Shown one piece after another: positions 1 to 64,000 of a stretch of DNA of 64,000 nucleotides. The stretch is from Polyangiales bacterium. GTDB taxonomy: Bacteria > Myxococcota_A > Polyangia > Polyangiales > Polyangiaceae. The first letter of the stretch is position 1. The number at the start of each line of letters is the position of its first letter. Location of the stretch: positions 32,001 through 96,000 of the forward strand of contig JBBRLQ010000022.1 of NCBI GenBank assembly GCA_038231275.1. Direction: 5' to 3'. Both the position numbers and the translations under genes were made by a program. The notes below the pieces were generated by a model that saw only the letters and a program-made list of their open reading frames with translations, did not search any database and was not told the origin of the DNA.

Positions 1-70
1 TTCGGCCGCAACGGCGGCATGCCGAGTTCGGATCGTAGCCTTCGGCCTGGCACCAGGGGCAGGCCGACAT
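1..70 (-). CDS. Partial CDS (5' end) beginning with a zinc-ribbon-like double CxxC motif; runs off the window edge
   Basis: Manual translation from the ATG at 70 gives MSACPWCQAEGYDPNSACRRCGR, open to the window edge. Not in the ORF track. Confidence 0.5.
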   Translation of the reverse strand, partial: MSACPWCQAEGYDPNSACRRCGR

Positions 71-185
71 TGTGTGGATGATAGCCCAAAGGTCTCGCCG
101 TCCGCTCAACTCTCTCTGGGGGTTCGGAGGCGCAGATTTCTTGCCCGGCGGGCATCGAACTAGTGCTACGTCCTCCCACACGCCC

Positions 186-698
186 ATGCGCATCTACAGC
201 TCCAAGGTCCCGACGATCGCGCAAGAGATCACGCGCACGCTCCTCGCCGCGAACGACATCGAGTCGGCGTCACCGAAGGAGGTCGAAGCGGACGTGGCGG
301 CGGTCCTGAACAGCTACCTCGCGACCGACAAAGAGGTCACCGAGGCGACGAAGGATCTCCTCGAGCGGACCAACCGATCGCAGAGCGAGTTCAGCCGCGT
401 CAAATCGCAGATCGCCGAGACCAAAGGCATCAAGACGGGCGAGGACACGCTCGACTACTTGCTGGACCAGATCGTCGAGATCTTCAATCACTCGGCGAAC
501 GTCGACGAGATCTTCGCGCAGGACCACGAGCTGCGCCGCAAGATGGCCCCCATCTTCAAGAAGCACATGCTCATGGACGAGGCGCTCGACAACGAGGTGC
601 GCGCGCAGCTGAAGCACGTGACCGAGGGCTCGCGCACGTGGGACATCGAGTACGCGCGCGTGATGGAGCAAGTGAAGCAGAAGCGCGGCGTGCGCTGA
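186..698 (+). CDS. DUF507-family protein
   Basis: Starts MRIYSSKVPTIAQEI (ATG at 186). It contains a EIFAQDHELRRKM segment and the C-terminal EGSRTWDIEYARVMEQVKQKRG typical of deltaproteobacterial DUF507 proteins. Confidence 0.7.
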   Translation: MRIYSSKVPTIAQEITRTLLAANDIESASPKEVEADVAAVLNSYLATDKEVTEATKDLLERTNRSQSEFSRVKSQIAETKGIKTGEDTLDYLLDQIVEIFNHSANVDEIFAQDHELRRKMAPIFKKHMLMDEALDNEVRAQLKHVTEGSRTWDIEYARVMEQVKQKRGVR

Positions 699-741
699 CT
701 CGCCGCGCGACGGCTCGAATCTCGACCAAGGAGGTTCCCTC

Positions 742-1614
742 TTGCGAAGCATGACGGGATTCGGGGCGGCCGCGGCGCCGCTCGTGCACGGGAGGCTCGT
801 CGTCGAGATCCGCGCGACGAATCACCGCTTCGTGGACGTCCGCGTGAAGCTCCCCCACGCGCTCGTCGAGCTCGCGACCTTCGCGGAGGCGGCGCTGCGT
901 GAGCGCGTGTCGCGAGGGCGGTTCGATCTGAGCGCGCACCTCGATGGCGCGGCCCTCGCGGCGCCGGTGCTCGACAAGGAACGCGCGCGCTCGGCGTTCC
1001 GCGCGCTGACGGAGCTGCGCGACGAGCTCGCCCCGGGGCAGGAGGTTCCGCTGTCGCTCCTCGCGAGCGTCCCCGGGATCTTCGCGCCTCCGCTGGAGGG
1101 TCACCTCGACGAAGCGAAGGTCGCGGTCCGCGGGGCGATCGCGGGCGCGCTGGCGGCGCTGGACGCGATGCGCGACGAGGAAGGCGCGAACCTGGGGCGC
1201 GACATGCAGGCGCGCCTCCAAGCGGTCCGCACGTCGCTCGAGATCGTTCGCGCGCGGATGCCCGACCTCGCGATCCAGCACAAACGCCGCCTCCTCGAGC
1301 GCGTCGAGCGCCTGTCCCTCACCGGGGAGCTTGGCGCCGACGGGCCGCGGGTCGAGCAGGAGATCGCACTTTTCGCCGACCGCGTCGACGTCTCCGAGGA
1401 GCTGACGCGCATGGGCAGCCACCTCGATCAGGCGTCCTCGCTCCTCGGACGCGCCGAGCCGGTGGGGAGGCGCGTCGATTTTCTCCTCCAGGAGATGACC
1501 CGCGAGTCGAACACCATCGGCGCGAAATCGCCGGACGCCGCCGTCTCGCACGCCGTTGTCGAGATCAAGGCGGAGATCGAACGGATGCGCGAGCAGGTGC
1601 AAAACGTCGAGTAA
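742..1614 (+). CDS. yicC: YicC/YloC-family endoribonuclease
   Basis: N-terminal SMTGFG, NHRF, DVSEELTR, GRRVDFLLQEMTRESNTIGAKS and C-terminal REQVQNVE. AAGGAGG RBS before the TTG start; adjacent to gmk. Confidence 0.93.
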   Translation: MRSMTGFGAAAAPLVHGRLVVEIRATNHRFVDVRVKLPHALVELATFAEAALRERVSRGRFDLSAHLDGAALAAPVLDKERARSAFRALTELRDELAPGQEVPLSLLASVPGIFAPPLEGHLDEAKVAVRGAIAGALAALDAMRDEEGANLGRDMQARLQAVRTSLEIVRARMPDLAIQHKRRLLERVERLSLTGELGADGPRVEQEIALFADRVDVSEELTRMGSHLDQASSLLGRAEPVGRRVDFLLQEMTRESNTIGAKSPDAAVSHAVVEIKAEIERMREQVQNVE

Positions 1615-1644
1615 TGTGGAAGTCTTCGTGGTCCCGGCAGCGCC

Positions 1645-2265
1645 ATGGACAACGACTTCGTGCTCCTCATCCTGTCGTCGCCGAGCGGCGCCGGGAAGAC
1701 CACCCTCACGCGGAAGCTGCTCGAGAGCTTCCCGGAGCTGCGCTTCAGCGTCTCGCACACGACGAGGTCCCCGCGCGCCAACGAGGTCGACGCGCGCGAC
1801 TACCACTTCACCGACCGCCGCGGCTTCGAGGCGATGGTCGAGAAGGGCGCGTTCCTGGAGTGGGCCGAGGTCCACGGGAATCTGTACGGCACCTCCCTCG
1901 CCGAGATCGATCGCGCGAAGGCCGACGGCTGCCGCGGGATGATCTTCGACATCGACTACCAAGGCGCGCGCCAGATCCGCGCCAAGCTGCCCGACGTCAC
2001 CGGCGTCTTCATCCTGCCTCCGTCGATGCAGGAGCTGGAGCGCCGCCTCCGCGGACGCGCCAGCGAGACCGAGGAGGTCGTGCAGCGCCGCTTCGCCGTC
2101 GCCAAGCTCGAGATCGAGCACTACGCGTTCTTCGACTACGTCATCGTGAACGACGCGGTCGAAAAGGCGTTCGATCAACTGAGGGCCGTCATCCTCGCCG
2201 AGCGCGCCAAGAGGACGCGCCGCGCGAGCCTCGCCGAAGCGCTCCTCCGCGAACGAAAAGCCTAA
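1645..2265 (+). CDS. gmk: Guanylate kinase
   Basis: P-loop SSPSGAGKTT, SVSHTTRSPR, EWAEVHGNLYGT, DIDYQGA, FILPPS. Confidence 0.97.
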   Translation: MDNDFVLLILSSPSGAGKTTLTRKLLESFPELRFSVSHTTRSPRANEVDARDYHFTDRRGFEAMVEKGAFLEWAEVHGNLYGTSLAEIDRAKADGCRGMIFDIDYQGARQIRAKLPDVTGVFILPPSMQELERRLRGRASETEEVVQRRFAVAKLEIEHYAFFDYVIVNDAVEKAFDQLRAVILAERAKRTRRASLAEALLRERKA

Positions 2266-2283
2266 AAACGTAGGACGGAACAT

Positions 2284-3141
2284 ATGCAATCTGCACGCTT
2301 CACGCTCGCCGTCATCGGCGGCAGCGGCCTCTACGACATGGACGGCCTCACGGGGGTCGAGGAGATCACGGTCGAGACGCCGTTCGGTCCGCCCTCCGAC
2401 AAAATCGTCCGCGGGCACCAGGGCGACACGACGCTCCTCTTCTTGCCGCGCCACGGACGCGGCCACAAAGTCGCTCCCCATGAGATCAACTACCGCGCGA
2501 ACATCTGCGCGCTGAAGATGAGCGGCGCGACGCACCTCGTCAGCGTGAGCGCCGTCGGCTCGATGAAGGAGGCGATCCCGCCGGGCGATCTCGTCGTCCC
2601 CGATCAGTTCATCGATCTGACGAAGAAGCGCACGACCACGTACTTCGAGGACGGCATCGTCGGCCACGTGGTCTTCGCCGATCCCGTGTGCCCGCTCATG
2701 GCCGGCGCGCTCGGCGACGCGGCGTCGAAGGCGGGCGGCAAGGTCCATCGCGGCGGCACGTACGTGGTGATGGACGGCCCGCAGTTCTCGACGCGCGCGG
2801 AGAGCCTCCTCTACCGCTCGTGGGGCGTGTCGGTCATCGGCATGACCGCGATGCCCGAGGCAAAGCTCGCCCGTGAGGCCGAGCTTCCGTACGCCACCCT
2901 CGCCCTCTCGACGGATTACGACTGCTGGCACGAGAGCGAAGAGGCCGTCAGCGTCGAGGCGGTGATGGCGGTCATGAAGAAGAACGTCGTCGTGGCGCGA
3001 GGGACGATCGGAGAGCTCGCGAAGGCGCTGCCCGATCCGGCGAAGAGCCCGGCGACCGGCGCGCTCCGCGGCGCGATCATGACGGCGCCCGACCAAATCA
3101 GCGCGGCGGCCAAGAAGCGCCTCGCCTGGCTGCTCGGATAG
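2284..3141 (+). CDS. mtnP: S-methyl-5'-thioadenosine phosphorylase
   Basis: IGGSGLY, PRHGRGH, NYRANI, GPQFSTRAES, VIGMT, EAKLAREAEL, TDYDCW motifs. Confidence 0.93.
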   Translation: MQSARFTLAVIGGSGLYDMDGLTGVEEITVETPFGPPSDKIVRGHQGDTTLLFLPRHGRGHKVAPHEINYRANICALKMSGATHLVSVSAVGSMKEAIPPGDLVVPDQFIDLTKKRTTTYFEDGIVGHVVFADPVCPLMAGALGDAASKAGGKVHRGGTYVVMDGPQFSTRAESLLYRSWGVSVIGMTAMPEAKLAREAELPYATLALSTDYDCWHESEEAVSVEAVMAVMKKNVVVARGTIGELAKALPDPAKSPATGALRGAIMTAPDQISAAAKKRLAWLLG

Positions 3142-3236
3142 CGCGAGGTCGCGAAGAAGCCTCCCCGGAGGACGCCGATTTAGGGCGATTTTCGTGTGAT
3201 TTTCGCCGGCGTTCGCAATATGGTTCGCGCTCGCAA

Positions 3237-4193
3237 ATGTCGTCCCCCTCGTCGCCTCGTAAGCCCGAGCCCCTGCTCGTCGTCGGATCGCTCGCGTTCG
3301 ACGATCTCGAGATGCCCTCCGGCACGTTCAAGGACGTGCTCGGCGGCGCCGCCACCTACTCGTCGCTCGCCGCGTCGCTGATCGGCGCGCACGTCCGCTT
3401 GGTCGGCGTCGTCGGCACCGATTTCGACGAGGCGCACCTCGAGCGCCTCCGCAAGCGCGGCTGCGACACGCTCGGCGTCGAGCGGGCCGAGGGCAAGACG
3501 TTCCGCTGGCACGGCCGCTACGCCAACGACTTGATGAGCCGCACCACGCTCGACACGCAGCTCAACGTCTTCGCCGATTTCCGGCCGAAGATCCCGGCGG
3601 CGTACAAGAGCTCGCCGTACGTGCTCCTCGGCAACATCCACCCGACGCTCCAAGTGAGCGTCCTCGATCAGGTCGACAAACCGAAGCTGGTGGCCGCCGA
3701 CACGATGAACTTCTGGATCCACGGCGAGCCCAAGGCCCTGGCCGAGATGCTGAAGCGCATCGATCTCCTCATCATCAACGACGAGGAGGCCCGCGACCTC
3801 TCGGGCATCCACAACCTCGTCAAGGCGGCCGCCGACGTCAAAAAGCGCGGCCCCTCCAAGCTGATCATCAAGCGCGGCGAGCACGGGGCGCTCCTCTTCG
3901 ACGACGGAGGCGTCTCGTTCGTCCCCGCCTACCCGCTCGACGACGTGAAAGACCCGACCGGCGCCGGCGACTCGTTCGCAGGCGGCCTGATGGGGTACAT
4001 CGCCCGTTACGGCCTGGAATCACCGCACGCGCTGCGGCGCGCGATGTACTTCGCGTCGGCGCTCGGGTCGTTCTGCGTGGAGGACATCGGCCCCGCCCGC
4101 CTCGCGGCGATCACCAAGGCCGACCTGGCCCGGCGCATCGACGCGTTCGCCCAGATGGTCGATCACGGCGCAAAGCTCTCGTTCGTGGACTGA
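3237..4193 (+). CDS. PfkB/ribokinase-family sugar or nucleoside kinase
   Basis: VVGSLAFD, LGGAATY, NDEEA, IIKRGEHGA and the PfkB signature DPTGAGDSFAGG. Confidence 0.9.
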   Translation: MSSPSSPRKPEPLLVVGSLAFDDLEMPSGTFKDVLGGAATYSSLAASLIGAHVRLVGVVGTDFDEAHLERLRKRGCDTLGVERAEGKTFRWHGRYANDLMSRTTLDTQLNVFADFRPKIPAAYKSSPYVLLGNIHPTLQVSVLDQVDKPKLVAADTMNFWIHGEPKALAEMLKRIDLLIINDEEARDLSGIHNLVKAAADVKKRGPSKLIIKRGEHGALLFDDGGVSFVPAYPLDDVKDPTGAGDSFAGGLMGYIARYGLESPHALRRAMYFASALGSFCVEDIGPARLAAITKADLARRIDAFAQMVDHGAKLSFVD

Positions 4194-4254
4194 GCGTGGT
4201 AGGGTCTTTCAGGTCGTAGAGTAGTTCTTGGAGTCATCGAGGAGGCTTTCGTCC

Positions 4255-5469
4255 ATGCGCGTGACGGGCTTGGCGAAGTTTGGGGCGAAGTTCGGCGTGG
4301 CTGCGGTCATCGGCGGCGTTGCGGTCGTCAGCGCGTCACTCGGCGCGTGCGAGGATGAGCATCGGCGATCGACGGCGACCGTGGGCTGCCTCGGCACGTG
4401 CTGCGCGGGACCGGGCGAGTTCCCGGCCTCCGACTGCGATCCGTCGAGCAACGCGTGCGTGCAAGACACCGCAGGCGCCTGCGCGATCGACAACACGAAG
4501 TGCGGCGCGGGCTCGTGCCTTCCGCTGGCCAGCAACTCCGGAAACGTGCTCGATTTCCGCTTTCGTCGTCTGAACATCATCAGTCCCCCGTCGCTTACCT
4601 ACTCGGTGAACCCGACGCTCCAGACCGCCGTGATCGACTCGGCAGTCGACCTGAAGGCCAAGCAATGCGGCGAGGTCGGCAAGGGGACGTTCAGCTGGCT
4701 CCTCCGAATCGACAAGGCCGCGAAGACGCTCACGACGGGCGGCGCGCCTCCCTCGACCGATCCGTTCAACGCCGGTTACTGCTTCTACAACCACACCGTG
4801 AACGTCGGCGGGACGCCCATCGCGGTGAAACAGGTCACGGTCGGCCTCGACCCGAGCAGCACCGACACGGTCTTCACGTCGCTGTCGATCCCGAAGCTCT
4901 TCGTACCGATCTTCCTCGACGCGACCGGCAGCTCGGTCATCATCCTCCCGCTCTCGAACCCGGTGATCAAGAACCTGACGGTGAGCGACAACGGCAACTG
5001 CGTCGGCTCCCTCAACACCGTCGCCCTCGCCAAGGACTGCACCGACGTCTTCAGCGACTGCTCCAAGTGGCATACCGCCGGATCGCTCGGCGGGTACATG
5101 TCGCTCGAGGAGGCGGACACCGTCTTCATCAAGGAGCTGAACCAGTCGCTCTGCGTCGTGCTCACCCAAGCCGCGCCGCTGACGAAATGCGCGCGCGATC
5201 CGGCCGGCAAGGTGTCCGCAAAGGGTGACTTCTGCTCCACCACAGGCAAGCCCGGCGGCTGCCAGGACAGCTTCTGGCTGTCGGCGACGTTCGCGGCCTC
5301 TGCGATCAAGATCAACGACGGCTCGACGACCGCGACATGCCAAGGCGGCGCCGACGTCGACGCGGGAACCGACAGCGGCTCCGACACCGGCAGCGGCGGG
5401 GACACCGGATCCGACACCGGCGCGGACGCGGGCTCCGACGCGCCTGCCGACGCCTCCGACGCCGGCTAA
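4255..5469 (+). CDS. Cys-rich putative lipoprotein with C-terminal Asp/Gly/Ser-rich tail
   Basis: GAGGAGG RBS before the ATG at 4255, a signal peptide ending LGAC, many Cys, and a DAGTDSGSDTG...DAG tail typical of Polyangiales secreted proteins. Confidence 0.75.
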   Translation: MRVTGLAKFGAKFGVAAVIGGVAVVSASLGACEDEHRRSTATVGCLGTCCAGPGEFPASDCDPSSNACVQDTAGACAIDNTKCGAGSCLPLASNSGNVLDFRFRRLNIISPPSLTYSVNPTLQTAVIDSAVDLKAKQCGEVGKGTFSWLLRIDKAAKTLTTGGAPPSTDPFNAGYCFYNHTVNVGGTPIAVKQVTVGLDPSSTDTVFTSLSIPKLFVPIFLDATGSSVIILPLSNPVIKNLTVSDNGNCVGSLNTVALAKDCTDVFSDCSKWHTAGSLGGYMSLEEADTVFIKELNQSLCVVLTQAAPLTKCARDPAGKVSAKGDFCSTTGKPGGCQDSFWLSATFAASAIKINDGSTTATCQGGADVDAGTDSGSDTGSGGDTGSDTGADAGSDAPADASDAG

Positions 5470-5698
5470 GCGTTCCGAGACTCGTTCGAGGCGACCTCGC
5501 GCAGCCGTCGTAGGGCGCGTGGTCCGCGGCGCGATCCTGTCCGAACCGCGTCTCGGGCCTATTGACGCAGCCGTTTTCGCGCTGCGTTACACGTGTTTTG
5601 TGTACAGTTCCCGCGGCGGGCGGCGTGCCCCCGTGTCAGACTTTGGGCGTTTTCCGTGGACCCGGTTGGGGCCGGGGAACGCGGAAGTTGGAGGTCTC

Positions 5699-8600
5699 AT
5701 GCTTCGTTGGTGGCGGCATGCTTTCGCGATCTTGGTCGTGCTCCTGGTCGCCTCGTGCAGCGGCGGCGGGTGCTCGAGCGGCTGCTCGGGATGCGGGACG
5801 ACTCCCCTGCCCGGCGGCTTCCAGAAAGCCAACGCCATCGACAACGCCGCCGCCGTCCGCGTGACGCGCAGCGGCCTCGATTTCCTCGCGGCGAACATCC
5901 CCACCGTCGCGTCGCAGGTCATCAAGGCGAACAACGGCGTCGTCACCTTCGAGATCCCGAAGTCGACGTCGCACCAGACGTTCATCGGCATCGGCGTCGA
6001 CATCGTCATCTGCCGCAACGGCCCCAACGCGAACAACAACCCGCCGGAGTGCATCGCCGAGATCAACATCAAGGGCATGAAGCTCCACATGGACGCGATC
6101 ACGCCGCACTCCATCAAGGTCACCGGGACGGTGCCCGTGCGCCTGCAAGACCTCCCGATGAACGCCAGCGTGATCGGTGACTTCGAGGTCGGGCTCGGCA
6201 ACGGCGGCTGCAACGGCGGTACCCCCAAGTTCGACTACAAGGAGTTCCCCGTCGACATCGAGATCCCGCTCATCAAAGAGACGCGTGCGCCGCGCGACGG
6301 GTACACGAAGATCGACGGCGACAACGCGATCATCAACGTCGACATCCAAAAGGGCGACGTCTCGATTTGCAAGGACTGCGGCATCATCAGCCCGGTCTGC
6401 GACGCGGTCCTCAACTTCGTGAAGGACCTCGCGTTCAACACGCTGATCGGCGGCGTCACCGGCCAGCTGAAGAGCGCGATCAAGTCCGCGTTCTGCACCA
6501 AGGCCAACACGGCGCTGAACCCGTCGTGCCCGCCTGGCAGCCACGACGACGCGGCGGGAGACGGCGGCGTCGACGCGGGCGCCGGTGGCACCTGCGTGTA
6601 CGACGATCCGGCGGCGAAGGGCGCGTGCGTGCCGATGGAGCTCGGGACCGACGGCCACATGGACCTCGGCGCGGCGCTTCAGAGCTTCTCGCCCGGTACC
6701 GCGGGCGGCCTCGATTTCGGGCTCGCCGCAGGCGGCGACATGGACCCCGCGCCGCGCAAGCCCGCGGATGACGTCGGCTACAAAGGGCACACGCCGAACG
6801 GGATGACCCTGGGGTTCCTCGGCGGCACGCTCCCGCAGCCGCAGTCGGCGTGCGTCCCAAAGGCCGACAACCCGATCCCGACGGGCATCCCGGTGCCGGA
6901 CGAGATGGTGCAGGACACGCAGACCCCGTGGCCGGCGACCGATCCCACCGGGCCGCACCTCGGCATCGCGCTCGCGGGGCGCTTCTTGAACCACGCGCTC
7001 GGCTCCGCCTACAACAGCGGCGTCTTGTGCCTCGGCGTGTCGACCGAGCAGGTCGCGCAGTTGAACAGCGGACTCTTGAGCGCGCTGATTCCATCGCTCA
7101 AGAAGCTCACCTTCGAGAAGACGGGCGCCCCTGTCGCGATCGCGACGCGCCCGCAGCAGCCGCCAACCATCACCATCGGCGGCGGGACCGACATAAAGAA
7201 GGACCCGCTGCTCCTCATCCTGATCCCCAAGTTCAACATCGATTTTTACGTATGGAGCGACGATCGCTTCATTCGCACGTTCACGATGACGGCGGATTTG
7301 ACGGTGCCGATGAATTTGCAGACCGGCAAGGATCCCAAGAAAAACCCGAATGGCGGCCTCCTGCCGGTGCTGGGCGACATCGGGCTCCAGAACGCCAAAG
7401 TCACCAACGCCGAAGAGATGCTGACCGACGATCCCGCGCTCATCGGCGCCGCGCTCTCGTCGATCATCCAGGGCTTCGCCGGGCAGGCGCTCGGCGGCGG
7501 GCTCAAGCCGATCGATCTCTCGAGCTCGCTCAAGTCGCTCGGCCTCGCGCTCACGATCCCCGACGGCGGGATCCGAAAGCTCCACAAGGGCACCGACGAC
7601 TTCCTCGCCATCTTCGCGGACCTCGGCACGCAGCCGCCGGCCGCGATCGTCGAAGCGGACACGACGGCGCGCCTCGTCGGCAAGATCGTGCACGCGGAGG
7701 CGATGGGCCTCACGACCGCCAACGATACGAAGCTGCCGGAACTGCACCTCACGCTCGGCTCGTCGGCGGCCAACGTCGAGTACACGTGGTGGATCGACGA
7801 AGGCACGCACAGCGCGTGGTCGCGTGAGACGGATCTGACGATCAAGGATCGCTACCTGTTCCTCCAGGGCAAGCATGTGCTGAACGTGTCGTCGCGCGTG
7901 ATCGGGCTGCCCGACACCGAGGACGCCACGCCCGCGGAGGTGCCGTTCACGATCGACACGCTCGCGCCGTACGTGAAGGTGACGCGCGGCAAGACCGAGG
8001 GCACGGCGACCCTCGACGCGTGGGACATCGTCTCGCCGACGTCCGCGCTGCGCGGGCGATTGCGCACGACCGACGCGCTCGGCAAGGTCTCTTCGTGGAG
8101 CGACTGGCGGCCGTTCGCCGAGCTTGTCGACCTGAACGCGCCCGGCGCGCACGCGGTCGACGTCGAGGTCGCGGACGAAGAGGGCAACGTCGGCAGCATC
8201 TCGCAAGGCCTCATTCGTGGTCACGGCGACACGACGCTCGGCGCCGGCGGCTCCGGCTGCGGGTGCAGCACGCCGGGCACTGCGCCTCGACTCGAGTCGG
8301 CCGCCGCGCTCGCGCTGCTCGGCGCGTTCACGTTCCTCCTGATGCGTCGGCGGCGTCGCGTTCACCCCGGCCTCGTCGGCTTGGGCGCCATTTGCGTCGT
8401 CGCCGCGACCACCGAGGGCTGCGCGTGCGGAAGCGGCGACGGCGGCGACGACGGCAAGACGCACTGCGGCCCCGACTGCAACACCAAGTGCCAGGACCCG
8501 CTGCCCGTCGGCCTCGTCGGCGCGTACACCTCCGTCGCGAAGGCGAAGGACGGCAGCGTCTGGGTCGCCGGGTACAACGAAGAGTACGCGGCACCCACCG

Positions 8601-9925
8601 GCGAGCCTTCGCTGTACGGCGATCTCGTCGTCGGCAAATACGACAAGGGCAAGCAGCTCGTCTCGTGGATCACGATCGACGGTCTCCCCGCCCCGCGCAC
8701 CGACAACACCTGCCCCGACAGCGATCCGCACAGCTGGCGCGGCGGCGAGTCGGAGCCGGCCGACGACGTCGGGCTCTGGACCACCACCGTCTTGAACGGT
8801 GACGACAATCCGATGGTCGCGTACTTCGACGCGACGCACAGGGCGCTGAAATTCGCGTCGTGCGGCGGTGGGTGCGACGATCCCCACAACTGGTCGTCGC
8901 ACGTAGTCTCGCAGAAGGCCGGGAGCGACATCGGTCGCTACGCGAAGATGCTCCTCGTGAGCGGCAACCCCGTCATCGCCCACCTCGTGATGGAACCGGG
9001 CAACGCCGGCAAGATTCGCACGAAGGTCGTCCTCGCGCGCGCGACGAACGGGTCACCCAAGGCGACCACCGACTGGACGATGGAGACGGTGACCGCCGAC
9101 GAGAACGGCCCCTGCCGCGCCAGCCTGTGCGCGAGCGATCAGGTGTGCGTGAAGGACACCGGCGCGTGCCAGGCCAAAATCTCGGGCTGCACGCCGGCCG
9201 ACTGCGGCACCGGCAGCGCGTGCGTCACCATCGCGAGCAAGGCGACGTGCAGCACCGTCATCGGCGACGCCAGCGGCGAGAGCTACCCTAACGCGATCGG
9301 CGACTACATCAGCGTCGCGCAGGGGCCGACCGGCCTCGGCATCGTGGTGTACGACCGCATCCACGGAAACTTGCTCGGCATGCACAGCGAAGGTGGCGGG
9401 TGGAAGACGTCGATCCTCGACGGCGAGACCGGCACGCGCGGCAAAGACGCGAAGGACACCGGGGACGACGGCATCGGCGCGTCGCTGTTCATCGACAGCA
9501 AGAACCAGTGGCACGTCACCTACGTCAACGGCATCACCGAGACGCTCAACTACCTCGTGGCGCCTGGCGGAGCGAGCCCCAAGCCCGAGCCGATCGACGA
9601 CGGCGACGGCACGAAGGTCGACGGCAAGGCGTTCGCGGACGGAAAGCACGTCGTGGGCGACGACTCGTACGTCACCGCGGACGACAGCGGCAACGTCACC
9701 GTCATGTACCAGGACGCGACGGTGGGCACGCTTCGCGTGGCGAACGGCGCTCCCCAAGGCGGCGGCGCGCACAAGTGGACGATCAAGGTCGTGAGCCAGC
9801 CGAACAAGTTCGCCGGATTTTTCCCGCACCCCATCCCCGGCCAGCCGGACATCGCCAACTGGTTCCGCAGCATCGATCCGGCGACGAAAGAAACCACCGG
9901 CGACGTGGCGTTCATCACGCCCTGA
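5699..9925 (+). CDS. Large (1408 aa) Cys-rich lipoprotein with a BPI/LBP-like N-terminal half, an internal MYXO-CTERM-like segment and a probable beta-propeller C-terminal half
   Basis: GGAGG RBS and ATG at 5699, lipobox LLVASC. Internal GCGCS...AAALALLGAFTFLLMRRRRR at 8255-8359. Repeats in the C-terminal half (VGAYTSVA, VGLWTTTV, IGRYAKML, IGDYISVA, DGIGASLF, VGDDSYVT) suggest propeller blades. Confidence 0.8.
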   Translation: MLRWWRHAFAILVVLLVASCSGGGCSSGCSGCGTTPLPGGFQKANAIDNAAAVRVTRSGLDFLAANIPTVASQVIKANNGVVTFEIPKSTSHQTFIGIGVDIVICRNGPNANNNPPECIAEINIKGMKLHMDAITPHSIKVTGTVPVRLQDLPMNASVIGDFEVGLGNGGCNGGTPKFDYKEFPVDIEIPLIKETRAPRDGYTKIDGDNAIINVDIQKGDVSICKDCGIISPVCDAVLNFVKDLAFNTLIGGVTGQLKSAIKSAFCTKANTALNPSCPPGSHDDAAGDGGVDAGAGGTCVYDDPAAKGACVPMELGTDGHMDLGAALQSFSPGTAGGLDFGLAAGGDMDPAPRKPADDVGYKGHTPNGMTLGFLGGTLPQPQSACVPKADNPIPTGIPVPDEMVQDTQTPWPATDPTGPHLGIALAGRFLNHALGSAYNSGVLCLGVSTEQVAQLNSGLLSALIPSLKKLTFEKTGAPVAIATRPQQPPTITIGGGTDIKKDPLLLILIPKFNIDFYVWSDDRFIRTFTMTADLTVPMNLQTGKDPKKNPNGGLLPVLGDIGLQNAKVTNAEEMLTDDPALIGAALSSIIQGFAGQALGGGLKPIDLSSSLKSLGLALTIPDGGIRKLHKGTDDFLAIFADLGTQPPAAIVEADTTARLVGKIVHAEAMGLTTANDTKLPELHLTLGSSAANVEYTWWIDEGTHSAWSRETDLTIKDRYLFLQGKHVLNVSSRVIGLPDTEDATPAEVPFTIDTLAPYVKVTRGKTEGTATLDAWDIVSPTSALRGRLRTTDALGKVSSWSDWRPFAELVDLNAPGAHAVDVEVADEEGNVGSISQGLIRGHGDTTLGAGGSGCGCSTPGTAPRLESAAALALLGAFTFLLMRRRRRVHPGLVGLGAICVVAATTEGCACGSGDGGDDGKTHCGPDCNTKCQDPLPVGLVGAYTSVAKAKDGSVWVAGYNEEYAAPTGEPSLYGDLVVGKYDKGKQLVSWITIDGLPAPRTDNTCPDSDPHSWRGGESEPADDVGLWTTTVLNGDDNPMVAYFDATHRALKFASCGGGCDDPHNWSSHVVSQKAGSDIGRYAKMLLVSGNPVIAHLVMEPGNAGKIRTKVVLARATNGSPKATTDWTMETVTADENGPCRASLCASDQVCVKDTGACQAKISGCTPADCGTGSACVTIASKATCSTVIGDASGESYPNAIGDYISVAQGPTGLGIVVYDRIHGNLLGMHSEGGGWKTSILDGETGTRGKDAKDTGDDGIGASLFIDSKNQWHVTYVNGITETLNYLVAPGGASPKPEPIDDGDGTKVDGKAFADGKHVVGDDSYVTADDSGNVTVMYQDATVGTLRVANGAPQGGGAHKWTIKVVSQPNKFAGFFPHPIPGQPDIANWFRSIDPATKETTGDVAFITP

Positions 9926-9955
9926 GCAGTCTCGAGCTCCCGCCCGAGAAGGAGC

Positions 9956-10207
9956 CTACGCCGCGCGCCCGTCCAGCTCGTCGAGCGTGCGGAGCGCAGG
10001 ACCCGACTCGCGCTCGCGCTCGGCCATGACGATCTCGAGGAGCTCCGCGCGCGTGACGACGCCCATCTCGAGGACGGCACGCATGTACCCGTCCACGTAG
10101 CCGTGGGCCCGGGCGAGGCGCGCATAGGCCTCGCCGGCGCTCTTGGCCTTGAGCACGTCGCGCAGCATCAGCTTCAGCTCGGCGATCATCTCGGTCTTGG
10201 TGCGCAT
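9956..10207 (-). CDS. Small hypothetical helical protein (83 aa)
   Basis: MRTKTEMIAELKLMLRDVL...GYVDGYMRAVLEMG; normal codon bias; convergent with the upstream gene. Confidence 0.7.
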   Translation of the reverse strand: MRTKTEMIAELKLMLRDVLKAKSAGEAYARLARAHGYVDGYMRAVLEMGVVTRAELLEIVMAERERESGPALRTLDELDGRAA

Positions 10208-10390
10208 GGCCAACCCGTAAGGGAGGGCGCGCCGAATGGCCAAGTTTCCGATCGAATAGTGGAGGTTTCGTGGGCGTTATTGAGCGAACGTCGAGTGACC
10301 GGAACCGGCAATCGACGGTAGCGACCCACAAGGAGACTAGCTCAGTCGTTCCATTCACCGGACGGTTGCGCTAGTAGACGAAGAGCTCGG

Positions 10391-11701
10391 ATGACCCCGA
10401 ACGACGCGCGCGCCTACGAGGTCCTGACGGGCCACGCCAAGCTGAGTCAGCTGGTGACGATCACGCGCGATATCTTGGGCTCGGCGGCCGAGACCAAGCG
10501 CGCGGAGTGGGCGGACGCAGCGCGCGTGAAGGCGAAAGCCGAGGAGCTCGGGGTCACGCACGACGATGCGTCGACCGAGCTCGGAAACGTGCTCACGGTG
10601 CTCGAGAAGGGGCCGCAGACGGAGTCGGAGCGGGCGCTCGGCGCGGCGCTGTGGGCGCACGTGCTCGCCGACGTGCCGCCCAAGACGAGCGAGGACGAGG
10701 ACAAGGCCGCCGACGATCTCCTGTGGCTCGCGGGGCGGACGCCGTTCGACGCCACCGGGCTCGTCGATCGCGCCCTCGGCGACTCTTCCGACGAGATGTG
10801 GTCCGCGGTCGCGGATCGCGTACGGCGGATCGAGGCCGGGACGCTCGCGCCGCTCGGTCGAGGCGAGGCGTTGTGCGGGTGCGCGGCGATCGCGGTGTCC
10901 GAGTCGGCGGCGGCGCGCAAGCAGGCTGCGGCGCTCTCGCGTGAGCTCAAGGACCCGAGCCTCGCCCGCCTGATCGCGCCGCGCGAAGAGCCGGCGCCGG
11001 CGCCCGCGTCGCTACCTAAGCAAGAGGCGAAGGCCGAAGACACGAAGCCCCTCGCGCTGGTCGCGGAGAAGAAGCCGGAGGAGAAGAAGCCGGAGGAGAA
11101 GAAGCCGACGGTGGTGATCGACGCAGGCCCGCCGCTCGCCGACGAGCGGATCACCGGCGAGATGCTGCCGACGCCGCGAGGACCGGTCGCCACCGCCGCG
11201 CTCGCCCTGACCGGCATCCTGTTCGTTCTCCACGCCGCGCGCCTCGTGGGTCGCTTCGCGCTTGCCTACAAGCGCCCCGCGGAGGTCACGCTCTCCGGCG
11301 AGAGCGTTCGCATCCGTGCCCGGACCGAGATGCTGGGCCGTACGCTGCGCGAGCGCGAGACGGTGATCTCGCGCGCCGCGCTCGCACGCGCCACCCGCGA
11401 GGTGCGCTATCCGCGGATGTCGTTCTACGCCGGGCTCCTCGCGCTCGCGGTCGGCAGCTACGTCGGCGTCGCCACGCTCGTCGATGGCGTGAGGTCGGCC
11501 TCGCCGTCGCTCCTCCTCACGGGCCTGGTCGTCATCGCGCTCGGCATCGGGCTCGATTTCCTGCTGGGGAGCCTCGCCCCGGGCGCGACGGGCCTCGTTC
11601 GCGTCGCGTTCGTGCCGCGCAAGGGACCGATCATGTGCGTCGGCAACGTCGACGCCAAACGCGCCGACGCGGCCCTGAAGCGCCTCTCGCACGCACGATA
11701 A
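10391..11701 (+). CDS. Hypothetical membrane protein (helical N-domain, charged linker, about 3 TM segments)
   Basis: Long ORF with normal GC3 bias; hydrophobic segments ATAALALTGILFVL, FYAGLLALAVGSYVG and LLLTGLVVIALGIGLDFLL. Confidence 0.75.
   Translation: MTPNDARAYEVLTGHAKLSQLVTITRDILGSAAETKRAEWADAARVKAKAEELGVTHDDASTELGNVLTVLEKGPQTESERALGAALWAHVLADVPPKTSEDEDKAADDLLWLAGRTPFDATGLVDRALGDSSDEMWSAVADRVRRIEAGTLAPLGRGEALCGCAAIAVSESAAARKQAAALSRELKDPSLARLIAPREEPAPAPASLPKQEAKAEDTKPLALVAEKKPEEKKPEEKKPTVVIDAGPPLADERITGEMLPTPRGPVATAALALTGILFVLHAARLVGRFALAYKRPAEVTLSGESVRIRARTEMLGRTLRERETVISRAALARATREVRYPRMSFYAGLLALAVGSYVGVATLVDGVRSASPSLLLTGLVVIALGIGLDFLLGSLAPGATGLVRVAFVPRKGPIMCVGNVDAKRADAALKRLSHAR
11066..11107 (+). 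repeat. In-frame 15-bp tandem repeat (GAGAAGAAGCCGGAG x2.8) encoding EKKPE repeats
   Basis: Directly visible in the sequence; lies in the linker of CDS 10391-11701. Confidence 0.9.
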
Positions 11702-11718
11702 CCGGACCCCAGCCGGAC

Positions 11719-13410
11719 CTATCCTCCGACGCGCTCACCGACGACCACGTCGAGCTTGCCGCTCGTGGCGCGGAGCTCGAAGCGTACGGCGCGCGCGCCG
11801 CTGGCCGCCGCGCAGGCGCGCACGGCCGTCGCGGTGGCGGCGTGCGAGCGATCGATTTCCTCGTTGTTCGAGACGTCGAAGACGCGGAGGTCGAGGCCGG
11901 TTCCCTCCCCTTGCGCGCCTGCGGAGACGCGAACGCATTTGCGGGCGGGCACTTGCGTCTCCCACGAGAGGAGCTTGGCGGAGTCCACGGTCGCACCGCG
12001 CACGCCGAGCGCGGCCCCCTCGTGCATCATGCCGGCGCCGTCGACCGCGCGCGCGAGCATGCGCGCCGCCGCGAGCGGATGCTTGGTGAACTCGCCGTCC
12101 TGCCAACGCTCCTTGCGCGCGAGGACCGAGAACGGACCGGGGCGGCCGCGCGTCTCGAGGTCGAGGCGGACTTTTCCCTTTCCACACGCGAACAGCGTCG
12201 CGCCGTCGGGACCCTCGGCGCTCGTCACGAGGGTGCCCGCGTCGTCCCACACGTTCGCCTCGACGAGCGCGAGCGGCGCACCGGCAACGACGTCGACTCG
12301 CGTGCACGCCGGCGTCGGCCCGAGATCGAGCGGCAGCGACGCGCGACGGCCGATCGTGAGCGCGCCGGACGTCGTCATTCCCGGCGCCGCGTACCCGGCC
12401 TTCGCGAGCGCCGCGTTGCGGGCGTTGCGTGTCTGCTCGAGCGGCTGCGCCGGCGCCACCCCGGCCACGTCCGCGCGCGCGGACAGATCCCGCGCCGTTC
12501 CACCGCGGGCGCGCGCCACGACGACGGCCGCGAGGCCGCGCCCCACGTGCGGGCGAACCGACACGCTGCCCGTGAACGCGACCGGCGAGCACACCGTCGC
12601 CGCGCGATCGGCGCCGCCTTCTTTGGCGCGCGCGACCACGCGCCCGTCGCCGTCGAGGACCTCGACCTCGAGGAGCGCCACCGTCTCGTCTGGGACGACG
12701 ATGAGATCCACGCAGCCGTCCGCTTCGATGGGGAACGTCACATACCCCGACGCGCGCGCGTCGAGGGCGATCGCGAGGCGCTTCACCTCTTCCCACGTCC
12801 CGCCGAGCGCCGCGCGCCGGCCGCGCACCTTGTCGTCGAGCCCCGGCCAGGCCTCCGCCGGCCGCGGACCTTCGCCGTAGCCGCCGCGCGCTCCGACCGC
12901 CCGCGCAACTTCGATCGCGCGATCGGCGGGCACGAGCTGAGCGCCGAGCGCCACGAGCCCCTCCCCCGCCGCCACGTGCGCTGCGAGGTAGACGCGCTCG
13001 GGATGGGGAGGACACAGGAGCAGCGTGGGACGAGGATCGGGTCCTTCGTCGACGGCGACCGGGTTGCCTTCGTCGGCGAACGCGGCGATGTCGAGGTCCT
13101 CGACGCTCCCCGACGCGCGACCGTACGCGAGCAGACACAGGTCGGTCGGGATGTCGACGAACGCTCCGACGCGCTCTCCCTCCACCATCTCGCCCGACGC
13201 CGCGACGGAGAGCGGTCCTGCGCCAAAGCGCGAAGCGCGCTGCGGGAGATCGGCGAAGAGGACGCGCGACTCGAGATCGCCGACGGTCACACGCGGCGCG
13301 GGGAGGGGGGCCTTCACAGGTTTCGCGGGCGGAGGACGAGCTCCGCCGCATGCGGCGTTGGCGAGGGCGAGCGACAGCGCACCTGCGACGAGCATAGCGC
13401 GCGCCTTCAC
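11719..13410 (-). CDS. Putative lipoprotein with four Cys-bracketed beta-sandwich (PPC-like) repeats
   Basis: GTG start overlaps the upstream stop (GTGA); lipobox ANAAC; four repeats of the form C-x-hydrophobic...(DL)D/E-hydrophobic-D-x-x-G...C. Confidence 0.75.
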   Translation of the reverse strand: MKARAMLVAGALSLALANAACGGARPPPAKPVKAPLPAPRVTVGDLESRVLFADLPQRASRFGAGPLSVAASGEMVEGERVGAFVDIPTDLCLLAYGRASGSVEDLDIAAFADEGNPVAVDEGPDPRPTLLLCPPHPERVYLAAHVAAGEGLVALGAQLVPADRAIEVARAVGARGGYGEGPRPAEAWPGLDDKVRGRRAALGGTWEEVKRLAIALDARASGYVTFPIEADGCVDLIVVPDETVALLEVEVLDGDGRVVARAKEGGADRAATVCSPVAFTGSVSVRPHVGRGLAAVVVARARGGTARDLSARADVAGVAPAQPLEQTRNARNAALAKAGYAAPGMTTSGALTIGRRASLPLDLGPTPACTRVDVVAGAPLALVEANVWDDAGTLVTSAEGPDGATLFACGKGKVRLDLETRGRPGPFSVLARKERWQDGEFTKHPLAAARMLARAVDGAGMMHEGAALGVRGATVDSAKLLSWETQVPARKCVRVSAGAQGEGTGLDLRVFDVSNNEEIDRSHAATATAVRACAAASGARAVRFELRATSGKLDVVVGERVGG

Positions 13411-14705
13411 CGCGACGCTCCCCAGATGCCGCTGTCGATGCGGAAGAGCGCGAGGCCCCATGCGAGCCCGGTGCCGCGGGCGTCGACCTCGATGCGGGCG
13501 CGCGACTGCTCGCGCGCGCAGAATGCCACCGCGCCGGCCTCGTCGTTGATTCCACGCTCGTCGCTCGATTGCCGCGCGCCGACCATCGCGCGGACGCCGA
13601 CGCCCCGCGCGTGTCCCTGCGTGACGGCGGCGACGGCGACGTAGCAGCCCCCTGGCTCGAGCTCGACCGGGACCACGGTGGAGCCCGTCGAGCCTTGCGC
13701 GAGCGCGACGGCGGGCACTGGCGGGCTTCCGATGTGGCGCGCCAGCATCGCGCCGGCCATCTTGCCGCGAGCCTCCGGTCCCCACGCCCACGGGAGGTTG
13801 CGCGGCAACGGCCACGACGCGTGCGTGAAGAGCACCGTCGACCCGGGCGGCGCGCCCGTGAAGGTCAGCGCGCCCTCGGTCTCCTTGCCGAGGCACGTCT
13901 CGATGTGCACGTCGGGCGCGTCGGTGCGATCGCGACCGAGCATCGTCTCGTCCTCTTCGTCACGAAGCTCGGCGTCGACGTCGAGGCGGAAGCGACGGTT
14001 CTGCGTGGCGGAGCGCGGATCGTTGGCGAATAGCTCCAGGCGATGGCACCCGGCGTCGAGCCCCACGTGACCTTCCCCGTTGCCGTCGACGCCGGCCGTC
14101 CAGCCTTCGCGCGTGGCGATCGCGGCGCCGTCGCGTCGCGCGCGACCCTCGGCGACATCGGCGCGGTGCGCGGGCGGAAGGAGCGGAGGGAGCACGCCGG
14201 GCTCGGCGGACGGTGGCGTCACCCCGCCGGTTCGCTCCGGCAACACCGTGCGCAGTGGCGGAACCGGGCTCCGCGAGTGGGCGACGAGGATCTCGATCGC
14301 GCCACGCCCCGCGTCGCTCGTCACGACGATGCGTTTGAGCGCCGGCCCATCGCAGCGGCCGATCTGCACGACGCCCGCGACGCTGGCCGCGCGCGCGCCT
14401 TCGTCGGGCGCGAGCGGATCGTCGTCTGTGCCGCCGATCTTGACGTGGAAGCTGAGACCACGCGCGCCCACCATTGCGACGGTCGTGCAGGTGCCCTCGG
14501 GCGCCGCCGGCACCGCGAAGATCGCAGTCTCGTCCTCGTAGACGAAGCGCGTCGGCGAGCGCGTGACCTTCGCGCCGACGCGCTGCCACTCGTCCTGCAC
14601 GCGCGATGCGACGTCACGAAGATCGGCGCGCGCGGGGCGCGTGACGATGCCGGCCCCCGACGCGAGCCCGAACATCACCGCCCACGTGCCGAGGTTTCGA
14701 GTCAC
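13407..14705 (-). CDS. Putative secreted protein with three Cys-bracketed beta-sandwich repeats; related in architecture to the downstream gene
   Basis: Signal-like N-terminus ending ARA-D; repeats starting GTCTTVAMVG, AGCHRLELF and GGCYVAVAA. Start uncertain (14705 GTG or 14675 ATG). Confidence 0.72.
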   Translation of the reverse strand: MTRNLGTWAVMFGLASGAGIVTRPARADLRDVASRVQDEWQRVGAKVTRSPTRFVYEDETAIFAVPAAPEGTCTTVAMVGARGLSFHVKIGGTDDDPLAPDEGARAASVAGVVQIGRCDGPALKRIVVTSDAGRGAIEILVAHSRSPVPPLRTVLPERTGGVTPPSAEPGVLPPLLPPAHRADVAEGRARRDGAAIATREGWTAGVDGNGEGHVGLDAGCHRLELFANDPRSATQNRRFRLDVDAELRDEEDETMLGRDRTDAPDVHIETCLGKETEGALTFTGAPPGSTVLFTHASWPLPRNLPWAWGPEARGKMAGAMLARHIGSPPVPAVALAQGSTGSTVVPVELEPGGCYVAVAAVTQGHARGVGVRAMVGARQSSDERGINDEAGAVAFCAREQSRARIEVDARGTGLAWGLALFRIDSGIWGASR

Positions 14706-14764
14706 CCACCTCTCACGATACACGATGCCGAACGCGCTCGCCCGGCGCCGCGCGAGGTCGAAGC

Positions 14765-15280
14765 TCAACCTTCCACGATCAGCGGGGCCTCCACGAAGCC
14801 CCGACGCAAAGGATCCCACACGAAGAGCTTCCGATCGTCGACGACGCCGGCGCGCACGCTCGTGACGAGGTACGCGAGCTCGTACGTCGGCTCTTCTCCG
14901 CCGGCGGTCGCGGCCGCGGCGTCGGTGTCGGAGAAGTAGGACCCGACGTCGAGGTGCGAGTGGTAGAGCACCTTCACCGGCCGGCCGTTCGCCTCCCCTT
15001 CGCGCACCGCCCGCGCAAATTTCATCGGATCGAGGTCGAAGTACATCCGCCCCGTCCGCGGGTACGTCTCCGGATCGAGCGCGTGGAGCTTGTTCGCGCG
15101 GTTCTCCATCGGCACGACCTCGTCGATGCGGAGCGCGTCGCCGGCGGGGCCGCGGAGCAGCCCACAGCTCTCCTCGTCTCGCGCATACGCGGCGCGCGCC
15201 TCCTCGAACACGCGGTCGAGGAGCTCCTTGCCGATGACCACGCCGGAGACCGCCCACGGATGGCTCGTCACGTCTCGCAT
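14765..15280 (-). CDS. mec: JAB/MPN (JAMM) metallopeptidase, CysO-cysteine peptidase (Mec-like)
   Basis: EESCGLL and the JAMM motif YHSHLDVGSYFSDTD; lies in an operon with a Ubl, cysM and moeB. Confidence 0.85.
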   Translation of the reverse strand: MRDVTSHPWAVSGVVIGKELLDRVFEEARAAYARDEESCGLLRGPAGDALRIDEVVPMENRANKLHALDPETYPRTGRMYFDLDPMKFARAVREGEANGRPVKVLYHSHLDVGSYFSDTDAAAATAGGEEPTYELAYLVTSVRAGVVDDRKLFVWDPLRRGFVEAPLIVEG

Positions 15281-15300
15281 CGCCTCATCCTCTCGTGGCT

Positions 15301-16245
15301 TCACCAGACATATTTCTTCTCCCACTTCATCGGCGCGAAATACCGGTCGCCGCGGTCGGCCACGATGACGACGACGCATCCGCCTGCTCCGCTCTCCTGC
15401 AGCTCCTCCGCGAGGCGCACGGCGGCGAACACGTTGGCGCCCGACGAGTGGCCCACGTTGAGCCCTTCCTTCTGCGCGAGCAGCTCGGACATGTTCCACC
15501 CGTCCTCGGTCTGGACGCGCACGGTCTCGTCGGGGATGCCCGCGTCGTAGATGGCGGGCACGATGCTCGACGCGAGGTGCTTCAAGCCCTCGAGCCCGTG
15601 CATCGCCTCGGTCGGCTCGACGGCCAGGCACCGGATCTTCCGCGCGTGCTCCTTCAAGCGCCGCGTCGTCCCCATCATCGTCCCCGTCGTGCCGATCCCG
15701 GCGATGAAGTGCGTGATGCGATCGCCTAGCGCTTCGACGATCTCTGCGCCGGTGCCGAAGTAGTGCGCGAGTGGGTTTTGCGGGTTCGAGTACTGGTCGG
15801 GGTAGTAGTAGCGCCCCGGCTCCTCCTTCACGATGCGCTGCACGTGGAGGATGGCGCCGTCGGACCCTTCCATTGGATCGGAGAAGACGATCTCGGTGCC
15901 GAACGCGCGCGCGATGTCCTTGCGCGCTTTGGACACGTTCATCGGCATCACCAGGCGCACCTTTACGCCGAGCGCGGCGCCGAACAGCGAGTAAGCGACG
16001 CCGGTGTTGCCGCTCGTCGAGTCGATGAGGATCTTGTCGCGCGTGAGCTCGCCGGACGCGAGCGCCTCCTGCATCATGCGGAGCGCCGCGCGATCCTTGA
16101 CGCTGCCGCCAGGGTTGCAGAACTCGAGCTTCGCGTAGACCGGGACGTCCGGGCACTTCTCGGTCACCTTGCGGAGGCGCAAGAGCGGCGTGCGGCCGAC
16201 CGCGTCCACGATCGACTCCGAGCGAAACGCGCGCGCGAGGCTCAC
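15301..16245 (-). CDS. cysM: PLP-dependent cysteine synthase, CysM-like (probably sulfur-carrier dependent)
   Basis: KLEFCNPGGSVKDR (PLP Lys), STSGNTG, GIGTTGT, SSGAN, DRGDRY; GTG start overlaps the upstream stop. Confidence 0.85.
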   Translation of the reverse strand: MSLARAFRSESIVDAVGRTPLLRLRKVTEKCPDVPVYAKLEFCNPGGSVKDRAALRMMQEALASGELTRDKILIDSTSGNTGVAYSLFGAALGVKVRLVMPMNVSKARKDIARAFGTEIVFSDPMEGSDGAILHVQRIVKEEPGRYYYPDQYSNPQNPLAHYFGTGAEIVEALGDRITHFIAGIGTTGTMMGTTRRLKEHARKIRCLAVEPTEAMHGLEGLKHLASSIVPAIYDAGIPDETVRVQTEDGWNMSELLAQKEGLNVGHSSGANVFAAVRLAEELQESGAGGCVVVIVADRGDRYFAPMKWEKKYVW

Positions 16246-16523
16246 GACGCCCCGCCGATCCAGGCGCGACGAAGCGCGACGAGCGCCGCGTGCGCCCCCG
16301 TCGCCACATCGCGCGCCGCAGGATCCGCGATCTCGAACGGCAGCACGTGGACCTCGGAGGCCTCGCCGTCGACGCTCGCGCCCGCGGCCTCGAGGTACCT
16401 CCGCTCCACGCGCGCGGCCTCCCCGCGGGTCGCCAGTGCGAGCGAGGTCCCGGCCAGGCGCGCCTGACCTGCCTCGCCGACCTCGACGAGGCGCGTCTGC
16501 CGCGTGTAGCGCCGCGCCGCCAC
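16242..16523 (-). CDS. 93-aa degenerate, inactive MoeB/ThiF-like protein carrying the RYxRQ segment
   Basis: RYTRQTRLVEVGEAGQARL...RYLEAAG aligns by eye to the MoeB N-terminus (RYSRQ...GQ..L...YLA.AG), but the GxGGxG loop is replaced by ATRGEAA. It fits exactly between the Ubl and cysM genes. Confidence 0.75.
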   Translation of the reverse strand: MAARRYTRQTRLVEVGEAGQARLAGTSLALATRGEAARVERRYLEAAGASVDGEASEVHVLPFEIADPAARDVATGAHAALVALRRAWIGGAS

Positions 16524-16525
16524 GA

Positions 16526-16798
16526 TCAGCCGCCGGCGATCGCGGGGACGATGCTGATTTGATCGCCACCCTTCACTTCGGTGCCGAGCCCGTTCAGGAA
16601 GCGAACGTCCTCCTCGCCGACGTAGATGTTGATGAAGCGCCGAACGCCCTTCGCGTCGAGCAGGCGATCCTTGATGCCGGGGTGCCGCTTCTCGAGATCC
16701 TCGATGACGGCGCCGACGGTGCCGCCATCGGCCGGGACCTCGTCCTTGCCGCCGGTGAGCGGGCGGAGCGGGGCGGGAATTCGAACGATCGTGCTCAT
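16526..16798 (-). CDS. MoaD/ThiS/CysO-family ubiquitin-like sulfur carrier
   Basis: 90 aa, VRIPAPLR, RRFINIYV, DVRFL and the C-terminal PAIAGG diglycine; AAGGAG RBS. Confidence 0.92.
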   Translation of the reverse strand: MSTIVRIPAPLRPLTGGKDEVPADGGTVGAVIEDLEKRHPGIKDRLLDAKGVRRFINIYVGEEDVRFLNGLGTEVKGGDQISIVPAIAGG

Positions 16799-16812
16799 GG
16801 TCTTCTCCTTGG

Positions 16813-17547
16813 TCATCCTTCGCAAACACTCGAGTCGGGCGGCGCGTAGCGGGCAGGGTCGATGTGATCGATCGTTCCGATGCGCCGGACGCCACAAAGC
16901 GCGCACCCGAGGCGGGCGGGGACGCGGCGGCGGCGGAGGGCGTCGGTCTTGCCGTCGAACGTGACGAGCGTGCCGGCCACGTCGGCGCCGTCGATCATGG
17001 CGAGCGCCAGATCCGCCTGGAGCGCCCCGACCACGCCGACCATCGGGCCCACAACGCCGGCCTCCCCGCAGTTCGGGGCGTCGCCCTCCGGGAGATCCTC
17101 GAAGAGGCAGCGGTAGCAGGGCCGCCCTCCCCGCGCGACAGCGAACGCCGTGCCGTGCCAGCGTACGGCCGCCGCGTGCACGATGGGGACCTTGGCGATC
17201 GCGCACGCATCCGCGGCGAGGAACTTCGTCGCGAAGTTGTCGCTCCCCTCGACGACCAGATCGTATCCGCCGACGAGATCGACGGCGGTAGCGGGGAGGA
17301 GCCGTGTCCGATGCTCCTCGACCTTCATGCCAGGCGCCTCGCGCGCGAGGGCCTTCGCGGCGGCACCGACTTTGTGCGCGCCGACGTCGGCGTCGGTGAA
17401 GAGGATCTGACGATGGAGGTTGGTGACATCGATCTCGTCGTCGTCGCACAGACCGAGCGTGCCGACGCCGGAGCGCGCGAGCACGAGCGCGGAGGGGCAC
17501 CCGAGGCCGCCGACGCCAACGACGAGGACGCGCGCGCGCGATCTCAC
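16813..17547 (-). CDS. moeB: MoeB/ThiF-family (E1-like) adenylyltransferase, N-terminally short
   Basis: VLVVGVGGLGCP, TNLHRQ, GSDNF, zinc motifs CYRC and CALC, PNCGEAGV Cys. GTG start overlaps the cysK stop. No RYSRQ N-terminus and no rhodanese domain. Confidence 0.9.
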   Translation of the reverse strand: MRSRARVLVVGVGGLGCPSALVLARSGVGTLGLCDDDEIDVTNLHRQILFTDADVGAHKVGAAAKALAREAPGMKVEEHRTRLLPATAVDLVGGYDLVVEGSDNFATKFLAADACAIAKVPIVHAAAVRWHGTAFAVARGGRPCYRCLFEDLPEGDAPNCGEAGVVGPMVGVVGALQADLALAMIDGADVAGTLVTFDGKTDALRRRRVPARLGCALCGVRRIGTIDHIDPARYAPPDSSVCEG

Positions 17548-18530
17548 GGCGCCTCCTCCGGGAAGTAGTCGGCGAGGCTGAAATACCGCTCTCCGGTGTC
17601 GCACATGACCGTCACGACGTGCTTGCCCGGCCCGAGCTCTCGCGCGACGTCGTCGGCGACGAACGCGGCGGCGCCGGCGCTGATCCCGACGAGGAGCCCG
17701 CTCTCACGCGCGAGGGCCAGCTTCGCCTTCCACGCGTCCGCGTCGGACACGGTTCGCACCTCGTCGACGACATCCGCATGATAGTTCTTCGGCACGAAGC
17801 CGGCGGCGAGTCCCTGGATTTTGGTGGGTCCGCGCTCTCCGCGCGAGATCGTCGCGCACGCTTCCGGCTCGACGGCCACGATGCGGGGACCACCGCGCGT
17901 CGCGGGTCCGAGCTCCGCGCGCAGCGCCTTGCCGACGCCGCTGATCGTCCCGCCGGTCCCTACGCCGGCGACGAACGCGTCGATCGACAGATCGCGCATC
18001 GCGTGGAGGATTTCGCGCGCGGTGGTCTTCGCGTGCACCTCGGGGTTGGCGGGGTTGCCGAACTGATCGGGCAAGAACGCGCCAGGCGTCACCTCCCCAA
18101 GCGCGCGCGCCGCGCGGATCGCCCCTTCCATCTGCTCTTCGGCCGGCGTCAGCACGATCTTCGCGCCGTAGGACTCGAGGAGCTGGCGGCGCTCGAGGCT
18201 CATGCTCTCGGGCATCGTCAGGATGCACGTGTACCCCTTCACGGCGCACACGAGCGCGAGCCCGATGCCGGTGTTGCCACTCGTCGGCTCGATGACGACG
18301 CCGCCCGCTTGGAGGCGTCCGCTCTTCTCCGCCTTCTCGATCATCGCGAGGCAGATGCGATCCTTCAGCGAGCCGCCGGGGTTCAAGTGCTCGAGCTTCG
18401 CCCACACCGTCGCGCGTGGCGCCACGGCGGCGTCCCGCGCGGGCGCGAGACGAACGAGCGGCGTCTGCCCGACGAGATCGAGCATCGACTCGGCGATGAG
18501 GAGCGGCCTCGGCGTCGGTGCGGCGCTCAT
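17544..18530 (-). CDS. cysK: Cysteine synthase A (O-acetylserine sulfhydrylase)
   Basis: KLEHLNPGGSLKDR, EPTSGNTG, MPESMSLERR, QFGNPANP, GVGTGGT, KIQGL, DTGERY. Confidence 0.92.
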   Translation of the reverse strand: MSAAPTPRPLLIAESMLDLVGQTPLVRLAPARDAAVAPRATVWAKLEHLNPGGSLKDRICLAMIEKAEKSGRLQAGGVVIEPTSGNTGIGLALVCAVKGYTCILTMPESMSLERRQLLESYGAKIVLTPAEEQMEGAIRAARALGEVTPGAFLPDQFGNPANPEVHAKTTAREILHAMRDLSIDAFVAGVGTGGTISGVGKALRAELGPATRGGPRIVAVEPEACATISRGERGPTKIQGLAAGFVPKNYHADVVDEVRTVSDADAWKAKLALARESGLLVGISAGAAAFVADDVARELGPGKHVVTVMCDTGERYFSLADYFPEEAP

Positions 18531-18532
18531 GA

Positions 18533-18985
18533 TCAGATCACGTAGACGCTCGGCGAGCGCGCTCCGCGGACGATCCCGGCTTGCTCCGCGCGCGCGCACA
18601 CGTCCGCGAGCGTCAACTTCGAGGAGCAGGCCTCCATGTCGTGGGTGAGATCGTCGAGGATCTGATCGCACAGCTCGCGCAGCTCGGGCGGAGCGGCCGC
18701 GCCCTTTCGCGAGGCCTTCGGCGTGGCCCCCTCGGTCGCCTTCAGCACGTCGCCCACCCGGATCTCCGCCGGCGCGCGCGTGAGCTGGTAGCCCCCTCGC
18801 GGGCCGCGCTTCGATGCGACGAGCCCCTCGCGCCGGAGGTCCTGGAAAATCTGCTCCAAGAAGCGCAGCGGGATGCGCTGCCGACGCGCGACGTCCTTGA
18901 TTTGCGCCGGGACGGCGGCGCCGTGGAAGGCGAGATCGCTCAGCGCCCGAACGGCGTAGCGACCCTTGCTGGAGACGCGGATCAT
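18533..18985 (-). CDS. Rrf2-family transcriptional regulator, CymR-like
   Basis: SSKGRYAVRAL, FLEQIFQDL, SKRGPRGGY. Lacks the IscR three-Cys Fe-S motif, ends in YVI and is the first gene of the cys operon. Confidence 0.88.
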   Translation of the reverse strand: MIRVSSKGRYAVRALSDLAFHGAAVPAQIKDVARRQRIPLRFLEQIFQDLRREGLVASKRGPRGGYQLTRAPAEIRVGDVLKATEGATPKASRKGAAAPPELRELCDQILDDLTHDMEACSSKLTLADVCARAEQAGIVRGARSPSVYVI

Positions 18986-19000
18986 GGTGTCGACCTGAGG

Positions 19001-19029
19001 ATTTCTAATTGTTGCATAGGAATTGTCAA
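19001..19029 (-). promoter_or_regulatory. Probable sigma70 promoter of the cys operon with an overlapping inverted repeat (candidate Rrf2 operator)
   Basis: On the minus strand TTGACA (19029-19024) is followed after 16 nt by TAGAAA. The imperfect palindrome ATTTCTA-N9-TAGGAAT (19001-19023) sits in an AT-rich island. Confidence 0.6.
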
Positions 19030-19069
19030 GAATCATTGGGCCTGCCAAAAGTGCTACTGTTTCGGCCCA

Positions 19070-20068
19070 ATGCTGGGCTCCGACGAGGCGCGCGACCTCC
19101 ACGATCGTTTCCCCGCGATCGATCTTCACGCCGACACCCTCATGTGGACGCGGTGGCTCGGCTACGACCTTCACGCGCGCCACTCGCCGCCGCTTCCCTT
19201 CGCGGCGCTCGGCGGGCACGTCGATCTTCCGCGGATGCGCGACGGCGGGATGGGTGCGCAGTTCTTCGGGCTCGTGTCGCTGCCGATCGTCGATCGCGCG
19301 CGCGGCTCGGCGGCGGTGGTCGACGCGCAGATCGACGCCCTCGACGAGACGATCGCGCGTCGCCCGGGCCTTCGCCTGGTGAAGAGCGCCGCGGAGGTCG
19401 AGGCCTGCCGGGCGAACGGCGAGCTCGGCGCGCTCCTCGGCATCGAGGGTGCCCATGCGCTCGAGGGGAGCCTCGACCAGCTCACGCATTTCGCGCGGAG
19501 GGGCGTCCGCTACCTCGGCATTTTGCACTTCAGCGCGAACGAAGCGGGCGCGCCTGCCTACGGCCGCGGCCGCGACGACACCGCCGGCCTCTCGCGCTGG
19601 GGCCACGAGCTCGTCCGGCGGTGCGAGAGCGAAGGCGTGCTCGTGGATTTGGCGCACATCAACAAGCGCGGCTTCCTCGACGCGTGCGCCGTGGCCACGA
19701 AGCCGCCGATCGTGAGCCACACCGGCATCCTCGGCGCCTTCGATCACTGGCGGAACATCGACGACGAGCAGCTGCGCGCGGTGGCCGATCGCGGCGGGTG
19801 CGTCGGCGTCATCTTCTGCCCGCGCTTCGTGGGCGGCGACGGCCTCGAGCCGGTCGTGCGTCACCTGAAGCACGTACTCGACGTCGTCGGCGAGGACGTG
19901 CCGGCGCTGGGGAGCGACTGGGACGGCTTCATCATTCCCACGCGGCCGCTGAAGGATCCGACGGGCCTCCCACTCCTCACCGACGCGCTCCTCGCCGCCG
20001 GTGTCTCGTCGCGCGCGATCGGCAAGATCCTCCGCGGCAACGTGATGCGCGTGCTCGCGGAGGCCTGA
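19070..20068 (+). CDS. Peptidase M19 (membrane/renal dipeptidase family)
   Basis: IDLHADT, HVDLPR, GIEG, DLAH, IVSHTG, RNIDD, GSDWDG, GNVMRV motifs. Confidence 0.9.
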   Translation: MLGSDEARDLHDRFPAIDLHADTLMWTRWLGYDLHARHSPPLPFAALGGHVDLPRMRDGGMGAQFFGLVSLPIVDRARGSAAVVDAQIDALDETIARRPGLRLVKSAAEVEACRANGELGALLGIEGAHALEGSLDQLTHFARRGVRYLGILHFSANEAGAPAYGRGRDDTAGLSRWGHELVRRCESEGVLVDLAHINKRGFLDACAVATKPPIVSHTGILGAFDHWRNIDDEQLRAVADRGGCVGVIFCPRFVGGDGLEPVVRHLKHVLDVVGEDVPALGSDWDGFIIPTRPLKDPTGLPLLTDALLAAGVSSRAIGKILRGNVMRVLAEA

Positions 20069-20075
20069 GCGGGCC

Positions 20076-20741
20076 TCAGGTGACCTCGACGTGCTCGACG
20101 TCGAGGCCGCTGCGGGCGAGGCGCTCGCTGATCCGTGCTTTCCATTCTTCGCGATCGGCGCCGGCGGGGGCGTCGATTTCGACGCGTACGCGGCCTCCGT
20201 CGGCGTGGACCAGCACCGTCGCGCCCGCGAGCGCTCCCGAGCCGAGCTCCATCCGCACCGACCCGCGCCGACCGTCTCCCGCCCACGCGATGCGCCTCAC
20301 GAGCGCCGGCAAGAGATGCTCGAGCGACGCCCGCGCGTGAACCTCGGGCGCCGAAGCGGCAGGGAGGATCGCGACGCCCGCGACCTGGGGCGGCGCGAGC
20401 TGAGCGAGGTGACGCGCCGTGGGATCGAGCGGCTCGTCGTGGTGCGCCCGTCGGCGATGCGTCTCCTCGGAATGCGCCGGCGGCCTCGGCCTCGTTGACT
20501 CCCGCCCATCGCCGCGCGGAGAGGCGCGATGAGCCGCGTTGGCCGTCGCATGGGCAGCCATCGCGGGCGGCCCCTCGGTACGCCCTTTCGGTCCTGACTT
20601 CGACGTCGCCGCGGGACCACGAGGTCTGATCAGGAGGTTGCGAAAAGGAACCGCCGGTCCGCCGTGCGCCGCGCTTGGCGTCGCCGCGGACCCCTTCGGA
20701 GTGGCAGGAACGCGCGAGGGGGTCGCTGGCGAGGTCGTCAT
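20076..20741 (-). CDS. Hypothetical protein with a low-complexity N-terminus and a FliK/SctP-like C-terminal domain
   Basis: The C-terminal VRMELGSGALAGATVLVHADGGRVRVEI...ISERLARSGLDVEHVEV resembles FliK_C. GGGGAG RBS before the ATG at 20741; start uncertain. Confidence 0.55.
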   Translation of the reverse strand: MTTSPATPSRVPATPKGSAATPSAAHGGPAVPFRNLLIRPRGPAATSKSGPKGRTEGPPAMAAHATANAAHRASPRGDGRESTRPRPPAHSEETHRRRAHHDEPLDPTARHLAQLAPPQVAGVAILPAASAPEVHARASLEHLLPALVRRIAWAGDGRRGSVRMELGSGALAGATVLVHADGGRVRVEIDAPAGADREEWKARISERLARSGLDVEHVEVT

Positions 20742-20871
20742 GCTCCCCCATCGGCACGACCGGCGTTTCGTTGCTCGAAATCCAACCGGCTTGACCCCAG
20801 GGCGCGCTGGGATACCGTGAAGGGGTGCGAGGAGTCGCTCTCCCACATCGGGGGACATCGGAACTGGATTG

Positions 20872-22194
20872 ATGGGGAGTCCAGACGTGCCACTGCAAGC
20901 GTGGACGGTCGCCGCGGCGATCTCCGTCGCTCTCCTTGGTTCCCTCTTCGCGGCGGGGGACGCGGCGCTGACGTCCCTGCCGGAGGGGCGCCTGCAGGCG
21001 CTCACGGAGCTCGGTGGGACCACCGGGGCGGCCTACTCGCGCTACGCGAAGGATCGAGCGCGCGTCTTGTCACGCTGGCTGGTCGGGCGCGTCATCGCCA
21101 TCAGCCTCACGGCGGCACTCCTCGCCGATTTTGCCGATCACGCGTTCTCCGCCCGCGTCGGGCCGCTCGTCGCCATGCTCGGCGCGGTCGTCACCTACGG
21201 AACGTTCGCCGAGGTCCTCGGGACCCTCGCGCGGCGACGCCCCGAGCAGCTCGGCACGCTGGCGCTCCGTTTCCTTCTGCCGCTCGAGTGGGCGGTCGTC
21301 CCGCTCGCCGAGCCGCTCGCCTTCTTGGGGCGCTTCATCAGCTCGCGCCTGCCGGAAGAGTCACCGCGCGACGCCGCGCGCCTCACGGAGACGGAGGTGG
21401 AGTGGGTCGTCGCCGAGGGCGAGAAGAGCGGCGCGCTCGCGGAGGAGCCGGCGGAGATGATCCGCAACGTGCTCGACTTCAAGGACCTCACGGCGCGCGG
21501 CGTCATGGTCCCGCGCCGCAAGCTCAGCGGGATCGAGCTGTCGACGAGGCTCGACAAGGTCGTCGAGCTCGTGTCGACCGAGAAGCACTCGCGCTACCCT
21601 GTCTACCGCGAGACCCTCGACAACATCGTGGGCCTCCTCTACGCGAAAGATCTCTTCGCCGTGGTGCGCGACGGCGAGATCGACAAGAAGACCCTCGGCG
21701 ATCTCATCCGCGCGCCGGTGCTCTTCGTCGCCGAGTCGCAGCCGGCGGCGAGCGTGCTGCGCGAGATGCGCGCGCGGCGCCTGCACATGGCGGTCGTCTC
21801 CGACGAATTCGGAGGGACGGGCGGCCTCGTCACGGTCGAGGACATCATCGAAGAGATCGTCGGCGAGATCCACGACGAGTACGACATGGAGAGCGAGCCG
21901 CTCATCGAGGATCTCGGCGGCGGCAAGTTCATCTGCGACGCGGCGATCCCGCTGGCCGATCTCGCGGTGCGTCTCGGGCGCGAGCTGCCGAGCGACGGCG
22001 ATTTCGAGTCGCTGGGCGGCCTCCTCGTCCACCAGGCGGGGCGCGTGCCGCCGGTGGGAACGAGCTTCATCTTGAGCGGCTTCAAGCTCACGGTGCGCGA
22101 GGCGGACGAAACGCGCGTGGTGAGGGTCGACATCGAACCGGCGCCGGAGGTCGAGCCCGCGACGACGACGGGCGACACCCAGGCGGCTTCGTGA
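20872..22194 (+). CDS. HlyC/CorC (CNNM/DUF21-CBS-CBS-CorC) family Mg2+/ion transporter
   Basis: N-terminal TM helices; VMVPR, HSRYPVY, HMAVVSDEFGGTGGLVTVEDIIEEIVGEIHDEYD; SLGG...GRVP CorC domain. Confidence 0.92.
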   Translation: MGSPDVPLQAWTVAAAISVALLGSLFAAGDAALTSLPEGRLQALTELGGTTGAAYSRYAKDRARVLSRWLVGRVIAISLTAALLADFADHAFSARVGPLVAMLGAVVTYGTFAEVLGTLARRRPEQLGTLALRFLLPLEWAVVPLAEPLAFLGRFISSRLPEESPRDAARLTETEVEWVVAEGEKSGALAEEPAEMIRNVLDFKDLTARGVMVPRRKLSGIELSTRLDKVVELVSTEKHSRYPVYRETLDNIVGLLYAKDLFAVVRDGEIDKKTLGDLIRAPVLFVAESQPAASVLREMRARRLHMAVVSDEFGGTGGLVTVEDIIEEIVGEIHDEYDMESEPLIEDLGGGKFICDAAIPLADLAVRLGRELPSDGDFESLGGLLVHQAGRVPPVGTSFILSGFKLTVREADETRVVRVDIEPAPEVEPATTTGDTQAAS

Positions 22195-22607
22195 CGCCGC
22201 CGCGCGCGCTGCGCCTCGTCTGCACGCTCGCGGGCGCCCGCGCCAAGTCTCCTCTTCTTCCTCCGCCTCCTCCCTTCGGCCTCGCCGCGTACGTCGACGA
22301 CGATGGCGCCGACATCGCCGTGCTGCTCGACCTCGACGCGGAGGCCTCGGAGCGCGCGCAGGTCGAGGTCGCCGCCGCGCAGATCCCGGCCGCCGACGAC
22401 CAGCCCGCCGGGCGACGCGTCTTCGTCCTCGCCGCGCGCGCGAACGTCGGCGGCTTTTTTGCGCGAATCTTCGCCCGAGGACGCGGGCACGTGACCCCCG
22501 CGGTTCGCGCCACCGCGCTCCTGGCGCGCGGCTACGTGAACCTCGGCTCCGACGACTCCGGCGCGCTCAAGACCGTCTGGGGCGAAGCTACTCCGTCACC
22601 TTCTTGA
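22191..22607 (+). CDS. Hypothetical protein (138 aa)
   Basis: GTG start overlaps the upstream stop (GTGA); the protein-like composition occupies the C-terminal part of ORF 20664..22607. Confidence 0.5.
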   Translation: MTPPRALRLVCTLAGARAKSPLLPPPPPFGLAAYVDDDGADIAVLLDLDAEASERAQVEVAAAQIPAADDQPAGRRVFVLAARANVGGFFARIFARGRGHVTPAVRATALLARGYVNLGSDDSGALKTVWGEATPSPS

Positions 22608-23772
22608 GCGCGCTCGCGAGCGTATCGGCGCGCTCGACGAGCCCGGGCTTGGTGTCCTGCACGATGTCCCCCGGCGCCTGCTTCTCGCCTTGGATCTCGC
22701 GGAGGATGCCGGCCAGCGCGGCGCCGAGCTGTGCGATCTGCCCCTGCGTCTCGCTGGGGCACACCTTGTTGAACGAGCTCGGCGTGACCGCGAAGCCTGC
22801 GCCCTTGCCGAGATCGCCGCCGTTGTACTTGTCGATCTTGCCGTTGCCGCTCCCGCCCGGATCGGCGAAGACGAACTCCTTCGGCAGCGCGACCTGATCG
22901 CCCTGGATCTTGATCGGATCCTTCAAGGCCGCGAGGATCGCGCTCCCGTCCTTGGTCGCGACGACCATCAAGTTGATGGAGACCGACTGCCCGGCGAGCT
23001 GCTCGCTGATCGGCTTCTGCAGCTTCGTGAGCTGGTTCTGGAGGAAGAGCTTGCGATCGTTGAGCGACTGCACGCTCGTCACGAAGTCGACGAGCTCCTG
23101 TGTGGTCGACGACGGGAAGCCGCTGAAGCGACGCCCGGCGAGCTGCGACCCGTCGAAGTCGACGTTGATGCCGCCCAGATCCTTGATGAGGTCCGTCGGG
23201 TATTTGTGATCGCGCATGAGCTGGTTCTTGCCCGCTTCGACCTTGTCGCCGAGCAGCTTGATCTTGCCGCGGGCCTCGTCGACCTTCCCGGCTAACTCCG
23301 TCGCGTCGCCTTTGCTCTTGCCGCGCGCCGCGCTCTTCTCGCTCGCGCCGCCGGCGACGTAGCCGATCGCGACCCCCATCGCGCCGACGAGCAGCGCGAC
23401 GACGAAGCCCATCCGTCGGGCACCGCGTCGTGCCTCGTGGACCGCTCCCTCGTCGACTTCGATGCGCTGCGCCTGGGGCGGCGGCGCGGCGGCCGCGGGG
23501 GCCCGGTACGGCGTGGCGACGGCGGCGAGCGGGTTCGAGGGATCGATGTCGCGCGACGACGAGCCGCCCCCCCCGCCGAACGGCGGAGGTCCGACCGGAA
23601 CGCCCGGAGGCACCGGCAAGGCCCCGCCCGGCATGGGCGTGGGAGGAGGCAGGGCGACGCCGCCCGACGAGCCTGCGGGCGGAACAGGGATCCCCGCAGG
23701 CACTTGCGCCCCGACCTGCGTCTTTCCCAACCGCGCCTTCAGGTCAATCTTCGGCTTTTTCTCGTCGGCCAT
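22588..23772 (-). CDS. Hypothetical single-pass membrane protein (Pro-rich N-terminus, TM, periplasmic helical domain)
   Basis: MADEKKPKIDLKARLGK start, Pro/Gly-rich linker, TM GFVVALLVGAMGVAIGYVAG. Confidence 0.78.
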   Translation of the reverse strand: MADEKKPKIDLKARLGKTQVGAQVPAGIPVPPAGSSGGVALPPPTPMPGGALPVPPGVPVGPPPFGGGGGSSSRDIDPSNPLAAVATPYRAPAAAAPPPQAQRIEVDEGAVHEARRGARRMGFVVALLVGAMGVAIGYVAGGASEKSAARGKSKGDATELAGKVDEARGKIKLLGDKVEAGKNQLMRDHKYPTDLIKDLGGINVDFDGSQLAGRRFSGFPSSTTQELVDFVTSVQSLNDRKLFLQNQLTKLQKPISEQLAGQSVSINLMVVATKDGSAILAALKDPIKIQGDQVALPKEFVFADPGGSGNGKIDKYNGGDLGKGAGFAVTPSSFNKVCPSETQGQIAQLGAALAGILREIQGEKQAPGDIVQDTKPGLVERADTLASALKKVTE

Positions 23773-23951
23773 GCGTCTCCTCACGCGCGCGCGCGCCGCG
23801 CTCGCCGCGACGTTAGTTTCTCGGGCCCCGCCCTGTCAACGTCACGACGCCGCTATGGAAAACGCAGGGGGCCTTCCCGTCTTGGGCCCGCTGATTGTTG
23901 GACCTCCGCACCTACATATCCTTACACTCACAGGATCGGAGGGCGCAACGC

Positions 23952-24269
23952 ATGGACCGTCGAACGATGCCTCGTGCAAGCCTTGGAACGATCCTTCTCA
24001 ACAAGTACATCGACGGCTTCCCTCACCTGGTAAAGCTCGTCGACGTCTCTGCGAGCGGCATGCTCGTCCGGCGCTACTCGGAGCCGGAGCTGCGCCGCGA
24101 TTTCTACGCGGTCGAGCTCGGTGTCCCCGGGCGGACGGAGCGGATGTGGCTATGGACGCGGCACGTATGGAAGTCCGGAGATCTGCAGGCGCTCCGGTTC
24201 ACGGGCATCGATCCGATGGACCGCGCGCGGCTGAAGAAGATGGTCGCCGAAGTGCGTCGCGCCGCCTGA
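23952..24269 (+). CDS. Single-domain PilZ (c-di-GMP-binding) protein
   Basis: RxxxR (RRTMPR) and DxSxxG (DVSASG) motifs, ALRF near the C-terminus; GGAGG RBS. Confidence 0.8.
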   Translation: MDRRTMPRASLGTILLNKYIDGFPHLVKLVDVSASGMLVRRYSEPELRRDFYAVELGVPGRTERMWLWTRHVWKSGDLQALRFTGIDPMDRARLKKMVAEVRRAA

Positions 24270-24760
24270 TCGCACGATCGCGCCTGACGTTCTTGCTGGT
24301 CGCCGCGATGTTCGCGGCGGCCGCGTGCTCGAAGGACCCGGCGCGCGAAGAGGCGCTTCGGATCGAGCGCGATCAGGTCTCGCTGCGCGCGGTCTTGGAC
24401 GCAGAAGGGCGCGTGCAGAAGGCGTTCGACGAAGAGGGGCGCGCCGAGAAGGCCCACCGCGATGACGAGGCGGCGGGGCTGCTCGAGACGCGTGTGATTC
24501 CCGCGATCGACGCGACGCTCGCGCTGGCGCGCGCGGCGACCCCCGAGTCCGCGTGGGGACGCGCGCGGCGTGACGAGGTGGTCACGGCGCTGCTCGATCG
24601 AAAGGAGGAGCTGCCGCGCTACGCGAGGACGCTCCGCGATCACGATCAAGAGGCCCAGCTCGAGAGCGCGCTCAAGCAGGCCGAGATCGAGAAGCGCGTG
24701 CTCAAGGCGACGCACGCCATCGCCGACGGGCCTTCGGGCGACGCAGGGAAGCCGCTGTAA
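24266..24760 (+). CDS. Putative helical lipoprotein
   Basis: Signal RSRLTFLLVAAMFAAAAC followed by a helical, charged body; start codon uncertain. Confidence 0.65.
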   Translation: MIARSRLTFLLVAAMFAAAACSKDPAREEALRIERDQVSLRAVLDAEGRVQKAFDEEGRAEKAHRDDEAAGLLETRVIPAIDATLALARAATPESAWGRARRDEVVTALLDRKEELPRYARTLRDHDQEAQLESALKQAEIEKRVLKATHAIADGPSGDAGKPL

Positions 24761-24793
24761 GCATCACGGCCGCCGTGTAGACTCGCAAAAGGC

Positions 24794-25393
24794 ATGGCGG
24801 CGCGCGTCCTCGTCATCGACAACTACGACTCGTTCACCTTCAACCTGGTGCAGTACCTGGGCGAGCTGGGCGCGGAGACGCGCGTGGTGAAAAACGATGC
24901 GATCGATGTGCCGGGCATCCTCGCCGACGCGCCGAGCGGTGTCCTCGTGTCCCCGGGTCCCTGCACGCCGAACGAGGCGGGGATTTCGCTCGCGTGCGTG
25001 ACCGAGGTCGCCGGAAAGATCCCGATCTTGGGGGTTTGCCTCGGGCACCAGGCGATCGGGCAGGCGTTCGGCGGGAAGGTGATCCGCGCGGGCCGCCTGA
25101 TGCACGGGAAGACGTCGCCGATCGAGCACGACGGACGGACGATCTTCCGTGGCCTCCCCGCGCCGTTCGAAGCGACGCGCTACCACTCGTTGCTGGTGGA
25201 ACGCTCGACGGTGCCGGACGCGCTCGAGATCAGCGCGTGGACGGCGGAGGGAGAGATCATGGGGCTCCGCCACAAGACGCTCGCCGTCGAGGGCGTGCAG
25301 TTTCATCCCGAGAGCGTGCTCACGCCGGCAGGAAAGCAGCTCATCGCGAACTGGCTGGGAGCGCTCGGACAGGCCGGAGGCGCGGCCGCGTGA
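24794..25393 (+). CDS. trpG: Anthranilate synthase component II / glutamine amidotransferase
   Basis: [39 protein letters not shown]; directly upstream of trpD. Confidence 0.93.
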
Positions 25394-26424
25394 GCGCCGA
25401 CTTCCCTGCCCTCTTCGCAAGAATCGAGGCGCGCGAGCCGACCCCCGATGACGTGCGCGCCGCGTTCGAGGCGATCCTCGCCGGCGCGTGGACGCCGGTG
25501 CAGACCGCTGCGTTCGCGATCGCGCTTCGCCTGCGTGGTGAGACGAACGACGTGATCGTCGCGGCGGCCGAGGTGTTGCGCGCGAAGATGACCGCGCTCG
25601 ATCATGGACTGCCGAAGGTGGTCGACACGTGCGGCACCGGCGGCGACGGCGCGCGGACGATCAACATCTCGACGGCGGCCGCGGTCATCGTGGCGGCGTG
25701 CGGGCTGCCGGTGGCGAAGCACGGCAACCGGTCGGTCTCCAGCCAGTGCGGCAGCGCCGACGTGATCGAGGCCCTCGGGGTGCCGGTCACGCTGCCCCTC
25801 GCCGGCGCGCTTGCGGTGCTCCGCGAGTCGGGGATGGTCTTCCTGATGGCTCCCGCGCACCACCCGGCGCTGGCGCACGCGGCGCAGGCGCGGCGTGAGC
25901 TCGGCGTCCGCACGATCTTCAACGCGCTCGGCCCGCTCGCGAATCCGGCGCGAGCCACCCACCAGCTCGTCGGCGTCTACGAGGACCGGCTCCGCCCCAT
26001 CCTCGCGCACGCGCTCGGCAAGCTCGGCGTCACGCGCGCGTGGGTCGTACGCGGCGAGGACGGGCTCGACGAGGTGAGCCCGTGCGGTCCGACTCGCGTG
26101 AGCGAGCTCGCTGGTGGGCAGGTGCGCGAGCGCGTCGTGACGCCGGAGGAGTTCGGCATCGCTCGCGCCGGCATAGAGGCCGTCGCGGGAGGAGACGCGC
26201 GCACGAACGCCGACGCGATCGAGCAAATTCTCCGGGGTGCCGCGCACCGTGCGACCGACGCCGTCGTCCTGAACGCGGCCGCCGTCTTGGTCGCCATCGG
26301 CGAGGAAGAGAACCCCCTCGATGCCACGGCGCGCGTCCGAGCTACGCTCCGCGAAGGCGCGGCCGGGCGGACCCTCGACGCCTGGCGGACCGCGAGCCAG
26401 CGCTACGCGACGCCCGCGCGATGA
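25390..26424 (+). CDS. trpD: Anthranilate phosphoribosyltransferase
   Basis: [42 protein letters not shown]. Confidence 0.95.
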
Positions 26425-27224
26425 GCCTGCTCGACGACATCCTCGCGTCCAAGCGCCGCGAGATCGCGGTACTGCGCGAAGGGCGCGTAGAAGAGGTCGC
26501 GCAGGCATCGCTCCGCACACCGCTCGACGTGGTGCGTGCGCTGGCGCGACCTGCCGGGGCGCCCCTTCGTCTCGTCGCGGAAGTGAAGCTCCGGAGCCCC
26601 AGCGCGGGCGCGCTGTCGCGGGCGATGAATCCGCCGACGCGCGCGGCCGCGTACGCCGAGGCGGGCGCGACGATGATCAGCGTGCTCTGCGACGGTCCGT
26701 TCTTCGAGGGCTCGTTCGACGATCTGTCGCGTGCGCGGGCACGCCTCGACGCGGGGGGCTTCTCCGTGCCGCTCCTCGCCAAGGAGTTCGTGCTCGACGG
26801 CGCGCAGGTCGCGCGCGCGCACGCCTCCGGCGCGGACGCGGTGCTCTTGATCGCGCGCATCGTGACGGCCGACGAGCTGACCGATCTCGCGCGCGACTGC
26901 CGTGCACGCGGGATGGAGCCGCTCGTCGAGGTCACCGACGAGGCGGAGCTCGCCCGCGCGCTCGCGGCGGAGGCGCGCGTCGTCGGAGTGAACGCGCGCG
27001 ATCTCGACACCCTCACGATCGACAAAGCCCGCGCGGCGCGGGTCCTCGCGGCCGTTCCATCGGGGGTGGTCGCCGTGCATTTGTCGGGGCTCGGGACGCC
27101 GGAGGCCATCGGCGCGGTGGCCGCGAGCAGGTCCGATGCGGCCCTCGTCGGGGAGGCGCTCATGCGCCAGGACGATCCGCGCGAGCTCCTCGCCGCGATG
27201 GTGCGTGCCGCCGCGGGCGGTTGA
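26421..27224 (+). CDS. trpC: Indole-3-glycerol phosphate synthase
   Basis: AEVKLRSPSAG, ISVL, PLLAKEF, GADAVLLI, LVEV, GVNARDL, LVGEALM. Confidence 0.93.
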   Translation: MSLLDDILASKRREIAVLREGRVEEVAQASLRTPLDVVRALARPAGAPLRLVAEVKLRSPSAGALSRAMNPPTRAAAYAEAGATMISVLCDGPFFEGSFDDLSRARARLDAGGFSVPLLAKEFVLDGAQVARAHASGADAVLLIARIVTADELTDLARDCRARGMEPLVEVTDEAELARALAAEARVVGVNARDLDTLTIDKARAARVLAAVPSGVVAVHLSGLGTPEAIGAVAASRSDAALVGEALMRQDDPRELLAAMVRAAAGG

Positions 27225-27303
27225 CGAGTGCAGCGAAGCGCAGCGGAGCGAAACGCTCCTTGAGCGCGAAGTGGGCCGCCGGCCCGCGGGCGGGTAGATT
27301 CAC

Positions 27304-28191
27304 GTGACCGTGGACCTGCTCCGCTGGATCGACACCTACCTCGACCACCTTCGCGTCGAGCGCAGCCTCGCCGCGAACACGCTCGAGGCCTATGCGCGCG
27401 ATCTCGGCGCGCTCGCGGCGCGCATGCCCGACGACGCGGCGCCCGGCGACATCGACGCCCTCGCGATCGCCGAGCTCCTCGCGCACAACGTGAAATCCGG
27501 CGTCGGTGCCCGCTCGAGCACGCGCCAGCTCTCCGCCCTGCGCGGCTTCTTTCGCTTCTTGATCAAGGAGCGCGCGATCGCCGCGGACCCGACGGCGCTC
27601 GTGGAGCGGCCCCGCCTCGGTCGACGCCTGCCGAGGGTCCTCAGCTACGACGAGGTCGACCGCCTCCTCGCCCAGCCGCCGCACGACACCGATCGCGGCC
27701 TCCGGGATCGGGCCATGATCCACCTGCTTTACGCCTCGGGGCTTCGCGTGAGCGAGCTCTGCGGGCTCAAGCTCGGCGATCTCGATACGCAGACGGGGGT
27801 GGTGCGCGCCTTCGGAAAAGGCGGAAAGCGGCGCCTTGTCCCCGTCGGCGAGGTCGCGCTCGACGCGCTGTCGGTCTACCTCCGCGACGTCCGTAGCAAG
27901 CGGACGACCACGAGCCCCGCCCTCTTCTTGTCGCCACGCGGTGGCCCGCTGACGCGCCAGGGGTTCTGGAAGCTCTTGAAGCGTTACGCGCGCGCGGCGG
28001 GGATCACGACGCCCCTCTCGCCGCACAAGCTCCGCCATTCCTTCGCGACCCACCTGTTGCGGGGTGGGGCCGATCTGCGCGCGGTCCAGGCGATGCTCGG
28101 CCACGCGGACCTCGCGACGACGGAGATCTACACGCGCGTCGCCCAGGACCACGTCCGCGCAGCCCATACCCGAGCGCATCCGCGCGCGTAG
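27304..28191 (+). CDS. xerD: Site-specific tyrosine recombinase XerD
   Basis: NTLEAYARDL, RDRAMIHLLYASGLRVSEL, GKGGKRRLVP, TRQGFW, SPHKLRHSFATHLL, LGHADLATTEIYT, HPRA. Confidence 0.93.
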   Translation: MTVDLLRWIDTYLDHLRVERSLAANTLEAYARDLGALAARMPDDAAPGDIDALAIAELLAHNVKSGVGARSSTRQLSALRGFFRFLIKERAIAADPTALVERPRLGRRLPRVLSYDEVDRLLAQPPHDTDRGLRDRAMIHLLYASGLRVSELCGLKLGDLDTQTGVVRAFGKGGKRRLVPVGEVALDALSVYLRDVRSKRTTTSPALFLSPRGGPLTRQGFWKLLKRYARAAGITTPLSPHKLRHSFATHLLRGGADLRAVQAMLGHADLATTEIYTRVAQDHVRAAHTRAHPRA

Positions 28192-28277
28192 CCTCCGGTA
28201 TCCGTGCGGGAAGGAGCACGCGGCGCATCTTTTCCATTTCCCGTCCGGTCGACTCCTGTCTACGACTCCATCGGCCG

Positions 28278-29096
28278 ATGCACTTCACTGTCCGCGAGCC
28301 TGAACGAGGGGAGACCCCGGTGATCGTCGAGGTGCCCCATTCGGGCGTCTTCGTGCCGCCGGCGTACCTCTCGACGATGCGCGCGCCGATCGCGTCGCTT
28401 GGCCGCGACGCCGATCTCTTCGTCGATCGGCTCTACGCGGACGCTCCCGACGAGGGCGCGACGCTCATCGTGGCGCACGTCTCACGGTACGTCGTCGATC
28501 TGAACCGCGGCGAGGGCGACGTCGACGCCGACACCGTCGAGGGAGTCGCGAGCACCGTTCGCGCGACGCGTGGCCTCGTCTGGCGACTAACGGGCGATGG
28601 CGACGCCCTCCACACACGGAGGCTCACGCAGCCCGAGCTGCAAGCGCGCCTCGTCGACGTTTACCGCCCCTACCACGCCGCCATTCGCGCAGCGATCGAT
28701 CGCAAGGTCGCGCGTTTCGGCCGTGCCGTCCTGCTCGCCGCCCACTCGATGCCGAGCGCTGGCAGGGGCACCTCCCCGAACGCCGCCGAAGGGGGCCGCG
28801 CGGACGTCGTCCCCGGATCGCGCGGCCGCACGAGCGCGGACCCCCGCTACATCGACCTCGTGGAGGACCACGCGAAGGCGGCCATGTTCTCGGTGCGCCA
28901 CGATGAGCCCTACCGCGGCGGCTTCTCCACGGCGCACTACGGAAACCCGCGCGAGCACGAGCACGCCGTCCAGGTCGAGCTCGCGCGGCGCCTGTACATG
29001 GACGAGCAAAGCCTCGTTCCGCGCCCGGAGTTCGACGCGGTGCGTCGGTGGTGCCGAGAGCTCGTTTCCAAGCTGGGGCAATCAGCGCTACCCTGA
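28278..29096 (+). CDS. N-formylglutamate amidohydrolase family protein
   Basis: PHSG, DADLFVDRLY, SRYVVDLNR, YRPYH, HSMP, PYRGG, QVEL.R.LYMDE. Confidence 0.88.
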   Translation: MHFTVREPERGETPVIVEVPHSGVFVPPAYLSTMRAPIASLGRDADLFVDRLYADAPDEGATLIVAHVSRYVVDLNRGEGDVDADTVEGVASTVRATRGLVWRLTGDGDALHTRRLTQPELQARLVDVYRPYHAAIRAAIDRKVARFGRAVLLAAHSMPSAGRGTSPNAAEGGRADVVPGSRGRTSADPRYIDLVEDHAKAAMFSVRHDEPYRGGFSTAHYGNPREHEHAVQVELARRLYMDEQSLVPRPEFDAVRRWCRELVSKLGQSALP

Positions 29097-29109
29097 TCAG
29101 CGCGTACCG

Positions 29110-30141
29110 ATGCGCGAGCGACCGCCAGCTGCTACGGAACCCGGCCCGTCCGCCGAGCCGCCTCCGATGTCGACGACGTCGCTCCCGGCGCGTGCGCGGC
29201 GGAGCTCGCCCAAGCTGTCGGTGAAGCCGCCGATCCTGGCGTCGGACATCCTGCGCGATGAGGTCGCGCCGCGCGCCCCGGCACGGACGACCATTCGGTT
29301 GTGGCTCCTAGCGTTCGCCGCGGCCTGCGCCCTCTCGGCCGTGGCGGCCCGGTTCGGCGTCGGGCCGCACACGTCGCGGGTCTTCGAGGGCTCGCTCGTG
29401 ACGGCCGTGCTCGCGGCGCTAGGGGCGGTCGTCCCGGCGCCCTACGTGGCGCGGGCGACCATGGCGGTGATCGCAGGCGCAGCGCTGCTGGGTCTGGGCG
29501 CTCTCGATCGCGGTCCGCTCGCGCCGCTCGGAAGCTTGGGGATCCTGCACGCCGTCGCGGGGCTCGCTCTCGCGACGCTGTTGCCTGCGGCGCTCCTCTT
29601 CCGCGCGCGTTTTCGCGCGTTCCGGGCGGCGCGGGTCGTCCTCACCGCCGCGCTCGTACTCTCGCTGCCGGCGGTCGTGCTCGCGGTGCGCGGCGCGCTC
29701 GATCCCAGCCTCCCGCTCGCGGTTCGCGTCGCCGACGGCGCCGTCGCGGCGGGCACGCTTACCGGGCTCTTTGGCTTCATGGGGGCCGAGACCAGCGCGG
29801 GATGCGACCGCTGGGCGGCCCTGGTCCTCGCGCTCGCCTCCTTGCGTGTCGCCGCCGGCGCGCCGCAGCTCCTGGCGATGCTCGGCGACCACTCCGCGCC
29901 CGTCGACCCCGGCTACGGCGCGTGGGGTCACGTCATCGCGGCGATCGGCACGTTGGCCGCGACCACCATCGCCGCCTTTGGCCTGTTTCAGCTCCTCGCG
30001 CTGGCGCTCGGAAGCCGCGCCCGAACGGTCGACGTGCACCAGATCGCCGCCAAACCAGACCGCGACTCGGACGCGCGCGCGCGTGGCGATTCGGAGGAAG
30101 AAGCGAACGAGAGGGCCGAGCGGGCCGAGCGAGACGACTGA
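29110..30141 (+). CDS. Hypothetical polytopic membrane protein
   Basis: About 8-9 hydrophobic segments and an acidic C-terminal tail; start uncertain. Confidence 0.72.
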   Translation: MRERPPAATEPGPSAEPPPMSTTSLPARARRSSPKLSVKPPILASDILRDEVAPRAPARTTIRLWLLAFAAACALSAVAARFGVGPHTSRVFEGSLVTAVLAALGAVVPAPYVARATMAVIAGAALLGLGALDRGPLAPLGSLGILHAVAGLALATLLPAALLFRARFRAFRAARVVLTAALVLSLPAVVLAVRGALDPSLPLAVRVADGAVAAGTLTGLFGFMGAETSAGCDRWAALVLALASLRVAAGAPQLLAMLGDHSAPVDPGYGAWGHVIAAIGTLAATTIAAFGLFQLLALALGSRARTVDVHQIAAKPDRDSDARARGDSEEEANERAERAERDD

Positions 30142-30185
30142 CCCCTCGCCGCCCCCGCTACCCCTTGAACTTCATAGAAAATCGC

Positions 30186-30214
30186 TTGACAGAAGCGCCC
30201 CCATCCTCCACGTT
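30186..30214 (+). promoter_or_regulatory. Probable sigma70 promoter of rpmB
   Basis: TTGACA at 30186-30191, a 17-nt spacer, then CACGTT (weak -10), upstream of the ribosomal protein gene. Confidence 0.45.
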
Positions 30215-30242
30215 GCGCCTCCCTTTCTAGGACAATCACGCC

Positions 30243-30467
30243 ATGGCGAAGAGCGACATCACAGGCAAGCGCAAGCTCCTTGCGCAGAACGTCAGCCATT
30301 CGAACATCAAGACGAAGCGCTGGCAGAACGTGAACATCCAGACGCGCCGCGTTTGGGTTCCGGAGCTGAAGCGCTTCGTGACGTTGAAGCTGACGACGCG
30401 GGACATCCGCACGATCGACAAGATCGGCGTCATGGCGTACGCGAAGCGTCACGGCGTCAAGCTGTAG
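30243..30467 (+). CDS. rpmB: 50S ribosomal protein L28 (zinc-free type)
   Basis: ITGK...NVSHSNIKTKR...NIQ..R.W.PE; no CxxC. Confidence 0.95.
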   Translation: MAKSDITGKRKLLAQNVSHSNIKTKRWQNVNIQTRRVWVPELKRFVTLKLTTRDIRTIDKIGVMAYAKRHGVKL

Positions 30468-30537
30468 AGCGAGCGGCGTAGCGTCAGGCCTCGGCGCCGG
30501 AGAGAAATCCGATCGGCCGCGCGCCACGCCGGCTTGA

Positions 30538-31167
30538 TCACGCGAACGCGCGGATGACCATGTCGACGAGCGGTTCGACTGCCTCGGCGGCGCGCGCTTC
30601 GTTGCGGCGGTCGACGTAGCGCATCGCGACCGCTTCCATGGCCGCCACGAGCGCGAAGATCCGCAGCTCGTCGGGCGCCTTCGTGGCGATCCCCATCGCG
30701 TTCGCGCGCGTGACGCCCTCGAAGAGGAGCGCCGCGAAGCGAGATAGGAGCGCCTCGCGCCGGATTTCGTGCTCGGGCCCCGCCGCCCGCACCTCGCGAA
30801 AGAGGACGCGCGCCTGATCCGAGAAGTGCGCGATGAGGCCCATGAACGCTTCCACGCCCGCGCGGAGCTGGTCGTTCGGGTGCTGCTTCGCCCGCACGCA
30901 CTGCTCGATGACGCGAAACGACGCGTTGGCGATGCGATCGTGCAAGAGGAGCAGCACGTCCTTCAGATCGTCGAAGTGCTCGTAGAACGTGCGGCGGCTG
31001 GTTCCGGCCTCGGCGACGATGGCGTCGACCGTCGCGCCCGCGAAGCCTTTCTTCGCGAAGACGCGCGTGGCTGCCGAGAAGAGGCGACGGCGCTGCTCGC
31101 GCGCGCGATCCTCCGGCGTGGTTCGCCGATCGTATTTGCCCCGCCCCGGCGCGCGCGCGGTCGACAC
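30538..31167 (-). CDS. TetR/AcrR-family transcriptional regulator
   Basis: HTH region AATRVFAKKGFAGATVDAIVAEAGTSRRTFYEHF. Confidence 0.92.
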   Translation of the reverse strand: MSTARAPGRGKYDRRTTPEDRAREQRRRLFSAATRVFAKKGFAGATVDAIVAEAGTSRRTFYEHFDDLKDVLLLLHDRIANASFRVIEQCVRAKQHPNDQLRAGVEAFMGLIAHFSDQARVLFREVRAAGPEHEIRREALLSRFAALLFEGVTRANAMGIATKAPDELRIFALVAAMEAVAMRYVDRRNEARAAEAVEPLVDMVIRAFA

Positions 31168-31211
31168 CCGCGAATCCTGCCCGAGTCGGGCGTCTCGATC
31201 AAGTCCCCATC

Positions 31212-31233
31212 ATAGGAACGATGACGTTTCTAT
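31212..31233. promoter_or_regulatory. Inverted repeat, candidate TetR operator between divergent genes
   Basis: ATAGGAACG-atga-CGTTTCTAT (8 of 9 arm positions match) in the AT-rich divergent intergenic region. Confidence 0.6.
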
Positions 31234-31269
31234 TGAAGACGAAAGAGCACCGCAGTACTTGAATTACCC

Positions 31270-32354
31270 ATGAGGGTGCAGCCTCGCTTCGGCATGGGTT
31301 CGTTTCTATGTGTCGTCGCGGCCATTGGGTGCGCGGGGCCGGGCGACACCGCTGGGGTCGATGGACCGGGGGACGACGGAGGGATCGGCGGCGTAGGAGC
31401 GAGCAGCGGGGATGCGAGCAGGCCTCCTGCGGCGGACGCGGGCGGCGAGGGCTTCGACGCCGCGCAAAGTGACACGGGGACGACCGACGCGAGCGCGAGC
31501 GACGGCGCGCCGGTCACGGCCCTCTCGTGCTTCCAGAGCATGAAGGCGCCGTGACTGGGCCGGACTACGACCAGTACCATCCGGTCGTCCTCCCGAGCTG
31601 CGCGGGGACGCACCATCAAGAGATCCAGAAGGTCGACCGCCTCGTCTTCCTGGGCGACTCCGTCACCGAAGGCACGCCGCCGAACCTGCCCACGCAGATC
31701 TTCCGCACCCTCGTCGGCGAGGACGTGACGAAGACCTTCGGGACGATCGACATCGCCGACTGCGCGAAGTGGGGCGCGAAGATGGACGATCTGCTCATCG
31801 GCGGGCAGCAAATCCCAAAGTGCTTCCCGAAGGACGTCGATACCCGGAAGACGCTCGTCGTGATGACGATGGGCGGCAACGACATCTCGAACTGGGCGAA
31901 GGACGGCCTCGACACGCCGTCGGCGATCGCGAAGGCCGACGCCTCGGCGGGCCTCTTGCGCGACGCGATGACGTGGCTGAAAGACCCGGTGCGCTTCCCG
32001 AACGGCGTCGACGTGGTCCTCACGAATGTCTACGAGTACACCGACACCTCCGGCGATCTCCTGTCGTGCCCCGCGGCGTCGCTCGCGGGGTTCAAGAGCA
32101 ACTGGCCGCAAGGCGCGCCGGCGATCGTGCACTTCCAAGAGCAGATCATGAAGGTCGTCGTCGACACGAAGATCGACATGGTCTTCTTGCTCGAGCACTT
32201 CTGCGGCCACGGCTACCGGCGGACCGATCCGAGCCTCCAGTGCTACCGCGGGCCCAACGCGGAGCTGTGGTTCGATCTCACCTGCATCCACCCGAACCCT
32301 GCGGGGCACCAGCAGATCGCGAATCTGTTCGGCAACGTCATCCATGGCAGCTGA
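31270..32354 (+). pseudogene. SGNH/GDSL-hydrolase lipoprotein split by an apparent -1 frameshift (real or sequencing error)
   Basis: ORF 31270-31554 holds only the lipoprotein signal and DAG linker. The next frame holds FLGDS, MGGND and CIHPN (SGNH blocks). Adding one G at GG 31545-31546 joins them (SCFQSMKGAVTGPDY). Confidence 0.7.
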
Positions 32355-33396
32355 CCGGCGCCCCGCCTCGTTCGCGCTCCTTGCGGCCCTCGCGCTCACG
32401 AGCTGCGCGAACGACGTCCAGCCCGCCGCGAACGCGCCTGCCCCCGGCGAAAACGCCGACGCTGGCGCGGTCACCGACTCCGCTTCCGTCGCCGACGCCG
32501 ATGCCGCGTCCGTCGCGGACTCCGGCTCCGACGCCGAATGGGACGCCGGTTCCGTCGCCGACTCCGGCTCCGACTCTCCCTACGACCACGACGGCCCCGT
32601 CCCCTTCACGGTCGAGAGCTTCAGCGTCATGACGTCCGGGCGAACGTTCACCGTCACGGGCTACCTCCCCTCGCCCGCCGGCGCCCACCCCGTCGTGAGC
32701 CTCTCGCCAGGGCTCCTGCAGCCGGCCGTCGCGTACGCCGCATACGGGAAGCGCCTCGCGAGCCATGGCATCGCGACGCTGGTGCGCGACGATCCTGGCG
32801 CGCTCACCGTGACGACCGACGTAACGGCGGACATCGCGTACACGGTGGGGACCTGGATGGGCACAGCGCTGGCGGGTCGCGTGGATTCTGCCCACGTCGG
32901 CCTCGCGGGGCATTCGCGCGGCGGGAAAGCCACGCTCCTGGCCGCCGAGGGGGCGCTGCACGGGAAGGTTCACGCATGGTTCGGACTCGATCCCGTCGAC
33001 GCGGCGCTCTTCAGCGGCGGCGCGCAGGCGCGCGACACGATCGCCCAGATCGGCGTTCCGACCGTGCACCTCGGCGCGCAGGTCTCCTCGACGTGCGCGC
33101 CGGTCGCCGACAACTACGAGGTGCTCTTCGCGGCCGGCGCGGCTCCATCCGTGAAGATCATCGGCGTCGGCGTCGGGCACACGCAGCTCGAAGATCCCGC
33201 GAGCTGCGCCTCGTGCGGGATCTGCACGCCGGCAGGGACCGCGGACACGAAGGTCGTCCTCGCGTACGCGCTCCGCTACGCCACTGCGTTCTTTGCGCGC
33301 GAGCTGCTCGGCGATGCGCGCGTCGGCGCGGCGTTCGAGGGGGCGGGCGCGCCGGGCGACGTCGCGGCGGGCCGCGTCCAGATCGTCACGAAATAG
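32344..33396 (+). CDS. Alpha/beta-hydrolase lipoprotein, chlorophyllase/cutinase-like
   Basis: Lipobox LTSC, DAG/DSGSD linker, LASHG, GHSRGG nucleophile, GLDPVD, GHTQ..D. Confidence 0.85.
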   Translation: MAADRRPASFALLAALALTSCANDVQPAANAPAPGENADAGAVTDSASVADADAASVADSGSDAEWDAGSVADSGSDSPYDHDGPVPFTVESFSVMTSGRTFTVTGYLPSPAGAHPVVSLSPGLLQPAVAYAAYGKRLASHGIATLVRDDPGALTVTTDVTADIAYTVGTWMGTALAGRVDSAHVGLAGHSRGGKATLLAAEGALHGKVHAWFGLDPVDAALFSGGAQARDTIAQIGVPTVHLGAQVSSTCAPVADNYEVLFAAGAAPSVKIIGVGVGHTQLEDPASCASCGICTPAGTADTKVVLAYALRYATAFFARELLGDARVGAAFEGAGAPGDVAAGRVQIVTK

Positions 33397-33421
33397 GCCG
33401 ATCCGGCGGGAACGATCGTGA

Positions 33422-34459
33422 TCAGAGGCCGACGGCGGTGACGTCGGAAGCGCCTCGCACGACGCCGAGGACGCGGGCGTCGGCGGTGCGGGCCAACGCG
33501 TCGAGCGGGGCGCCGGCGACGAGCGCGCGGAGAATCGCGCCGAGCGAGCCCTCTGCGCCCGCGGCGCGGACGGCGGCGAGCGCCACGTCGACGGCGTCGA
33601 CGTCGAGGAGAGACGAGAGGGCCATCGGCGCGGCGGACGCGACGGGATCGCCGGGCCGCACGCGAGGCTTCCCGCGGAGGACAGGCGCGGCGAGGAGCGG
33701 CGCGACGAGACCGAGCGCCTCGACGAGCGCACCCTCCTCGGGCGCGGGCACCTCGTAGCACGCGACCGCGAGGACTCCGCGCATGTCGGCGGCGAGGACG
33801 GCGTGGATCGCGGCCCCCGACGGCGCGGCCGCGCTCGGGTCACGAACTCCGGCGGACCCCCAGGGGACCACGGCGAAGCGGCGCGCGTCGTGCGTGAAGG
33901 TCGCGCACGCGTCGATTCCGGGGCGCAGATCCTCGAGGTCCTCGGTGGTGACGACGCCGCCTGCCGTTCGACCCGTCGCGGCGACGAGCTCGACGGCGAT
34001 CTGGGCGTCGGCGAGCGCCGAGGGGCCGCGCTGCGCGAGACGGACGAGCACGGCCTTGCGCTCCGGAACGCCGGCCGCGAGCGTGATGCCCGCCGCGGCG
34101 ACTTGCGCGGCCGTCGCCTTGCCGAAGCTCGCGAGCGCCGTCGCGAGCGCCGCGGGGAGCGCCGGTACGCCGACGCGCGCGGCACGCGGGATCACGTCGT
34201 CGGGCAAAAACCCCCGCGGACGCGCCACGCCCTTTCCTGGCTGGCGCACGCGACCATCGATCGCACGAAGGCCAACGCCCGGCCCACCGACGAGGAGCTG
34301 CACTGGACCCAAGAGGACGCCGGCGTGCTCTCCCGCCGCCGCCAGCACGCCCGCGACGACCGCGTCCACCGCGTTGCCGCGCAGGAGCTGCTCGGTCGCG
34401 GCCGCGGCGGCCACCGGATCCGACGCGACGGCGAGCGCGCGCGCGCGACCGGCGGTCAT
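33422..34459 (-). CDS. Degenerate gamma-glutamyltransferase-like protein
   Basis: GNAVDA, IDGR, VGVP and GGVVTTEDL motifs of the GGT large subunit; short (345 aa), and the catalytic Thr region appears replaced. Confidence 0.65.
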   Translation of the reverse strand: MTAGRARALAVASDPVAAAAATEQLLRGNAVDAVVAGVLAAAGEHAGVLLGPVQLLVGGPGVGLRAIDGRVRQPGKGVARPRGFLPDDVIPRAARVGVPALPAALATALASFGKATAAQVAAAGITLAAGVPERKAVLVRLAQRGPSALADAQIAVELVAATGRTAGGVVTTEDLEDLRPGIDACATFTHDARRFAVVPWGSAGVRDPSAAAPSGAAIHAVLAADMRGVLAVACYEVPAPEEGALVEALGLVAPLLAAPVLRGKPRVRPGDPVASAAPMALSSLLDVDAVDVALAAVRAAGAEGSLGAILRALVAGAPLDALARTADARVLGVVRGASDVTAVGL

Positions 34460-35211
34460 TCCTGCTCGTCGTCCTTCACGCTGACGACACCGCGCGGGCG
34501 GATGAGCCGCGCGCCGCCGCCGACGTTCTTGGTCTTCTGCGCCCCTTGCGCGAGCGTGCGCAGGCGCTTGCACTCGTCGAGCGCCGTCGTCGTCTCGAGG
34601 ACGACGTAGGCGTCGCGCTTGTCACCGATCGCGGTGATCACACGGGTCAGCGCGGCGGCGCCGTAGGAGCGCGTCTCCCCCACGGCCGGCAGGCGCGCGT
34701 AGGCGACCGACCCCGCAGGAACGGGATCGCGCGTCGGATCGACGACGAGGACGATGCCCCACTTCGCCGCCGCCACCGCCGCGTCCTCGATCTCCCAGAC
34801 CCCGCGCGGCTCCCACGCGACCTGCGAGGCGTCTCGCGGCAAACGGCCGAGGAGCTTCTTCATCCGATCGCGCCACACCTTGCTCGGCGTGACCTCCATC
34901 GGCGTCGGGATCAAAATCGTACGCGCTTGCAGCGCCTCGACGGCGGCGATGAGCCCCTTGAGCTCGGCCTCGAGTGCAGCAGACGCGACGAGCTTGGAGA
35001 GCGCGGACCCCGCGACCGCGACGAACTCGAAGTGGGGCGGCACCGCCTTGCGCCAGCGTCGCAACGTCGCCATCGTGGCGACGCCCTTCGCCCCGTCCGC
35101 TCCCGTCGTGACCTCGAGGAGGTCGAAGCGCTTGGCGTACGCGCTCAACTCTCCGCGTAGCTGCTTGGCGCCAATGTGGAATCGAACGGACATGGGTGGG
35201 GGCGGGGACAT
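34456..35211 (-). CDS. DUF72 (YecE-like) family protein, divergent
   Basis: YAKRFDLLEV, RRWRKAVPPHFEF, AWEPRG.W, VVDP, AYARL patterns. Confidence 0.7.
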   Translation of the reverse strand: MSPPPPMSVRFHIGAKQLRGELSAYAKRFDLLEVTTGADGAKGVATMATLRRWRKAVPPHFEFVAVAGSALSKLVASAALEAELKGLIAAVEALQARTILIPTPMEVTPSKVWRDRMKKLLGRLPRDASQVAWEPRGVWEIEDAAVAAAKWGIVLVVDPTRDPVPAGSVAYARLPAVGETRSYGAAALTRVITAIGDKRDAYVVLETTTALDECKRLRTLAQGAQKTKNVGGGARLIRPRGVVSVKDDEQE

Positions 35212-35261
35212 TTGCCAGAAGTCTCGCCGCGGTACAACTCAAACCTCCTGAAGCCTCGCGA

Positions 35262-36152
35262 TCACTCCTGGAACCGAAACCACTGCGTCGGGTGCGCGCG
35301 CAGGAAGCGGCTCATCGCGTTGGCGATCGTCTGCGCGGCGCCGTCGAGCTCGACCTCCGACGCGCGACGTGCGAGGCGGACCGGCGGCGCGACCTCGATG
35401 AGATATCGGCGGAAGCCGAGGCGCGCGAAGAAGGCGGGCACGATCGGCGCTCCCGTGAGCTGCGCCAAGCGCAGTGGCCCCTCGGGCATGTGCCCTGGCG
35501 CGTCGAAGAGACGGACCGCGCGCGTCCGCTGGCCGGGCACGAGCCGATCGACCTGGAGCGCGGCAGCGCCCCCTCCCTTCACGTGACGAAGGATGGCCAG
35601 GGACGCCAGAGGCTCGTCGCCGACGTGGAGCACCGACATGCCGACCGCCTGGCGCGCCCGATCGTGGAGGCGGCGCGCGTCTGGATCGCGCTCCGCTTGC
35701 ATCACGAGCATCACGCGGAGACGGTGGTCGTGGCCGAGGAGCGGACCCACGATCTCCCAACCGGCGGTGTGCGCGGTCACGACGATGAGCCCGCGCCCAT
35801 CGGCGAGCGCGTCCTTGATGTGATTGTCCCCGTGAATCTCGGCCTTCGGGTGCTCGAAGTTCCGTGAGCCGAGCGCCAGCGCCTCGGCGAGGCAGCCGGC
35901 GTACGTCGCGAACGTACGTCCGACGTCGACCGCGTCACGCAGCGCCCCCGCCTCCCCGCGCGTTCGCGTGAGGTTCGCGCGAACGGCCCGCCGCGCCGAC
36001 GGGATCAGCGCCGCCGCGGCGAGTCCGAAGAACGGCGGCGAGTAGCGGAGCCACCACATGGGGCCGTGGGCCGCGCCGAGGTACGCGAGGCGGCGAAGGA
36101 ACGCTCCGTCATGACGGAGCTGGGACGCATGGGATCCATCGCGCGAGGGCAC
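35262..36152 (-). CDS. Lysophospholipid acyltransferase (LpxL/HtrB/PatA family)
   Basis: GRGLIVVTAHTAGWE, VDR, GP..LA..TGAPIVP, HPTQW. Confidence 0.88.
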   Translation of the reverse strand: MPSRDGSHASQLRHDGAFLRRLAYLGAAHGPMWWLRYSPPFFGLAAAALIPSARRAVRANLTRTRGEAGALRDAVDVGRTFATYAGCLAEALALGSRNFEHPKAEIHGDNHIKDALADGRGLIVVTAHTAGWEIVGPLLGHDHRLRVMLVMQAERDPDARRLHDRARQAVGMSVLHVGDEPLASLAILRHVKGGGAAALQVDRLVPGQRTRAVRLFDAPGHMPEGPLRLAQLTGAPIVPAFFARLGFRRYLIEVAPPVRLARRASEVELDGAAQTIANAMSRFLRAHPTQWFRFQE

Positions 36153-36285
36153 GGCACCTCCCAGGTAGCCGGTCGGCGGGCGCGGATCATCCTTTTTTCT
36201 TCGGAATTACGAGGGGTGATCATTTTGCGCGAACGTCGGAACACACATTGCAACACATCGTCGCCATCCCAAGGAGCCCGCCCGC

Positions 36286-37458
36286 GTGACCAACTCCACT
36301 CGCCTCTCCACTCGCCTCCCCACTCGCCTCGTCTCGTTCGGATTCGTGGTCGTCTCCACCGCTCTTTGCGCGACGGCGTGCAGCAGCGCGACGCGCGGGA
36401 ACGGATTCACCGAAGACAACCCGGCGACCGGCGGCGGGAAGGGCACGAGCTCGGGCGGTGGCGGAAGCAGCGGCGGCGATTCACCGACCCTCGGCGGAAG
36501 CGATACGGACGGCGGCGGCGGAAGCACGGGCGACGCGAGCGCGTGCGCGACGACGACCGCGCAAGCCGAGCAAGTGCCGGTCTACCTCGTCTTCATGTTC
36601 GATCGCTCCGGCAGCATGAAATACAACCCGTCGCCCAACAACAAATGGGACGCGTGCGTCGCGGGGCTCGACGCGTTCTTCGGCGATCCGGCGAGCAACG
36701 GGCTCTACGCGTCGATGCAGGTCTTCCCGTACGACAACGGCGAGTGCTCGTCCTCGACGTACCAGACGCCGCTCGTCGCCGCGACGGCGCTGCCCGATCC
36801 GAGCGCGAGCTTCAAGAACGCGCTCGCGCAGAACGGGCCCGATCCCAGCTACGGAACGCCGACCCTACCCGCGCTACGCGGCGCGATCGACTACGCGAAG
36901 CAACTGCAAGCCGGCTTCACGCACGGCGAGAAGGCCGCGGTGGTCCTCGTCACCGACGGTGATCCCAACGACTGCTCCTCATCGGCCCAGAACGTCGGCC
37001 AAGAGGCCGCGAAGATCGCGGCGCAGATCCCCACGTACGTCGTCGGCGTCGGCAACAGCTTGAGCAACCTGAACACGATCGCGCAGGGCGGCGGCACCAA
37101 GAGCGCGCTCCTCGTCGACACGTCGAACCCGCAGCAGATCACGACCGACTTCATCAAGGCGGTCTCGCAGATCCGCTCGGCGGCGCTGACGTGCGAGTAC
37201 AAGATCCCGGCGGCGCCGGTCGGTCAGACGCTCGATCCGAACAAGGTGAACGTCGTCTACACGCCCGTCGGCGGCGCCGCGCAGACGCTCTCGTACAACA
37301 AGGACTGCGCGGGCAACGGCCAGGGCTGGCACTACGACGATCCGAACGCCCCCACGAAGATCTCGATGTGCGGCTCAAGCTGCGACGGAGTGAAGGCCGC
37401 CGCGGGCCGCGTGGACATCGTCCTAGGATGTGCGACACAAGGAGGCGTTACCCGCTGA
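36286..37458 (+). CDS. vWA-domain lipoprotein with Cys-rich C-terminal domain
   Basis: Lipobox ATAC, Gly/Ser linker, MIDAS DRSGS, TPT, VTDG, C-terminal GWHYD...C...C. Confidence 0.85.
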   Translation: MTNSTRLSTRLPTRLVSFGFVVVSTALCATACSSATRGNGFTEDNPATGGGKGTSSGGGGSSGGDSPTLGGSDTDGGGGSTGDASACATTTAQAEQVPVYLVFMFDRSGSMKYNPSPNNKWDACVAGLDAFFGDPASNGLYASMQVFPYDNGECSSSTYQTPLVAATALPDPSASFKNALAQNGPDPSYGTPTLPALRGAIDYAKQLQAGFTHGEKAAVVLVTDGDPNDCSSSAQNVGQEAAKIAAQIPTYVVGVGNSLSNLNTIAQGGGTKSALLVDTSNPQQITTDFIKAVSQIRSAALTCEYKIPAAPVGQTLDPNKVNVVYTPVGGAAQTLSYNKDCAGNGQGWHYDDPNAPTKISMCGSSCDGVKAAAGRVDIVLGCATQGGVTR

Positions 37459-37489
37459 GCTTACTACGTCGCCCCTGAGACCGGCCGGC

Positions 37490-37626
37490 ATCACATGGAT
37501 AGCGCGCTATCCAGGTGATCTCCCCTCGTGTGGGGGTGGATCACCGGAAGCGTGGAATTTTCCGACAGGCGGAAATCCGCCACCGGTGGGAACGAGGGTT
37601 GCACTGCAACTGGGTCTTCCCTGTCG
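37490..37626. other. Palindrome-dense intergenic region (candidate operator or structured leader)
   Basis: Perfect 18-bp palindrome TGGATAGCGCGCTATCCA (37496-37513) extended by ATCAC/GTGAT. Further stems: GGTGATC/GATCACC, GGCGGA/TCCGCC, GTTGCA/TGCAAC, CGACAGG/CCTGTCG. Confidence 0.5.
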
Positions 37627-37641
37627 CTAGGAGGTCCCATC

Positions 37642-38781
37642 ATGTCGAACCTGAGGCCGTTTGCTCTCGCCGTTGGCGCCGTGGGGCTGGTCACGATGGC
37701 CTGCGGGAGCTCCGGGTGCGGGAGCTCCGCGAACGACTCGACGTTCAACGATCCCAACGCGGGCCTCCTCGGGGACGGTGGTCAGAACGGCTCGAGCGGG
37801 TCCTCCGGCTTCGGGTCGAGCGGATCGAGCGGCAACCCCGGAGGCGTGACGCCCGGGTCGGCGTGCGCGACGTCGAGCGCCGGCTCCAACGGGCTGCCTG
37901 TCTACCTGGTCTTCATGGTCGATAAGTCCGGCAGCATGGACAAGAACAACAAGTGGACGTCGGCGACGGCGGCGCTCGACAACTTCTTCGGAAGCTCGGC
38001 CTCGACCGGCCTGCACGCGTCGATTCAGTTCTTCGGGCAGCAGGACAAGTGCAACGTCGCGGCCTATGCGGCTCCCTCCGTACCGATGACCGCCCTCCCC
38101 GCCGGTCCTACCTTTCAAAGCGTCATCGCCAAAAATAACCCCGGCGGCGGCACGCCCACCATCGCGGCCGAGCAGGGCGCCATCCAATACGCGCAACAGG
38201 TCCAGAAGACGCTGAAGCCCGGCGAGAAGGTCGTCATCGTGCTCGTGACGGACGGCGATCCGAACGACTGCGCGCAAAACCCCCAGGACGTCGTCGCCGC
38301 CGCCGCGGAGGTGGCCGCCGCCGCCAAGCTCGTCGCCGGCTCGATCCCCACCTACGTCATCGGCGTCGGCCCGGACGCGCAGAACCTCAACGCGATCGCC
38401 GTGGGCGGCGGCACCACTCAGGCGATCATGGTCGCGACCAACAACCCCGCCCAGACGACCGCCGACCTCCAGAAGGCGATCGGCCAAGTGCGCACGTCGT
38501 CGCTCGGCTGCGACTACACGTTGCCGACGCCGCCCAACGGCCAGACCCTCGACATCAACGCCGTCAACGTGAACTACACGCCCCCGGGAGGCCAGTCGCA
38601 GACGCTCCCGTACTCGAAGGACTGCGCGGACCCGAACGGCTGGCACTACGACAACCCCGCGACGCCCACGCTCGTCCAAATGTGCCCGGGCATTTGCGCG
38701 ACGCTCAAGACCACCGGCCCTCAGGGCGCCAAGGTCGACGTCGTGTTCGGCTGCAAAACAGTGGGCGGCGTCACTCGATAA
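37642..38781 (+). CDS. vWA-domain lipoprotein, tandem paralog of 36286-37458
   Basis: AGGAGG RBS, lipobox TMAC, DKSGS, TPT, VTDGDPNDC, GWHYD; ends GGVTR like its paralog. Confidence 0.85.
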   Translation: MSNLRPFALAVGAVGLVTMACGSSGCGSSANDSTFNDPNAGLLGDGGQNGSSGSSGFGSSGSSGNPGGVTPGSACATSSAGSNGLPVYLVFMVDKSGSMDKNNKWTSATAALDNFFGSSASTGLHASIQFFGQQDKCNVAAYAAPSVPMTALPAGPTFQSVIAKNNPGGGTPTIAAEQGAIQYAQQVQKTLKPGEKVVIVLVTDGDPNDCAQNPQDVVAAAAEVAAAAKLVAGSIPTYVIGVGPDAQNLNAIAVGGGTTQAIMVATNNPAQTTADLQKAIGQVRTSSLGCDYTLPTPPNGQTLDINAVNVNYTPPGGQSQTLPYSKDCADPNGWHYDNPATPTLVQMCPGICATLKTTGPQGAKVDVVFGCKTVGGVTR

Positions 38782-38792
38782 GGACGCGCCGG

Positions 38793-41700
38793 TCAAACGC
38801 GCAGCAAATCGGGCCGCTTCTTGAGGACGTGGTCGAGCCAGGCGTTGGAGACCGTCTCCTGCATGGAGTTCGCGCGGAGGCGTTCGCGGAGGTGGTGGAA
38901 GTCCACGCGATCGAGCGCCTGGTCCTGGTTGTAGCAAGAGAAGACCAGGTACTCGCGGCCGGTCTCAGGATCCTTGTGCTTTTGGAGGCACTGCGCGCAG
39001 ACCTCTTTCATCATGCACTGCATCGGCGAGTTGATGCTCGCGATGCCGAGGTGACGCGGCGAGAGGATCGGCTTCAAGACCGTCTGACGCGCCTCTTGCA
39101 CGGCCGCCATCATGCGATCGGAGCCGATCGCGATGATGCGCGCGACCTCGGCGAGCGGGATCTGCTTGTTGCCGATCTCGCCGCGGCCGTACGCGACCAT
39201 GGCCTTGACGATGTTGCCGCGGAAGTGCGCGTCCTGCGGGCGGCGCGCCTTTACCTCGGCGCCGCTGTCGGTGCACCAGATGACCTGGTCCGTGAACGCC
39301 TCGATGTCGTCTTGCTTGAAGAGATCCTCGCCGCGCTTGTAGCCGGCGAAATAGAGGACCTTGGCGCCGAGGACCTTGAACGCGCGCGCGATGGAGAAGA
39401 GGACGGCGTTGCCGAGGCCGCCGCCGCAGAGCATGACCGTCTCCTTCGCGGCGATCTCGGTCGGTGTCCCGGTCGGGCCCATGAGGACGATCGGCTCACC
39501 GGGGGCGAGCGCGGCGCAGAGGCGTGAGGAGCCGCCCATCTCGAGGACGATGGTGCCGAGCAGGCCCTTCTCCTCGTCGATCCACGCACCTGTGAGCGCG
39601 AGGCCCTCCATCGCGAGGCGCGTGCCGTCGACGATCGGCGCGTAGGACTCGAAATTTTGGAGGCGGTAGAACTGACCCGGCTTGAACTTTCGCGCAGCCA
39701 TCGGCGCGTGCACGACGACCTCGACGATCGTCTCGGTCAGGCGGTTCACCGTCACGACGCGCGCGACGAGCTCGTGGTCGAGGCGCGCGTAGAGCTCGCG
39801 CTGCTTGGCGTCGCGCGCGGGCTGACCGGCGGCGTCGAGCGACGTGGTCTCTTCGAAGAGCGCGGAGACGTGGGGGTAGCCGTCCTTCGCGCTCGCCATC
39901 GCCTTGACGACGCTGCCGGCGTAGTGCGGGTGGTTGTCGCCGTAGAACGAGACGGTGTGGCCGCCCTTGTCGTAGCTCGTGAAGAACGCGCCGGCGGTCG
40001 TCTTCGACTCCTCGACGATGATCTTCCCGCTCTCGCGGCGCGCGGTGTGGGCGAGGAAATACTGCTTCTTCGCGTCGAGCTTGAACGTGCCCTCGTACTC
40101 CCGCTCGTAGGTGACGTTGGGGCTCGTGCCCGCGGCGACGCAGACGGTGCGCGCGGGGAGCGTCGTCTCGCCGTCCTTGCGCGCGAACTTCACGGCGACG
40201 ACGTGCCCGCCGGGGTCGAGCACCGCCTCGAGCGGCGACATGTGCTCGATGTAGCGGACGCCCTCTTCGAGGCTCTTGGCGACCTCTTCGTGGTTCAGGC
40301 GGTAGGCAGGCGAGTCGCCGAGCGCCTTCCTGTAGACGAGCGTGACGCCGCCCCACGTGTCGAGGAGCTGCTGGACCCGCGCTTCGCGGTTCTCCGCCTT
40401 CGCGCGCGCGCGCTCGTCGGCGAGCTCCTTCGCGTGCGAGAGGTGGACCTGGAGCGTCTCCCACTCTTCGTCGTCGAACTGCGCGCGCATCGCGGCGTCG
40501 CCCTTCTCGCGCGAGAGGATGGCGAAGCGCTCCGACTCCTTCTCGATTTGGACGACGTAGTAGGCGAGGAGCTCGGTGGCAGTGTCGATCGCGGTGAGGC
40601 CGCCGCCGATGACGATGGCGGGGAGATCGATCTGAAGGTTCGCGATCGAGCTCTTTTTGTAGGCTCCCGTGAGCTGCAGGCCCATGAGGAAGTCCGACGC
40701 CTTGCGGATGCCGCGCGTCAGGTTGTTCTTCATGTCGATGACCGTGGGGCGACCGGCGCCGGCGCTGATCGCGACGTGATCGAAGCCCATCGCCCACGCG
40801 TCTTCGATGGTGAGCGTGCCGCCGAAGCGGATGCCGCCGAAGATGCGGAGGTTCCTGTTTCGAGCGAGGGTGACGTACGTGACGGTGAGGAAGTTCTTGT
40901 CCCACCGAACGGTGATGCCGTACTCGCTGACGCCGCCGAAGCCGAGGAGGATGCGCTCGTCGAGCTCCGTGTAGAGTGCACTGAACTCGCGGACCGGCAC
41001 CGGCGGCACCCAACCGTCGTCGGCGACGTGGCCGGTGAGCGGCTCGGGCAGCGGCTCGACCTTGAGTCCGTCGACGGCGACGACCGCGAAGCCCTCGCAC
41101 GCGAGGTGATGCGCCAGCGTGTAGCCGGCCGGACCGAGGCCGACGACGAGCACGTTGCGGCCGTTGTACGGCTTGGCGAACGGACGCGCGACGTTGAGCG
41201 GGTTCCACCGCGTCAGAAATCCGTAGATCTCGAGGCCCCACGGCAGCTCGAGGATCTCCGTCAGCACCCGCGTCTCGATCTGCGGGATGTTGACCGGCTC
41301 CTGTTTCTGGAAGATGCAGGCCTTCATGCAGTCGTTGCAGATGCGGTGACCGGTGCCGGCGCACATCGGGTTGTCCACGAGGACGAGCGAGAGCGCGGCG
41401 AGGGCGTCGCCGTCGCGCCGCATCGTGTGCATCTCGCTGATCTTCTCCTCGAGAGGGCAGCCCGCGAGCGCGACGCCGATCGGGTTCTTCTTGAGCTCCT
41501 TGCTCTTGGCGTCGAAGAGCCCCTTGCTGCACGAGTCCTTGTCGCGGTTGTGGCAGTAGAGGCAGTAGTCGATCTCCTGCTCCACGGTGCGCGCGTCGCC
41601 CCGGCGATCGGTGAGGCGGAAGCCGTCGCGCTCGCGGCGCTCGTGATCGGGGCCGACGAAGAGCTCGGGGATCTTCGGATCGGGGCGGCGTAGCTCGACG

Positions 41701-42566
41701 AGGTGCGCGTAGTCCAGGTTCTTCGGCTGGCGGAGGCTCGCCCAGCGGCGAATGGGATCGTGCGCGTCGGCGAAGCGCGCGGCGAGCCACGCCTCGATCG
41801 CGTCGAGGGCGAAGGCGGCGACCTTGGCGTCGTCGGCGTCGGTCGGGGCGTCGGGGCTGGCGGGCGCGATCGCGGACGCGGCGACGGGATCGCGGGCGAG
41901 CGCGGCGCGGACGGTCGCGACGCGCGCGCGGAGGACGTCGGTCCACTGGGCGCCGCCGGCCTTGGCGGCCTTGCGCGCGGTCTCGTCGACCTCGAACAAG
42001 AGGAGGGTGGCGCGGGCGACGAAGAGCTCCTCGTCGGAGTGCGCGTCGTGATCCGCGGGGAGGACGGCGGAGAGCGCCGCGAGGGCCGACGTCTTTGCGG
42101 CGGCAACGTCACGCCCGGCGTCTCGCCACGCCTTGCCCGCGCCGTCACGTAGGACGCGCTTTTTGCCGAAGTCGCGCTTGAAGCGCCAGAGCGGCTCGCG
42201 GTCCATGACGCCCGCGCGCAGCGCCTCGAGCTGGGCCTCGACGCCGAAGAGCCTCCCGGTGAACTGGCTCACGAACGGCGCCGCGGCCAGGAGGGCCTCG
42301 CTGATGGCCTCGTTCGTCATCCCCTTCCCCTTGCACGCGGCATACGACGCGAAGCGCGCGTGCGCGTCGGGGGCGGTAGCCAAGAACCAGCGATCGAAGT
42401 CGGCGTGGAGCGCGGCGAGCTTCGGCGGATCGAAGAGATCCGCGAACGAGTAAGGCGCGATGCCGAGCGGCATGTGGCGCGCCTCATGGCTGCCCGGAGG
42501 AGGCGGAACGGACCGCGGCGGACGAGAGATCGGCGGGTCGCTTCCGGCGGCGACGGTCCCGGGCAT
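38793..42566 (-). CDS. Large Fe-S flavoprotein: GltD/NfnB-like module fused to a C-terminal FNR-like PyrK/NfnA [2Fe-2S] module
   Basis: Cys clusters CLYCH...C, GCP and C.GTG...CNDC...C; GLGPAG (FAD); IGGGLTAID; then PGQF, GPTG, GGGLG and MQCMMKEVCAQC...FSC. Confidence 0.82.
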   Translation of the reverse strand: MPGTVAAGSDPPISRPPRSVPPPPGSHEARHMPLGIAPYSFADLFDPPKLAALHADFDRWFLATAPDAHARFASYAACKGKGMTNEAISEALLAAAPFVSQFTGRLFGVEAQLEALRAGVMDREPLWRFKRDFGKKRVLRDGAGKAWRDAGRDVAAAKTSALAALSAVLPADHDAHSDEELFVARATLLLFEVDETARKAAKAGGAQWTDVLRARVATVRAALARDPVAASAIAPASPDAPTDADDAKVAAFALDAIEAWLAARFADAHDPIRRWASLRQPKNLDYAHLVELRRPDPKIPELFVGPDHERRERDGFRLTDRRGDARTVEQEIDYCLYCHNRDKDSCSKGLFDAKSKELKKNPIGVALAGCPLEEKISEMHTMRRDGDALAALSLVLVDNPMCAGTGHRICNDCMKACIFQKQEPVNIPQIETRVLTEILELPWGLEIYGFLTRWNPLNVARPFAKPYNGRNVLVVGLGPAGYTLAHHLACEGFAVVAVDGLKVEPLPEPLTGHVADDGWVPPVPVREFSALYTELDERILLGFGGVSEYGITVRWDKNFLTVTYVTLARNRNLRIFGGIRFGGTLTIEDAWAMGFDHVAISAGAGRPTVIDMKNNLTRGIRKASDFLMGLQLTGAYKKSSIANLQIDLPAIVIGGGLTAIDTATELLAYYVVQIEKESERFAILSREKGDAAMRAQFDDEEWETLQVHLSHAKELADERARAKAENREARVQQLLDTWGGVTLVYRKALGDSPAYRLNHEEVAKSLEEGVRYIEHMSPLEAVLDPGGHVVAVKFARKDGETTLPARTVCVAAGTSPNVTYEREYEGTFKLDAKKQYFLAHTARRESGKIIVEESKTTAGAFFTSYDKGGHTVSFYGDNHPHYAGSVVKAMASAKDGYPHVSALFEETTSLDAAGQPARDAKQRELYARLDHELVARVVTVNRLTETIVEVVVHAPMAARKFKPGQFYRLQNFESYAPIVDGTRLAMEGLALTGAWIDEEKGLLGTIVLEMGGSSRLCAALAPGEPIVLMGPTGTPTEIAAKETVMLCGGGLGNAVLFSIARAFKVLGAKVLYFAGYKRGEDLFKQDDIEAFTDQVIWCTDSGAEVKARRPQDAHFRGNIVKAMVAYGRGEIGNKQIPLAEVARIIAIGSDRMMAAVQEARQTVLKPILSPRHLGIASINSPMQCMMKEVCAQCLQKHKDPETGREYLVFSCYNQDQALDRVDFHHLRERLRANSMQETVSNAWLDHVLKKRPDLLRV

Positions 42567-42568
42567 GC

Positions 42569-42865
42569 TTACTTCTTCTCCTCGGCGGAAGAGCCCGCGG
42601 GCACGTAGGCCGTCGCGGCGAGATCACCGTCCTCGAAGCCGAGGTAGATCGCGCACTGCTTGAACATGAACTTCTGCCCCTCGGGCGAGGCCAGATCGAC
42701 GCGGTAGGTGTTGATGTACTTGACCGAGTCCTTCAGCCACATGGCCCAGGCCTCTTTCGAGACCTCGTTGAACACGCGCTGGCCGAGCTCGTTCTTGTAC
42801 GGCGGGCGGGCGAGCCCCGGCAGGTCTTTTCCGAGCTTCTTGCAGTGGACGATTCGGTCGGTCAT
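42569..42865 (-). CDS. yggX: Fe(II)-trafficking / oxidative damage protection protein
   Basis: VHCKKLGK..PGL...PY..ELGQRVFNEVSKEAW..W.....IN..R pattern. Confidence 0.85.
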   Translation of the reverse strand: MTDRIVHCKKLGKDLPGLARPPYKNELGQRVFNEVSKEAWAMWLKDSVKYINTYRVDLASPEGQKFMFKQCAIYLGFEDGDLAATAYVPAGSSAEEKK

Positions 42866-42965
42866 GGCGAGGGGGTTTCTAGCCGTTCGGCGCCCGCATT
42901 GCCAGCAGGGCGCAAGGGAGCCACGGCGGGGCGAAACTGGGCCGCGATCCGCGTAGGATCAAACG

Positions 42966-44834
42966 GTGCGGTCGGCGTTCCTCCCGTTGGTGCTGCTCGC
43001 GTGGCTCTCGGTCAGCGCGTGCGGCCCCTCGGGAGGCGCGAAGGGTCCCGGTGGGGCCGAGCTGGGGCTCGTCGTCGTGGTCATCCTGCCCACGCCGGAG
43101 AAGCTCCCCTTCGATCCCCAGGACGCGCGGCGGCGGGCCGCGTCGGCAGAGCTGGGCCGGATCGTCGGACACCCCATCACGTTCGCGATCGAGGCGGGGC
43201 TGGCGGCGGAGTGGCGGTCGGGCTTCGCCGCGCAGCTCATCGACGCGGTGGAGACGGTCGCGCGCGATCTGACGGCGCTGCGCGAGCGGTCGCCGGTCGC
43301 CTTCGCGCACGGAGCGCCGCTCCTGGAGCGGATATCGTGCCGATACCGCGCGGTCGCGACGAAGGCCGAAGGGTCGCTCGACGCGAAGTCGCGGACGATC
43401 GACGTGGTCGAGCCGGCGCACGGCGGCGCGCTCGTCCCGCGCGGCCTCGTGTTCGGCGTGCTCCTGGATGACTACGAGGCGTTCGCGTCGGCGCGCTACC
43501 TCACGATGGCTCCCGCCGACGTGCCCATCACCGAGCGGCGCGCGTACTTCGATCTCGTCACCGGCTCACGCGCGACGAGGGGAGATACCGAGCCGCTCTT
43601 GGACAAGCGCTCGGCGGCGATCGAACGGCTCGTCGAGCTCGCGCGCGTCACCGGCGGCTCCGATCCGGCGCTCGCGGCGGATCTTCGCAAGCACCTCCTC
43701 GGTGAGCGGCGCCACTTCGTCGACGCGTACGTGCATCACGGCGAGGAGGCGCAAGGGGCGGCGCCGGCGTTCCATTCGGCCGAGCGCGCGTGGATCGGGT
43801 GGCTCGTCGCGACGCTGCCCAGGTTCACGGCGGAGGAGAAGCTCGAGCTCGCGCACGACGTCTTCGCCCGTGGATTCAACGGAAAGGGATACCTGCCCTT
43901 CGCGTTTCCGGGCTTCGACGCGATGGGCTTCGCGCTCGGCGTGGTGGACGGGTGGATCGCGGCGGGACACCCCGACACGTTCGCGACGCACACGCCGGAG
44001 ACCCAGCTCTACGAGTACATCGTGTGCCCGCACCCGAAGAATGCGGACGGCGATCGCGTGATGGGGCCGCGCTGCGACTACCACATGTACCGGCTCGCCC
44101 TCGAGAACGAGGCCGCGCGCAAGCGGCTCGTCGACGCGATCGTGTCGCGACGCGATCCGGTCTTCACCGAGCAGGCGTTCGCGGCGATCACGTACGCCGA
44201 CGGACGCGAGGATCCGCTCGCGCGCTTTCTGCTGCTCCTCCGCGGCGTCGAGGCCGACGAGGCGGCGTGGACGATCGGCGCGCGCGTCCTCGCCGAGCAT
44301 GCAGAGACCGGCGGGGCGCGGCTGGTCGATGAGGTGCGGCGCCTATGGGCCGCGTACCCGCCCCGGCGCGCGTCCCTCCTCGTCGTGCTCGCCGCGGCCG
44401 ATCCGTACGACAACGGCGCGGTGGACTGGGCGGGCTTCGCGCACGATTACGGCGCTCCGCTCGACCCCGCGCTCCTCGGCGCGATGCTCGATCGCGCGCC
44501 CGCCGACGTCGCGCGCCTTCCGGCGATGTGGCCCGCGTTCGGCGGAGGCTGGTCGCGGTCAGCGGTGATCGTGCCACGCCTCGACGCGTTCCTCGATCAC
44601 CCCGCGCGGCGGGATCCGCAGCGCCCGTACACGACGATGCGCGCGATGTTCCACCGCATGTGCGCCGACGGAGCGAGCGGCGCGGCAGACGTTGCGCAAG
44701 TGACCGCGCACCTTCGAGGGCGCGCGCGAACGCGGCCCGGCGATCCCTACGTGTCGCTCGCCGACGAGGCGCCGACCCACTGCGGCGCGCGGACGTCACG
44801 GCCGGCAACGCCGCGCGCGCGAGGCCGACAGTGA
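42966..44834 (+). CDS. Hypothetical lipoprotein
   Basis: Lipobox VSAC; clear paralog of the next gene (LPFDP, ARDL, CRY, FPGFD, VCPH, PRLDAF). Confidence 0.78.
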   Translation: MRSAFLPLVLLAWLSVSACGPSGGAKGPGGAELGLVVVVILPTPEKLPFDPQDARRRAASAELGRIVGHPITFAIEAGLAAEWRSGFAAQLIDAVETVARDLTALRERSPVAFAHGAPLLERISCRYRAVATKAEGSLDAKSRTIDVVEPAHGGALVPRGLVFGVLLDDYEAFASARYLTMAPADVPITERRAYFDLVTGSRATRGDTEPLLDKRSAAIERLVELARVTGGSDPALAADLRKHLLGERRHFVDAYVHHGEEAQGAAPAFHSAERAWIGWLVATLPRFTAEEKLELAHDVFARGFNGKGYLPFAFPGFDAMGFALGVVDGWIAAGHPDTFATHTPETQLYEYIVCPHPKNADGDRVMGPRCDYHMYRLALENEAARKRLVDAIVSRRDPVFTEQAFAAITYADGREDPLARFLLLLRGVEADEAAWTIGARVLAEHAETGGARLVDEVRRLWAAYPPRRASLLVVLAAADPYDNGAVDWAGFAHDYGAPLDPALLGAMLDRAPADVARLPAMWPAFGGGWSRSAVIVPRLDAFLDHPARRDPQRPYTTMRAMFHRMCADGASGAADVAQVTAHLRGRARTRPGDPYVSLADEAPTHCGARTSRPATPRARGRQ

Positions 44835-46750
44835 ACGGCCTTCGCGCGTGGATTGTCGCGGGGGCGACGGCGCTGGTGGTGGCCTGCGGCGCGGCGAACG
44901 GCGGCGGCGCGCACGGGCAGGCGATCGGCCGACTGGTCATCGTCATCGTGCCGCCCGCCGATCCCCTCCCCTTCGATCCCAGGAGCGTCCGCCTCGCGCA
45001 AGCGGCGCGTGAGCTCGCGGACATCGTCGGCGCGCCCGTGTCGTTCGAGCTCGACGCGGCGCTCCTCCCCGAATACCGCGCGAGCTTCGAAGAGCAGCTG
45101 ATCGCGTCGATCGAAAACGCCGCGCGCGATCTGGCGTCGCTGAAGAAGGACGCGCCGCGCGTCTTCGAGAGGGCGGCGCCTTCGATCGGGACGATCGCGT
45201 GCCGCTACAAGGCCACCGCCGAGCACGCCGATGCGGTGCTGTCGCCCGAAGCGCGAACGTTGACCATCACCGAGCCGCCGGGGAGCCGCGCCCTCGTCGA
45301 GCGCGGGCTCGTGCGCGAGGCGGTCATCGACGAGTTCGAGGCGTTCCTCGACCGGCGCTACCACGACAAGGAGCCCGCGCAGGTCCCGGAGGGCGAGCGC
45401 GCCGCCTATTTCGAGTACCTCACGCGTACGCGCCCTGGTCGCGGCAACCTGATCGATTGGCGCGCGCGCCAATCGCTGCAGGGGATGGAGTCCACGGTCC
45501 GCGAGCTGGAGGCGCACGGCCAGAGCCTCGTCCGGATCGCGGCGCTGGGGGAGCTCCTGGGAAAGTCGGTCGATCCGGTGGCGGTGGCGGTCCGCGCGCA
45601 CCTCGTCGACGAGGCGCGCGACATGGACCTTCGCGAACGCACGGACCACCGCGCGATCCTCGACTTGCCGAAGGACAGCCAGTGGAGGCGCGCAGAGGCG
45701 ACGTACGTGCGATGGCTTTCGACGAACGCGTCCGCCCTCACGGACAGCGAGACGCGGCGCATGGTGGAGGTGATGTTTCCTGCGATGATCGCGTGCCGCG
45801 AGGAGGATGTTCGCGACCCGTGCTGGAGCGAGCCGCCGTCGTTTCCCGGCTTCGATCGCTTCCAGTTCGGTCTCGCCGTCGTCGACGCGTGGCGGAGCGA
45901 GGGTCGGCCGCGCGACGGGATCGGCGACCACTTCGCGATGCTCGACGGCGTCGTCTGCCCGCACCAGACCGCGCCGGACGGAAAGAGGACGCGCAATCGA
46001 AGCTGCGCGAGCTCCTTCTACCACTACGCGATCGCGACGCCGGCCGCGTCCAAGCGCCTCGCGGCTGCGCTCGTGCAGCGCCACGATCCGATGGTGGTCG
46101 ACGAGGTCTTCGCGAACCTCGAACGGGAGCTGCCGGCGCGCGTCATGGCCCTGTGGCGTGCGCTCGAGAACGATCCGCCGGAGTGGCAGGCCGCGTCGCA
46201 CGTCGTCCTCGAGCACCTCCTCAAGGAGGCGCGCTTCGAATCGGCGATCGTCGACGAGGCCAACCGCTTCTGGCAGCGCGGGGCCGAGCGACGCGGCGTC
46301 GCGCTGTTCGCGCTGGGGTGGAAGTATCGAACCACCGATCGGCACTACGCCGATCCACAGATGCTCGACTTCCCGAAGCGCTACGGCGCGCCCGTCAGCG
46401 AGGGCGAGCTGCGGCAGCTCCTCGCGCTCGGGCCGCTCGCGGTGCCGCTCGTCCCCGTCCTCTGGCCTGCTCTCGGAAAAGGGTACGCTCGGATCGACGT
46501 CCTCGCGCCGCGCCTCGACGCGTTCTTCGCCGACCGGGGCGCTTCGAGCGGCGAGCCGAGCAAGACGCTGCACGCCCTGGTCGAACGTCTCTGCGCCGAC
46601 GGTGACGCCGCGGGTCTCGCGCGCCTCCACGCGGTGCTCGTCGCGCGCGTTCAAGCGCACCCCGACGACGCCGCGCCGCTCGGCACGCTCCTCGCGGACA
46701 CGACCCACTGCAAGCCCTCGCCCGCACGCGGGCGCAGCGGATTTCTCTAG
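44831..46750 (+). CDS. Hypothetical lipoprotein, tandem paralog
   Basis: GTGA overlap with the previous stop, lipobox VVAC, the same conserved blocks. Confidence 0.78.
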   Translation: MNGLRAWIVAGATALVVACGAANGGGAHGQAIGRLVIVIVPPADPLPFDPRSVRLAQAARELADIVGAPVSFELDAALLPEYRASFEEQLIASIENAARDLASLKKDAPRVFERAAPSIGTIACRYKATAEHADAVLSPEARTLTITEPPGSRALVERGLVREAVIDEFEAFLDRRYHDKEPAQVPEGERAAYFEYLTRTRPGRGNLIDWRARQSLQGMESTVRELEAHGQSLVRIAALGELLGKSVDPVAVAVRAHLVDEARDMDLRERTDHRAILDLPKDSQWRRAEATYVRWLSTNASALTDSETRRMVEVMFPAMIACREEDVRDPCWSEPPSFPGFDRFQFGLAVVDAWRSEGRPRDGIGDHFAMLDGVVCPHQTAPDGKRTRNRSCASSFYHYAIATPAASKRLAAALVQRHDPMVVDEVFANLERELPARVMALWRALENDPPEWQAASHVVLEHLLKEARFESAIVDEANRFWQRGAERRGVALFALGWKYRTTDRHYADPQMLDFPKRYGAPVSEGELRQLLALGPLAVPLVPVLWPALGKGYARIDVLAPRLDAFFADRGASSGEPSKTLHALVERLCADGDAAGLARLHAVLVARVQAHPDDAAPLGTLLADTTHCKPSPARGRSGFL

Positions 46751-46771
46751 GGCGTACGAAATCGGCTTATT

Positions 46772-47566
46772 TCAAGCGCGAAACGGGAGCTCGAGCTGGC
46801 CACGCGCCTGGATGCGGAAGGCGGCGGGCACGCAGTGACCAAGGACCGTCAGCTCCATGCCACGCGCCCGCGGTCGGATCGCGGCGAGCGCGCGCTCGGG
46901 TGTGTTGTTGGTGCGCGACATGTGGCCGAGGAGGAGGCGCTTCATGCGGCTGCCGACGAGGCGCTCGGCGATGTCGGCGGTCTCGTGGTTGCCGAGGTGA
47001 CCGAGGCCGCCGCTCACGCGCTTCTTCAGGCGCGGCGGGTACGGGCCCATCTCGAGGAGCTCGCGGCAGTGGTTGGCCTCGAGGAGCGCGGCGTCGCACC
47101 CGCTGAAGAGGCGCACCAGCTCGCGCGTGGGCGCGCCTACGTCGGTCGCGATGCCGAAGCTCGCCCCGCCGGGACCGCTCGCGGTGACGCGCAGCGCGAC
47201 CTGCGGTGCGTCGTGCGGGACGGAGACCGCGTCGACGTGCATGCCGCCGACCGCGAACGTGCGACCCGGCTCGTACGCGCGCACCTCGAAGCGCGCGCGC
47301 ACACGCTTCGCCTCGATGCCGGGGTGGAGGAACGCCGGGCACCGGAACGCGCGCAGGAGCGACTCGAGGTGACCGATGTGGTCGCCGTGCTGATGCGTGA
47401 TGACGATCGCGTCGAGCGCGCGCGTCCCCAAGTGGAGACCGAGCGACTCGAGCCTCCGCGCCGACGAGCGCGGCCCGAATCCCGCGTCGACGAGCACACG
47501 CGTTCCGCCGGCCTCGATGAGCGTCGAGTTTCCCTCCGAGCCGCTGCCGAGGACGAAGACGCGCAC
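46772..47566 (-). CDS. MBL-fold metallo-hydrolase (YycJ/WalJ-like)
   Basis: LGSGSEGN, DAG, THQHGDH, HDA, TDVG, EANH, GHL.N, HMSRTNN. Confidence 0.88.
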   Translation of the reverse strand: MRVFVLGSGSEGNSTLIEAGGTRVLVDAGFGPRSSARRLESLGLHLGTRALDAIVITHQHGDHIGHLESLLRAFRCPAFLHPGIEAKRVRARFEVRAYEPGRTFAVGGMHVDAVSVPHDAPQVALRVTASGPGGASFGIATDVGAPTRELVRLFSGCDAALLEANHCRELLEMGPYPPRLKKRVSGGLGHLGNHETADIAERLVGSRMKRLLLGHMSRTNNTPERALAAIRPRARGMELTVLGHCVPAAFRIQARGQLELPFRA

Positions 47567-47631
47567 GGTCCCGACCTTAGTCCGGAGGACATGCCTTCGC
47601 TGCTCGAAAACGCACCGATTCGCAGTAGAGT

Positions 47632-49611
47632 ATGGTGCTCGACGCCATGGCGCTCCCGACCTCCTGCCCCAAATGCAGCACGCCCCTCGCGGACCAGGCG
47701 AAGTTCTGCGGCAAGTGCGGGGCGGTGACCGAAGACACGTCGATGCGAACGCTCATGGAGTTCGCGGCGCCGCCGAGCGTTCGCGCGCTCGCCCCGGTCG
47801 GAACGGAACCTACGCAGCCCGACGTCCCCGCGCACAAGCCCGCGGAGGACGGCAAGCTGAAGCAGACGATGCTCGGTTTCTCGGCGATGGAGGTCGTGAA
47901 GGCGAGCAGCCCGAAGGCGACGCAGGCGATGGCGCAGACTCCCGCCCCTCCCGCAGCGGCACCCCCCGCGCAGCCTCACGGCCCCGCGCCAATGCCCGCC
48001 CCCGCGCAGGCACGTGTTCCGATCGGCGGAACCATGCTCGGCATCGCCGCACCTCCCAACCTGATGGGCTCGCCTGGGCAAGCGACCGCGCAGCCGCAGC
48101 AGCACCCTCAGCAGGCGGCGACGCAGGGTCGCGCGCCGATCGGCGGAACGATGCTCGGCGTCGCCATGCCCGGGATCGCTCCGACGGCGGCCGGACAGGC
48201 GCCGCCGCAGACCGGACCGCGCGTCGGGAGCACGATGCTCGGCGTCGCGATGCCGGGGATCGCGCCCACGCACGGCCAGGCGCCGGGACGCGGGTCACAG
48301 CCGAGGCAACGCGCCGTCGGCGCTCCGGTTCCGCTCGGTCCGATCGTGCCGGCCCCCGCGCCGCTAATCGACGACGAGCCGCAAATCGCCGCTCCGATGC
48401 GCGGCGCGCGGGGTGGCGTGCCGATGTCCGCCGTCGCCGCGGGCCTGGCGGGCGTCCTCCTCCTCGCTGGCATCCTCGTCGCGATCTTGTGGAAGGGGGC
48501 GCCGCCAATCGTCGCGCGCCCGACGCTCGACGCGCAGGGGCACGAGGCGCTGCACCTGGTCTGCGAAGGATGCCCCGACGGGACGCGCGTCGAGCTCGCC
48601 AGCAACAAGACCGAGCTGAAGGATCACCAGGGAGATCTCCTCCTCGCAACGCCCCTCGTCATCGGAGACAACCCGTTGTCGCTCCAGGTCGTGCGTCCCG
48701 GCATGGGCCGCAACGAGGCCGTGAAGATCGTGGTGCCCGTTTCGTTCCGCATCCACGCCGACATGACCACCCTGAGCGCGAAGCCGCCGGTCATCACCAT
48801 TCGCGTGGAGGCGCTTTCGTCGTCGAAGGTGGAGCTCGACGGCAAGGCCGTGACGCTCGACGCAGAAGGACACGCGGCCGTACCGATCGACGTGACCGCG
48901 GAGACGACCGGCCCGAGCGTGGAGACGCGCCGCATCGACAAGAAGATCGCGTACGTCGTCACGCACAAGGACGGCCAGGCGACCAAGGGCACGTTGCCAG
49001 CGGCGGTCGGGATCGCGCCGCTCCAGCTGGACGCACCGACGTCGCACGCCGTCACCGATCGCAAGACGGTCATCGTCGCGGGCCAAACGGGGCCCGGTGA
49101 CTCGGTCAAGGTGAACGGCGAGGCGGTCGCGCTCGACGCGGCGGGTACCTTCAACAAGACGCTCTCCTTCGGCGCGGGAGACCTCGCGGTCGACGTCGAG
49201 GCGAGCGGGCCGCAGCTCGCGCCGCGCACCGTGCACGCCACCGTCCGGCACGTCGACAACCTCGACGCAGAGGCGAAGGCGGCGGAGACGTTGCCCCTCG
49301 CCTCCTACGACGCGGTGAAGGACGACATCGCGGGCAACGCCGGCAAGGCGATCGTGATCGAGGGAGAGATCGTGGATACGCGCTTCGCCGGCCATCAGAC
49401 GATCCTCGTCGTCACCGATCACCGCGGCTGCGCCGGCAAAGCGGATCCCAACGCGTGCCTCGCGCGCGTGCTCTTCGGCGGCGAGGACAAGCGCAAGAAG
49501 GGGGAGCTCGTCCGCGTCTTCGGGCGCGTCACCCGCGCGGTGCCGGCGCAGAACGGGCGCAGCGTGCCGGAGATCGAGGCGGACTTCCTCGCCAAGGCGA
49601 AGGGCCGTTGA
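47632..49611 (+). CDS. Zinc-ribbon membrane protein with a Pro-rich TMLG-repeat linker, TM and extracytoplasmic beta domains
   Basis: CPKC...FCGKCG; repeated GGTMLGVAMPGIAPT; TM AVAAGLAGVLLLAGILVAILW; C-terminal beta-rich (Ig/OB-like) region. Confidence 0.8.
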   Translation: MVLDAMALPTSCPKCSTPLADQAKFCGKCGAVTEDTSMRTLMEFAAPPSVRALAPVGTEPTQPDVPAHKPAEDGKLKQTMLGFSAMEVVKASSPKATQAMAQTPAPPAAAPPAQPHGPAPMPAPAQARVPIGGTMLGIAAPPNLMGSPGQATAQPQQHPQQAATQGRAPIGGTMLGVAMPGIAPTAAGQAPPQTGPRVGSTMLGVAMPGIAPTHGQAPGRGSQPRQRAVGAPVPLGPIVPAPAPLIDDEPQIAAPMRGARGGVPMSAVAAGLAGVLLLAGILVAILWKGAPPIVARPTLDAQGHEALHLVCEGCPDGTRVELASNKTELKDHQGDLLLATPLVIGDNPLSLQVVRPGMGRNEAVKIVVPVSFRIHADMTTLSAKPPVITIRVEALSSSKVELDGKAVTLDAEGHAAVPIDVTAETTGPSVETRRIDKKIAYVVTHKDGQATKGTLPAAVGIAPLQLDAPTSHAVTDRKTVIVAGQTGPGDSVKVNGEAVALDAAGTFNKTLSFGAGDLAVDVEASGPQLAPRTVHATVRHVDNLDAEAKAAETLPLASYDAVKDDIAGNAGKAIVIEGEIVDTRFAGHQTILVVTDHRGCAGKADPNACLARVLFGGEDKRKKGELVRVFGRVTRAVPAQNGRSVPEIEADFLAKAKGR

Positions 49612-50906
49612 GGCTCCGCGCGCGCGCCGTCGCGATCGCGTGCGGTGCCCTCGTCGTCGCCGCGGTCGGCGGCGCGACCCACGTGCACGCGCAGCGCGTC
49701 GACCCGAAGCGCGCGACGACGCTGACGGTGGGAACACCGCGCGGGAGCGCGCCCGCGGCGCGGGTCGACGGCAGGCGCACGGGGTTTTCGCGAACGGCGC
49801 TTCCAACGGGCACGCTGCGGGTCGCGTGGCAAAAGACGACCGGCGCGAGCCTCGAAGGTGCGCCGCTCGTCGACGCGCGCGGCGACGTCTTGATCGCGAC
49901 GGGTCGCGGCGAGGTGCTCGCGCTCGATCCCGACGACGGCATCGAGCGGCCGCACGCGGGCGTCATCGGCGCGGCGCCGCTCGGCGCGATGGCGCTCTTG
50001 TCGGATCGCACGGTGGTCTTCGCGACCGCAGCGGGCGACGCGCTCGGCTCGCGCGACGGCGTCTTTCGTTTTCGCACGCGCGTCGGCGACGGGCGCGTCG
50101 TGACCGAGCGCTCCGGCGCGCTGGCGCTCGATGACGGAGGCGTGGCCGTCGCGACGGGCACCGAGCTCGCGACGCTCGACGCCGAGGGGCACGTCCGCGC
50201 GCGCGCGTCGCTGGAGGAGCCGGTGAGCGTGCCGCTCATCGCGACGCCCGGGAAAATTGCGGCGATTACGAGCACCGGCAAGGTGTTCCTCTGGGCGCCG
50301 GGCCGCGAGCCAGTGCGCGCGGGGAGCTTCGGCGGCGTCGTCGACGGGGGCGCGGTGCTCGCCGACGATCACACGCTCCTCGCGATCGTCTCCGGCCAGC
50401 AGCTCGTCGAGCTCGATCTCGACCGGGGGGTCGCGGCGGCGCGAATCGGCGCGGCCGGGCTCCTCCTCGGTCCGCCCGCGGTCCGCGGTGACACCGCCTA
50501 CGTCCTCGCGTCCCTCCCCGGCCGCACCTTCGCCCTCGCCATCGACGGGAGCGGCCAAGAGATCGCGCGCGTCGCGGTGGTGACCACGCCAGCTCCAGTC
50601 TTGCCTGACGGAGGCGCCGCGGCGGTCGTGGTGGCGCCCCACACGGGTCCCCTCGTCGACGCCGCCGGCACCCTCGCCTTCGCGACGCCGGAGGGGCGCA
50701 TCGGCGTGCTCACCAAAGACGGCGCCCTCGATCTCCTGGGCGACACGTTCTGCCTCCGCGCAGCCGGCCTCCAAGGGCGCGGGCCCACTCCCCCACCCCC
50801 GACCGCCGCCTACGCGGGGATGGCTCCGGCAGGCCCCAACGCGTTCGTCGTTGCCTGCGAGACGGGCGTCGTGGTCAAAGTGACCCGCGCGCACGCCGGC
50901 GACTGA
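49608..50906 (+). CDS. Secreted PQQ-like beta-propeller repeat protein
   Basis: TTG start overlaps the upstream stop; signal peptide; RRTG..., AW...., PLVDARGDV...GEVLALDP repeats. Confidence 0.7.
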   Translation: MRLRARAVAIACGALVVAAVGGATHVHAQRVDPKRATTLTVGTPRGSAPAARVDGRRTGFSRTALPTGTLRVAWQKTTGASLEGAPLVDARGDVLIATGRGEVLALDPDDGIERPHAGVIGAAPLGAMALLSDRTVVFATAAGDALGSRDGVFRFRTRVGDGRVVTERSGALALDDGGVAVATGTELATLDAEGHVRARASLEEPVSVPLIATPGKIAAITSTGKVFLWAPGREPVRAGSFGGVVDGGAVLADDHTLLAIVSGQQLVELDLDRGVAAARIGAAGLLLGPPAVRGDTAYVLASLPGRTFALAIDGSGQEIARVAVVTTPAPVLPDGGAAAVVVAPHTGPLVDAAGTLAFATPEGRIGVLTKDGALDLLGDTFCLRAAGLQGRGPTPPPPTAAYAGMAPAGPNAFVVACETGVVVKVTRAHAGD

Positions 50907-50971
50907 TCGGCCGAGGTCCCCGAGACAACTGGCGGATCGGGCCGCGCGGCACTATAGTCCTCGTTGAAGCC

Positions 50972-51295
50972 ATGATCACGATCACCGAAAAAGCCGCCAG
51001 CAAGGTCAAAGAAATTTCCGAGTCCGAGGCGCTCGGAGGCCAGGGGCTCCGCCTTCGTGTGGTCGGCGGCGGCTGCGCCGGGTTCTCGTACGACCTCTAC
51101 TTCGAGGACAAGGTCGACGAGATGGATGAGGAGTACGAGTCGAACGGCGTGAAGCTGTACGTCGACCCCCTTAGCCACCAGTACCTGGAAGAGACGGAGA
51201 TCGACTACGTCGAGGGCGCGCACGGCTCGGGCTTCAAGTTCAACAACCCGAACGTGAAGGGCAGCTGCGGCTGCGGCTCATCCGTAAGCTTCTGA
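50972..51295 (+). CDS. A-type Fe-S carrier (ErpA/IscA/HesB family)
   Basis: GGGCAGFSY, IDY, GFKFNNPN, CGCGSS. Confidence 0.93.
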   Translation: MITITEKAASKVKEISESEALGGQGLRLRVVGGGCAGFSYDLYFEDKVDEMDEEYESNGVKLYVDPLSHQYLEETEIDYVEGAHGSGFKFNNPNVKGSCGCGSSVSF

Positions 51296-51376
51296 GCCGC
51301 TTCTGACGGCCTCGGGCTACGCGACTTAAGACACCGAACCACGCGGTCCGGCATCGGAGGTTCTACGGAGCCTACG

Positions 51377-52324
51377 ATGAAGAGCGTTGAGCACGATTCG
51401 GTGGCGCAGTACCTCGCCGAAGTGGATAAAATCCCGGTGCTTTCGCGGGAGGACGAGCACGAGCTCGCCGTTCGCGCGAAGACTGAACCGGCGGCCGCCT
51501 CGGCCCTGGCGCGCGCGAACTTGCGCTACGTCATTGCGATCGCGCTGAGCTACCGCCGGTATGGGGTGCGCGTCGGTGATCTGGTGTCGGAGGGCAACGT
51601 CGGGCTCATGATCGCCCTGCGGAAGTTCGATCCGTCGCGCGGCACGCGCTTCGTCACGTACGCCGCGCACTGGATCCGCGCGATGATCCTGGACCACGTC
51701 ATCAAGAACCACAGCCTCGTGGGCCTCGGCTCGGGACCGATGCGGTCGAAGGTGTTCTTCCGCCTCCGCCGTGAGCGCGCGAAGGTCGCGGCCGCGACGA
51801 ACGATCACGAGGAAGCGTCGCGCATGCTCGCGGCGCGATTCGGAACCACGCCCGAGAAGATCGAGCTGATGTCGGCGCGCCTGGAGTCGCGTGACGTCTC
51901 GATGGACGTGACGACGCGCGAGGACGGCACCGTGACCCTCCTCGACTCGATGGCGTCCCCCTTGCCGTCGCAAGAGGACCAGCTGGCCGAGCGCGAATAT
52001 TCCCAGCGCGCGACGGTGCGCGTGCGCTCGGCGATCGCCGAGCTCGACCCGCGGGAGCGAATCATCATCGAGCTTCGTATGATGGCCGACGATCCGGAGG
52101 AGCTCAGCTTGGCGGAGCTCGGACGCAAGCTCGGTGTCTCCCGTGAGCGCGCGCGCCAGCTCGAGGCCCGCGCCAAGACCAAGCTCCAGCGCCTGCTCAC
52201 CGATGACTTCGGTCCCGCCCCCGCCGCGACCTCCACCGTCATCGAGGCCATCGCGCCGGCGCACGAGCTCGTGGCGGCGCCCGACTCGCACGCCACCCTG
52301 CCCCTCGCGAGCGAAGCGGCGTGA
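51377..52324 (+). CDS. RNA polymerase sigma factor, sigma32/RpoH-like
   Basis: ANLRYV, DLVSEGNVGLM, KFDP.RG.RF.TYA.HWIRA, divergent RpoH box SKVFFRLR, LGVSRERARQLE. Confidence 0.88.
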   Translation: MKSVEHDSVAQYLAEVDKIPVLSREDEHELAVRAKTEPAAASALARANLRYVIAIALSYRRYGVRVGDLVSEGNVGLMIALRKFDPSRGTRFVTYAAHWIRAMILDHVIKNHSLVGLGSGPMRSKVFFRLRRERAKVAAATNDHEEASRMLAARFGTTPEKIELMSARLESRDVSMDVTTREDGTVTLLDSMASPLPSQEDQLAEREYSQRATVRVRSAIAELDPRERIIIELRMMADDPEELSLAELGRKLGVSRERARQLEARAKTKLQRLLTDDFGPAPAATSTVIEAIAPAHELVAAPDSHATLPLASEAA

Positions 52325-52325
52325 G

Positions 52326-52360
52326 TTGACACCATCGGTCTATCGCGATAGACCGATGGT
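52326..52360 (+). promoter_or_regulatory. sigma70-type promoter with a perfect 30-bp palindromic operator directly before the sahR-like ATG
   Basis: TTGACA (52326-52331), 17 nt, TAGACC (52349-52354). ACCATCGGTCTATCGCGATAGACCGATGGT (52331-52360) is its own reverse complement. Confidence 0.8.
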
Positions 52361-53301
52361 ATGGCGAGCCTCACGGCCACGGTCACGACGCTTCAGCTCC
52401 TGGGGGAGCCGACGCGCGTGCGCCTCATGGCGCTCCTCGCGCGCGAAGAGCTGACCGTCGCAGAGCTCGTCGCGATCACCGACGTCGGTCAGTCGAGCGT
52501 GTCGACGCACCTCGGGCGCCTTCGCGAGGCGGGTGTGCTGCGCGATCGCAAGGCGGGCGCGTCGACGTTCTACGCCCTGAATGAGGTGGCGATGCCCACC
52601 GACGCGCGCCGCCTCTGGACGCTCCTCCACGCCGAGCTCGCCGACGGGGTCCTCGACGCCGACCGCGCGCGCATGGACAAGGTGCTCGCGACGAGGCGCG
52701 CGGCGTCCTGGCCCGACGCGTTCGCCGGCGAGATGGAGCGGCACTACTCGCCCGGTCGCACCTGGGAGGCGATGGCGCGCGGTCTCCTCGGCCTCCTCCG
52801 CCTCGGCGACGCGCTCGACGCCGGCAGCGGGGACGGCACGGTCGCGCAGATGCTCGCCCCGCGCGCGCGCTCGATCACGTGCCTCGACAAGAGCGAGCGG
52901 ATGATCGACGCCGCCAAGGCGCGCCTCACCAAGGCCAAGAACGTGTCGTTCGAGATTGGCGACGTCGCGGCCCTTCCCTTCGCGGCGCGCTCGTTCGACG
53001 AGGTCCTCCTCTTCAACGTGCTTCCGCAAGTGGACGCGCCCGCGAAGGTGCTCTCCGAAGCCGCGCGCGTGCTGCGCCCCGGAGGCCTCGTCGTCGTGAG
53101 CGCGCTCGCCGCCCACGCGCACCCGCACGTGACCGCGCCCTACGGCGACGTGCAGCCGGGAATCGCCCCCTCCGCGCTGAAGACCCTCCTCAAGAAGGCG
53201 GGCTTCTCCGTCGACCACTGCGACGTCACCAGCCGCGAGAAGCGCGCACCGAATTTCGAGATCGTCACCGCGTTCGCACGCCTCCCCGAAGGACTTTCAT
53301 C

Positions 53302-53305
<4 letters not shown>
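52361..53305 (+). CDS. ArsR-HTH + SAM-binding (methyltransferase-fold) regulator, SahR/SamR-like
   Basis: EPTRVRLM...ELTVAEL...[30 protein letters not shown]; overlaps the metH start (ATGA). Confidence 0.88.
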
Positions 53306-56970
<3,665 letters not shown>

Positions 56971-57000
56971 GAAGGCCCGCGCGCACGCCTTCGCGTACAC

Positions 57001-57034
57001 AAAAGCCGAACGCCCACGCTTTGGGGCGTGGGCG
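57001..57034 (-). terminator. Hairpin at the convergent metH/rnpB junction, probable rnpB intrinsic terminator
   Basis: 9-bp stem CGCCCACGC/GCGTGGGCG with a 6-nt loop, followed on the minus strand by TTCGGCTTTT. Confidence 0.55.
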
Positions 57035-57038
57035 CGCG

Positions 57039-57461
57039 GGTCGACGTCGTTCGTAAGCCGAGTTCTGTTCCGCCGGCGCGTCTCCTTGCCGGCGGTGACG
57101 ATCATTCCTCTAGGACGCGCGTTACCGCGCGCCTCGAGCAGCCAACCCGCAGGCTCGGGCGAGTCACCCTTTCCGCAGACCTTGCGGTCCACGGGCACCT
57201 GCCTATGCGGCCTTGCTCCTGGTGGGGTTTACCTAGCCACGGACGTTACCGCCCGCGCGGTGGGCTCTTACCCCTCCGTTTCACCCTTACCGCCCGCGGT
57301 TCGCTTTCGCGTCCCGAGGGAGGCGGTCTGTTTTCTGTTGCACTCTCCTCGGCGTTTCCGCCACCGGGCGTTACCCGGCACCTCACTCTGTGGAGCTCGG
57401 ACTTTCCTCTCGCCGAGCGGCTTTCACCGCGCGGCCAGCGATCGTCTGAGCGGCGTCGACC
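57039..57461 (-). ncRNA. rnpB: RNase P RNA (bacterial type A)
   Basis: The minus strand reads GAGGAAAGTCCGAGCT...AGTGCAACAGAAA...GTGAAACGG..GGGTAAGAGCCCAC...GAGCAAG...AGAGGAATGAT...ACAGAACTCGGCTTAC. Terminal P1 pairing GGTCGACG/CGTCGACC. Confidence 0.96.
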
Positions 57462-57536
57462 GGCCCAGTTTGAGCATCCGCGGCGCTCGGCGCAAGCCTC
57501 GTCGACTCGCGTTCCGTAAACGGGCAGAATCGATGA

Positions 57537-58511
57537 ATGTCGGGCGCGCTTGGCTCCTGGGTCACCGCTTCGCTCTTCCTGGCGTGCTCGGGCGCGGCGG
57601 GGTGCGGGGGCACGGCGGTCACCCTGCACGCGCCACGGTGCGCGAAGAGCGCCGCCCGCGAAGAGCCCGCGCGCGTCGAAGTAGAGCCCATGACCGCGCG
57701 GCCCGACGCGGCGGCGGACTCCAATGTCGCCCTCGGTCACCCGGGACCCGCGGAGGTCCTGACGAGCGGGATGAAAGAGGAGCTCTCGGCGCGCGCGCTG
57801 ACGGGCGGCGCGCCGGGGGGCTACCGCGTGCGGTGCACGATGGATCGGTTCGCGCTGCGCGCGCGCGTCGGCATGGTCGGGACGGCGACGATCGCCGCGC
57901 TGTACGTGGACCTCGCGTGCGCGATCGAGACGATCGACGCGCCCAAGCTCGTGTGGCGGGGCGCCTTGCGCGCGCGTTCGGCGGCGACGGCCACGACGCC
58001 GCTCGCGAGCGAGACGGCGCTCGTGCAGTCGCTCGCCGATCGCGCGATGAGCGACGCGTCGCGCGAGCTCGCCAGCGATCTGGCGGTGCGCGTCCTCGGG
58101 CTCGGCGGCGGGCCGAGCGCGCGCGTGTTCGCGGACGAAGCGGCGCGGGCGGCGTCGAGCGGCGTCGACGACACGCTCTTCGGCGGCGCCGGCCTCTCCG
58201 AGGCCCCCGATCGCGCCGCGCTCGCACTCCCGAGCTTGCGCGATCTCGATCCCTCCGTCCGCGCGGCCGCGTGGAACGCCGTCGCGCTCGCGATGGGACC
58301 CGGCGACCGCTGGTTCGCAGGCGATCCGGTCATGGATGACGACGCCGTCGTCCGCTTCTACGAGTACAAGGCCCTCGCCCGACACGCCGAGCCGTCGTCG
58401 CTCGCGAAACTCGGGCAAGCGCGCAAACGCGAAGAGGAGCCGTGGCTGCAGGAGCTCCTCACCGACGCGCTCGCGACCGGCGGTCTCGGGCTGCCCCGGC
58501 GGCCTCGGTGA
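57537..58511 (+). CDS. Hypothetical lipoprotein with a C-terminal HEAT-like helical region
   Basis: Signal ending FLAC; LRDLDPSVRAAA and DDDAVVR HEAT-like motifs. Confidence 0.68.
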   Translation: MSGALGSWVTASLFLACSGAAGCGGTAVTLHAPRCAKSAAREEPARVEVEPMTARPDAAADSNVALGHPGPAEVLTSGMKEELSARALTGGAPGGYRVRCTMDRFALRARVGMVGTATIAALYVDLACAIETIDAPKLVWRGALRARSAATATTPLASETALVQSLADRAMSDASRELASDLAVRVLGLGGGPSARVFADEAARAASSGVDDTLFGGAGLSEAPDRAALALPSLRDLDPSVRAAAWNAVALAMGPGDRWFAGDPVMDDDAVVRFYEYKALARHAEPSSLAKLGQARKREEEPWLQELLTDALATGGLGLPRRPR

Positions 58512-58590
58512 GGATGCCCGCCGCCCCGCGAACGACGCTCGGGATTTCCCGCGGACTGGGCGGATAGGCTCGGCGGCGTCGACACGTCGC

Positions 58591-59958
58591 TCAGGCCGCC
58601 GCCGTGATGCGTCGTGGATTCGCCGGGAGTCGAACGAAGGCGAGCGCCGTGACGAGCGGGACGACGACGAGGCCGTACCGACCTGCGCCGAAGAACACCC
58701 CGTGCGCGAGGGCTGTGATCGCGATGACGAGCGCCGCCCACGGGACGACGAGCGGAAGCTCTGCCACGCGCCGTCGACCGAGCAGCACGACCACGAGGGT
58801 CACCGCGAGGTAGGCAGGCCACGCGTGCTCCGTGACGGCGAAACCGGCCGCGACGAACGCGATCGCCGCGCGCGTGATGGATCGCGGCCCCGGCAGTCGC
58901 GCCACCGCGAGCAGCGCGCCGAGGAGGAGGAGGCGCGCCGCGACCGTCTCGAACGCGCCGAGCGCGAGCTTGTCCACGTCGCGGAGCACGCTGCCGTTCG
59001 CGGCGTGGAGGTACCACGGGGCCGCGCCGAAATAATCGAACGTCGCGGCGAGCTTCGACGGCGTCTTCGCGAGCCACGTGCCTGGCGATCGCACGATCGC
59101 TTCGCGGCCCGCGCGCTCGAAGCACGCGTCTTTTCCCGCCTCGTCCCATACGGTCCGACACTCCACCGGCACGTCGAGCTCGGTCCACGCGCCGGTCGTC
59201 GTCTGCGCGCCGATGAGGAGGTTCCATCCGCCGTTGACGCTCACGAGCGCGCACCGCTGCATGCGGACACAGTTGCGCGCGGTCCACGGCGCGCAGATCG
59301 CGAGGGCGACACACGCGACGCACGCAGCCGCCGCGGCGCGCGCGCGGAGGGTCGCGCCGGACGCCAGCGCCATGGCGCCGAGCGCCGGGGCGAGGACGAG
59401 GCACTGCGGGCGCACCAGCGTCGCGACGCCCATCACCATCCCTGCCGCGACCAACCACGCCGCGCGCCTTCGCCCCTCATGATCGCGCGACGCCGCCGCG
59501 ACCGCCGCCGCGATCACGACGAGCCCCGAGGTGACTCCCTCGGTCATGATCGCGGAGGTGTACGGAACGAGCGCCGGGTGGATCGCGACGACGATCGCTC
59601 CCGCGTACGCCGCCAGGCGCGAGGTGGCGCGGAGGAGCAGCCGATGCGTCGCGACCGCCGCCGCCGCACCGATGAGTCCGTTCACGGCGCCGGCGACGAA
59701 GGGCCCTGCACCGAACGCGGCGTACGCGAGGGCGAGGAGCGCCGGGTAGCCCACCGGATAGTGTGCGACGTACGTCACCGCGCCGTCGGGCCAGGCCCAC
59801 GTGTAGCCCTGACCGTGCGCGAGGCGCGTCGCGAGGGCGTCGTAGTAGACGCCGTCCGCCACCGCCGGGAACGAGACACCCGCCCACGCCAGCCACGCCG
59901 CGCGCGCCGCCAGCGCCGCGAGCGCGACGAGGAGCGTCTCACGCGTAGCGCCCTTCAC
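58591..59958 (-). CDS. Membrane glycosyltransferase (GT-C/PMT-like, GT39-related)
   Basis: DGVYY..LA.RLA.G.GY, PVGYP, MTE, LVRP, PWTARN, NGGWNL.IG motifs and multiple TM segments; GTG start overlaps the maf stop. Confidence 0.75.
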   Translation of the reverse strand: MKGATRETLLVALAALAARAAWLAWAGVSFPAVADGVYYDALATRLAHGQGYTWAWPDGAVTYVAHYPVGYPALLALAYAAFGAGPFVAGAVNGLIGAAAAVATHRLLLRATSRLAAYAGAIVVAIHPALVPYTSAIMTEGVTSGLVVIAAAVAAASRDHEGRRRAAWLVAAGMVMGVATLVRPQCLVLAPALGAMALASGATLRARAAAAACVACVALAICAPWTARNCVRMQRCALVSVNGGWNLLIGAQTTTGAWTELDVPVECRTVWDEAGKDACFERAGREAIVRSPGTWLAKTPSKLAATFDYFGAAPWYLHAANGSVLRDVDKLALGAFETVAARLLLLGALLAVARLPGPRSITRAAIAFVAAGFAVTEHAWPAYLAVTLVVVLLGRRRVAELPLVVPWAALVIAITALAHGVFFGAGRYGLVVVPLVTALAFVRLPANPRRITAAA

Positions 59959-60581
59959 GTCGCGATGAGCCCGAGCGCGCCGAGCGCGACCGCGACCTCG
60001 CACGCGGGGAGGCCCACGACGTTCGTGTACGAGCCAGAGATTCGCGGGACGAGCGCGGCCCCCTTCCCTTGCACCGCGTAGCCGCCCGCCTTGTCGAGCC
60101 CCTCGCCGCTCGCCGCATAGGCGCGGATCTCGGCGGCCGTGAGCGCGCGAAACGCGACGAGCGTGGTGACCGTCTCGGCGTGCGCCGGCGCCTCTCCGAT
60201 CGCACGCGCGCTCCGCGCGATCGCAAAGCGCGTCTTCACCTCGTGCGCGCGCCCGGCGAGCCGTGCGATCATCTGCTCGGCTTCGGCGGCGCCTTCGGGT
60301 TTTCCGAGGATCGCGCCGTCGACGATCACGCTCGTGTCTGCGACGAGGATCGCCATCGCCCGCGCGCGCAGATCCGCGGGGAGCGCGCTCGTCACCGCGT
60401 CGAGCTTTGCGCACGCGATCCGGACGAGGTACGCGTCGGCCTCTTCGCCCTCGTGGACGGTCTCGTCGGCCTGGCCGACGACGGTGACGTGGGGGATCCC
60501 GAGGCTCGTCAGGATCTCCCGCCGGCGCGGCGATCCGCTGCCGAGCACCAGAGGCGACGCGTCGCTCAAGAACGAGGGCAC
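59955..60581 (-). CDS. maf: Maf-family nucleoside triphosphate pyrophosphatase
   Basis: LVLGSGSPRRREIL, ADT, ILGKP, DKAGGYAVQG, GSYTNVVGLP. Confidence 0.93.
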   Translation of the reverse strand: MPSFLSDASPLVLGSGSPRRREILTSLGIPHVTVVGQADETVHEGEEADAYLVRIACAKLDAVTSALPADLRARAMAILVADTSVIVDGAILGKPEGAAEAEQMIARLAGRAHEVKTRFAIARSARAIGEAPAHAETVTTLVAFRALTAAEIRAYAASGEGLDKAGGYAVQGKGAALVPRISGSYTNVVGLPACEVAVALGALGLIAT

Positions 60582-60668
60582 GACGCCTCTCTAAAGCAGA
60601 AGTGGTTCGACCGGAACGGCAAACGACGCATGCGACCCGGGCCGCGGCCGTGGTAGCGTGGCACCCAC

Positions 60669-61967
60669 ATGCGAGGCCTCTGCACCGTCGCGCTCGTGAG
60701 CGCCGCGATCGCCCTCCTCTCCACGCGCGCGCGCGCCTCCGAGAACTGTGGCAGCCCGCTCGTGACGACGTGCATCAACAGCGACACGCTCTGGCCTCAC
60801 GCCGGACCGTCGCAATTTCTCACCGTGGGCGGCACCGAAACGGTCGCGAAGGGGCAGGTCGGCTTCGGGCTCTTCGCGACGTACCTCTCGCGCCCGATCA
60901 CGCTTCACCTTCCGTCGCCCGGCCCGGGCGGCAGCAGCCAGTACGCCGTCAACGATCAGGTGAACGGTACGTTCCTCTGGGCATACGGCGTGACCGATCG
61001 CCTGGAGCTCGACGTCGCATTGCCCGTGACGTTCGGCCAGGGCGGCGCGGGCACCGAGCCGATCACCGGCGGCGCGGGGCTCCAAGACACCGCGCTCCGC
61101 GATCTGCGCTTCGGCGCCGCCTACGCCATCGTCCCGCGCGCGCGACGCGACGCCGAGCGCCAGTCGACCTGGTCCCTCACCGGGCGTTTCGAGACGAGCG
61201 CGCCCACCGGCGACGAGGATCAGTTCGCCGGCGAGCGCTCCGCGGTCTTCCTGCCGAGCGTGGCCGCCGACGCGCGCTACCGCCGCATCTTCGTCGGCGC
61301 GGAGGTCGGCGCACGCCTCCGCCCCACCGCCGAGCTCGCCGGGGCGCGCGTCGGCTCGCAGCTCCTCTTCGCGCTCGGCGCCGGCTACGACATCCTGCCG
61401 CGTCGCGATCTCCTGGGAATCATGCTGGAGGCGCGCGCGCTGCCGACGCTCTCCGAGCAACACGATCTCAACCCGACCGCGCAAGGTCTCGTGAGCACGC
61501 CCAACGGCAAGCACATCGTGCCCGCCGAGTGGACGCTCGCTGCGCGAACGGCGCCCATCGCGGGCGGCGACTTCGTCCTCCACGCGGGCGGCGGCGGGCC
61601 CTTGACGACCGACGCCCCCATCACCTCGCCGCGCTTCCGGTTCATGCTCGGCGTCCGCTACGCGCCTCTTCAGCGCGACAGCGACGGCGACGGCGTCCTC
61701 GATCGGGACGATCGCTGCCCGCACCACGCCGGCTCCATCGCCTCGGGCGGCTGCGAGCCCGACAAGGCCGCCGAAAAGCCCGTCTTCGAAATGCGCCCGG
61801 GAAATCCGGCGTGCGACGACGATCCCGACACCGTCGACGGCTTCACCGACGACGCGTGCCCCGACGAGGACGCCGACAAAGACGGCGTCGACGATCGCCA
61901 CGACAAGTGCCCCTCCCAGGCGGAAGACTTCGCAGGCCTCCCCGACGGCTGTCCGGAGACTCGATGA
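60669..61967 (+). CDS. Outer-membrane beta-barrel protein with thrombospondin type-3 (Ca-binding) repeats, TraB-like but without an OmpA domain
   Basis: Signal ending ARA-S; amphipathic strands ending FRFMLGVRY; DSDGDGVLDRDDRCP, DADKDGVDDRHDKCP, PDGCP. Confidence 0.75.
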   Translation: MRGLCTVALVSAAIALLSTRARASENCGSPLVTTCINSDTLWPHAGPSQFLTVGGTETVAKGQVGFGLFATYLSRPITLHLPSPGPGGSSQYAVNDQVNGTFLWAYGVTDRLELDVALPVTFGQGGAGTEPITGGAGLQDTALRDLRFGAAYAIVPRARRDAERQSTWSLTGRFETSAPTGDEDQFAGERSAVFLPSVAADARYRRIFVGAEVGARLRPTAELAGARVGSQLLFALGAGYDILPRRDLLGIMLEARALPTLSEQHDLNPTAQGLVSTPNGKHIVPAEWTLAARTAPIAGGDFVLHAGGGGPLTTDAPITSPRFRFMLGVRYAPLQRDSDGDGVLDRDDRCPHHAGSIASGGCEPDKAAEKPVFEMRPGNPACDDDPDTVDGFTDDACPDEDADKDGVDDRHDKCPSQAEDFAGLPDGCPETR

Positions 61968-62806
61968 AATCGCTCACGACCGAAAAAGTACGCCACCTCG
62001 TCGTCCGCGCGGATCAGGCGGACACGCTCCCCGACTCGCTCGTCACCGAGCTTCGCGACCAAGCGGTCACGTGCGGCTTCGTGCGCGGTAGCGGCGTCCT
62101 CCGCGACGTTTCGCTGCGCGCGTACTCGAGCGAGCTCGGAGGCCTCGCGCCGCCGCGCTTCATCGCCGGGCCCGTCCACGTGCTCTCGCTCGAGGGAAGC
62201 GTGGGCCTCTCAGGCGGCGACATCTCGCTCGGCCTCCGCGCCGTCCTCGGACGCGAGACCGAGCGCGGAATGGAGACCTTCGCAGGTGAGCTCGTCAGCG
62301 CCCGAGTGGTGGGCCTCGAGCTCCTCGTCGCCGCCTTCGACGAGCACGCCGCGCCGCGCGCGCTCGATCCCCTCGCGAAGATCTGGCTCCTCGGCGAGGG
62401 TGACCCGTCGAAGGCGCCGGCCATCCGCCGCGAGGCCCGCCCCGAGCTCTCCCCCGCGGCTGCGTTCAGCGAGGCGATCGCTGCGAGCGCCGCAACGGCA
62501 GCCACCGTCTCGAGTGCCGAGCGACCTCGGCCGCCCTCACCGCTCACCGGCACGGGCCCCGTCGTCCCCCAAAGACCCGTCCGCGTGCAGATAGAGGAGG
62601 AGCTCGCGCTCGTCCCCGAAACCGGATCGATCGTCGACCACTTCGCGTTCGGCAAATGCGACGTCATCAAGAGCGAGGACGATCGCCTCTACCTCAAGAT
62701 GCACCGCGACGGCCGCATCAAAGAGATCGCCCTCGAAATGCTCAAAGTAACGCCCCTCGAGGACGAGGACGGCAAGAAGAGCTACCGCCTCGCCCGGCGT
62801 CTCTGA
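61964..62806 (+). CDS. PPC/DUF296-domain protein with an extra C-terminal small domain
   Basis: GFVRGSGVLRDVSL, LSLEGSV, FAGEL pattern; ATGA overlap with the upstream gene. Confidence 0.68.
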   Translation: MKSLTTEKVRHLVVRADQADTLPDSLVTELRDQAVTCGFVRGSGVLRDVSLRAYSSELGGLAPPRFIAGPVHVLSLEGSVGLSGGDISLGLRAVLGRETERGMETFAGELVSARVVGLELLVAAFDEHAAPRALDPLAKIWLLGEGDPSKAPAIRREARPELSPAAAFSEAIAASAATAATVSSAERPRPPSPLTGTGPVVPQRPVRVQIEEELALVPETGSIVDHFAFGKCDVIKSEDDRLYLKMHRDGRIKEIALEMLKVTPLEDEDGKKSYRLARRL

Positions 62807-62848
62807 GCGACCCACCGCGCTGGACTTGCACCGACGGGCGACCGGGCT

Positions 62849-63763
62849 CTATGCCGGCGTCTCGGCGATCGTCGCGGCGCGCGCGCCGAGGGAGAGCGTC
62901 TCGCCGGCCTTCGCGTGGGCGAATTTGATCATCGCCAACGCCACCGGCGCGCCGAGGGTCGGGCTGTGCGCCGCGCTCGTCACCTGGCCGACGACGTCCC
63001 CGGAGGTCGTCGTCACGCTGTCTCCCTTGGACGGGACCTCCCCGGCCGCGAGGACCAGCGGCATCAGCTTGCGCTTCACGTGGCCGCGCATCTCGAGCAT
63101 GCAGACGACCTCCTGTCCGAGGTAGCAGCCCTTGTCGAAGGAGACCGCGCGCTTCTCGAGCGACGCTTCTTGCGGGTACATCGTCGTGTCGAAGTCGACT
63201 CCGAACCGCGGGACGCCGCGCTCGAGGCGCAACGCGTCCCAGCCCGCGTCGTCGCCCATCGCGCAGACCTCTGCGAGCTTCGCGCGGATTTGCGCGTCGA
63301 CCGCGGGATCCTTCGGCGAGAGGACGATCGCGCCGCCGAGCCCGGTCGCGTCGAACGCCGCGCCGTGCGCGCCCGCCGCACGCGCGGCCTCGAGCGCCGC
63401 TTCTGCCTTCGGGCCGTGCACGAACGCAACGGTCAGCTCGCCCACCGCGCCCATCTCCGCGTCCTCCATCACGAGGTATTTGTCGAACGCGGCGCGCAGG
63501 GCCTCGATTTCGCTGGCCGGCGCGACCACGAGCACGCGATCGGCGTCCGCGACGAAGACGAGATCGGCGAGCATTCGGCCCTTCTGGGCGACCGCCAGGC
63601 CATACGCCGCGGCCCCCGGCTGGAGCTTCGTCAGGTCGCACGTCACGAGGCCGTTGAGCCAAGTGGCTCGATCGGCGCCGCGCACCGGTAGGACGGCGAG
63701 CCCCGGCGCGGAGACGTAGAGGGCGCCGGTCCGAGCGGCGCGTACCTGCGAAGCGACATCCAT
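62849..63763 (-). CDS. ygfZ: Folate-binding YgfZ/GcvT-family protein
   Basis: GADR..WLNGLVT.D and the signature SFDKGCYLGQEVV, GQVTS. Confidence 0.9.
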   Translation of the reverse strand: MDVASQVRAARTGALYVSAPGLAVLPVRGADRATWLNGLVTCDLTKLQPGAAAYGLAVAQKGRMLADLVFVADADRVLVVAPASEIEALRAAFDKYLVMEDAEMGAVGELTVAFVHGPKAEAALEAARAAGAHGAAFDATGLGGAIVLSPKDPAVDAQIRAKLAEVCAMGDDAGWDALRLERGVPRFGVDFDTTMYPQEASLEKRAVSFDKGCYLGQEVVCMLEMRGHVKRKLMPLVLAAGEVPSKGDSVTTTSGDVVGQVTSAAHSPTLGAPVALAMIKFAHAKAGETLSLGARAATIAETPA

Positions 63764-63880
63764 GATCGTACCTATGCCCCTTCCGCACGCGCCGGCGCAA
63801 GCCCCCGAGGAGCCGCCCGGCCACGTCTAAGCCTCGAAAATATTTGACGGTCGCTCTGTCCCGCGGCACACATCCCAACA

Positions 63881-64000
63881 GTGACCATCGGCGTCGTCCT
63901 GAACCCGCGCAGTCGCAGGAACCTTCGGGACCCGCGCGCCGCGAGCCGATTGGCCAGGACGCTCGGCGACAACGGTGTGGTGCGTGAAGCTCGCACCTTG
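63881..64000 (+). CDS. Partial CDS, probable diacylglycerol-kinase-family N-terminus
   Basis: Manual translation from the GTG at 63881 gives MTIGVVLNPRSRRNLRDPRAASRLARTLG; NPxS is typical of DAGK-family N-termini. TTGACG at 63844. Confidence 0.55.
   Translation, partial: MTIGVVLNPRSRRNLRDPRAASRLARTLGDNGVVREARTL

Follow-up and report, generated by a model that had tools for sequence, protein, structure and literature searches.

Can an adenylating enzyme of the MoeB/ThiF type that has lost its N-terminal helix be completed in trans by a separately encoded, degenerate relative? The question is raised by a gene cluster in the window (the whole 64,000-nucleotide stretch of Polyangiales DNA that was analysed), where a moeB gene without the usual N-terminus lies two genes upstream of a 93-codon open reading frame (ORF) that carries one. 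In ThiF and MoeB, Arg11 and Arg14 respectively reach in from the neighbouring subunit, and in the NEDD8 system Arg15 of the inactive subunit APPBP1 is the sole ATP contact that the catalytic subunit UBA3 does not supply (excerpts of PMC13139853 and PMC6031683). The preliminary description of this locus had started from that trans arginine, as these excerpts bear out, and had concluded that the operon encodes an obligate heterodimer of an active and an inactive subunit. SAE1 plays a role equivalent to the Arg15 contribution of APPBP1.

The operon and its activating enzyme

The genes form a tightly coupled operon on the minus strand, listed here in order of transcription:

18533..18985, minus strand: Rrf2-family transcriptional regulator, first gene of the cluster (Pfam Rrf2, E 3e-30)
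17544..18530, minus strand: cysK, cysteine synthase A, a PLP enzyme (NCBIfam TIGR01139, 362.7 bits with the cut-off at 351; Pfam PALP, E 8e-73)
16813..17547, minus strand: N-terminally truncated MoeB/ThiF-type adenylyltransferase, 244 aa (Pfam ThiF, E 5e-61)
16526..16798, minus strand: cysO, CysO-like sulfur-carrier protein of ThiS/MoaD fold with C-terminal GG (Pfam ThiS, E 2e-17)
16242..16523, minus strand: mini-MoeB (the mini), a 93-aa degenerate ThiF/MoeB relic (profile matches, conservation, GC3 and coupling)
15301..16245, minus strand: cysM-type cysteine synthase, a PLP enzyme (NCBIfam TIGR01138 cysM; Pfam PALP, E 6e-63)
14765..15280, minus strand: JAMM/Mec-type metallopeptidase, Prok-JAB (Pfam Prok-JAB, E 8e-12; intact HxH...S..D)

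From the translations, the regulator begins MIRVSSKGRY, the carrier ends in ...AIAGG and the HxH...S..D motif of the peptidase reads HSHLDVGSYFSDTD. TIGR01138 is the top NCBIfam model for the CysM-type enzyme (E 5e-95) at 318 bits, which is below its equivalog cut-off of 394. A single operon combines a ThiS-fold GG carrier, a CysM-type PLP enzyme and a JAMM peptidase, and with its E1-like activator this is the gene set of Mycobacterium tuberculosis CysO/CysM/Mec/MoeZ, in which CysO, CysM and Mec serve cysteine synthesis via a protein thiocarboxylate. The operon would carry out cysteine synthesis of this type, with the same pathway chemistry. It differs from the M. tuberculosis pathway in having the mini gene between cysO and cysM, and in its activator: MoeZ has a normal N-terminus and ends in a rhodanese domain, both of which are missing here, the 244-aa MoeB consisting of a ThiF domain alone by Pfam. 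Asymmetric E1 enzymes work by way of a catalytic-cysteine domain and hand over to an E2; this protein contains no such insertion domain, and scanning the operon genes with Pfam and NCBIfam revealed nothing E2-like.

The truncation of MoeB is well marked. Its GTG start at 17547 follows GGAGGAGG and shares a GTGA overlap with the cysK stop codon, and the protein begins M-RSRA-RVLVVGVGGLGCP. As the preliminary description had noted, the in-frame stretch upstream (MRHRRAVFQPRRLLPGGGAV), which falls within cysK, is free of RYxRQ. The protein is without the approximately 27 N-terminal residues that bear RYxRQ in full-length enzymes, and so has no counterpart of the helix with MoeB Arg14 or ThiF Arg11. 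Its Pfam ThiF match (206.4 bits; cut-off 28.1) covers profile positions 20–230 of 238, with positions 1–19 missing, and in alignments its residue 5 falls opposite residue 29 of ThiF and residue 32 of MoeB. The P-loop lies at residue 5–28 in every one of the 120 best homologues of the truncated protein, compared to near residue 38 (by offset) in E. coli MoeB. It might be argued that the start was simply called too late, but an RxxRQ occurs upstream in frame in none of 12 genomic contexts and the space is occupied by cysK, and we reject this explanation.

The ATP site of the protein is intact. It retains GVGGLG (the P-loop), NLHRQ, CYRC, CALC and PNC, just as had first been read from the sequence, and by alignment offset its G14, R46, K59 and D103 correspond to the MoeB ATP-site residues G41, R73, K86 and D130 (excerpt of PMC12355090). 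Among 11 clade members G14, R46 and D103 never vary and K59 is present in at least 90%, while the two CxxC pairs of the structural zinc site (CYRC and CALC) are invariant in the truncated-MoeB alignment (A3). The loop cysteine of PNC is lost in MoeB–mini fusion proteins (described below) and in one other locus, L006. The enzyme shares its fold and chemistry with E. coli MoeB–MoaD and ThiF–ThiS (PDB 1JW9/1JWA/1JWB and 1ZUD/1ZFN; match E about 1e-41), including equivalents of G41, R73, K86 and D130 and both zinc CxxC pairs. The 244-aa MoeB would be the catalytic piece of the system, with its adenylation site retained in full.

The 93-residue ORF

The mini starts with a GTG at 16523, 2 nt past the cysO stop, and its TGA overlaps the GTG of cysM as GTGA, such that both its start and its stop are translationally coupled to neighbouring genes. 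It reads MAARRYTRQTRLVEVGEAGQARL...ATRGEAA...YLEAAG...GAHAALVALRR, so that the features first reported for it, ATRGEAA in place of a P-loop, YLEAAG and the GAHAALVALRR end, are all present. It retains an N-terminal RYxRQ...GxxGQxRL segment, YLxxAG and a conserved C-terminal helix, but its P-loop is destroyed: LALATRGEAA occupies the position of GxGGxG and does not fit the nucleotide-binding motif, and the regions that would hold equivalents of R73, K86 and D130 are missing. Longer forms of the mini retain further pieces of the Rossmann fold.

Its matches to the MoeB and ThiF models are confined to their N-terminal positions. Pfam assigned the mini to no family. The NCBIfam MoeB and ThiF models match residues 4–49 at the models' own N-terminal positions (E 4e-4 and 2e-3), at scores of 19.2 and 17.6 bits that are far under the respective cut-offs of 449 and 275. 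A profile built from 23 members matches the N-termini of solved structures, namely Uba4 (E 3e-7), ThiF (E 2e-5) and MoeB (E 0.0097), in each case over residues 8–80, and places R8 of the mini where the arginine finger lies, at ThiF Arg11 or MoeB Arg14. The mini is accordingly homologous to the N-terminal 50–60 residues of the family, finger arginine included. A profile–profile comparison of the mini and truncated-MoeB families aligned residues 29–57 of the former with 8–38 of the latter, a weak alignment (E 0.028, probability 1.8%) that agrees with the P-loop mapping. Only the P-loop region was aligned in this comparison, which lends no homology support to a relationship between the last helix of the mini and a MoeB helix, and the preliminary suggestion that this helix resembles the MoeB dimer-interface helix is not supported. 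The AlphaFold2 model of the mini alone has a pLDDT of 87.3; a Foldseek search of this model against the PDB, as had been recommended, returned 173 matches at E ≤ 10, not one of which reached E ≤ 0.001. SAE1, APPBP1, MccB, UBA6 and Uba4 appear only among these insignificant matches, the best E for the mini alone against SAE1/APPBP1 folds being 2.8.

A short ORF of this kind could be a chance reading frame or a decaying fragment, since DNA of 72% GC yields many long spurious ORFs, and the lack of any Pfam match is in keeping with that. Several observations argue otherwise. GC3 in the mini frame is 0.90, typical of a coding frame (0.86–0.93 in neighbouring genes), and start and stop codons are coupled to the genes on either side. 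One search returned 13 relatives, and a profile search returned 436 representatives at E ≤ 1e-10, of which the best 150 are nearly all 83–150 aa in length and matched over their full length; the family comprises hundreds of unnamed proteins of about 100 aa, largely from Myxococcota. Among 160 members, R8 is kept in 159, Q9 in 157, L12 in 158, G16 in 157, G19 in all 160 and Q20 in 157, and Y43, G48 and A80 are each kept in all 160. The residues adjoining R8 and Q9 are variable in the same 160 members, the former P-loop positions 30–36 vary freely, and the C-terminal helix (G76, A77, A80, L81) is conserved as strongly as the RQ motif. In the three closest pairs dN/dS (Nei–Gojobori) is 0.34, 0.27 and 0.53, compared to 0.17–0.20 for MoeB in the same pairs; the mini is thus the faster evolving of the two, under purifying selection all the same, a point on which the preliminary description had asked for evidence. 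Finally, the reading frame is unbroken in all 12 contexts, with dS ranging up to and beyond 1. Chance or decay, together with a mis-called MoeB start, is in our judgement highly improbable and is rejected for this ORF. Judged by its sequence, the mini is a real, selected gene whose product is catalytically dead yet conserved.

Association with truncated MoeB

To survey genomic context, 64 loci were fetched with the mini profile, that is, they were collected via the mini itself. A free-standing mini is present in 11 of them, and in each of these and in the window (12 of 12 contexts) it follows cysO and a MoeB without an in-frame upstream RxxRQ. In L006, which has neither cysK nor cysM, moeB, cysO and the mini are still together. 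The co-occurrence anticipated in the preliminary description is complete among these contexts, but all 12 truncated MoeBs belong to a single clade (support 100/100), so that the co-occurrence counts as one evolutionary event.

In addition, three protein clusters of 355–365 aa (P0155, P0165 and P0166) consist of truncated MoeB, a linker and the mini in a single chain, in the order active part, then inactive part. Several independent assemblies contain such fusions, with 7 and 4 members in two of the clusters, and two of the three clusters have R-H at the motif instead of R-Q. AlphaFold2 models one fusion as a single compact unit (pLDDT 91.6, pTM 0.91; run without controls, with three fused rows in the alignment), in which the mini part scores 89–98 and the linker alone is low. 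A Foldseek search with this model matched ThiF and MoeB through its catalytic part only, over about 230 aligned columns, and the MoeB part superimposes on these with target-normalised TM-scores of 0.84–0.86.

On the evidence of their sequences, truncated MoeB and the mini are complementary, the mini keeping exactly what MoeB has lost, and this suggests a two-part bacterial E1-like enzyme. We propose the following course of events. The first helix, which in ThiF/MoeB crosses to the partner subunit and puts an arginine on the γ-phosphate of ATP, would have been lost from MoeB in the ancestor of the clade. The mini would be the shrunken, dead remnant of a second MoeB copy that retained this first helix, a β1/αA stub and the C-terminal helix. 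It would bind truncated MoeB and return the N-terminal element, including the arginine, in trans, and so complete or stabilise the active site that adenylates CysO. That the mini restores this element and the two proteins make up a two-piece activating enzyme is, we think, probably correct; binding of mini to MoeB, contact between R8 and ATP, and a stoichiometry of either a 1:1 pseudo-dimer or 2:2 would be the particulars of such an arrangement.

The stoichiometry matters for how the enzyme is to be classified. Should the canonical MoeB homodimer be kept, with two minis each restoring the N-terminal arm of one site, the system would be a 2:2 split protein and not an active/inactive E1 pair. 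The known bacterial ThiF, MoeB and Cap2 enzymes all dimerise via the adenylation domain (excerpt of PMC10557695), the rest of the fold is intact in truncated MoeB (as in the TM-scores given above), and at 93 aa the mini is far smaller than a full subunit. On the other hand the mini holds more than an arm, since it includes the β1/αA stub, the conserved last helix and, in long forms, Rossmann pieces, and in this resembles a shrunken second subunit; the single-chain fusions are also compatible with an intramolecular pseudo-dimer. Neither point is decisive, and we regard the 2:2 arrangement as possible but rather doubtful.

A further alternative is that truncated MoeB is active alone and the mini is a real but non-catalytic partner, acting as scaffold, chaperone or regulator; it might, for instance, cap MoeB where its dimer surface is exposed and in this way control activity or assembly. 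The excerpt of PMC13139853 states that the arginine finger is non-essential in MoeB and ThiF and describes E. coli TcdA as lacking it entirely, and in that of PMC6031683 the R15A mutation of APPBP1 merely slows NEDD8 activation; the missing helix may therefore be dispensable for catalysis. In addition, an APPBP1 mutant that does not bind UBA3 is dominant negative (PMC6031683, same excerpt), from which it follows that inactive partners can matter via binding alone, and the strong conservation of the C-terminal helix of the mini would fit such a role. However, near-invariance of R8 and Q9 across 160 members amid variable neighbours is unexpected for a mere cap, and the element lost by MoeB is exactly that kept by the mini. 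We consider a purely non-catalytic role unlikely. Of the original proposal, the pairing of an active with an inactive part draws partial support from complementarity, conservation, co-occurrence in 12 of 12 contexts and the fusions, while the claim that the pairing is obligate sits poorly with the reported dispensability of the finger and is not retained.

Relationship to known activating enzymes

The two-piece enzyme proposed here departs from each system with which we compared it. The known MoeB and ThiF enzymes are symmetric homodimers of full-length chains (excerpts of PMC12355090 and PMC10557695), whereas here the finger helix is on a separate 93-aa relic. NAE1(APPBP1)–UBA3 and SAE1–SAE2 pair inactive with active adenylation subunits as we propose, but their inactive subunits are full-size domains of 300–530 aa compared to about 95 aa here, and these eukaryotic enzymes work with E2 partners and include both a catalytic-cysteine and a ubiquitin-fold domain, where sulfur transfer without E2 is expected of this operon. 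Outside ubiquitin signalling, the inactive Tcd1 of the yeast ct6A dehydratase Tcd1–Tcd2 gives an Arg59 finger to active Tcd2; both subunits are full-length, the substrate is tRNA, the host is a eukaryote, and R59A had little effect (excerpt of PMC13139853). A bacterial parallel to the fusions is BilD of the Bil antiviral operons, a pseudo-dimer of fused inactive and active adenylation domains, which like P0155, P0165 and P0166 has both parts in a single chain. In BilD the order is inactive then active, with a CYS domain, an E2 and conjugation of the ubiquitin-like protein to targets (excerpt of PMC10557695), while the fusions here have the reverse order, an inactive part reduced to a stub, and a cysteine-biosynthesis context.

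We found no account of a truncated MoeB whose N-terminal relic is encoded separately in the literature searched as full text, a search whose scope did not extend to the E1-like superfamily survey published by Burroughs, Iyer and Aravind in 2009, which might cover such an arrangement. Symmetric MoeB/ThiF homodimers are regarded as the ancestors of the E1 enzymes that serve ubiquitin-like proteins, and to our knowledge the origin of a dead partner is known only from the large eukaryotic E1s and, more recently, from BilD, the fused enzyme of phage-defence operons. We tentatively suggest that a lineage of Myxococcota may independently have made a symmetric sulfur-carrier E1 asymmetric, with a full active unit and an inactive domain of about 95 residues holding mainly the trans arginine-finger helix, and that some relatives re-fused the two in reverse order. 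If true, this would be a bacterial, biosynthetic parallel to the step behind the NAE1–UBA3, SAE1–SAE2 and Uba1 architectures, and would reveal how small a part of an inactive subunit can be and still be worth retaining. Such a small two-gene version, occurring naturally within an ordinary biosynthetic operon and with fusions for comparison, would also offer a simple setting for asking which purpose the inactive half serves, be it the arginine finger, stability or asymmetry of the two sites. Hundreds of proteins of about 100 aa that are now unnamed or 'hypothetical' would gain a family and a name, and the adjoining 'MoeB/ThiF' genes would be marked as not complete by themselves.

Operon layout and the truncated MoeB

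About 72% of the region is GC, and the minus strand encodes every gene considered here:

18533-18985, minus strand: Rrf2-type regulator (Pfam Rrf2, E 3e-30)
17544-18530, minus strand: cysK (NCBIfam TIGR01139, score above cut-off)
16813-17547, minus strand: ThiF/MoeB-family gene, the truncated moeB (Pfam ThiF match)
16526-16798, minus strand: cysO, a ThiS-fold carrier with C-terminal AIAGG (Pfam ThiS, E 2e-17)
16242-16523, minus strand: 93-aa ORF, the mini (family profile, coding signals)
15301-16245, minus strand: cysM-type PLP enzyme (NCBIfam model match)
14765-15280, minus strand: JAMM peptidase (Prok-JAB, E 8e-12; HxH...S..D intact)

The GTG start of moeB overlaps the cysK stop as GTGA, with GGAGGAGG directly before it, the mini starts 2 nt past the cysO stop, and the mini TGA overlaps the cysM GTG, again as GTGA; these are the junctions of a translationally coupled operon. 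The gene set is that of the protein-thiocarboxylate cysteine route of M. tuberculosis (CysO, CysM, Mec), where MoeZ is encoded elsewhere in the genome. At 33842-33985 on the minus strand, a weak tblastn match to the CysO-like carrier (E 0.008, 40% identity along 48 residues) could mark a second gene of the ThiS/MoaD fold or have arisen by chance. Also near the operon is an ORF (20869-22194, plus strand) which, judged by translation alone, resembles a CNNM/CBS/CorC-type transporter gene identified by Pfam near the operon of another locus (L006:1775-3082, minus strand).

The truncated MoeB begins M-RSRA-RVLVVGVGGLGCP. Its Pfam ThiF match starts at profile position 20 of 238, and in alignments with solved structures its residue 5 pairs with residue 29 of ThiF and residue 32 of MoeB, so that about 27 N-terminal residues are missing. 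The in-frame sequence upstream of moeB contains no RxxRQ and falls within the conserved end of cysK, which contradicts a mis-called start; the preliminary description of a MoeB without its arginine-finger N-terminus is therefore correct. By the offset of an ungapped alignment, G14, R46, K59 and D103 correspond to MoeB G41, R73, K86 and D130, which a review gives as conserved ATP-site residues (PMC12355090). Among 11 aligned members of the truncated clade G14, R46, D103 and both CxxC pairs are invariant, and K59 is kept in at least 90%. The P-loop lies at residue 5-28 (median 13) in all of the best 120 homologues (64-82% identity, 232-341 aa), which makes the clade a large one, as the mini family is. 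Truncated MoeBs also have a C-terminal tail of about 25 residues past the second CxxC (window 16813-16890), in which I..I...RY is conserved and a cysteine usually stands close to the end. This tail resembles the linker to the rhodanese domain of MoeZ/Uba4-type enzymes; the rhodanese domain itself is absent from the truncated MoeB.

The mini as a selected gene family

The mini reads MAARRYTRQTRLVEVGEAGQARL, followed by LALATRGEAA at the place of the GxGGxG loop, YLEAAG and, last, a helix. Its residues 4-49 are matched by the NCBIfam models of MoeB and ThiF at the models' own first positions, albeit weakly (E 4e-4 and 2e-3, far under cut-offs), and a 23-member family profile matches solved Uba4 (E 3e-7), ThiF (2e-5) and MoeB (0.0097) at their N-termini, with R8 aligned onto ThiF Arg11. 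This agrees with its earlier description as a dead MoeB relic carrying the finger segment. AlphaFold2 on the mini alone (pLDDT 87.3, pTM 0.75) predicted helices at 5-25, 34-46 and 68-89.

A word-indexed search returned 13 relatives of 88-119 aa (43-80% identity), every one unnamed or 'hypothetical protein', as had been anticipated. An exhaustive profile search gave 4218 representatives at E <= 0.001, of which 436 passed E <= 1e-10, and nearly all of the top 150 are full-length matches of 83-150 aa. In the ESM Atlas the mini falls among clusters of 78-123 proteins called 'hypothetical protein', with Myxococcota as their commonest source. Neither Pfam nor NCBIfam has a model for the family, the protein sources searched hold no informative name for it, and no description was found in the literature searched, which did not cover the 2009 E1-like superfamily survey.

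In an alignment of 160 members (three proteins longer than 150 aa left out), the conserved positions are R8 (159), Q9 (157), L12 (158), E14 (146), G16 (157), G19 (160), Q20 (157), Y43 (160), L44 (149), A47 (152), G48 (160), G76 (157), A77 (154), A80 (160) and L81 (153), and the former P-loop positions 30-36 vary freely. The three closest pairs give dN/dS of 0.34, 0.27 and 0.53 (Nei-Gojobori), against 0.20 and 0.17 for MoeB in the two of these pairs where it was compared; the mini is under purifying selection, weaker than that on MoeB. Its GC at codon positions 1/2/3 is 0.82/0.61/0.90, a profile typical of genuine coding frames in this DNA (GC3 0.86-0.93 in neighbouring genes). The mini ORF is thus a real, selected gene, and these data contradict both a pseudogene and a chance ORF.

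Longer members of 115-136 aa (loci L005 and L010, proteins P0014, P0015, P0051 and others) retain extra Rossmann-like pieces past YLxxAGVG, and to judge by these the mini appears to derive from a second copy of MoeB through deletion of the middle; the same pieces disfavour a simple split-off of the MoeB N-terminus. Long low-complexity insertions occur between YLxxAG and the last helix in P0064 (175 aa) and other long minis (P0085, P0163, P0071), a middle that evidently tolerates almost anything.

Linkage and gene fusions

A genome scan with the mini profile as seed yielded 64 loci, with a free-standing mini in 11 (L001-L006, L008, L010, L013, L042, L055), all from Myxococcota and including Labilithrix luteola and Polyangiaceae. 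The full order cysK-moeB-cysO-mini-cysM-JAMM occurs in 10 of these; L006 lacks cysK and cysM and keeps moeB-cysO-mini-JAMM. As RxxRQ is absent in frame upstream of MoeB in 11/11, the proposed co-occurrence of truncated MoeB and mini holds throughout these loci, themselves found via the mini profile. In the remaining 53 what matches is just the start of a normal MoeB of full length, with RYxRQ in 40 and DYSRQ or RYxRH in 13; these are not an independent control, since the motif itself got them found. The 12 truncated MoeBs (these 11 and that of the window) form one clade (support 100/100), and the N-terminal loss and the co-occurrence with the mini therefore count as a single event. In L006 (Polyangiaceae), the place of cysM between mini and JAMM is occupied by an ORF of 391 aa (5365-6540) that contains a bacterial EndoU nuclease domain (Pfam E 3e-26).

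One profile match, P0155 (365 aa), has a truncated MoeB first and a mini after it, with about 20 residues of linker between them. A search with its mini part found three fusion clusters, P0155, P0165 (80% identity there) and P0166 (69%). An assembly artefact is unlikely, because the P0165 and P0155 clusters (7 and 4 members) come from several independent sources, on contigs of up to 170 kb. AlphaFold2 was run on P0155, without controls, from a 64-row alignment (3 fusions, 11 truncated MoeBs and 50 minis, the minis mapping to residues 271-365), and gave pLDDT 91.6 and pTM 0.91, with 89-98 in the mini part and a low score (about 60) in the linker only. Such a pTM for a two-part chain means that the model sets the MoeB and mini parts confidently against each other, a prediction that leans on three fused rows and on the network's learning from solved E1 pseudo-dimers. 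In Foldseek the catalytic part of the model alone was matched, by ThiF and MoeB (target-normalised TM-score 0.84-0.86).

The PNC loop cysteine (window 17068-17076) is replaced by serine in L006 and missing from all three MoeB-mini fusions (APDPAAAG; alignments A3, of clade MoeBs, and A4), and is probably dispensable for the reaction in this clade. Two further joined frames involve the carrier. In a close relative (L001:2709-3734) the truncated moeB reads in frame into cysO with no stop codon between, giving a 341-aa protein with ThiF and ThiS Pfam domains (P0177 in the protein collection), which could be either a genuine fusion of E1 and carrier or the outcome of a lost stop codon. In the metagenomic P0089 (211 aa; one cluster, one member, short contigs) a mini directly follows the carrier's AIAGG, and the GG end would be blocked unless cut by a peptidase, perhaps the JAMM protein.

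The arginine finger and the proposed role of the mini

According to PMC13139853, ThiF Arg11 and MoeB Arg14 extend as arginine fingers from the adjoining subunit to the gamma-phosphate, and in yeast the inactive Tcd1 lends its finger Arg59 to the active Tcd2. PMC6031683 gives APPBP1 Arg15 as the sole ATP contact, of 15, from outside UBA3. Both sources bear out the background of the preliminary description, namely that the MoeB finger acts in trans and that APPBP1 supplies an arginine to UBA3. We propose, with moderate confidence, that the mini would bind the truncated MoeB and restore in trans the N-terminal helix, arginine included, that MoeB has lost; this is favoured by the exact complementarity of the two, by R8 and Q9 hardly varying where their neighbours do, and by the linkage and the fusions.

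It had also been proposed that the two form an obligate heterodimer activating a CysO-like ubiquitin-like protein, and here 'obligate' is not supported. PMC13139853 also describes the finger as non-essential in MoeB and ThiF and E. coli TcdA as lacking one, and APPBP1 R15A slowed activation without abolishing it (PMC6031683). Since the best-studied relatives can do without the finger, the mini may contribute to stability or assembly more than to the chemistry. The complex may be either a 1:1 pseudo-dimer or a MoeB dimer that carries two minis.

Known bacterial E1-like proteins (ThiF, MoeB, Cap2) are all homodimers except BilD, in which inactive and active adenylation domains are fused (PMC10557695). 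The principle by which an active E1 unit is completed by an inactive partner is already known, from eukaryotes, Tcd1-Tcd2 and BilD; what appears to be new is its form in a bacterial sulfur-carrier operon, a stub of about 95 residues with a gene of its own.
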